Of a stretch of DNA of 24,000 nucleotides, positions 1 to 24,000 are shown one piece after another (the first letter of the stretch is position 1; each line of letters starts with the position of its first letter). The stretch covers positions 5,886 through 29,885 of the forward strand of contig JAAYBB010000011.1 in the NCBI GenBank assembly GCA_012719075.1. Reading direction: 5' to 3'. The notes beneath the pieces are model-generated. The model did no database searches. It was not told the DNA's origin and saw only the letters and a program-made list of their open reading frames with translations. Position numbers and translations under genes: made by a program. This stretch comes from Clostridiales bacterium. GTDB taxonomy: Bacteria > Bacillota > Clostridia > Oscillospirales > Feifaniaceae.

Positions 1-408
1 AAGTTTCGCCACCCCAAGGTGGTGGCCAAGCTCAACCGCGAGGGCATGCTGTCCATGGCCGACGACCTGCAGATCGGCACGGTGGTCTCGCCAAAGCAGC
101 TGACGGCCGACCACATCACGCAGTATGTGCGGGCGCTGCGCAACACCGAGGGCAACAACGTCGAAACGCTCTACCGGCTGATGGGCAACCGCGTGGAGGC
201 GCTGGAGTTTCGCATTGCGCCCGGCTTTGACCGGGCCGGGCTCCCGCTCAAGAAGCTGACCTTCAAGCCCGACCTGCTGGTGGCCTGCATCATCCGCAGG
301 GGGCGCCCCATCTTCCCGCGCGGCGACGACGCCATCGAGGTGGGCGACTCGGTCATCGTCATTACGACCCACAAGTATATGCAGGACGTGCAGGATATTT
401 TTGACTAG
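1..408 (+). CDS. trkA: K+ uptake system RCK/TrkA-type regulatory subunit, C-terminal part (5' end outside the window)
   Basis: Frame 1 is open from nt 1 to TAG 406-408. The tail (...GDSVIVITTHKYMQDVQDIFD) resembles a TrkA_C/RCK_C domain. A TrkH-type membrane subunit follows 47 nt downstream. Confidence 0.7.
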   Translation, partial: KFRHPKVVAKLNREGMLSMADDLQIGTVVSPKQLTADHITQYVRALRNTEGNNVETLYRLMGNRVEALEFRIAPGFDRAGLPLKKLTFKPDLLVACIIRRGRPIFPRGDDAIEVGDSVIVITTHKYMQDVQDIFD

Positions 409-455
409 CTGCCGGAGCGGCAAATCCGCGCCCGCAGACCGATGAGAGGTCCCCG

Positions 456-1895
456 ATGAACTACCGTATGATCTTCTATGTCCTTGGCAGCGTCATGAAG
501 GTGGAGGGCCTGCTGATGCTGCTTCCGCTCTGTACCGGCCTGTTTTACGGCGAACCGGTGCTCAAAACCTTCGGCTTGACAATGGCCATCCTGCTGGCGC
601 TGGGCTTCCTGCTGACCTGGAAACGGCCGGCACGGCAGTCCTTCTATGCCAAGGAGGGCTTTTTGGTGGTTGCGCTGGGCTGGGTGGTGCTGTCCTTTTT
701 CGGCGCACTGCCCTTTTGGTGGAGCGGCGAATTTGGCCGCTTTGCCGACTGCTTTTTTGAGGCGGTCTCGGGCTTTACCACCACCGGCGCCACCGTGCTG
801 ACCGATGTGGAGGCCATCTCCCGCGGCCTGCTGATGTGGCGCTCCTTCACCCACTGGGTCGGCGGCATGGGGGTGCTGGTCTTTTTGCTGGCCATTTTGC
901 CGATGGCGGGGCAGTACTCCATCTACCTCATGCGGGCCGAGTCGCCCGGCCCCTCGGTCGGCAAGCTGGTGCCCCGCCTGCGCGAGACCGCCTCCATCCT
1001 CTACCGCATCTACATGGTCATGACGGCGGTGCTGATCATCCTGCTGATGCTGCTTGGACTCTCCCCGTTTGACAGCCTGATCCACGCATTTGGCACGGCC
1101 GGCACCGGCGGCTTTTCAAACTATGCCGCCAGCGTGGCCCACTTTGGCAGCCCGGCCGTGGAGTGGTTGATCGGCGTGGCCATGCTGCTGTTCGGCGTCA
1201 ACTTCAGCCTGTTTTACCTCGTCTGTGCCGGACAGCTGGCCCAGGCGCTGAAGAGCGAGGAGCTGCGCTGGTACCTGCTCATCGTCTTTGGATCGGTCGC
1301 GCTGGTTGTGGCCAACGTCCACCAGCAGTTTTTGGGCGCGCGGGAGACGCTGCGTGCCGCCTTCTTCCAGGTCTCCTCGATCATCACCACCACCGGCTTT
1401 TCCACCGTCGACTTCAACCTCTGGCCGCAGTTTTCCAAAAACCTACTGCTGCTGCTGATGTTTGTCGGCGCCTGCGCCGGCTCCACGGCCGGCGGCATCA
1501 AGGTGTCGCGCCTGATTTTGATGGTCAAGTCGGTTGCGCAGTCCATCAAGGCGCTGCTGCACCCGCGGGCGGTCACGCTGGTCAAGATGGACGGCAAGGT
1601 GGCCGAGTTTGAGGTGCTGGCCGGCGTATTTGCCTACATCGTCTGCTACATTCTGATCCTGTGCTCCTCGGTGCTGCTGATTTCGCTCGAACCCATCACG
1701 CTCGAGGAGTCCCTCTCGGCCGTGATGACCTCGATGGGCAACGTGGGCCCGGGCCTTGGGCGCTTTGGCCCGGCCGGCAGCTTTGCGTCGCTCGGCAGCC
1801 CCGCCAAGTACCTGCTCTCGCTCGACATGCTGTTTGGGCGGCTGGAGATCTTCCCCATGCTGGTGCTGCTGCTCTCCTGGCGGCGCCGCCAGTGA
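456..1895 (+). CDS. trkH: TrkH/KtrB-family K+ transporter membrane subunit
   Basis: 479-aa polytopic protein with repeated selectivity-filter-like glycine loops (SGFTTTGATV, GTAGTGGFS, TTTGFSTVD, GSTAGGIKVSR, MGNVGPGLG). GAGAGG lies upstream of the ATG. It sits next to trkA. Confidence 0.85.
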   Translation: MNYRMIFYVLGSVMKVEGLLMLLPLCTGLFYGEPVLKTFGLTMAILLALGFLLTWKRPARQSFYAKEGFLVVALGWVVLSFFGALPFWWSGEFGRFADCFFEAVSGFTTTGATVLTDVEAISRGLLMWRSFTHWVGGMGVLVFLLAILPMAGQYSIYLMRAESPGPSVGKLVPRLRETASILYRIYMVMTAVLIILLMLLGLSPFDSLIHAFGTAGTGGFSNYAASVAHFGSPAVEWLIGVAMLLFGVNFSLFYLVCAGQLAQALKSEELRWYLLIVFGSVALVVANVHQQFLGARETLRAAFFQVSSIITTTGFSTVDFNLWPQFSKNLLLLLMFVGACAGSTAGGIKVSRLILMVKSVAQSIKALLHPRAVTLVKMDGKVAEFEVLAGVFAYIVCYILILCSSVLLISLEPITLEESLSAVMTSMGNVGPGLGRFGPAGSFASLGSPAKYLLSLDMLFGRLEIFPMLVLLLSWRRRQ

Positions 1896-1924
1896 GATGC
1901 TTAATCATTTAACAGAAAAACTTG

Positions 1925-1953
1925 AAATCGCCGCTGTTTCAGCGGCGATTTTG
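1925..1953 (+). terminator. Intrinsic terminator after trkH
   Basis: Perfect 12-bp arms AAATCGCCGCTG / CAGCGGCGATTT with a TTT loop, running into a T-tract (1949-1952). Confidence 0.8.
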
Positions 1954-1981
1954 CCAAAACAGACCGAAATCTTTTTGGGGC

Positions 1982-2010
1982 TTTACAAGGGCGGGCGGGT
2001 CTGATATACT
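1982..2010 (+). promoter_or_regulatory. Sigma-A-type promoter for the first amidohydrolase leader
   Basis: TTTACA (1982-1987), 17-nt spacer, extended -10 TGaTATACT (2002-2010). Confidence 0.55.
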
Positions 2011-2016
2011 GGGCCC

Positions 2017-2257
2017 ACAAAAAATGGATAGAGGTTGCGGCGAGATGAGTACCCGGCGGAGGAGACATCCTGTGAAACCGGTGAAAGGGTAAGCCGCCGA
2101 AGGGGAGCGCAGGTGTGCGCTTCTGCTGGGCCCCGCGCGAAGAGCGCTGGGACTCCTGCCGGCGCCAAGGCCGGCAGAGGCGCTATCGATGGGGACGCTG
2201 GGGACCGCATGTCTGCGGTTCCCGAAGGCTGCATCGCGCGCGATGGGCCTTTTTTTA
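2017..2257 (+). promoter_or_regulatory. Structured leader ending in an intrinsic terminator; atypical T-box-like riboswitch
   Basis: Order of elements matches T-box Stem I: GAUGAGUA (2044-2051), helix CGGCGG 2054-2059 / CCGCCG 2094-2099, AG-bulge-like AGGAGA 2060-2065, and a distal loop containing GGUGAAAG 2080-2087. A 7-nt loop AAGGGGA follows at 2100-2106. A Stem III-like hairpin lies at 2156-2177. The T-box motif CUGGGGACCGCA (2198-2209) is degenerate. The terminator at 2224-2250 is followed by T7 (2250-2256). Confidence 0.5.
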
Positions 2258-2326
2258 TTGCCCTCGCCGCCGGGCCGCCCCCTTCGCCGGCTTCGGCTTT
2301 GCCGCACCCATGGGAGGAGCAGCAAC

Positions 2327-3934
2327 ATGGACAGGGTCCTATACAACGGCAAGATTTACGTGGAGCGCGACCGCTTTGCGCAGGCGCTGTGGATGCAGGA
2401 CGGCGTGATCCGCGCCGTCGGCAGCGACGACAGCGTGCTCGGCGAAGCGCCCGAGGGCAGCGAGCGCATCGACCTGGGGGGCGCCACCGTCATCCCCGGA
2501 TTCAACGACAGCCACCTGCACATGCGCATGCTGGGCGAAAACCTCAAGCTGGTGCAGCTGCACAACGCGGCCTCGCTGCAGGAGGTCATCGACCGGGGCC
2601 GGCAGTTCATCGAAAAAAACGCCCCGCTGCCCGGCACCCTGGTCGCCGGCTTCGGCTGGAACCAGGACTACTTCACCGATGCGCGGCGCATGCCGAACCG
2701 GCATGACCTCGACCAGGTCTCGACCGAGCACCCGGTCTACTTCGCGCGGGCCTGCGGCCACGCCGTCTCGGTCAACACGCTGGCGCTGCAGATGGCCGGC
2801 ATCACGTCGGGCACCCCCCAGCCCGAGGGCGGCCAGTTTGAGCTGGGCGAGGACGGGCAGCCAAACGGCATCTTCCACGAGTGCGCCAGCCGCATGTTTG
2901 CCGACATCACGCCCAAGGTCACGGCCGAGACCATCGCCGACGACATTGCCACCGCCATGGCCTATGCCGCCTCGCTGGGCATCACCTGCGTGCAGAGCAA
3001 CGACTACAACGAGGAAAACCGCCACGAGATGGACGCGGCCCTTGCGCTGCTGCGCGAACGCGGCGGCCTGCTGACCCGCTACTACGCGCAGAACGCCTTT
3101 ACCAACCCCGGGACGCTGGCGGCCCTCTTTGAGGAGGGCTATGCCACCGGGCGGGGGGACGACCTGGTGCGCATGGGGCCGCTCAAGCTGTTTGTGGACG
3201 GCTCGCTCGGCGCCCGCACCGCGCTGCTGCGCGGCCGCTATGCCGACAACGACAAGGCGCAGGGCATCCAGACGCTGTCCGACGAGGTCTTTGACGAGTT
3301 GGTGCGCATCGCCGACGAGGCCGGCGTCTCGGTGGTGACCCACGCCATCGGCGACGGCGCCATCGACAAGGTGCTGTGCAGCTACGAGAAGGTCATCAAG
3401 GGCGGCGACAACAAAAACCGCCATGGCGTGGTGCACGTGCAGATCACCGACAAGCCGATGCTGCAGCGCTTTGTGGATTCGGGCGTGCTGGCGCTGATCC
3501 AGCCCATCTTCCTGCACTACGACATGTACATCGTCGGCGACCGCGTCGGCCCCGAGCTGGAAGAGACCTCCTACGCCTTCGGCAGCATGGTGCGCATGGG
3601 CATCCGCGCCTCCTACGGCACCGACTGTCCGGTCGAAGACCTCAACCCCTTTGAAAACGTCTACACCGCCGTGGCCCGCAGGGACCTCAAGTGCCGGCCC
3701 GAGGGCGGCTACTTCCCCGCCGAGGCCGTGGACGTGCAGACCGCCATCGACTGCTACACGGCCGAGAGCGCCTATTCCTGCTTTGCCGAGGACCGCCTCG
3801 GCCGCCTGCAGCCCGGCTATCTGGCCGACCTCGTGGTGCTGGACGCCGACATCTTCACGGTGCCGCACGAGGACATCCTCAAAATCCGCCCGGTGACCAC
3901 CTACCTGGCCGGCCGGCCGGTCTACCGGCGCTGA
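2327..3934 (+). CDS. Metal-dependent amidohydrolase, Amidohydro_3/YtcJ-like (COG1574-type), paralog 1
   Basis: ATG 2327 is preceded by GGGAGGAG (2312-2319). The track start at 2189 lies inside the upstream leader/terminator. Motifs: IPGFNDSHLHM (HxH metal site), VDGSLGARTA, VTHAIGDGA, HGVVHVQ, SYGTDCPVE. Confidence 0.85.
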   Translation: MDRVLYNGKIYVERDRFAQALWMQDGVIRAVGSDDSVLGEAPEGSERIDLGGATVIPGFNDSHLHMRMLGENLKLVQLHNAASLQEVIDRGRQFIEKNAPLPGTLVAGFGWNQDYFTDARRMPNRHDLDQVSTEHPVYFARACGHAVSVNTLALQMAGITSGTPQPEGGQFELGEDGQPNGIFHECASRMFADITPKVTAETIADDIATAMAYAASLGITCVQSNDYNEENRHEMDAALALLRERGGLLTRYYAQNAFTNPGTLAALFEEGYATGRGDDLVRMGPLKLFVDGSLGARTALLRGRYADNDKAQGIQTLSDEVFDELVRIADEAGVSVVTHAIGDGAIDKVLCSYEKVIKGGDNKNRHGVVHVQITDKPMLQRFVDSGVLALIQPIFLHYDMYIVGDRVGPELEETSYAFGSMVRMGIRASYGTDCPVEDLNPFENVYTAVARRDLKCRPEGGYFPAEAVDVQTAIDCYTAESAYSCFAEDRLGRLQPGYLADLVVLDADIFTVPHEDILKIRPVTTYLAGRPVYRR

Positions 3935-3965
3935 CCGGTGGGGCAGGGGGGCCAAAAATTCGGGC

Positions 3966-3995
3966 TTGACAAAGCGGCCGGCCCCGTGCTATAGT
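3966..3995 (+). promoter_or_regulatory. Sigma-A-type promoter for the second amidohydrolase leader
   Basis: TTGACA (3966-3971), 18-nt spacer, extended -10 TGcTATAGT (3987-3995). Confidence 0.6.
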
Positions 3996-4001
3996 ACGTT
4001 C

Positions 4002-4306
4002 CAAAGCAGAATACCACAAAGGCGATGAAGAGGGCCGTTGGTACACCAGCACCTGCCACAGAGAGTCTCGGGAGCTGAAAAGAGACGCATGTGCCGTATC
4101 GCGTAAAGACTTGGAGCCGCGCACCGACCGCACGCCGTCAACGCGTGCCGAGACTGCGATGGGAGCGCCCATTACAGCGCCAGGGTATCGGCGGCATCCG
4201 CCCGTACCTGTAGAGGTCCGCGCCGCGAGGCGTGGATGAACCAAGGTGGTAACACGAAAGCAGTCCGCTCTCGTCCTTGTCGATGTACAGGGGCGAGAGT
4301 TTTTTT
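4002..4306 (+). promoter_or_regulatory. T-box riboswitch (transcription attenuation type), probable Lys specifier
   Basis: Stem I has a K-turn base (GGC-GAU-GA 4021-4028 with GA-GCC 4114-4118), AG bulge AGAGAG 4060-4065, and an apical hairpin UCUC/GAGA with the loop GGGAGCUGAAAA. Stem III lies at 4217-4236. In the T-box, CAAGG (4242-4246) pairs with CCUUG (4275-4279). This flanks the 7-nt bulge UGGUAAC (4247-4253) and helix ACGA..UCGU. The antiterminator 3' strand overlaps the terminator 5' arm CUCUCGUCC (4268-4276). That arm pairs with GGGCGAGAG (4291-4299), followed by T7 (4300-4306). Confidence 0.85.
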
Positions 4307-4536
4307 ATGCAAAAACGCAAAGGACAATCAGGCCGCGCCGGCAGTCCGGCGCCGTGGGTGAGGAGGGGACTTTGGGAGTGGGCGATCGAAGAGACGGCGC
4401 AGGCCGCCGCACCGAGATGTGCAGAGTTCCCGGCAATAAACGGGCGCTCCGCGGGCAGCGGGCACCGCACACCCCGGACCGGCGGCACCGGCCGCCGCGG
4501 CCGGCATCACTTTGAAAAACGAGGGGAATGGACACC

Positions 4537-6171
4537 ATGAATCGAGTACTCTATAACGGCAACATCTATGTGGAGCGCGACAACTTTGCACAGGCCCTGT
4601 GGATCGAGGGGGACACCATCCGCGCCGTCGGCAGCAACGAGGCCGTGCTGGCCGCCGCGCCGGCCGGCAGCGAGCGCGTCGACCTGAACGGCGCCACCGT
4701 CGTGCCCGGCTTCAACGACAGCCACCTGCACATGCGCTCGCTGGGCATGAGCCTCCGGGTGGTGCAGCTGCAAAACAGCACCTCGATGCAGGAGATCCTC
4801 GAGCGGGGTCGGCGCTTCGTCGCCGAGCAGATGGTCCCGGCCGGCGCGCTGGTCATGGGCCGCGGCTGGAACCACGACTACTTCACCGACGAGCGGCGCA
4901 TGCCGAACCGGCACGACCTCGACCAGGTCTCGACTGTGCACCCGGTCTACTACATCCGCACCTGCGGCCACGCCATCTCGGTCAACACGCTGGCGCTGCA
5001 GATGGCCGGCATCACGTCGGGCACCCCCCAGCCCGAGGGCGGCCAGTTTGAGCTGGGCGAGGACGGGCAGCCCAACGGCATCTTCCACGAGTGCGGCAAC
5101 CGCATGTTTGCGTCGCTGCTGCCCCAGCCCTCGACCGAGACCTTCACCAACGAGCTGCGCGCCGCCATGGCCTACGCCGCCTCGATGGGGGTCACCTGCG
5201 TGCAGAGCAACGACTGCAACGAGGACAACTACCCCGAGATGCTGCGGGCGCTCTCCAACCTCCGCGAGAGCGGCGAACTGCTGGCCCGCTACTATGCGCA
5301 GTCGGGCTTCACCAAGGTGGAAAACCTGCGCCGCTTCCTCGACCAGGGCTACGCCACCGGCCACGGCGACGACCTGGTGCGCATGGGGCCCACCAAGCTG
5401 CTGGTGGACGGCTCGCTCGGCGCCCGCACCGCGCTGCTGCGCGGCCGCTATGCCGACAACGCCGAGGCCCAGGGCATCCAGACGCTGACCAACGAGGTCT
5501 TTGACGAGCTGGTGCGCATGTCCGACGAGGCCGGCTCCACCGTGGTGACCCACGCCATCGGCGACGGCGCCATTGAGATGGTGCTGAACAGCTACGACAA
5601 GGTCATCCAAAACGGCAACAACCGCAACCGCCACGGCGTGGTGCACGTGCAGATCACCGACCGGCCGCTGCTGCAGCGCTTTGTGGACTCGGACGTGCTG
5701 GCGCTGATCCAGCCCATCTTCCTGCACTACGACATGCACATCGTCGGCGACCGCGTCGGCCCCGAGCTGGCCGCCACCTCCTACGCCTTCGGCAGCATGG
5801 TGCGCATGGGCATCCACGCTTCCTACGGCACCGACTGCCCGGTCGAAGACCTCAACCCCTATGAGAACATCTACACCGCCGTGGCCCGCAGGGACCTCAA
5901 GTGCCGGCCAGAGGGCGGCTACTTCCCCGCCGAGGCCGTGGACGTGCAGACCGCCATCGACTGCTACACGGCCGAGAGCGCCTACGCCTGCTTTGCCGAG
6001 GACCGGATGGGCCGCCTGCAGCCCGGCTACCTGGCCGACCTCGTGGTGCTGGACGCCAACATCTTCACGGTGCCGCACGAGGACATCCGGAACATCCGCC
6101 CGCTGGCCACCTATGTGGGCGGCCGCCCGGTCTACCAGGCCGACCGCGCCCGCGTCCCCGCAAACGTGTAG
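4537..6171 (+). CDS. Metal-dependent amidohydrolase, Amidohydro_3/YtcJ-like, paralog 2
   Basis: MNRVLYNGNIY aligns with the MDRVLYNGKIY start of paralog 1. GAGGGG (4521-4526) is about 10 nt upstream of ATG 4537; the in-frame ATG 4528 sits too close to it. Same HxH and downstream motifs as paralog 1, plus a short C-terminal extension (…QADRARVPANV). Confidence 0.85.
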   Translation: MNRVLYNGNIYVERDNFAQALWIEGDTIRAVGSNEAVLAAAPAGSERVDLNGATVVPGFNDSHLHMRSLGMSLRVVQLQNSTSMQEILERGRRFVAEQMVPAGALVMGRGWNHDYFTDERRMPNRHDLDQVSTVHPVYYIRTCGHAISVNTLALQMAGITSGTPQPEGGQFELGEDGQPNGIFHECGNRMFASLLPQPSTETFTNELRAAMAYAASMGVTCVQSNDCNEDNYPEMLRALSNLRESGELLARYYAQSGFTKVENLRRFLDQGYATGHGDDLVRMGPTKLLVDGSLGARTALLRGRYADNAEAQGIQTLTNEVFDELVRMSDEAGSTVVTHAIGDGAIEMVLNSYDKVIQNGNNRNRHGVVHVQITDRPLLQRFVDSDVLALIQPIFLHYDMHIVGDRVGPELAATSYAFGSMVRMGIHASYGTDCPVEDLNPYENIYTAVARRDLKCRPEGGYFPAEAVDVQTAIDCYTAESAYACFAEDRMGRLQPGYLADLVVLDANIFTVPHEDIRNIRPLATYVGGRPVYQADRARVPANV

Positions 6172-6219
6172 GACGGCAGTCCAGGGGGTACTCGCCACGG
6201 GGCGGGCGGCCTTGGGGGT

Positions 6220-6253
6220 GTCGCTCAAAATAAGCGCGCTTATTTTGAGCGAC
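6220..6253. repeat. 34-bp perfect palindrome with an AT-rich core
   Basis: GTCGCTCAAAATAAGCG|CGCTTATTTTGAGCGAC. Every position is self-complementary. No adjacent T-tract on either strand. Confidence 0.9.
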
Positions 6254-6315
6254 GGATTCACGGCCCCCCGATGCCTCTGAATGAGGTCCTCCTGAACAGG
6301 GGGCGCAAAAACCAT

Positions 6316-6346
6316 AAAAAAAGAGCCGCGCAAGCGGCTCTTTTTG
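6316..6346 (+). terminator. Intrinsic terminator after the amidohydrolase pair (bidirectional shape)
   Basis: GAGCCGC (6323-6329), loop GCAA, GCGGCTC (6334-6340), then T5 (6341-6345). An A-run lies upstream. Confidence 0.75.
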
Positions 6347-6392
6347 CGCGCGGGCAGCCGAACGGGAACCTGCGCGCCGCGGCGCTTTTATC

Positions 6393-6421
6393 TTGCAATC
6401 AATGGGGCGGTGCGATATAAT
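6393..6421 (+). promoter_or_regulatory. Candidate promoter for the EF-G paralog
   Basis: TTGCAA (6393-6398), 17-nt spacer, TATAAT (6416-6421). This implies a ~220-nt leader. Confidence 0.5.
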
Positions 6422-6646
6422 AAAGGGCATGAGCGCCCTCGTTTTCGGGGTTTTTGGGGGCGCGCGAAACCGCGGTGCAGGGTCCGGCAAGGCTGCAAGG
6501 CGCCATGGCACCCCGTCAGGGGGGCGCTCTTGGGGCGGCGGCCGGGCGGCGCGCCGATCGATTAAATTAAGGCGGCCGCACGCCGAAAGAGCGGCAACCG
6601 CGCCGGAGCGCAGAGGTCCGGCCCATGCGGTTGTAGGAGGGACCAT

Positions 6647-8713
6647 ATGAAGCAATACCCCATGGACAAGGTGCGAAACGTCGTCTTACTCGGGCAGGGG
6701 CGCTCGGGGAAGACATCCTTTGTGGAGGCCGCCCTGTATCTGAACAAGGGGACCGACCGCTTTGGCAAGGTGAATGACGGCACGACGGTCAGCGACTACG
6801 ACCCGGAGGAAATCAGGCGCCAGATCTCCATCTCGCTGACCGTGGCGCCGGTGGAATATCAGGGCTGCAAGCTCAACCTGATCGACACCCCCGGCTACCT
6901 CGACTTTGTCGGCGAGGTCATGCAGGGTGTGCGCGTGGCGGAGACCGCGCTGATCGTGGTCTCGGGCAAGGACGGCCCCGGCGTGGGCACCGAAAAGGGC
7001 TTTGCCTACGCCACGGCGGGCGGGCTGTCCAAGCTGTTCTTCGTCGGCCGCATGGACGAGGAGCACGTGGACTACTTCAAGGTGGTCGAGCAGCTGCGCG
7101 AGACCTTTGGCATCTCGGTCTGCCCGATCAACTGCCCGATCATGGAGGGCGATCGCATGGTCGGCCTGGTCGACTTTGTCGAGCGCAACGTCAAGACCTT
7201 TAAAAACGGCGTGGCCGAGGTCAGGGAGCTGCCCGAGGACATCGGGCCGCAGGCCTCCCACCTGTGGGACATGCTCAGCGAGTCGGTGGCCGAAACCTCC
7301 GAGGAGCTGATGGAGAAGTACTTCGGCGGGGAGTACTTCACGCGGGACGAGACGGTGCAGGCCCTCAAGGCCGGCATTGCCGAAGGCACCATCGCGCCGG
7401 TCATGTGCGGCTCGGCCATCTCGCTCGAGGGGGTCAACCTGGTGGTCGACATGCTGGCCAAGGCCACCCCCTCGCCGGCCGACCGCGGCGAGACCCAGGC
7501 CACCGTCGACGGCAAGGAGGCCGCGCTCAAGGCCGACCCGGCCGGCGACCTGGCCGCCATCGTCTTCAAGACCGTGGCCGACCCCTTCGTGGGCAAGATG
7601 TCCTTCTTCAAGGTGGTCTCGGGCACCATGAAGGCCGACAGCCAGGTCACCAACAGCACCAACGGGCAGAATGAAAAGATCGGCAAGCTGTTCTTCATCC
7701 GCGGCAACAAGCAGCAGGAGACCGCCGCGGTGGGGGCCGGCGACATCGGCTTTGTCAGCAAGCTGGGCGCCACTGTGACCGGCGACACCCTCTGCGCGGC
7801 CGGCAAGAAGATCGTGCTGCCCGGCATCACCTTCCCGCGCCCGGCCTATGCCATGAGCATCTCGCCGCTGGCCAAGGGGGATGAGGAGAAGATCTCGACC
7901 GGCCTGCAGCGCCTGGCCGAGGAGGACCGCACCTTCACCTATGCGCTCAACCCCGAGACCAAGCAGCAGGTCGTCTCCGGCCTGGGCGACGTGCACCTCG
8001 ACGTGCTGGTCAGCAAGCTCAAGAACAAGTTCGGCACCGGCGTCGAGCTGGGGCCGATCAAGGTGCCCTACCGCGAGACCATCCGCAAGAAGGTCAAGGT
8101 GCAGGGCCGCCACAAGAAGCAGTCGGGCGGCCACGGCCAGTTTGGCGACGTCTGGGTCGAGTTCGAGCCCGGCGACACCGAAGACCTGATCTTCGAGGAG
8201 CACGTCTTTGGCGGCTCGGTGCCCAAGAACTTCTTCCCGGCCGTCGAAAAGGGCCTGCGCGAGTCCATCCAGAAGGGCGTTTTGGCCGGCTATCCGGTGG
8301 TCAACCTCAAGGCCACGCTGGTGGACGGCTCCTACCACCCGGTCGACTCCTCCGAAATGGCCTTTAAGGTGGCCGCCAACCTGGCCTACAAGGCCGGCAT
8401 GACGCAGGCCAGCCCCGTGCTGCTCGAGCCCATCGGCAGCCTCAAGGTCCGGATTCCCGACAGCATGATGGGCGACATTATCGGCGACATCAACAAGCGC
8501 CGCGGCCGCATTCTGGGCATGAACCCGGTGGCCGGCGGCCTGCAGGAGGTGGACGCCGAGGTGCCGATGGCCGAGATGAACGGCTACGCCGTCGACCTGC
8601 GCTCCATGACCCAGGGCCGGGGCGACTTTGAGCTGGAGCTCGCCCGCTACGAGGAGGCGCCGGCCAATGTGGCCCAGAAGGTCATCCAGGAGGCCGCCGC
8701 CGGCGAGGAGTGA
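6647..8713 (+). CDS. Elongation factor G paralog (EFG-II-like translational GTPase)
   Basis: AGGAGGG RBS at 6634-6640. 688 aa with a GTPase domain (GQGRSGKT, DTPGY, GRMD) and EF-G domains II-V (e.g. HLDVLVSKLKNKFG, GGHGQFGDVW, VDGSYHPVDSSEMAFK, LLEPI). The DxPGY form is as recalled for Thermus EF-G-2. Confidence 0.9.
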   Translation: MKQYPMDKVRNVVLLGQGRSGKTSFVEAALYLNKGTDRFGKVNDGTTVSDYDPEEIRRQISISLTVAPVEYQGCKLNLIDTPGYLDFVGEVMQGVRVAETALIVVSGKDGPGVGTEKGFAYATAGGLSKLFFVGRMDEEHVDYFKVVEQLRETFGISVCPINCPIMEGDRMVGLVDFVERNVKTFKNGVAEVRELPEDIGPQASHLWDMLSESVAETSEELMEKYFGGEYFTRDETVQALKAGIAEGTIAPVMCGSAISLEGVNLVVDMLAKATPSPADRGETQATVDGKEAALKADPAGDLAAIVFKTVADPFVGKMSFFKVVSGTMKADSQVTNSTNGQNEKIGKLFFIRGNKQQETAAVGAGDIGFVSKLGATVTGDTLCAAGKKIVLPGITFPRPAYAMSISPLAKGDEEKISTGLQRLAEEDRTFTYALNPETKQQVVSGLGDVHLDVLVSKLKNKFGTGVELGPIKVPYRETIRKKVKVQGRHKKQSGGHGQFGDVWVEFEPGDTEDLIFEEHVFGGSVPKNFFPAVEKGLRESIQKGVLAGYPVVNLKATLVDGSYHPVDSSEMAFKVAANLAYKAGMTQASPVLLEPIGSLKVRIPDSMMGDIIGDINKRRGRILGMNPVAGGLQEVDAEVPMAEMNGYAVDLRSMTQGRGDFELELARYEEAPANVAQKVIQEAAAGEE

Positions 8714-8774
8714 TCCCTCTCTGCTGGAGCGCCAGCCCGGCTTCGCGACAACGCGTGAAATACGGAAAAATATG

Positions 8775-8802
8775 GCGGGGGCGCACCTGGGTGCGCCCCC
8801 GC
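8775..8802. terminator. Strong GC hairpin between convergent genes
   Basis: GCGGGGGCGCAC / GTGCGCCCCCGC, 12 bp with a 4-nt loop. The T-run (TATTTTT) is on the minus strand only, so it fits best as the terminator of the minus-strand membrane gene. It may also stall EF-G paralog transcripts. Confidence 0.55.
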
Positions 8803-8852
8803 TCAAATGAACAAGGGGTTTTGACCGTCTCCGGCAGGGAAAGGGTCGGGGC

Positions 8853-9452
8853 TCAGGGCTCGAGGCCCTGAGGCTGCCCCGAGGTCTGCCCGCCTGTGGT
8901 TGACAGAGCGCCGCCCTGCGTCTGAGCCGGCGCCCTGGGTCCCGCCCAGAGGGCCGAGAGGCGCAGCACCGTGTACAGCGCATCGGTCAGCATCAGCGCA
9001 AAGAGGCCCACGGCAATCCACGAGGCCACCGGCTCGGGCAGTTGCGCGGTGTAGGCCGCAACCGGCGCGTGGACCAGCTTGACCACGGCCACGCTGAGCA
9101 GGCCAAAGGCGAGGGCGCCGCGCAAATAGACGCGCCCGTTGAGGTTCAGGGGCTTGTCCGAGTAGTCCCACCAACGCGTGCGGAACAGCTCCTCCATGAC
9201 CCAGGAGGTGAAGTACTCGAGCAGGCAGGTCAGCAGAGCACCCGCGAGGAAGAGCAGCAGCGGGTGTTCGATGCCGCTCAGCAGCCAGATGACCAACAGG
9301 GCGCCCACGCCGTAAATCGGGCAGTAGGGTCCGCAGAGAAACCCGCGATTGATCAATCTGCCCGCCCTCGAGGAACAGAACGCAACCTCCCAGACCCAAC
9401 CGGCGGCACTGTAGAGCACAAACCAGATGAAGTAGTTTTTTAACCAGACCAT
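8853..9452 (-). CDS. Polytopic membrane protein; resembles the 'putative ABC-transporter type IV' (CmpB-like, PF06541) family from memory
   Basis: Start chosen at MVWLKNYFIW (ATG at 9452) with GGAGG 9 nt upstream. Motifs GPYCPIYGVG and WWDYSDKPLNLNGR. Several hydrophobic spans and a low-complexity C-terminal tail. Confidence 0.7.
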   Translation of the reverse strand: MVWLKNYFIWFVLYSAAGWVWEVAFCSSRAGRLINRGFLCGPYCPIYGVGALLVIWLLSGIEHPLLLFLAGALLTCLLEYFTSWVMEELFRTRWWDYSDKPLNLNGRVYLRGALAFGLLSVAVVKLVHAPVAAYTAQLPEPVASWIAVGLFALMLTDALYTVLRLSALWAGPRAPAQTQGGALSTTGGQTSGQPQGLEP

Positions 9453-10013
9453 CCCAAAACGCCTCCAAAGTCCCTGCGATGATTTTTCCGCGGACCGATG
9501 CGGCGCCCGCATTCGCGGGCTCCGCTCCGGTTAGTTTTACCGGGTGGGCGGCTATTATCAGTGAAGGGCCCGGTTTTTGCCGCACTTTCTGTGCGCAACC
9601 GCGCGGGCATGTATCCGCGGCTGCTGGACCACGCCGCCCGCATGCACATGTATTCTCCTGACCATACGTGGCGGTGCCCGCGCGGGCGGCCGCCCGCTCT
9701 TTTAGAACTTACCGTCCTCGGCACGGCCTTTCTGCGTACTTGCCCGTGCAGGCAGTCGCGGGTAGGGTTTTAGGCAAGCTCGATTTTCCCCGTATATTCT
9801 GCATGTGCGCCCGCGCGGGCAGCTGCGAAATACAGCTGTCGCCGGGCCAAAGGCCTGGCCGCTTGCTGCACACGGACACACGCGTGTGTCCTCCTACCAC
9901 ACACGCCCGCACAAGTGGCCGCAGAGCGAGGGCGAGACCCGCTCCCCAAAAAGCCCCCGCAGAACCGCCCTCGCGGGTGGCCGTCCCCCGCCCCGGCGAA
10001 TTTCCGAAACGCC

Positions 10014-10042
10014 TTGAATGGGCGGGACGGGTATAGTATAAT
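10014..10042 (+). promoter_or_regulatory. Candidate promoter for the pyrH-frr cluster
   Basis: TTGAAT (10014-10019), 17-nt spacer, TATAAT (10037-10042). Confidence 0.5.
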
Positions 10043-10121
10043 AGAACCGGTTAAAAAACGGTCCCGCGTCAACGGCCCGCAGAGGCCCCGGCAGGGCCGG
10101 CATCATCTGCGACAAGGGGGA

Positions 10122-10862
10122 ATGTGGCGCGTGCATCCCAAACCGGTCTACAAGCGGGTTTTGCTCAAAATCAGCGGCGAGGCGCTGGCCGGCCAGCGCC
10201 GGTTCGGCATCGACCAGGCCACGCTGGACAGCATCTGTGCCGACATCAAGCGGGTGGCCGACGAGGGCGTGCAGATCGGCATTGTCTGCGGCGGCGGCAA
10301 CTACTGGCGGGGGCGGGACTTCCCCGCGATGGAGCGCACCCGGGCCGACCACGCGGGCATGCTGGCCACCGTCATCAACGGGCTGGCGCTGCAGGACTGC
10401 CTGCTGGCGCTGGGGGCAGAGGCCAGGCTGCAGACCGCCATCGAGATGCGCACCATCGCCGAGTTCTACACCCGGAGCCGCGCCATCACCCACCTCGAGC
10501 GCGGCTGCATCATGATCTTTGCGGCCGGCACCGGCAACCCCTACTTCTCCACCGACACGGCGGCGGCGCTGCGGGCGGCCGAGATCAACGCCGACGCCAT
10601 CCTGCTGGCCAAGCGCATCGACGGCATCTACACCGACGACCCCGAGAAGAACGGCGACGCGCGCTTTATCGAGCAGATCAGCTACATCGAGGTGCTCAAC
10701 CGGCGCCTTGGCGTGATGGACGCCACCGCCACCTCGCTGTGTATGGACAACAACATCCCCATCGTGGTCTTCGGCATCAGCGACCCCAACAACATCCTGC
10801 GGGTGGTCCGCGGGGAGCGCATCGGGTCGATCGTGTGCGAAAACCCGGTGCTGCAGACCTGA
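10122..10862 (+). CDS. pyrH: UMP kinase
   Basis: [41 protein letters not shown]. The start is either ATG 10122 or in-frame GTG 10131; the latter is better spaced from AAGGGGG at 10114-10120. The track ORF from 9915 is an upstream extension. Confidence 0.9.
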
Positions 10863-10918
10863 ACCGCCTTTACACCCACCCCAGAGGACGGGTTGACGAA
10901 CAGGAGGGAAACGAGACG

Positions 10919-11473
10919 ATGAAGGAATATTATCAGGAGTACGAGAACAAAATGAACAAGGCGCTCTCGGTGCTGGAGCAGGACTACAAGGGCGTGCGGG
11001 CCGGCCGTGCCAACCCGGCCGTGCTCGACCGGCTGAGCGTGGACTACTACGGCACCCCCACGCCCGTGAACCAGCTGGCCGCGCTGGCCGTGGCCGAGGC
11101 GCGGATTCTGGCCATCACGCCTTACGACCAGGGCACCCTCAAGGCGATCGAGAAGGCCATTTTGGCCTCCGACATCGGCATCAACCCCCAAAACGACGGG
11201 CGCACGATCCGCCTAGTCTTCCCGCCGCTGACCGAGGAGCGCCGCCGCGAGCTGGCCAAGACGGTCAAAAAGATGGCCGAGGACACCAAGGTGGCCGTGC
11301 GCAACGTGCGGCGGGACGCCATAGACCAGTTTAAAAAGCTGCAGAAGAAGTCCGAGATCACCGAGGACGACCTCAAGAACGGCGAAAAGGATGTCCAGGA
11401 GATGACCGACCGCTACATCAAGAAGATCGACGAGGTGGCGGCGGCCAAGGAGAAGGAGATCCTCGAGGTCTGA
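10919..11473 (+). CDS. frr: Ribosome recycling factor
   Basis: AGGAGGGA RBS at 10902-10909. 184 aa with VRAGRANPAVLD, ITPYD, NPQNDG, VAVRNVRRDA. Confidence 0.95.
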   Translation: MKEYYQEYENKMNKALSVLEQDYKGVRAGRANPAVLDRLSVDYYGTPTPVNQLAALAVAEARILAITPYDQGTLKAIEKAILASDIGINPQNDGRTIRLVFPPLTEERRRELAKTVKKMAEDTKVAVRNVRRDAIDQFKKLQKKSEITEDDLKNGEKDVQEMTDRYIKKIDEVAAAKEKEILEV

Positions 11474-11517
11474 TCCGGGCTTTTGCGCGCATACAGGAGT
11501 GCGAATTTGACCGGCCG

Positions 11518-11550
11518 AGCGCCTGGAGCGGATCCCGCTCCGGGCGCTTT
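11518..11550 (+). terminator. Hairpin between frr and uppS (possible partial terminator)
   Basis: 14-bp arms AGCGCCTGGAGCGG / CCGCTCCGGGCGCT with one G-U pair and an ATC loop. Only TTT follows. Confidence 0.35.
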
Positions 11551-11622
11551 ACCATCCGGGATGTGCACAGAGTCCCCGCAGACGGCGGGGGTGGGCTGCC
11601 CTCCCGGCTTTTCGGAGGGCGT

Positions 11623-12363
11623 ATGCTTCGACCGTTTTGGAAGAGGCCGGCCGCCGTGCCGCCGGCCGCAGTTGACAAAGACAAGATCCCGGCCCACATC
11701 GCCATCATCATGGACGGCAACGGGCGCTGGGCCGCGGCCCGCAACCTGCCCCGCTCGGCGGGGCACCGCGAGGGGGCGCGGAACTTTCGCCGCATCGCCG
11801 GCCACTGCAAGGACATCGGCGTGAAGTACCTGACCGTCTACGCCTTCTCGACCGAGAACTGGAAGCGCCCGCGCGAAGAGGTGGACACCATCATGGGCCT
11901 GTTCCGCGAGTACCTGCAGGAGGCGGCCGAGGAGCTCAAGACGCACAACATCCAGATCCGGGTGCTCGGCGACCTGACGATTTTTCACGGTGAGCTGCGC
12001 CGCCTGATCGACGAGGTGCAGGCCATGAACCACCGCGAGGGCGCGCTGATCGCCAACCTCGCGGTCAACTACGGGGGCCGGGCCGAGCTCGTGCGCGCCG
12101 CCAATGCGGCGGCCGCGCAAAAGCAGGGCCCGCTGACCGAGCGGGACATCGAGGCGCAGCTCTACACGGCCGGGCAGCCCGAGCCCGACCTGATCATCCG
12201 CCCCTCGGGCGAGTACCGCCTCTCGGGCTTTCTGCTGTGGCAGTGCGCCTACAGCGAGCTCTACTTCACCGACGTCCTCTGGCCCGACTTCACGCCCGAG
12301 CACCTCGATGCCGCCATTGCGGCCTATCAGCAGCGCAGCCGGCGCTACGGCGGACTGAGCTGA
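11623..12363 (+). CDS. uppS: Undecaprenyl-diphosphate synthase (isoprenyl transferase)
   Basis: ATG 11623 follows GGAGGG. HIAIIMDGNGRWA, FSTENWKRP, RPSGEYRLSGFLLWQ..YSELYF. The track start at 11563 has no RBS. Confidence 0.9.
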   Translation: MLRPFWKRPAAVPPAAVDKDKIPAHIAIIMDGNGRWAAARNLPRSAGHREGARNFRRIAGHCKDIGVKYLTVYAFSTENWKRPREEVDTIMGLFREYLQEAAEELKTHNIQIRVLGDLTIFHGELRRLIDEVQAMNHREGALIANLAVNYGGRAELVRAANAAAAQKQGPLTERDIEAQLYTAGQPEPDLIIRPSGEYRLSGFLLWQCAYSELYFTDVLWPDFTPEHLDAAIAAYQQRSRRYGGLS

Positions 12364-12429
12364 CCAAAATTTACATCCGGGGCACCAACGACAGCGGGGC
12401 CGCAGCGCGGCCCGCGGGCGGGAGACGCG

Positions 12430-13251
12430 ATGTTTGACAAGAAGTTCTTTGCGGGGGCGGCCTACTTCCTGCTGGCCCTGCCCCTCTTCCACTACTCGCA
12501 CACGGCGGCGCTGCCCATCGTGCTGGCGCTGATCGCAGCGCGCTGCGTCTACGAGGCGCTGTGGGTCTCGGGCTACCCCGAGGCGCGGGCCATGCTGCCG
12601 GCCAGCCTGGCGCTGGCCGCCGCCACGCCCTTTTTTGCCCACCTGCCGGCGCCCGTGGGGCCGCTGCTCTGCTACCTCTACCTGATGCTGGCGCTGCTGC
12701 GCTACCTGCTGCACTACCGCGAGGCCAACCTGCTGCAGACGCTCTACGCCGCCTCGATGACGCTGGCGCTCTCGCAGGGCATCGGCGTTGCGGCCCGCGC
12801 ACGGCTGCTCTTTGGCGGCGGGCTCGGGCTGTGGGTGCTGGTGCTGACCTTTGTGGGCACCTGGGCCAGCGATGTGGCGGCCCAATTCAGCGGCAAGCTG
12901 TTCGGGCGGCACAAACTGGGCACGCCGGTCTCCCCCAACAAGACCGTGGAGGGCTGCGTCGGCGCGCTGGCCGTGACGGCGCTGGTCTTTGCGGCGGCGG
13001 CCTGGCTGCTGCAGAGCCGCGGCGGCCACACCGTCCCGCTGCTGCCGATGGCCGGCCTCGGGCTGCTGGTGTCGGTGGCGGCGCAGCTCGGAGACCTGCT
13101 GGCCTCGGCCGTCAAGCGGCAGTTTGGCATCAAGGACTTCAGCAACTTAATCCCGGGCCACGGCGGCATGTACGACCGCTTCGACTCCTTTGTCGCGGTG
13201 GCGCCGCTGGTCTACCTGGCCTTTCGCCTGATGGAGGGGAGTTTGATTTAA
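12430..13251 (+). CDS. cdsA: Phosphatidate cytidylyltransferase
   Basis: Membrane protein carrying the CdsA signature SAVKRQFGIKDFSNLIPGHGGMYDRFDS. Confidence 0.85.
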   Translation: MFDKKFFAGAAYFLLALPLFHYSHTAALPIVLALIAARCVYEALWVSGYPEARAMLPASLALAAATPFFAHLPAPVGPLLCYLYLMLALLRYLLHYREANLLQTLYAASMTLALSQGIGVAARARLLFGGGLGLWVLVLTFVGTWASDVAAQFSGKLFGRHKLGTPVSPNKTVEGCVGALAVTALVFAAAAWLLQSRGGHTVPLLPMAGLGLLVSVAAQLGDLLASAVKRQFGIKDFSNLIPGHGGMYDRFDSFVAVAPLVYLAFRLMEGSLI

Positions 13252-14438
13252 TGCAGCCTAAGACGCTCTGCGTGCTGGGCTCCACCGGCTCGGTGGGCCG
13301 ACAGGCCCTCGAGGTGGCGGCCGCACAGGGGATCCCGGTCCGGGCGCTCACGGGCGGGCAAAATGCCGCGCTCATGGAGGCGCAGGCCCGCGCCTGCTCG
13401 CCGGCGCTGGTGGCCATGGCCGACGAGACGGCCGCCGCACAGCTGCGCGAACGGCTGTTCGGCAGCGGCATCCAGGTGCTGGCCAGGCCGCAGGGCGTGG
13501 AGCGGGCGGCCGCGATGGGCTGCGACGCCGTGCTCTCGGCCATCCTGGGGGCGGCCGGCATCCTGCCCACGTTGGCGGCCATCAAGACCGGCTGCCGCGT
13601 CGCGCTGGCCAACAAGGAGGCGCTGGTGGCGGCCGGCAGCATCGTGATGCCGGCCGTGCGGCGCCACGGCGCCACGCTGCTGCCGGTGGACAGCGAGCAC
13701 TCGGCCATCTTCCAGTGCCTGCTGACGGCCGGCCCCGGCCGCCCGGTGCGGCGGGTGCTGCTGACAGCCTCGGGCGGGCCCTTTTTCGGCCGCACCCGCG
13801 CCGAGCTGGCGCAGGTGACCGCCCGGCAGGCGCTGGCCCACCCCTCCTGGCGCATGGGCGGAAAAATCACGGTGGACTCGGCCACGCTGATGAACAAGGG
13901 GCTCGAGGTCATCGAGCTGGCCGTGCTCTTCGACCTGCCGCTCGAGAAGATCGAGGTGCTGGTGCACCGCGAGAGCATCGTGCACTCGATGGTCGAGTTC
14001 GAGGACCGCGCGGTCATGGCCCAGCTCGGGCGGCCCGATATGCGGGTGCCGATCCAGTACGCGCTGACCTATCCGCAGCGCCTGCCGCTCGAGGCCGAGC
14101 CGCTGGACCTGGTGGCCCTCGGCCGCCTGAGCTTTGCGGCGCCCGACGAGCAGACCTTCGGCGCGCTCGAGCTCTGCCGGAGGGCGTACCGCAGGGGAGG
14201 CACCGCGCCGGCGGCGCTCTCGGCCGCAAACGAAGTGGCGGTGGGGCTGTTTTTGCAGGGCGAGCTGCCCTTTTTGGCCATCGAGCAGCTCTGCCGCGAA
14301 GTGCTGGACCGGCATGTGCAAATTGAGGCCCCGACGCTGGAGCAGATCCTGGCCGCCGACGCGGCCGCCCGCGCACAGGCCGCCGCGCTGGCCGAGCCAC
14401 TGCGCGGGGCGGCGCAGGCAGAATTGCCGCAAGTTTAA
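13251..14438 (+). CDS. dxr: 1-deoxy-D-xylulose-5-phosphate reductoisomerase
   Basis: The start overlaps the cdsA stop (TAATG). LGSTGSVGRQAL, LANKEALV, PVDSEHSAIFQCL, NKGLEVIE. The track ORF from 12561 is an upstream extension. Confidence 0.95.
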   Translation: MQPKTLCVLGSTGSVGRQALEVAAAQGIPVRALTGGQNAALMEAQARACSPALVAMADETAAAQLRERLFGSGIQVLARPQGVERAAAMGCDAVLSAILGAAGILPTLAAIKTGCRVALANKEALVAAGSIVMPAVRRHGATLLPVDSEHSAIFQCLLTAGPGRPVRRVLLTASGGPFFGRTRAELAQVTARQALAHPSWRMGGKITVDSATLMNKGLEVIELAVLFDLPLEKIEVLVHRESIVHSMVEFEDRAVMAQLGRPDMRVPIQYALTYPQRLPLEAEPLDLVALGRLSFAAPDEQTFGALELCRRAYRRGGTAPAALSAANEVAVGLFLQGELPFLAIEQLCREVLDRHVQIEAPTLEQILAADAAARAQAAALAEPLRGAAQAELPQV

Positions 14439-14564
14439 TCATTTGTCCACCATACATGCGGCGCCTTGGGGTAAAATAGACTATTATGGCCCGCCACATC
14501 GGCCGTGCCCATGGAGGCCGCAGGGCGCTGCGCCGCAACAACGCGTGTTTGAAGGGGTGTTGCA

Positions 14565-15596
14565 TTGATCTGGGCAATTATCATTTTCGGCCTGCTGATC
14601 CTCGTGCACGAGGCGGGGCACTTTGCCGCGGCCAGGTGGGCGGGCATCACGGTGCTGGAGTTTTCGATCGGCATGGGCCCCGCGCTCTGGTCGACCGAGC
14701 GCGGGGGCACCCGCTACTCGCTGCGCCTGCTGCCCATCGGCGGCTATGTCAAAATGGACGGCGAGGACCCCGACCAGGAGACGCCACCCGACCTGCCGCC
14801 GCGGGGGACCAGGCGCTTTAACGAGGTCTCGCTGGGCCGGCGGGCGGTGGTGCTGTCGGCCGGCGCGCTGATGAACCTGTTCTGCGCGCTGCTGGTCATG
14901 CTGGCGCTGACGGCCGGCAGCGAGTTTCTGGTCTCGACCCAGGTGGCCGAGCTGCGGGCGGGCAATGTCTCGGGCCAGGCCGGCCTCGCGCCGGGCGACC
15001 GCATCCTGCGGGTGGACGGCCGCCGCATCCACATCGCCGACGACATCGTCTACGCCATCCTGGGGGCCGGCGAGGCGCCGGTCACCATGCTGGTGGAGCG
15101 GGCGGGGCAGCGGGTGCAGCTCGAGGGCGTAGAGTTCCCGGTCCAAAACGGCCGCTTTCAGCCCGACTTTGCCTGTTACCGCCTACAGAAGACGCTGCCC
15201 AGGGTGCTGCACGAGGGCCTGTTCCGCTGTGTCGGGCTGGTGCGGGAGATCTACCTCTCGCTGTTCGGCATGCTGACCGGCCAGTACGGCCTCGAGGACC
15301 TCTCGGGCCCGGTCGGGGCCACGCAGGCCATCAGCGAGGCCTCCAAGGACGGCTTTGGCACGCTGGTCTCCTTTGCCGTCTTCATCAGCATCAACCTCGG
15401 CATTTTCAACCTGCTGCCCTTCCCGGCGCTGGACGGCGGGCGCCTGCTCTTTTTACTGATCGAAAAGCTGCGCGGCCGCGCGCTGAAGCCCGAGGTCGAG
15501 GGGCTCTTCAACCTCGTGGGCTTTGCGCTGCTGATGCTACTGGTGGCGGCCGTGACCTTCCGCGACGTCGCCAACCTATTCAGGGGGGCGGCCTGA
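14565..15596 (+). CDS. rseP: Site-2 (RseP/RasP-type) zinc metalloprotease
   Basis: TTG start 7 nt after GAAGGGG. HEAGH at the N-terminus, a PDZ-like GLAPGDRILRVDG, and NLLPFPALDGG. Confidence 0.85.
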   Translation: MIWAIIIFGLLILVHEAGHFAAARWAGITVLEFSIGMGPALWSTERGGTRYSLRLLPIGGYVKMDGEDPDQETPPDLPPRGTRRFNEVSLGRRAVVLSAGALMNLFCALLVMLALTAGSEFLVSTQVAELRAGNVSGQAGLAPGDRILRVDGRRIHIADDIVYAILGAGEAPVTMLVERAGQRVQLEGVEFPVQNGRFQPDFACYRLQKTLPRVLHEGLFRCVGLVREIYLSLFGMLTGQYGLEDLSGPVGATQAISEASKDGFGTLVSFAVFISINLGIFNLLPFPALDGGRLLFLLIEKLRGRALKPEVEGLFNLVGFALLMLLVAAVTFRDVANLFRGAA

Positions 15597-16711
15597 TGGG
15601 CGCGCGCAGGGCCGTGCGGGCCGGCGGCCTGCAGATCGGCGGCGGCGCGCCGGTGTCGGTGCAGTCGATGACCAACACCAAGACGGCCGATGTCGAGGCC
15701 ACCGTCGCCCAGATTGCGGCGCTGGCCGCGGCCGGCTGCCAGCTCGTGCGGCTGGCGGTGCCCGACCGGGCGGCCGCGCTCGCGCTGCCGGAGATCCGCC
15801 GCCGCTCGCCGGTGCCGCTCGCGGCCGACATCCACTACGACCACCGGCTGGCACTGCTGGCGGTGGAGGCCGGCATGGACAAGATCCGCCTCAACCCCGG
15901 CAACATCGGCGGGCCGGCGCAGGTGCAGCGCGTGGCCGACGCCTGCCTGCGGGCCGGCGTGCCGATCCGCATCGGGGTCAACGGCGGCTCGCTTGAAAAG
16001 CACATCCTTGAAAAGTACGGCCGGCCGACGCCGCAGGCGCTCGTGGAGAGCGCGCTGCTGCACGTGGCGCTGCTGCACGCGGCCGGCTTTTTCGACATCG
16101 TACTCTCGATCAAGTGCTCCTGCGCCGCCGAGATGGTGGCGGCCAACCGGCTGCTGGCGCAGCAGACCGACCACCCGATCCACCTCGGCGTGACCGAGGC
16201 CGGCACGCCGGCCAGCGGCGTTGTCAAGTCGGCGGTGGGCATCGGGTCGCTGCTGCTCGACGGCATCGGCGACACCATCCGCGTGTCGCTGACCGCCGAT
16301 CCGCTCGAGGAGCTGCCGGCCGCCCGCCGCATCCTGCAGGCCTGCGGCCTGCTGCCCGAGGCGCCCGAGCTGATCTCCTGCCCCACCTGCGGCCGCACCG
16401 GCATCGACCTGATCCCGTTGGCGCAGCGCGTGGAGGCGGCGCTGGCCACGCGGCGGCTGCCCATCAGGGTGGCGGTCATGGGCTGCGTGGTCAACGGCCC
16501 CGGCGAGGCCCGCGAGGCCGACGTCGGCATTGCGGGCGGCCAAGGCAAGGGCGTGCTGTTTCTGCGCGGCGAGGTGGTCAGGACCATGGAGGAGGACCAG
16601 CTGTTCGACGCGCTGATGCAGGAGATCGACCGCCTGCAGGCCCTCTACGACCGCGAGGGGCTGAAGGGCATTCGCCCCGGCTCAAATACATCGACCATGG
16701 AGAACAGATGA
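15596..16711 (+). CDS. ispG: 4-hydroxy-3-methylbut-2-enyl diphosphate synthase
   Basis: The start overlaps the rseP stop (TGATG). VQSMTNT, RLNPGNIG, CPTCGR, MGCVVNGPGE. Confidence 0.95.
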   Translation: MGARRAVRAGGLQIGGGAPVSVQSMTNTKTADVEATVAQIAALAAAGCQLVRLAVPDRAAALALPEIRRRSPVPLAADIHYDHRLALLAVEAGMDKIRLNPGNIGGPAQVQRVADACLRAGVPIRIGVNGGSLEKHILEKYGRPTPQALVESALLHVALLHAAGFFDIVLSIKCSCAAEMVAANRLLAQQTDHPIHLGVTEAGTPASGVVKSAVGIGSLLLDGIGDTIRVSLTADPLEELPAARRILQACGLLPEAPELISCPTCGRTGIDLIPLAQRVEAALATRRLPIRVAVMGCVVNGPGEAREADVGIAGGQGKGVLFLRGEVVRTMEEDQLFDALMQEIDRLQALYDREGLKGIRPGSNTSTMENR

Positions 16712-19700
16712 ACACCCCATTTTTTGAACTCTTTGACGCCTACCGGCCCTCCGAGCCGGGGGCGCTTGAACAGCTCCGCCTGGGCCCGGTCAAGCTCGAC
16801 CGGGCGCGGCGGCACATGGAGGTCACGCTGTTGTCGGGCGCGCCGCTGGACCGGGCCGAGATGGAGGCCCACGCGCGGCAGCTCGAGGCGCTGTACGCGC
16901 TCGAGCGGCTGACCTTTCGCTTTCGCTACGAGGGCGTGGCGCTCTGCGAAGAGCACCTGCCCTACCTGTCCGACTGCCTCGATCTGCTCTGTCAGAGCTG
17001 CCGGGGCTTTTTGCGCGACGCCGGCTTTGCGCTGGAGGGGGACAGGCTGACGCTGGCGCTGGCCCACGGCGGCGGCGAGGCGCTCGAGCGCGCGGGCGCC
17101 GCCGACAAGCTCGCGGCGCTGCTGCGCGAGGAGTTTGGCCTGCGCCTTGCGGTGCGCTTTGTCGGCCGGACCGGGCTGGACGACTTCTCGCAGCAGGTCT
17201 CGCCGCAGGTGGCGGAAATTGAGGCGCAGGGCCGCGCGCTGGCACAGCAGGCCGGCGCGGCGGCCGCCAGGGGCGCCAGGAAGGCGCGCGGGACCGGCGG
17301 CCTGCTCTACGGCCGGCGCATCGCCGGCAAGACCACCCCGATCTGCGAGGTCACGCTCGAGAGCGGGCGGGTGACGGTCTGCGGCGAGGTCTTCAACCTC
17401 GAGGTGCGGCAGGCCAAGGACGGCCAGATGGCCATCGTCAGCTTCTGCCTGACCGACCAGAGCTCTTCGGTGGCCTGCAAGCTCTTCCCGCAGGCCGACC
17501 GCGCCGCACCGCTGCTGCGCGAACTCAGGGAGGGGCTGTACGTCCGCCTGCGCGGCGACGTGCGCTTTGACAGCTACGGCAACCAGCCGGTGGTCATGGC
17601 GGCCGACATCCAGGCCGAGGACCGGCCGGTCCGCATGGACGAGGCCGAAGAGAAGCGCGTGGAGCTGCACCTGCACACCACGATGTCCCAGATGGACGCC
17701 GTCACGCCGGTCGAGCGCTATATTGAGCGGGCCGCGCGCTGGGGGCACGAGGCCATCGCCATCACCGACCACGGCGTGATCCAGGCCTTTCCCGACGCGG
17801 CGGCCGCCGCCGGAAAGCTGGGCTACAAGGGCAAGCTGCTCTACGGCATGGAGGGCTACCTGATCCACGAGGAGCCGGGCGAGCAGGGCATCGGCGCCTG
17901 CCCGCTGGACGGCGACTTTGTGGTCTTCGACGTCGAGACCACCGGGCTGTCGGCCCACCGCGGCCGGCTGACCGAGATCGGCGCCGTGCGCATCTCGGCC
18001 GGACAGGCCCGGCAGCGCTTCCAGACCTTTGTCAACCCCGGCATGCCCATCCCCGAGGAGATCACCCGCCTGACCGGCATCACCGACGAGATGGTCAGGG
18101 ACGCCCCCGGCGAGGCACAGGCCGTGCAGGCCTTTCTCGACTTCGCGGGCGAGGACATCCTCGTGGCCCACAACGCCGCCTTCGACATGGGCTTTGTCGG
18201 CGCGGCCGCCACGCGGGCCGGGCTGCCCTTTTTAAACCCCTCGATCGACACGGTGGGGCTGGCCCGGCGCTGCCTGCCCGACCTGCGCAGCCACAAGCTC
18301 AACGTGCTGGCCGAGCACTTCGGCGTCTCCTTTCGCCACCACCGGGCCGACGACGACTCGATGGCGCTGGCCGAGATCTTTCTGCGCATGCTGGAGATGG
18401 CCAGGGCGCAGGGCGCCTGCCGGGTGGCCGACCTCGAGACCGTGTTCGGCGACCGGCGGGACCTGCGGGCCGCCCGCACCTGCCACATCACGCTGCTGGT
18501 CAAAAACCAGGTCGGGCTCAAAAACCTCTACAAGCTGGTCAGCAAGTCCAGCCTCGAGTACTTCGGCAACAAGCGCCCCAAGCTGCCGAGGCGGGAGCTC
18601 ATGAAGCACCGCGAGGGGCTGATCCTGGGCTCGGCCTGCCAGGCGGGGGAGCTGTTCTCGGCGCTGGTGGACGGCGCGCCGCGGGAGCAGCTGCTGGAGA
18701 TCGCGGCCTTTTACGACTACCTTGAAATCCAGCCCATCGCCAACAACCGCTTTTTGATCGACCGCGGCCTGGTGGAGGGCGAGGAGCAGCTGCGCGACCT
18801 CAACCGCCGGGTGGTCGAGCTGGGCGAGGCGCTGCAAAAGCCGGTGGTGGCCACCGGCGACGCCCACTTCCTCGACCCGCAGGAGGAGATCTTCCGCGCC
18901 ATCCTGCTGGCCGGGCAGGGCTACGAGGACGCCGACCGCCCCACGCCGCTCTACCTGCGCACCACGCAGGAGATGCTCGAGGAGTTTGCCTACCTCGGCG
19001 AGGACAAGGCCCGCGAGGTGGTGGTGGAGAACACCCGCCTGGTGGCCTCCTGGTGCGAGCCGGTGAACCCGCTGCGCAAGGGCATGTTCCCGCCCGAGAT
19101 CGAGGGCGCGGACCGGGAGCTGCGCGACATCGCGACGGCGCGGGCAAAGGCGCTCTACGGAGACCCGCTGCCCCCGATCGTCGCCGAGCGGCTGGAGCGG
19201 GAGCTGGCGCCCATCATCGGCAACGGCTACGCCGTGCTCTACGTCATCGCGCGGCGCATCGTGCTCAACTCGCTCGAGAACGGCTACCTGGTCGGCTCAC
19301 GCGGCTCGGTCGGCTCCTCGGTGGCGGCCTACTTCGCCGGCATCACCGAGGTCAACGCGCTGCCGCCCCACTACCGCTGCGCCCACTGCCGCTACGTGCA
19401 GTTCGACCTCAGCGAGACCTATGAGGCCGGCTGCGACATGCCCGACCTGTGCTGCCCCGCCTGCGGCGCCCGCTGTGCCAAGGACGGCTTCGACATCCCG
19501 TTCGAGACCTTTATGGGCTTTGCGGGCGAGAAGGTGCCCGACATCGACCTGAACTTCTCGGGCGAGTACCAGAGCGCCGCCCACCGCTTTGCCGAGCAGC
19601 TGTTCGGCGAGGGGCACGTGTTCCGGGCCGGCACCATTGCGACGGTGGCCGACAAGACGGCCTACGGCTACGTCAAAAAGTACCTCGAGGAGCGGGGCCG

Positions 19701-20955
19701 GGAGGTCTCGCGCGCCGAGGAGCAGCGCCTGATTGCCGGCTGCACCGGCGTCAAGCGCACGACCGGCCAGCACCCCGGCGGCATCATGGTGGTGCCCCAC
19801 AACATGGAGATCGAGGACTTCTCACCGGTGCAGCACCCGGCCGACGACCGCGACAAGGGCGTGGTCACCACCCACTTTGACTACCACGCCATCCACGACA
19901 ACATCCTCAAGCTGGACCTGCTCGGGCACGACGACCCCACGATCCTGCGCATGCTCGGGGATCTGACCGGCGTCGAGGTCACGGGCCTTCCGCTCGACGA
20001 CCCCAAGGTGCTCTCGCTGTTTTCCTCGCCCGAGGCGCTGGCGCTGCGGCCGGGGGCCGACCTCGGCCCGGTCGGCGCCATCGCCATCCCCGAGTTCGGC
20101 ACCAAGTTTGTGCGCGGCATGCTCGAGCAGACCCGGCCCACCACGGTGGCCGAGCTGGTGCGCATCTCGGGGCTCTCGCACGGGACCGACGTCTGGCTGG
20201 GCAACGCCGAGCGGCTGATCCGCGAGGGGGTGGCCACGCTGCGCGAGGTCATCTGCTGCCGCGACGACATCATGCGCTACCTGATCCAGATGGGCCTGCC
20301 CAAGGAGCAGAGCTTTGAGATCATGGAGCAGGTGCGCAAGGGCCGGGGGCTTTCGCCCGAGCAGGAGGCCCGGATGCGGGCGCAGGGCGTGCCCGACTGG
20401 TACGTCGAGAGCTGCAAGCTGATCCAGTACATGTTCCCCAGGGCCCACGCCGTGGCCTACGTGACGATGGCCATCCGCGTGGCCTGGTTCAAGGTCTACC
20501 ACCCGCTGGCCTTCTACGCCGCCTACTTTTCAATCCGCGCCGGCGACTTCGACGCCAACGAGATGACGGGGGACCGGACCGCGCTGCTCAAGCTGCTCCG
20601 CCAGGTGGAAAAAATCAAGGACCCCACCGCCAAGGACCGCGACCGGGCGGTGGTGGCCGAGGTCTGCCTCGAGATGGCCGAGCGGGGCTACGGCTTTTTG
20701 CCGGTGGACCTCTACGCCTCCGACCCCAGCCGCTTTGTGATTGAGGAGGGCCGGCTGCGCCCGCCGCTGCAGGCGCTGCCGGGCGTGGGGGAGACGGCCG
20801 CCAAGTCCATCGCGGCGGCCAGGGCCGAGGGGGCCTTTCTCTCGCAGCAGGAGCTGGTGCAGCGGGCCCGCATCTCGAAGGCGGTGCTCGAGAGCCTGCA
20901 GGGCTGCGGCGCGCTGGGCGACCTGCCCGAGAGCGCACAGCTGGCATTTTTTTAA
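16708..20955 (+). CDS. polC: DNA polymerase III alpha subunit, PolC type
   Basis: ATG 16708 overlaps the ispG stop (ATGA). About 1415 aa with a PHP region (HLHTTMSQMDA), a 3'-5' exonuclease insert (FVVFDVETTGLS, HNAAFDMGF), and a polymerase core (GSRGSVGSS, PDIDLNFSG). Confidence 0.95.
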   Translation: MNTPFFELFDAYRPSEPGALEQLRLGPVKLDRARRHMEVTLLSGAPLDRAEMEAHARQLEALYALERLTFRFRYEGVALCEEHLPYLSDCLDLLCQSCRGFLRDAGFALEGDRLTLALAHGGGEALERAGAADKLAALLREEFGLRLAVRFVGRTGLDDFSQQVSPQVAEIEAQGRALAQQAGAAAARGARKARGTGGLLYGRRIAGKTTPICEVTLESGRVTVCGEVFNLEVRQAKDGQMAIVSFCLTDQSSSVACKLFPQADRAAPLLRELREGLYVRLRGDVRFDSYGNQPVVMAADIQAEDRPVRMDEAEEKRVELHLHTTMSQMDAVTPVERYIERAARWGHEAIAITDHGVIQAFPDAAAAAGKLGYKGKLLYGMEGYLIHEEPGEQGIGACPLDGDFVVFDVETTGLSAHRGRLTEIGAVRISAGQARQRFQTFVNPGMPIPEEITRLTGITDEMVRDAPGEAQAVQAFLDFAGEDILVAHNAAFDMGFVGAAATRAGLPFLNPSIDTVGLARRCLPDLRSHKLNVLAEHFGVSFRHHRADDDSMALAEIFLRMLEMARAQGACRVADLETVFGDRRDLRAARTCHITLLVKNQVGLKNLYKLVSKSSLEYFGNKRPKLPRRELMKHREGLILGSACQAGELFSALVDGAPREQLLEIAAFYDYLEIQPIANNRFLIDRGLVEGEEQLRDLNRRVVELGEALQKPVVATGDAHFLDPQEEIFRAILLAGQGYEDADRPTPLYLRTTQEMLEEFAYLGEDKAREVVVENTRLVASWCEPVNPLRKGMFPPEIEGADRELRDIATARAKALYGDPLPPIVAERLERELAPIIGNGYAVLYVIARRIVLNSLENGYLVGSRGSVGSSVAAYFAGITEVNALPPHYRCAHCRYVQFDLSETYEAGCDMPDLCCPACGARCAKDGFDIPFETFMGFAGEKVPDIDLNFSGEYQSAAHRFAEQLFGEGHVFRAGTIATVADKTAYGYVKKYLEERGREVSRAEEQRLIAGCTGVKRTTGQHPGGIMVVPHNMEIEDFSPVQHPADDRDKGVVTTHFDYHAIHDNILKLDLLGHDDPTILRMLGDLTGVEVTGLPLDDPKVLSLFSSPEALALRPGADLGPVGAIAIPEFGTKFVRGMLEQTRPTTVAELVRISGLSHGTDVWLGNAERLIREGVATLREVICCRDDIMRYLIQMGLPKEQSFEIMEQVRKGRGLSPEQEARMRAQGVPDWYVESCKLIQYMFPRAHAVAYVTMAIRVAWFKVYHPLAFYAAYFSIRAGDFDANEMTGDRTALLKLLRQVEKIKDPTAKDRDRAVVAEVCLEMAERGYGFLPVDLYASDPSRFVIEEGRLRPPLQALPGVGETAAKSIAAARAEGAFLSQQELVQRARISKAVLESLQGCGALGDLPESAQLAFF

Positions 20956-21049
20956 GTTTTTCAGGCTCCCGCGGCGGGAAAGGCACAAGGATTTATGCTC
21001 GCTTTGCACTTATTTACAACGAAACTGTAGGATTGTACACAAAAACTGA

Positions 21050-21078
21050 TTGACAACCTTAGAGGTTGTGATATACTT
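21050..21078 (+). promoter_or_regulatory. Sigma-A-type promoter for sigH
   Basis: TTGACA (21050-21055), 17-nt spacer, extended -10 TGaTATACT (21069-21078). Confidence 0.6.
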
Positions 21079-21118
21079 ATCCCATGTCGCTGGATATGGT
21101 TGATTGGGAGGCGGCACC

Positions 21119-21733
21119 ATGCCAAAAGAGGATCGCGCGCTGCGCCACGAGATCGACCGGCTCATCGCCGAGGCCCGGCAGGGGAGCCAGACGGCCTTCA
21201 ACAAGCTCTTTGCCCACTACTACCCCAAAATCCGAAGGGCCAGCAACCGCTTTTATTTAGACGGGGCCGATTGTGACGACGCGTTTCAGGAGGCCTGCAT
21301 CGGTTTTTTAAAAGCCCTTTTATCCTATCGCTTTGAGGCGAACGATTCCTTTGAATCCTACATCTCCATTTGCATAAGGCGCCAGCTCTACGATGCGGTT
21401 CGCAGCTCCAAACGCGAAAAGCACAGACCGCTGAACGATTATCTCTCCATAGACACCTCGCTCGACTTAGAAGATCCCTCTCAATTTGGCGCCCTGGCCC
21501 AAATTGCGCAGGACCCCTCCGAGATCGTGGTGAATCGAGAGGACGTGCACCGGATTCGCGCCGCCATTGAGCAGCGGCTCTCCCCCTTTGAGCAGGGGGT
21601 GCTGCAGCTCTATCTTGAGGGCGCGTCCTACCGGGAGATCGCCCACCGCCTGAACACGGCCGAGAAATCGGTGGACAACGCCATTCAGAGGATTCGGCGC
21701 AAGCTCAGTTCATTACTGCTGATGGCAGTGTGA
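21119..21733 (+). CDS. sigH: RNA polymerase sigma factor, SigH (Spo0H)-like
   Basis: ATG 21119 lies 7 nt after GGGAGG. Resembles B. subtilis SigH from memory: REKHRPLNDY vs RQKHIPLNSY, and LQLYLEGASYREIAHRLNTAEKSVDNAIQRIRRKL vs LVLYLDGRSYQEIADELNRHVKSIDNALQRVKRKL. Confidence 0.8.
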   Translation: MPKEDRALRHEIDRLIAEARQGSQTAFNKLFAHYYPKIRRASNRFYLDGADCDDAFQEACIGFLKALLSYRFEANDSFESYISICIRRQLYDAVRSSKREKHRPLNDYLSIDTSLDLEDPSQFGALAQIAQDPSEIVVNREDVHRIRAAIEQRLSPFEQGVLQLYLEGASYREIAHRLNTAEKSVDNAIQRIRRKLSSLLLMAV

Positions 21734-21777
21734 AATAGTGCCCAAGGGCCAATACTAACCAAAGCGAGGGAAAAGAA

Positions 21778-22065
21778 ATGTACGAAGACAAAGCCTTAGT
21801 TTGTAAAGATTGCGGCCAGGAGTTTATCTTTACGGCGGGTGAGCAGGAGTTTTACGCGGAGCGCGGCTTCCAGAACGAGCCGCAGCGCTGCAAGACCTGC
21901 CGCGATTCCCGCAAGTCTGCCGCCCGGCAGCAGCGCGAGATGTTCACGGCGATCTGCGCCTCCTGCGGCGCAGAGGCCAAGGTCCCCTTTGAGCCGAGGA
22001 ACGATCGGCCGGTCTACTGCAGCGACTGCTTTGCCCGCATGAAGGAGGGGCAGGGCGGTCGGTAA
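21778..22065 (+). CDS. Small zinc-ribbon protein with four CxxC pairs
   Basis: 95 aa with GAGGGA upstream. CKDC..CKTC and CASC..CSDC. FIFTAGEQEFYAERGF resembles the 'probable zinc-ribbon' domain family. Confidence 0.8.
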   Translation: MYEDKALVCKDCGQEFIFTAGEQEFYAERGFQNEPQRCKTCRDSRKSAARQQREMFTAICASCGAEAKVPFEPRNDRPVYCSDCFARMKEGQGGR

Positions 22066-22215
22066 GCTGTGCAGCTAAAGGCCGACGGAGACCCCGACAG
22101 GGCGGGATTCGGTCGGCGACAACCCGGGCAAAAGGGGTCTTTGTGGCAGGTTCGGCAGAGGCTTTGTTTCGCCGCAGGTACATCACAGATACAGGGATCA
22201 GATCTCGGATCAAAA

Positions 22216-22252
22216 GCGGGCGGTTGGCCAAAATGGCCAGCCGCCCTTTTCC
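22216..22252. terminator. Bidirectional-shaped intrinsic terminator
   Basis: GGGCGGTTGGCC (22218-22229) / GGCCAGCCGCCC (22235-22246), with one G-U pair. AAAA lies upstream and TTTT downstream. Confidence 0.7.
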
Positions 22253-22360
22253 GATGTGCCGGGCGGTATGGGCTGTGTAGATCGGGGTCCATAAAAGGTC
22301 AGGTGGCCGGCTAGTGTGCGCAGGGAGGGTGTGGGTAGGTACTCTATAAGAGACTGCATC

Positions 22361-22529
22361 TTTATGCAGCCTACACCATGATGCCCCCGCGCAGACAAAA
22401 AAACCATCTCCTGCGCACTGCGCAGGGGGTGGCCTTCTTTAGACGCATTCAAGGAATGGGCTTCAAGGGCGGCGATGGCCTGCCCCCGCGGGGCGGGCCT
22501 TACTTCAGCTCGACCTTGGCGCCGACCTC
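22361..22529. repeat. 169-bp tandem repeat, copy 1 (distal, more diverged)
   Basis: Aligns with 22530-22698 at a constant 169-nt offset at both ends. Contains a diverged copy of the rplL terminator and a 33-nt exact copy of the rplL 3' end including the stop. Confidence 0.9.
22397..22432 (-). terminator. Second, diverged copy of the rplL terminator
   Basis: 13-bp hairpin at 22404-22432 preceded by A7 on the plus strand (U7 after the hairpin on the minus strand). Two pairs are G-U in plus sense and C-A mismatches in minus sense. Confidence 0.45.
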
Positions 22530-22698
22530 TTTATGCAGCCTGCACCATGGTGCCCCGCGCAGACAAAAAAACCGCCCCCCTGCGCACTGCGCAGGGGGGC
22601 GGCCTTCTTTAGACGCGTTCAAATAGTGGGCTTCAAGGGTGGCGATGGCCTGCCCCGCGGAGCGGGTCTTACTTCAGCTCGACCTTGGCGCCGACCTC
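22530..22698. repeat. 169-bp tandem repeat, copy 2 (overlaps the true rplL 3' end)
   Basis: Same unit as copy 1. Its last ~30 nt are the real rplL terminus (rc ...EVGAKVELK*). Confidence 0.9.
22564..22602 (-). terminator. rplL intrinsic terminator
   Basis: Perfect 14-bp hairpin at 22572-22602 (CCGCCCCCCTGCGC-ACT-GCGCAGGGGGGCGG), followed on the minus strand by T7. Confidence 0.85.
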
Positions 22699-23055
22699 TT
22701 CAAACTGCTTGGCCATGGCCTCGGCCTCCTCCTTGGAGACGCCCTCCTTGACCGGCTTGGGCGCGGTGTCGACCAGGTCCTTGGCCTCCTTGAGGCCAAG
22801 GCCGGTGATCTCGCGGACCACCTTGATGACCTTGATCTTCTCGGCGCCGATCTCGGTCAGCACGACGTCAAACTCGGTCTTCTCTTCGACGGCGGCGGCC
22901 TCGGCGGGCGCGGCGCCGTTGGCCGGCGCGGCAAAGGCGACGGGGGCGGCGGCAGAGACGCCGAACTCTTCCTCAAGGGCCTTGACCAGCGCAGAGAGCT
23001 CCAGAACGGTCAGTTGCTTGATCTCCTCGATCAACGCGGCAATTTTCTCAGACAT
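22669..23055 (-). CDS. rplL: 50S ribosomal protein L7/L12
   Basis: [38 protein letters not shown]...KEAKDLV...GAKVELK. AGGAGGA RBS. Confidence 0.95.
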
Positions 23056-23104
23056 GGTGAAATCCTCCTGTAAAATTCATTTCAAAATGGCGGCCGCTGC
23101 CGCG

Positions 23105-23632
23105 TCAGGACTGCTTTTCCGCAATGGCGTTCAGGGCCAGCGCCAGCGAACGGATGGTGCCGTTCAGCACGGTGGCGAGCCCCGCGATCGGCGCGTTCAT
23201 GGTGCCCAGCACCATGCCGATCAGGACCTCTCTGGGCGGCAGTGCGGCCAGCGCGCCGACCTCGGCCGGCGAGATGACCTTGCCCTCCACAAAGCCCAGC
23301 TTGATCTTGAAGTTGTCGTGCTTTTTGGCGTATTCGGACAAAATCTTGGCCGGCGACACCGGATCGTCAAAGCTGAGGGCCAGCGCGGTGGTGCCGTTTA
23401 AGATCTCGTCCAGCCCCTCCATGCCGACCTTCTCGGCGGCAAAGCGGGTCATGGTGTTCTTGACGACGGCATAGTCCACGCCGCCCTTGCGCATGTCTGC
23501 GCGCAGCTTGGTGTCCTGTGCCACCGTGATGCCGCGGTAGTCCACAAAGACGCCGGCCTTGGCGCGGCTGAGCTTGTCGGCCAGCTCGGCCACCACCTGT
23601 TGCTTTTGCTTGAGGATTTTTTCACTTGGCAT
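23105..23632 (-). CDS. rplJ: 50S ribosomal protein L10
   Basis: Start at MPSEKILKQKQQVVAEL (ATG at 23632) after AGGAGGTG. The track ORF extends to 23779 through the leader. Confidence 0.95.
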   Translation of the reverse strand: MPSEKILKQKQQVVAELADKLSRAKAGVFVDYRGITVAQDTKLRADMRKGGVDYAVVKNTMTRFAAEKVGMEGLDEILNGTTALALSFDDPVSPAKILSEYAKKHDNFKIKLGFVEGKVISPAEVGALAALPPREVLIGMVLGTMNAPIAGLATVLNGTIRSLALALNAIAEKQS

Positions 23633-23862
23633 GCTCTCACCTCCTGCGAGTGGAATGGTCATCGGGGGTTTTCCATCAGCGGGGGCGGAGAAATAAAAAG
23701 CCCCTTTGCATGCCGCAAAGGAGCGAGAAAACCGACGGGCAGCCAAACCCGGGAGTCGGGCGGCAGGGCGGTTTCGCATCCCCCTCGGCAGGCCTATTTC
23801 AGCGATAACGCACCTGCTGTCTTCGGTTGATGACCTATGAAATTGTAGGCGATTTTGAACGC
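23633..23862 (-). promoter_or_regulatory. rplJ leader with attenuator hairpin (ribosomal protein L10 leader-type)
   Basis: ~230-nt 5' UTR between the promoter and rplJ. On the minus strand it contains the hairpin CCTTTGC-GGCAT-GCAAAGG (plus coordinates 23703-23721). GGCTTTTTATTT follows it (minus strand), which is the attenuator layout known for Firmicute L10 leaders. The conserved L10-binding core was not verified. Confidence 0.5.
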
Positions 23863-23868
23863 CAGTAA

Positions 23869-23897
23869 ACTATACCACAGCGGCCGCCAAATGTCAA
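23869..23897 (-). promoter_or_regulatory. Promoter of the rplJ-rplL operon
   Basis: On the minus strand: TTGACA (23892-23897), 17-nt spacer, extended -10 TGgTATAGT (-10 hexamer at 23869-23874). Confidence 0.6.
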
Positions 23898-23946
23898 ACC
23901 CTGTTTTACAGGCCGATCATGCGCCCTCTATCGGGCCTCCGGGCGG

Positions 23947-23975
23947 TTGCTTTTTAACAAAAGCTGTCGTATAAT
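23947..23975 (+). promoter_or_regulatory. Candidate divergent promoter reading out of the window
   Basis: TTGCTT (23947-23952), 17-nt spacer, TATAAT (23970-23975). Confidence 0.4.
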
Positions 23976-24000
23976 GGAGCCAGCTTGGTTTACATAAGGA

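Follow-up and report, generated by a model that had tools for sequence, protein, structure and literature searches.

Why should two similar hydrolase genes, placed one behind the other, each carry a promoter and a leader of their own, and to which amino acid do these leaders respond? This question is raised by a locus in the window, namely the whole stretch of 24,000 nucleotides analyzed here. The sequence-only reading had proposed an amino-acid-salvage module with split specificity, in which tRNA-sensing leaders with Gly-like and Lys specifiers induce the two paralogs upon starvation for different amino acids and each hydrolase liberates the amino acid that is sensed.

Organization of the locus and the encoded enzymes

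The locus contains two tandem ORFs on the plus strand, which are 76% identical without gaps and encode YtcJ-like (PF07969) amidohydrolases. Thus, the close similarity and head-to-tail order recognized earlier are borne out. Paralog 1 (A-type; NLT57474.1, 535 aa) is encoded at 2327-3934 with the ribosome-binding site GGGAGGAG at 2312-2319, and paralog 2 (B-type; NLT57475.1, 544 aa) at 4537-6171 with GAGGGG at 4521-4526. It should be mentioned that a longer ORF for paralog 1, starting from 2189, would run through its leader. Promoter 1 (1982-2010, plus strand; TTTACA-17-TATACT) and promoter 2 (3966-3995, plus strand; TTGACA-18-TATAGT) are both near-consensus, possess a TG extension and lie exactly at the positions assigned by the sequence-only reading. 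Three promoter-like sites were observed in the region as compared with 0.4 expected, and L081, a close and syntenic relative, has the same hexamers at the position that corresponds to promoter 1. No plus-strand terminator was found between the stop of paralog 1 (3934) and promoter 2, and a bidirectional intrinsic hairpin terminator, readable on both strands, closes the two-gene unit at 6316-6346. These features, together with two leaders that are not homologous to each other, agree with the initial description. A GC-rich spacer of about 220 nt (4308-4536, plus strand) lies between the terminator of leader 2 and the start of paralog 2. This spacer gave no Rfam match, its fold was not significant (z = -0.48) and it has no homolog among 166 loci. 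Neither a permease gene nor a tRNA gene was found in the window.

Both proteins matched PF07969 (Amidohydro_3) with 328 and 341 bits (E about 1e-97 to 1e-101; cut-off, 29.7 bits). Judged by sequence, they are YtcJ-like metal-dependent amidohydrolases (PF07969, cd01300, COG1574). The binuclear-metal site (HxH, carboxylated Lys, His, His, Asp) is complete and both ORFs are intact; the ligands H63, H65, K287, H339, H370 and D433 (numbering of paralog 1) are invariant in a 24-sequence family alignment. The AlphaFold model of paralog 1 (pLDDT 93, pTM 0.89) predicts a TIM barrel and a beta-sandwich with a family-specific insertion. The best Foldseek matches, and the closest solved structures, were PDB 3ICJ and 3IGH (E about 1e-42, TMq 0.75-0.77, 28-29% identity). 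These are uncharacterized metal-dependent hydrolases from Pyrococcus and are uninformative on the substrate.

Lysine sensors in the two leaders

Leader 1 contains a lysine riboswitch (L-box) aptamer at 2021-2193 on the plus strand. It matched Rfam RF00168 with 64.7 bits (E 5e-15), about twice the gathering score of 30 bits, over the full model (positions 1-182 of 182), and scored 153 bits with our own covariance model, R1. When leader 1 was aligned to the consensus, all core motifs of the five-helix junction were present (AGAGGNGC, GAGUA, GCCGAAG, CUGGG, GGACU and GAGGCGCUA), and these motifs are invariant across seven homologs. Because the match is to the full-length lysine riboswitch and there is no match to a T-box, the tRNA-sensing role first given to this leader has to be abandoned. 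The expression platform is an intrinsic terminator at 2227-2256 (plus strand), made up of the hairpin GGCUGCAUCGCG/CGCGAUGGGCC (2227-2249) and a run of seven T residues (2250-2256; U7 in the RNA). The hairpin is conserved in three relatives (L081, L082 and L084). When the 5′ strand of P1 was omitted from folding, the 3′ strand of P1 paired with the 3′ half of the terminator, as an antiterminator. By these features, leader 1 is a lysine riboswitch whose terminator competes for the 3′ strand of P1, and a response to lysine is predicted. Paralog 1 would be transcribed from promoter 1 through this riboswitch. When lysine is plentiful, the aptamer would close P1, the terminator at 2227-2256 would form and transcription would stop. 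Under lysine shortage, pairing of the 3′ strand of P1 with the 3′ terminator half would let RNA polymerase read through.

Leader 2 is a T-box. It gave a full-length match to Rfam RF00230 at 4016-4281 (plus strand) with 49.1 bits and an E value of 1e-9, although this falls below the gathering score of 93 bits; the homologous T-box of L081 scored 44.8 bits. Stem I possesses a K-turn (GCGAUGA...GGAGC) and an AGAGA bulge, and its S-turn (AGUA/GAA) is non-canonical. The specifier is AAA (4105-4107) or AAG (4106-4108), which is a Lys codon in either register, and the AAA-G or AAG-A block adjoins the GAG/CUU base helix of Stem I. The T-box sequence AAGGUGGUAACACG occupies 4243-4256, and positions 4247-4250 within it form the UGGU bulge. 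It is followed by a terminator with a 14-bp stem and U7 (4267-4307, plus strand; hairpin at 4267-4300). This terminator and the antiterminator overlap in CUCGUCCUU, which serves as the 5′ strand of the former and the 3′ strand of the latter.

Comparison with L081 gave further information. The two T-boxes are 85% identical. The AAAG block is invariant and directly precedes the base helix of Stem I in both, despite differing flanks (GUAAAGAC in one and CCAAAGCC in the other), whereas shifting the specifier by -1 would yield two discordant triplets, UAA and CAA. Where U is replaced by C in the strand shared by the two helices, both partners have changed to match, the antiterminator partner from ACGAA to ACGGA and the terminator partner from GCGAGAG to GAUGGGAG. 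In addition, a U-A pair in Stem I is replaced by C-G. On this evidence, leader 2 is a genuine T-box and its specifier is for Lys, as the sequence-only reading had suggested, and a response to tRNA-Lys is predicted. Uncharged tRNA-Lys would pair with leader 2 at two sites, at the AAA/AAG specifier of Stem I through its anticodon and at the UGGU bulge through its free NCCA end. Such binding would stabilize the antiterminator and block the terminator at 4267-4307, so that paralog 2 would be expressed. Because there is no terminator between the genes, transcripts that escape the L-box would also enter the T-box. Therefore, charging of tRNA-Lys would gate paralog 2 from either promoter.

We infer from the anatomy of the leaders, with the ligand responses and read-through logic described above, that both genes respond to lysine via different sensors, one for free lysine and the other for uncharged tRNA-Lys. 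Both leaders report lysine, and this contradicts the proposed induction of the paralogs by different amino acids.

Very few Lys-specific T-boxes are known, and the genes under their control encode LysRS or a permease (PMC2916919, PMC2494555). Leader 2 resembles those of B. cereus lysK, C. beijerinckii and S. thermophilum lysS and the B. halodurans permease gene BH0807 in transcription attenuation, in a Lys codon as the specifier and in the UGGU bulge for the A73 discriminator. It differs from them in that it controls a hydrolase, has a sub-threshold Rfam score and possesses an atypical S-turn in Stem I.

Leaders and neighboring genes in relatives

Sequence comparison establishes not only the identity and anatomy of the two sensors but also a conserved association of the enzyme family with a lysine sensor. 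A same-strand lysine riboswitch is present upstream of the amidohydrolase gene in 57 of 80 genome loci (Oscillospiraceae, Sutterella and others), directly in nine of them and via an intervening APC permease gene in 48. All homologs of leader 1 in these 57 loci are L-boxes. Among more distant metagenome loci (38-49% identity), an L-box was found in about 23 of 80, usually with an APC permease gene. Thus, the association does recur in related genomes, a point that the sequence-only reading had raised for T-boxes, but the recurrent sensor is the lysine riboswitch. Among 166 loci, no family member outside the window and L081 had a T-box in front of it, so that the link of the T-box to these amidohydrolases rests on two sequences. 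The salvage module proposed earlier is strengthened, with strong support for lysine from this association, but its assignment of a different amino acid to each paralog does not stand. We found no literature linking PF07969/COG1574 to any riboswitch.

Two relatives possess one sensor per gene. The order in L069 is L-box, hydrolase, L-box, permease, and that in L097 is L-box, paralog, L-box, paralog. In L081, where TrkH lies upstream as in the window, an L-box (339-513) and a T-box (599-871) are placed in one 5′ UTR behind a single promoter, and one B-type gene follows. The two sensors have their own expression platforms, and neither a promoter nor an ORF intervenes; this leader is therefore a tandem riboswitch. 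It would act as a "NOT lysine AND uncharged tRNA-Lys" gate. Known tandem riboswitch systems likewise combine an OFF metabolite riboswitch and an ON T-box for the cognate tRNA, each with its own terminator, in one 5′ UTR. In contrast, each of the two paralogous genes in the window has one of the sensors. A 1.6-kb gene and a promoter lie between the sensors, which do not form a tandem logic gate. What sets the two layouts apart is whether the A gene and promoter 2 are placed between the sensors. The combination of a lysine riboswitch and a Lys T-box is absent from the tandem riboswitch catalogue of Sherlock et al. 2022 (Table 2; PMC9481103), and the fused leader of L081 is new relative to it.

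The best scores of the permease were obtained with LAT and FrlA (fructoselysine) models, but they were far under the curated cut-offs. Across the family, L-box, APC permease (LAT/FrlA-like) and amidohydrolase constitute a self-contained module. Conservation does not extend beyond these two genes, and dap and lys genes are absent from the wider neighborhoods. In Lutispora and Sediminispirochaeta, family members keep the permease, but their regulators (sigma-54 activator, GntR) and neighbors (racemase, M55 D-aminopeptidase; both in the Lutispora context) differ. Therefore, the permease-amidohydrolase module is not intrinsically tied to lysine. The closest known arrangement is the L-box, yfcC and M20D amidohydrolase locus of C. 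difficile, in which an OFF riboswitch with an intrinsic terminator precedes a transporter and an amidohydrolase and allows expression at low lysine (PMC11477304). B. subtilis lysC and yvsH are other L-box regulons that have been named. However, the enzyme of the window is a YtcJ-like PF07969 protein instead of an M20D peptidase, and the transporter of the family is an APC/LAT-type permease instead of YfcC, NhaC, LysP or YvsH.

Possible substrate and role of the amidohydrolases

Because the module consists of an L-box, a permease and an amidohydrolase, a lysine conjugate may be imported and then hydrolyzed to lysine. We consider it probable that the locus encodes a pair of cytoplasmic amidohydrolases, which are induced by lysine starvation and free L-lysine from an imported lysine derivative. 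The lack of a permease gene in the window and the unexplained spacer in front of paralog 2 weigh against this reading. By extension, this widespread amidohydrolase family of gut bacteria is probably a lysine-salvage system. The ε-lysine acylases (ELAs; EC 3.5.1.17) are YtcJ-like and their product is L-lysine (PMC10699109). Because these characterized enzymes share the family, Nε-acyl-L-lysine is the leading candidate for the substrate. The Streptomyces enzymes (SmELA, ScELA, SamELA and SgELA) resemble the paralogs of the window in family, length (about 538 aa) and metal ligands (PMC10699109). However, the full-length alignment with SgELA showed 28% identity (E 2e-35), which is family-level similarity and not orthology. 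This identity is no closer than that to 3IGH/3ICJ, and at such a distance substrate specificity is not transferable from the ELAs. Moreover, ELAs are actinobacterial biocatalysis enzymes without known riboswitch control or a permease partner.

The same regulation may serve a lysine-yielding substrate other than Nε-acyl-lysine, for example Nα-acyl-lysine, a dipeptide with C-terminal Lys (as for Cc2672-type Lys/Arg carboxypeptidases), ε-(γ-glutamyl)-lysine, homocitrulline or L-lysine lactam. We regard this as unlikely but as the most serious alternative. The low identity to SgELA speaks for it, as do the great functional diversity of the YtcJ-like family (PMC13081902) and the substrate of the C. 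difficile analogue, which is likewise unassigned (PMC11477304). Cc2672 was the third-best structural neighbor in the Foldseek search, though with a TM of about 0.5, and the racemase and D-aminopeptidase in Lutispora also fit such a substrate. This alternative is weakened by the transport range of APC/LAT permeases, which accept individual amino acids or side-chain derivatives of these but no peptides. Furthermore, among YtcJ-like proteins, release of lysine has been characterized only for Nε-acylases.

A role in lysine biosynthesis is very doubtful. The enzymes would then be, for example, non-orthologous N-acetyl- or N-succinyl-LL-diaminopimelate deacylases, repressed by lysine like dap/lys genes. 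L-boxes classically govern dap/lys operons, some of which include an M20-type amidohydrolase (PMC5584792), and no permease gene adjoins the copies in the window. However, the partner gene in 48 of the 57 L-box loci is a permease gene and not dap/lys, which are also missing from the wider neighborhoods, and the GntR- or sigma-54-controlled relatives lie in catabolic-looking contexts.

It is just as improbable that the product is not lysine, as in the detoxification of a lysine analogue or amide or in lysine-coordinated nitrogen scavenging, or that the T-box copy is a decaying relic beside redundant paralogs. The sub-threshold T-box score, the unexplained spacer before paralog 2 and the family members outside lysine control would fit these ideas. 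Nevertheless, compensatory changes between the window and L081 have preserved the two alternative T-box helices, neither ORF is disrupted and each retains a full metal site, and regulons of riboswitches and T-boxes nearly always have to do with making, importing or recycling the compound that is sensed (PMC3766115, PMC2494555). Two T-boxes with Gly-like and Lys specifiers, for separate starvation responses, can practically be dismissed, because the RF00168 match and the L-box homologs in 57 loci reject a Gly-like T-box for leader 1.

Within the preferred lysine-salvage reading, the paralogs stand for two older and distinguishable sub-lineages, A and B, and paralog 2 is nearer than paralog 1 to the genes of L081 and L084. 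The T-box belongs to the B lineage. This division is compatible with functional specialization within lysine metabolism.

Two leaders ahead of the tandem amidohydrolase genes

The window encodes two YtcJ-like amidohydrolases from a Clostridiales MAG: paralog 1 (A-type, NLT57474.1; plus strand, 2327-3934, 535 amino acids) and paralog 2 (B-type, NLT57475.1; plus strand, 4537-6171, 544 amino acids). The proteins align without gaps over 534 residues at 76% identity, and both match PF07969 (Amidohydro_3; E values of 2e-97 and 2.5e-101). With either protein, all NCBIfam equivalog scores stayed well below the cut-offs. The start of paralog 1 is preceded by a ribosome-binding site (GGGAGGAG, 2312-2319) and agrees with the deposited protein. 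The mechanically longest open reading frame starts at 2189, but this position falls within the leader. By consensus scan, promoter-like sites were found at 1982-2010 (TTTACA-17-TATACT) and 3966-3995 (TTGACA-18-TATAGT) on the plus strand. In all, the region has three promoter-like sites, whereas shuffled sequences led us to expect 0.4. The terminator scan found no plus-strand terminator between the stop codon of paralog 1 and promoter 2, and a bidirectional hairpin terminator acting on both strands lies after paralog 2 (6316-6346). The physical description in the sequence-only reading, namely two head-to-tail genes with their own promoters, no intervening terminator and the terminator at 6316-6346, was thus borne out. 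Just 3′ of the paralog 2 stop codon and upstream of this terminator, there is a perfect 34-nt palindrome, GTCGCTCAAAATAAGCGCGCTTATTTTGAGCGAC (6220-6253), which may stabilise the mRNA as a hairpin or serve as a binding site for a protein. Upstream of promoter 1 and after the trkH stop codon, there is a hairpin at 1925-1951 (AAATCGCCGCTG...CAGCGGCGATTT) that the scan classes as a minus-strand terminator; its likely role is to insulate the two amidohydrolase genes from trkH.

Leader 1 contains a full-length lysine riboswitch (L-box) aptamer on the plus strand (2021-2193; RF00168, 64.7 bits against a gathering score of 30, E value of 5e-15). The aptamer is followed by a plus-strand terminator at 2227-2256, in which the hairpin GGCUGCAUCGCG/CGCGAUGGGCC precedes seven U residues. 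When the 5′ strand of the P1 helix was omitted from the fold, its 3′ strand paired with the 3′ half of the terminator hairpin. In this predicted fold, the alternative pairing is the antiterminator expected of a lysine OFF switch. Leader 1 is not a T-box.

Leader 2 matched the T-box model (RF00230) over its whole length (4016-4281, 49.1 bits, E value of 1e-9). It was missed by the first gathering scan because this score is lower than the curated threshold of 93. The leader possesses a K-turn at the base of Stem I, an AGAGA bulge, the T-box sequence AAGGUGGUAACACG with its UGGU bulge (4243-4256, plus strand) and a plus-strand terminator with a 14-bp stem and seven U residues (4267-4307). The 3′ strand of the antiterminator doubles as the 5′ strand of the terminator. 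According to the Rfam alignment and a manual register, UAAAGA directly precedes the three-pair helix (G-A-G with C-U-U) below the specifier loop. Therefore, the specifier is either codon AAA with purine G or codon AAG with purine A, and it is a lysine codon in either register. The homologous T-box (85% identity) in the related locus L081 possesses CAAAGC at the specifier site, and there the flanking bases differ and the middle helix is rebuilt. If the register is shifted by -1, one copy reads UAA and the other CAA, and the two disagree. Lysine is the sole consistent specifier reading for both the window and L081. Several differences between the two T-boxes are compensatory. The strand that the antiterminator has in common with the terminator shows a U-to-C change, and each of its partner strands carries the matching substitution (ACGAA to ACGGA and GCGAGAG to GAUGGGAG, respectively). 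Furthermore, a U-A pair of Stem I is replaced by C-G, and G-U pairs are exchanged for G-C in Stem III. Such changes are as expected of a functional two-state switch, although only two sequences were compared.

We are highly confident of the sensor identities and the lysine logic taken jointly, in which leader 1 senses free lysine and leader 2 senses the charging state of tRNA-Lys. The sequence-only reading had proposed two tRNA-sensing leaders with Gly-like and Lys specifiers. By the criterion set in that reading itself, this split specificity is refuted because leader 1, a lysine riboswitch, is not of the tRNA type and both leaders, the second being a Lys T-box, monitor lysine. The wider idea of a salvage module whose hydrolases free the sensed amino acid is addressed by the comparative genomics below.

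Between the T-box terminator and the paralog 2 start codon, there is a GC-rich plus-strand spacer of approximately 220 nt (4308-4536). Rfam gave no match for it, its predicted fold was not significant, and homologs were found neither in the 166 related loci nor elsewhere in the window. We rejected the idea that it is a degenerate L-box because our own lysine-riboswitch covariance model (R1) matches the window once only. The spacer at the equivalent position in L081 is just ~75 nt.

The L081 locus and the history of the paralogs

L081 (ENA ERZ27245258 k141_1500013) carries a tandem-sensor leader (339-898). One promoter, with the same hexamers as promoter 1 of the window, is followed by an L-box (339-513) and terminator, a T-box (599-871) and terminator, and a single amidohydrolase gene with 67% identity to paralog 1 and 71% to paralog 2. 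The window and L081 are syntenic, because TrkH is encoded upstream in both (its C-terminus in L081) and the sensors match. They differ in that paralog 1 and promoter 2 are present between the sensors in the window and absent in L081. A more distant locus, L082, has the order TrkA, TrkH, L-box and single gene. In another relative, L084, a leader of ~400 nt (440-830) without a detectable T-box lies between an L-box terminator-like hairpin and a B-type gene. The gene downstream was rejected as a second paralog; this partial gene has an aconitase-like GSDSHT motif.

Except for L081, no T-box was found upstream of other family members by permissive Rfam search or by an nhmmer profile of both T-boxes against the 166 loci. 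T-box cores picked up in L011, L031 and L144 by a regex screen were rejected because Rfam at a permissive threshold found none, and an exact-pattern scan of the metagenome collection with the most conserved T-box block returned no match. Lys T-boxes are documented as very rare, with a few permeases and LysRS genes as their only known targets (PMC2916919, PMC2494555); the hydrolase joins this very short list. The 2022 catalogue of tandem riboswitches contains SAM-I/T-box-Met and other pairs and 14 double lysine riboswitches, and no lysine/T-box-Lys pair (PMC9481103). The L081 tandem is therefore absent from it. The same two sensors are split between paralogs in the window and fused in L081, so that the two loci are a natural pair for studying the evolution of tandem RNA gates, and also the physiological difference between sensing the free amino acid and sensing tRNA charging.

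A clean recent duplication, with the leaders partitioned between the copies, was considered for the origin of the paralogs. The two are sisters in a neighbor-joining (NJ) distance tree, and their coding sequences share 85% nucleotide identity, with unbroken matches as long as 97 nt. However, the counts at sites that differ between the paralogs contradict this tree. L081 sides with paralog 2 at 52 sites and with paralog 1 at 28, whereas the related locus L165 (P0003) sides with paralog 1 at 53 and with paralog 2 at 24 (Fisher p = 3e-5 for the opposite siding); L082 and L166 are neutral. In residues 61-120, paralog 2 shares 70-72% identity with the proteins of L081 and L084 and just 57% with paralog 1. 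No similarity was found between the flanks of the two genes. Because of the site counts and the dissimilar flanks, the clean recent duplication was rejected. From these comparisons, we conclude that the proteins form two sub-lineages, A (paralog 1 and L165) and B (paralog 2, L081 and L084), with a conserved core that is either partly homogenised or strongly constrained. The naive dN/dS between the paralogs was 0.73, and ~1.3 in residues 61-120 and 181-240, while ortholog pairs gave 0.1-0.5. These values hint at divergence of the stretches that separate the HxH strand from the carboxylated-lysine strand, and we give them little weight because they are confounded by the mosaic history and a GC3 of 93-95%.

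L-box, permease and amidohydrolase in the wider family

We took 80 genome loci of relatives at 46-56% identity and searched them with R1, which was built from Rfam-confirmed matches. A same-strand L-box was found in 57 of the 80 loci. It lies directly upstream of the amidohydrolase gene in nine of these, and ~1.5 kb upstream with one gene between in the other 48; of the 23 L-box-negative loci, nine extend less than 1.4 kb upstream. The gene between L-box and amidohydrolase encodes an APC-superfamily permease (PF13520), for which NCBIfam gives the LAT subfamily and FrlA (fructoselysine transporter) as top matches, both far under the cut-offs. This usual partner is absent from the window. Carriers include Intestinimonas butyriciproducens, Anaerofilum hominis, Bittarella, Neobittarella, Pygmaiobacter, many Oscillospiraceae and more than a dozen Sutterella/Aphodousia assemblies. 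Among 80 more distant metagenomic relatives (38-49% identity), approximately 23 possess an L-box. The recurring association that the sequence-only reading proposed to look for thus exists, with the lysine riboswitch rather than the T-box.

In rearranged modules, each gene retains a sensor. L069 has the order L-box, amidohydrolase, L-box and permease (352-3132), and L097 (64-4102) has two tandem paralogs of 70% identity with their own L-boxes; these are independent cases. Wider neighbourhoods, beyond permease and amidohydrolase, showed no conservation and no dap or lys genes. Relatives outside the clade keep the permease-hydrolase pair under other regulators, and neither the Sediminispirochaeta nor the Lutispora locus has an L-box. 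The pair follows a GntR regulator in Sediminispirochaeta; its neighbours in Lutispora, where tandem paralogs occur again, include a sigma-54 activator, a racemase and an M55 D-aminopeptidase.

The whole module is also present in Sutterella/Aphodousia (Burkholderiales; L043, L050, L051, L053, L057, L062, L064, L066, L067, L069-L071, L075-L077), in some cases on contigs of more than 150 kb. This suggests that operon and riboswitch were transferred horizontally between gut Firmicutes and Sutterellaceae. In the Lutispora thermophila-like loci L169/L170 (2460-9312), genes for an Asp/Glu racemase, an M55 D-aminopeptidase, an APC permease and two tandem amidohydrolases lie downstream of the sigma-54 activator, and this context hints that some family members act on D-amino-acid-containing substrates.

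Lysine riboswitches are known to precede transporter/amidohydrolase pairs of other families, such as yfcC with an M20D amidohydrolase in C. difficile (PMC11477304). Our full-text literature search found no paper linking COG1574/YtcJ enzymes to riboswitches.

Candidate substrate and proposed mechanism

Across an alignment of 24 sequences, the metal ligands H63, H65, K287, H339, H370 and D433 do not vary. The confident AlphaFold model (pLDDT 93, pTM 0.89) is nearest to the solved structures of uncharacterised Pyrococcus proteins (3ICJ, 3IGH). All characterised enzymes are structurally remote (TM ~0.5), and no solved structure of a characterised close relative was found. The family is large: 3757 of 8000 scored candidates are homologs at E < 1e-20, many from human or animal gut bacteria. 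The lysine-sensing context offers a testable functional handle for this populous clade, which is annotated just as "amidohydrolase". A reading as bile-salt hydrolases was set aside because the metallo-BSHs (2026 preprint) are 101-kDa proteins of a different cluster. Streptomyces ε-lysine acylases are the only published lysine-releasing YtcJ-like members (PMC10699109). SgELA, with the sequence taken from the supplement of that paper, aligns full-length (28% identity, E value of 2e-35). These acylases offer a precedent for the chemistry, but orthology is not thereby supported. The riboswitch context says that the product is lysine or a metabolic equivalent. We think it somewhat probable that lysine itself is the product of the two paralogs, and only tentatively propose Nε-acyl-lysine as the specific substrate. 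If the latter is correct, the enzymes would provide a gut-bacterial route for recycling acylated lysine.

In the proposed mechanism, when lysine is scarce, the L-box would pass promoter-1 transcripts into paralog 1. Uncharged tRNA-Lys would open the T-box for paralog 2, on a transcript from promoter 2 or on read-through from paralog 1. The two enzymes would then hydrolyse an imported lysine conjugate, restoring lysine.

A broader reading, which we consider rather unlikely as a whole, joins three proposals. The clade and its LAT/FrlA-like permease might represent a widespread scavenging of modified lysine in gut anaerobes and Sutterella, for example of free Nε-acetyl-lysine or other Nε-acyl-lysines from digested host, dietary and microbial proteins. 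Two specialised paralogs in one lineage might be placed on two lysine-sensing tiers, the free lysine pool via the L-box and translational demand via T-box-Lys. Loss or insertion of a paralog might turn this split design into the tandem gate of L081, "NOT lysine AND uncharged tRNA-Lys". If true, this would give an uncatalogued riboswitch/T-box combination and a concrete case of the origin of a tandem RNA gate.

The other genes of the window have housekeeping roles (TrkA-C, TrkH, an EF-G paralog, frr, uppS, cdsA, rseP, ispG, polC and an ECF sigma factor). Ahead of the EF-G paralog (6647-8713), the stretch 6393-6647 comprises a promoter-like TTGCAA-17-TATAAT and a GC-rich 5′ UTR of ~225 nt, for which Rfam at gathering thresholds gave no match. 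The minus strand carries a leader of ribosomal protein L10 (RF00557, 61.7 bits) at 23685-23844.

Follow-up and report, generated by a model that had tools for sequence, protein, structure and literature searches.

The window, that is, the whole stretch of 24,000 nucleotides that was analysed, contains two tandem paralogous amidohydrolase genes, designated A and B, which are 76% identical. Gene A lies about 2 kb upstream and is preceded by a lysine riboswitch. The leader of gene B contains a T-box and no L-box. The features referred to below are the following, where + denotes the forward strand:

1982-3934, +, companion unit with amidohydrolase A (promoter-like site at 1982-2010; gene A at 2327-3934)
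2021-2193, +, lysine riboswitch upstream of gene A (RF00168, 64.7 bits; gathering score 30)
about 2226-2256, +, terminator of the companion unit
3966-3995, +, sigma-70-type promoter-like site TTGACA-18-TATAGT (11 of 12 consensus matches; TG before the -10 hexamer)
4021-4118, +, T-box Stem I (RF00230 alignment and pairing across relatives)
4021-4029 opposite 4113-4118, +, K-turn GGC GAUGA A / G GA GCC (100% identical in the closest relative, L081)
4030-4032 with 4110-4112, +, 3-bp helix of Stem I
4040-4044 with 4096-4100, +, Stem I helix GGUAC/GUAUC (extendable by U4039-G4101, i.e. 4039-4044 with 4096-4101)
4049-4052 with 4091-4094 and 4054-4056 with 4087-4089, +, further Stem I helices
4057-4064, +, AG bulge CACAGAGA
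4065-4069 with 4082-4086, +, distal helix of Stem I
4070-4081, +, distal loop GGGAGCUGAAAA
4105-4107, +, specifier codon AAA (lysine), followed by the 3′ purine G4108 (RF00230 codon and purine columns)
4119-4181, +, Stem II and Stem IIA/B region, highly conserved
4120-4123 with 4155-4158 and 4130-4135 with 4143-4148, +, Stem II (covarying pairs GC/AU and UA/CG)
4160-4162 with 4169-4171, +, IIA hairpin with loop GAGCGC
4215-4237, +, Stem III, 8 bp (4217-4224 with 4229-4236), GCGA tetraloop
4242-4279, +, antiterminator (T-box sequence), folding at -10.7 kcal/mol alone; both helices covary
4242-4246 with 4275-4279, +, antiterminator helix A1, CAAGG/CCUUG
4247-4253, +, 7-nt bulge UGGUAAC, of which UGGU is the predicted partner of the tRNA 3′ ACCA
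4254-4257 with 4271-4274, +, antiterminator helix A2, ACGA/UCGU
4267-4306, +, intrinsic terminator, 14 pairs (4267-4280 with 4287-4300), loop CGAUGU, then U7 (4300-4306)
4307-4536, +, GC-rich spacer from terminator to start codon, about 228-230 nt (230 nt by coordinates)
4537-6171, +, amidohydrolase B, the regulated gene, YtcJ-like, 544 aa (Pfam Amidohydro_3, E 2.6e-101)

The gene B product aligns with the epsilon-lysine acylase SgELA over 531 amino acids (E 2e-38) at 27% identity, which is too distant for a transfer of substrate specificity. With an intact open reading frame and the metal ligands HxH, H, H and D aligned with those of this characterised acylase, enzyme B looks active. Its nearest solved structures, 3ICJ and 3IGH, are themselves uncharacterised. 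Lysine riboswitches recur in front of related genes of numerous gut bacteria: RF00168 matched 11 related loci with 64.6-103.7 bits, and an nhmmer profile of the lysine riboswitch matched 34 of 80 genome loci as well as L081, L082, L145, L146 and L147. A lysine riboswitch precedes related amidohydrolases at no fewer than 37 loci. Moreover, an amino-acid permease is often encoded between riboswitch and amidohydrolase; in the one locus checked (L005), it is an APC permease. Among the main open reading frames, no permease was evident beside the two amidohydrolase genes of the window.

The region 4016-4306 is a transcription-terminating T-box leader. The T-box that the earlier note had read from the letters alone was recovered with significance by cmsearch with RF00230, the alignment spanning the full length of the model (positions 1-219) at 49.1 bits, with an E-value of 1.1e-9 in a 701-nt search and of 3.7e-8 across the whole window. 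This score lies below the curated gathering score of 93 bits, and the leader is hence missed by a default Rfam scan and seen under an E-value threshold. Genuine leaders of lysS, asnS and NSS-transporter genes of the same lineage likewise remain below 93 bits (69.2, 65, 60.8 and 85.6), and the leaders of lysS in L103 and metS in L105 clear the cut-off at 101 bits. The window leader has the second-lowest score in the lineage, only that of L081 being lower (44.8 bits). The z-score of the whole-leader fold is -1.72.

Related T-boxes were collected from metagenomes by means of the 20-mer GATGGGAGCGCCCATTACAG of Stem IIA/B, which is found exactly in 61 of them, and an nhmmer profile built from the window leader matches 61 T-boxes with E-values from 1e-11 to 4e-44. 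The eight best matches all carry the specifier AAA, and six of the eight are followed by lysS, the identity of which was verified by NCBIfam for two representatives (565 and 570 bits; cut-off 468). The lysS leaders in gut metagenomes are those of L087, L103, L110, L118, L127 and L138. In an alignment of 44 distinct relatives, 84% of the cells are paired across the leader as compared to 75% in shuffles, and 37 pairs change on both sides. None of 500 shuffles reached the covariation score, and sliding the partners reduced pairing to 35-48%.

The earlier note had further claimed that all canonical parts of a T-box leader are present. Each of the parts that it named indeed lies at or near the position given there, including the promoter TTGACA-18-TATAGT, the K-turn, the AG bulge, the distal loop and the GGUAC/GUAUC helix; however, the S-turn of the specifier loop is absent. 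Sites comparable to the promoter occur 0.4 times on average in shuffles of the region, and we infer a transcription start near position 4002. The K-turn columns are (nearly) invariant in 46 leaders, and in the AG bulge and the distal loop, AGAGA and G..UG..A do not vary within the lineage. In the 44 relatives, the K-turn stem, the 3-bp helix and the top and distal helices are 90-100% paired although both of their strands vary; the distal helix shows covariation between CG and UA (about 24/20). The two middle helices of Stem I are peculiar to the leader in the window.

Stem II and the IIA/B region are parts that the earlier note did not mention. Here, GCGC at 4178-4181 is a candidate pseudoknot partner of the loop GAGCGC; the pairing is invariant and thus gives no covariation signal either way. 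The GCGA-closed Stem III had been recognised before, and in the relatives all eight of its pairs show changes on both sides, with 94% of the cells paired.

The antiterminator and the terminator likewise agree with the previous reading, according to which UGGUAAC is flanked by the CAAGG/CCUUG and ACGA/UCGU helices and the 5′ arm of a terminator ending in U7 includes the 3′ strand of the antiterminator. This strand is contained entirely in the terminator arm, and the nucleotides 4271-4279, which are shared by both structures, render them mutually exclusive. The folding energy of the terminator is -22.9 kcal/mol (z -5.15), and 88.5% of its cells are paired in relatives with a covariation score that was reached by none of 500 shuffles. 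Compared with the -10.7 kcal/mol of the antiterminator, these values fit the energetics of a default-off switch. The acceptor-pairing sequence is UGGU in the window as well as in the lysS and Met leaders, and UGGC in the asnS leaders, a pattern that would fit the discriminator bases A73 (Lys/Met) and G73 (Asn), respectively. No tRNA gene was found in the window, and ARAGORN revealed no tRNA-Lys in 36 related loci.

Between the terminator and gene B, GAGGGG at 4521-4526 is the likely ribosome-binding site. The spacer itself yielded no Rfam match and no similarity to any fetched locus, and its fold has a z-score of -0.28. An open reading frame of 77 codons from 4308 was considered as a gene and rejected, as it lacks a ribosome-binding site and starts within the terminator tail, and as such frames are common in high-GC sequence. 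Likewise, a degenerate L-box remnant before gene B was dismissed, since blastn against L-box leaders gave nothing.

In the closest relative, L081, a single leader combines a lysine riboswitch with this T-box in a tandem arrangement; both sensors are complete, have a terminator each and follow one another in front of one gene. Its orthologous leader is 84% identical overall and shows compensatory changes in the antiterminator and the terminator. In L082, L145, L146 and L147 the lysine riboswitch alone is present, and the 400-nt spacer of L082 contains no T-box remnant, even with filters off. In L144 the upstream sequence is too short to judge the leader. A regex search upstream of 80 genome homologues and nhmmer with a profile of the window and L081 leaders revealed no further T-box on this amidohydrolase family. 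The T-box on this family is confined, among the loci searched, to the genome of the window and L081.

Both of these leaders lack the S-turn consensus AGUA/GAA, which is kept in 44 of 44 aligned relatives: the window has GUUG (4037-4040) and GCG (4101-4103) instead, and L081 has GGAA/UCC. S-turn mutations impair antitermination of tyrS. The element in front of gene B could consequently be a decaying Lys T-box, in which the loss of the S-turn has ended productive tRNA binding and left a constitutive attenuator before a gene that is leaky or on its way to a pseudogene. The two lowest Rfam scores of the lineage would agree with such a decay, as would the middle part of Stem I, just 35-46% identical between the window and L081, and the long spacer, for which the sequence offers no explanation. 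In addition, dN/dS between A and B amounts to 0.72, and hence one of the two copies may be under relaxed constraint. Nevertheless, we regard decay as improbable. The remaining functional modules are 77-100% conserved between the two leaders, and the compensatory changes preserve the terminator and both antiterminator helices, ACGA/UCGU in the window corresponding to ACGG/CCGU in L081 and CAAGG/CCUUG to UGAGG/CCUCG. Around the specifier loop each leader still forms helices of its own, and within this fast-evolving stretch, only 35% identical otherwise, AAAG is retained at 100%, an island of identity that reflects selection on the specifier. Furthermore, the frame of gene B is intact over 544 codons with aligned catalytic residues, B is nearer to the L081 orthologue than A is (dN 0.21 versus 0.25), and a terminator of this strength would silence gene B if antitermination did not occur.

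With regard to the codon, the earlier note had proposed a lysine specifier, read either as AAG followed by A or as AAA followed by G. Lysine stands, and only the second register is retained, because the same alignment columns carry AAA where lysS follows (six leaders), AAC where asnS follows and AUG where metS or metN follows. If the register were shifted by one base, as AAG-A implies, the asnS leaders would read ACG and the metS leaders UGG. Next to the purine G4108, A4109 is mismatched opposite G4033. A functional T-box that does not read lysine, or not lysine alone, is conceivable, since the loop GUAAAGA also offers GUA (Val) and AGA (Arg) in shifted registers and the geometry of a loop devoid of the S-turn is uncertain. 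Moreover, uncharged tRNA-Asn has been reported to induce the T-box of B. cereus lysK in part (PMC2916919), and the lysS and asnS leaders of the lineage are very similar, which would allow a promiscuous response to tRNA-Asn. We consider this very unlikely in view of the three independent aminoacyl-tRNA synthetase calibrations that fix the register, of the L081 specifier region CCCAAAGC, which has only AAA/AAG in common with the window, of the UGGU that differs from the UGGC of the Asn leaders, and of the lysine riboswitches that tie the gene family to lysine in at least 37 loci. Finally, although the score below the gathering threshold and the modest z-score of the fold could be taken as a sign of chance resemblance in a GC-rich intergenic region, this explanation is effectively refuted by the window-wide E-value, the profile matches down to 4e-44 to 61 T-boxes before aminoacyl-tRNA synthetase and transporter genes, and the covariation-supported presence of all modules in order.

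Taken together, 4016-4306 is very probably a transcription-attenuating T-box for tRNA-Lys with the anticodon UUU, which controls the YtcJ-like amidohydrolase B, the latter likely being a lysine-releasing enzyme. The tRNA binding and the regulatory response outlined in the following are predicted from the sequence. Transcription would initiate at the promoter at 3966-3995 and, as there is no terminator between gene A and this promoter, perhaps also arrive by read-through from gene A. By default, the strong terminator would form and the transcript would end upstream of gene B. Under conditions in which tRNA-Lys is uncharged, its anticodon would pair with AAA in Stem I, its elbow would stack onto the platform formed by the AG bulge and the distal loop, and its free 3′ ACCA would pair with UGGU of the 7-nt bulge. 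This pairing would stabilise the weaker antiterminator, and RNA polymerase would proceed into gene B. Lysine signals would thereby be split at this locus, with free lysine being sensed by the riboswitch on A and the charging of tRNA-Lys by the T-box on B.

The suggestion of the earlier note that the enzyme supplies an amino acid when its tRNA is uncharged gains weight from the lysine riboswitches before paralogue A and at least 37 related loci. Since the enzyme clade is otherwise under lysine-riboswitch control, usually together with an amino-acid permease, the most likely role of the enzyme would be the release of lysine from an imported lysine conjugate, e.g., an N-acyl-lysine, when lysine is scarce.

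Lys T-boxes are rare, and the one in the window precedes a target of a new kind. Lysyl-tRNA synthetase T-boxes were found in just four species among 891 genomes surveyed, known examples being those of B. cereus lysK and of lysS in C. beijerinckii and S. thermophilum (PMC2916919). These and the window leader have in common the terminator/antiterminator mechanism, AAA followed by G, the UGGU bulge, the K-turn, the AG bulge and distal loop, Stem II, Stem IIA/B and Stem III. In the nhmmer search, the gut-metagenome lysS leaders gave the strongest matches to the window leader, and that of L103 also has the antiterminator sequence of the window, UGGUAACACGAAGC...CUCUCGUCCUUG. In contrast to the lysS leaders, the window leader precedes a hydrolase rather than an aminoacyl-tRNA synthetase, has lost the S-turn AGUA/GAA, contains a smaller specifier loop and scores lower with Rfam (49 bits versus 65-101).

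Control of amino-acid-releasing enzymes by such RNA sensors has precedents. In the L-box regulon of C. difficile, yfcC is paired with an M20D amidohydrolase (PMC11477304). The module resembles the present one in that a lysine-sensing leader switches uptake and a hydrolase, as in the L-box-controlled loci of the enzyme clade, yet copy B would respond to the charging of tRNA and not to free lysine, and its product belongs to the TIM-barrel Amidohydro_3 proteins and not to the M20D peptidases. Furthermore, the aminoacylase gene amhX (COG1473) is under the control of T-box and S-box elements, and other T-box targets beyond aminoacyl-tRNA synthetases have been described (PMC12452182, PMC2494555). 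These targets provide precedents for T-box control of amino-acid-releasing hydrolases and transporters, which permits prediction of a substrate from the specifier; amhX differs from gene B in amino acid (Met versus Lys) and enzyme superfamily. With respect to the enzyme, the epsilon-lysine acylases SmELA and SgELA (EC 3.5.1.17) are YtcJ-like amidohydrolases that release free L-lysine (PMC10699109). They share the fold family and full-length homology with B, though at the low identity given above, and are actinomycete enzymes with no reported riboswitch link.

Sensors for two ligands may also be combined in one leader, as in the tandem of SAM and AdoCbl riboswitches on metE, which constitutes a heterologous logic gate. 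Tandem riboswitches have been reviewed (PMC9481103). In comparison with gates of the metE type, both sensors of L081 report on lysine, as free pool and as tRNA charging, and in the window the sensors are not in tandem but split between paralogues. In the literature that was searched, there was no report of a Lys T-box before a YtcJ-like amidohydrolase, no relevant link of lysine riboswitches or T-boxes to this amidohydrolase family and no L-box/T-box tandem; prior mention elsewhere is possible.

As a whole, the observations may be accommodated by a lysine-salvage module of gut bacteria, consisting of an APC permease and a YtcJ-like amidohydrolase, which in one lineage is wired to both of the lysine sensors that bacteria are known to have, with a T-box that works without the S-turn. 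We put this combined picture forward tentatively, with somewhat less than even confidence. If true, a previously unrecognised salvage module would exist in Clostridia of the gut and in certain other gut bacteria, with N-epsilon- or N-alpha-acyl-lysine, lysine lactam or an isopeptide as candidate conjugates. With its sensors in series, L081 would have a gate with two inputs, which opens only if free lysine is low and tRNA-Lys is uncharged at the same time, whereas in the genome of the window the sensors would be split between two diverging paralogues, and the T-box of the window would represent a natural S-turn-less variant of Stem I.

The absence of the S-turn provides natural material on the essentiality of this motif in the presence of Stem II and IIA/B. 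Likewise, L081 with its sensors in series and the window with its sensors on separate paralogues constitute a natural experiment in combining and dividing the read-outs of lysine and tRNA-Lys charging. Specifier and lysine riboswitches are two independent RNA-sensor labels that point the clade to lysine supply. An anonymous amidohydrolase of a widespread, uncharacterised clade of gut bacteria thereby acquires a testable functional hypothesis, with candidate substrates and a partner permease.

The leader of the YtcJ-like amidohydrolase gene B contains each part that the earlier note had named, at the position assigned to it there. The surrounding genes and signals are as follows.

Genes and leader features at the amidohydrolase locus (window coordinates)
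2327-3934, + strand, amidohydrolase A, just upstream of B
3966-3995, + strand, TG-extended promoter TTGACA-18-TATAGT, near-consensus (11/12 matches)
After the promoter, + strand, structured leader of ~290 nt
4267-4300, + strand, pairs of a strong intrinsic terminator (14 pairs, then U7)
4537, + strand, ATG start codon of B, placed by alignment with the paralogue (MNRVLYNG vs MDRVLYNG)
4537-6171, + strand, amidohydrolase B, Amidohydro_3

A GAGGGG motif lies 11 nt upstream of the ATG. The terminator takes up the antiterminator's 3′ strand (4271-4279) in its 5′ arm, the usual default-off arrangement; folded alone, the antiterminator reaches -10.7 kcal/mol and the terminator -22.9 kcal/mol (z -5.15). 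We consider it very likely that the element is a transcription-terminating T-box responsive to tRNA-Lys(UUU), which would induce B when tRNA-Lys charging falls and thereby a hydrolase supplying lysine. As no terminator-like site was found between the stop codon of gene A (3934) and the promoter, any transcript running on from the riboswitch-controlled gene A would likewise encounter the T-box before reaching B.

The Rfam T-box model RF00230, searched with an E-value threshold, aligned over all 219 model positions (window 4016-4281) with 49.1 bits (E 1.1e-9 in a 701-nt search and 3.7e-8 in the whole window). Hence, the check proposed in the earlier note yielded a significant full-length match, although one far under the gathering score of 93. 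Correspondingly, a default Rfam scan of the window leaves the T-box unlisted and reports only a lysine riboswitch (2021-2193) and, at the window end, a ribosomal protein L10 leader (RF00557, 23685-23844, - strand, 61.7 bits).

Protein B is a singleton in a collection of 5.8 billion proteins. Its nearest relative outside the window (71% identical) is encoded on the ENA contig L081, whose T-box (44.8 bits) is 84% identical to the window leader over about 320 nt. A metagenome collection was scanned with a Stem IIA/B 20-mer identical in both leaders, yielding 61 contigs, mostly from gut samples, all of which match the leader profile (E 8e-11 to 4e-44). The other leaders of this lineage score 60.8 to 101.5 bits in Rfam, so that several genuine aminoacyl-tRNA synthetase leaders likewise fall under the curated cut-off.

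The genes downstream of these relatives were checked with NCBIfam on representative proteins and comprise lysS (565 and 570 bits, cut-off 468), asnS (595 bits, cut-off 414), a metG fragment (E 2e-97) and MetN-like ABC ATPase genes (361.5 bits, under the model cut-off of 499.7), the others being NSS-family transporters and a GNAT-like gene. An AUG (Met) specifier occurs in T-boxes ahead of the NSS-family sodium symporters and the GNAT-like acetyltransferase gene (L083, L086, L099, L114, L119, L140 and others; L090, L100), so that a role related to methionine is predicted for both. T-box-controlled class II lysyl-tRNA synthetase genes, very rare in a survey of 891 genomes (4 species; PMC2916919), were observed in the gut contigs L087, L103, L110, L118, L127 and L138. 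The lysS and asnS leaders of the lineage are near-identical save for AAA versus AAC and UGGU versus UGGC. In addition, L103 carries a second T-box (2798-3048, - strand, 111.7 bits) with GGC (Gly) in the specifier columns, and in L087 the lysS T-box is closely preceded by a tRNA gene (3300-3372, - strand).

Leaving aside the Stem IIA/B pseudoknot, a candidate pairing that is invariant in the lineage, all T-box family features tested are present in the window leader except for the gathering score and the specifier-loop S-turn. The latter occurs in 44 of 44 relatives (5′ strand AGUA, 3′ strand GAA), whereas its position reads GUUG/GCG in the window and GGAA/UCC in L081. The replacing bases can lengthen the adjacent helix, and a small internal loop with the 3′ side N-AAA-G-N remains in both leaders. 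The loss probably contributes to their Rfam scores, the lowest of the lineage. It might also have crippled the T-box, a reading that we regard as improbable; across the differences between the window and L081 leaders pairing is kept (ACGA/UCGU to ACGG/CCGU; CAAGG/CCUUG to UGAGG/CCUCG; CUCUCG/CGAGAG to CUCCCG/UGGGAG in the terminator; UGC/GCA to CGC/GCG at the Stem I top), and AAAG is unchanged next to a segment (4090-4104, immediately 5′ of the codon) of only 35% identity. The GC-rich spacer between the U-run and the start codon (4307-4536, + strand) measures about 228 nt versus about 70 nt in L081; it matched nothing in Rfam, resembled none of the sequences fetched, and its structural stability was neither unusual nor significant.

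The identity of the gene that follows each of the 61 related T-boxes served to calibrate the codon register.

Specifier-loop 3′ side in one alignment
lysS (6 leaders): GAA-N-AAA-G-(A/C)CUU
asnS: GAA-U-AAC-G-CCUU
metS/metN: GAA-N-AUG-G-NCUY
Window: GCG-U-AAA-G-ACUU
L081: UCC-C-AAA-G-CCUC

In the alignment to the Rfam model, too, these triplets fall into corresponding columns for the lysS leader of L103, the metS leader of L105, the window and L081. Since both alignments agree, we read the specifier as AAA (4105-4107) followed by the purine G4108. Of the two registers offered in the earlier note, AAA-G is thus retained by the columns shared with lysS, asnS and metS/metN; AAG-A is excluded, as a register moved in this way would make the asnS specifier ACG and the metS specifier UGG. 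AAA is found in 8/8 best relatives of the leader. The acceptor-pairing bulge reads UGGU in the window and in the Lys and Met leaders, and UGGC in the Asn leaders, a split consistent with A73 in tRNA-Lys and tRNA-Met and G73 in tRNA-Asn. Another or a mixed specificity appears very unlikely.

Helices drawn from the window sequence were checked on a 46-sequence alignment. Helix cells are paired in 84% (75% in shuffles), 37 of 54 pairs show changes on both sides, and the covariation score was reached by 0 of 500 shuffles; sliding the partners by 1-3 columns lowered pairing to 35-48%. The terminator behaved alike in these tests, the sole helices peculiar to the window leader being the middle two of Stem I. 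A chance resemblance to a T-box, for which the low Rfam score might speak, is extremely improbable. The element is homologous to the Lys T-boxes of lysS and is predicted to function like them, differing in the missing S-turn.

The strongest independent clue to lysine is the lysine riboswitch before gene A (RF00168, 2021-2193, 64.7 bits), which has its own terminator (about 2226-2256, + strand) and a promoter-like site ahead of it (1982-2010, + strand). The earlier note did not mention this riboswitch. In a set of 80 homologous loci taken from species-representative genomes, a lysine riboswitch was detected by Rfam in 9 of 16 loci scanned and by a profile search in 34 of 80 (including L001, L004-L006, L009, L011-L014, L016-L018 and L022), on the strand of the gene and typically 1.5-1.9 kb upstream. 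The conserved operon order is lysine riboswitch, intervening gene and YtcJ-like amidohydrolase; in Intestinimonas butyriciproducens (L005), the sole locus checked, the intervening gene encodes an APC-family amino-acid permease. In the closer homologues L082 and L145-L147 the riboswitch lies directly upstream of the gene, L146 also retaining the TrkA-TrkH neighbours of the window; in L008 a further riboswitch follows the gene (5726-5899). Record labels span Oscillospiraceae, Erysipelotrichaceae, Clostridium, Fusobacteriaceae and Sutterella. These occurrences place the clade, as predicted from sequence, in a conserved and taxonomically broad lysine riboswitch regulon, to which the T-box is a local addition.

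L081 (ENA ERZ27245258, contig k141_1500013) combines both sensors in one leader (303-975) of a single amidohydrolase gene.

Leader features of L081
303-331, promoter-like site, hexamers as in window 1982-2010
339-513, complete lysine riboswitch, terminator 546-575
599-871, complete Lys T-box, terminator 857-892
From 975, amidohydrolase gene

No promoter-like site was found between riboswitch and T-box. The leader is a tandem of two different sensors for one amino acid.

Proteins A and B are 76% identical (85% at the DNA level). dS is 0.22 between A and B and 0.61-0.64 from either to the L081 gene, suggesting that A and B duplicated, or last underwent gene conversion, after the L081 lineage had branched off. 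A tandem-leader ancestor followed by tandem duplication and complementary loss would be the simplest history, the riboswitch staying with A and the T-box, with a promoter, staying with B; in a possible reverse history, deletion of gene A fused both leaders in L081. dN/dS is 0.72 between A and B and about half of that to L081 (0.35-0.39), which suggests relaxed or diversifying selection after duplication; B is less diverged from L081 (dN 0.21 vs 0.25 for A). Along the proteins, long stretches of near identity (residues 121-180 and 420-520) are interspersed with diverged ones; divergence in substrate or patchy gene conversion could account for this pattern together with the high dN/dS. Directly after B, outside the usual setting of the str operon, lies a stand-alone EF-G-like GTPase gene (6647-8713, + strand) whose 688-aa product has all five EF-G domains and may represent either an EF-G paralogue or a protein of the ribosomal-protection type.

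B matches general families only (Pfam Amidohydro_3), with no NCBIfam equivalog, and neither of the nearest solved structures, 3ICJ and 3IGH, is characterised. To the same family belong the epsilon-lysine acylases SmELA and SgELA, which free L-lysine from N-epsilon-acyl-lysines (PMC10699109). The alignment with SgELA spans 531 residues (27% identity, E 2e-38) and brings the metal ligands HxH, H, H and D into line. This likeness is a lead for substrates rather than an assignment; the family also holds unrelated chemistry, e.g. metal-dependent bile salt hydrolases (PMC13081902).

Lys T-boxes have been described for lysK/lysS and for a permease (PMC2916919, PMC2494555), control by a T-box or an S-box for the aminoacylase gene amhX (PMC12452182), and an L-box-controlled transporter with an M20D amidohydrolase in C. 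difficile (PMC11477304). The literature searched, which covers key comparative papers incompletely, reports neither this amidohydrolase family under either lysine sensor nor a lysine-riboswitch/T-box tandem. The main value of the finding lies less in the switch itself than in the functional prediction for a widespread clade of gut-bacterial enzymes and in the dual-sensor arrangement.
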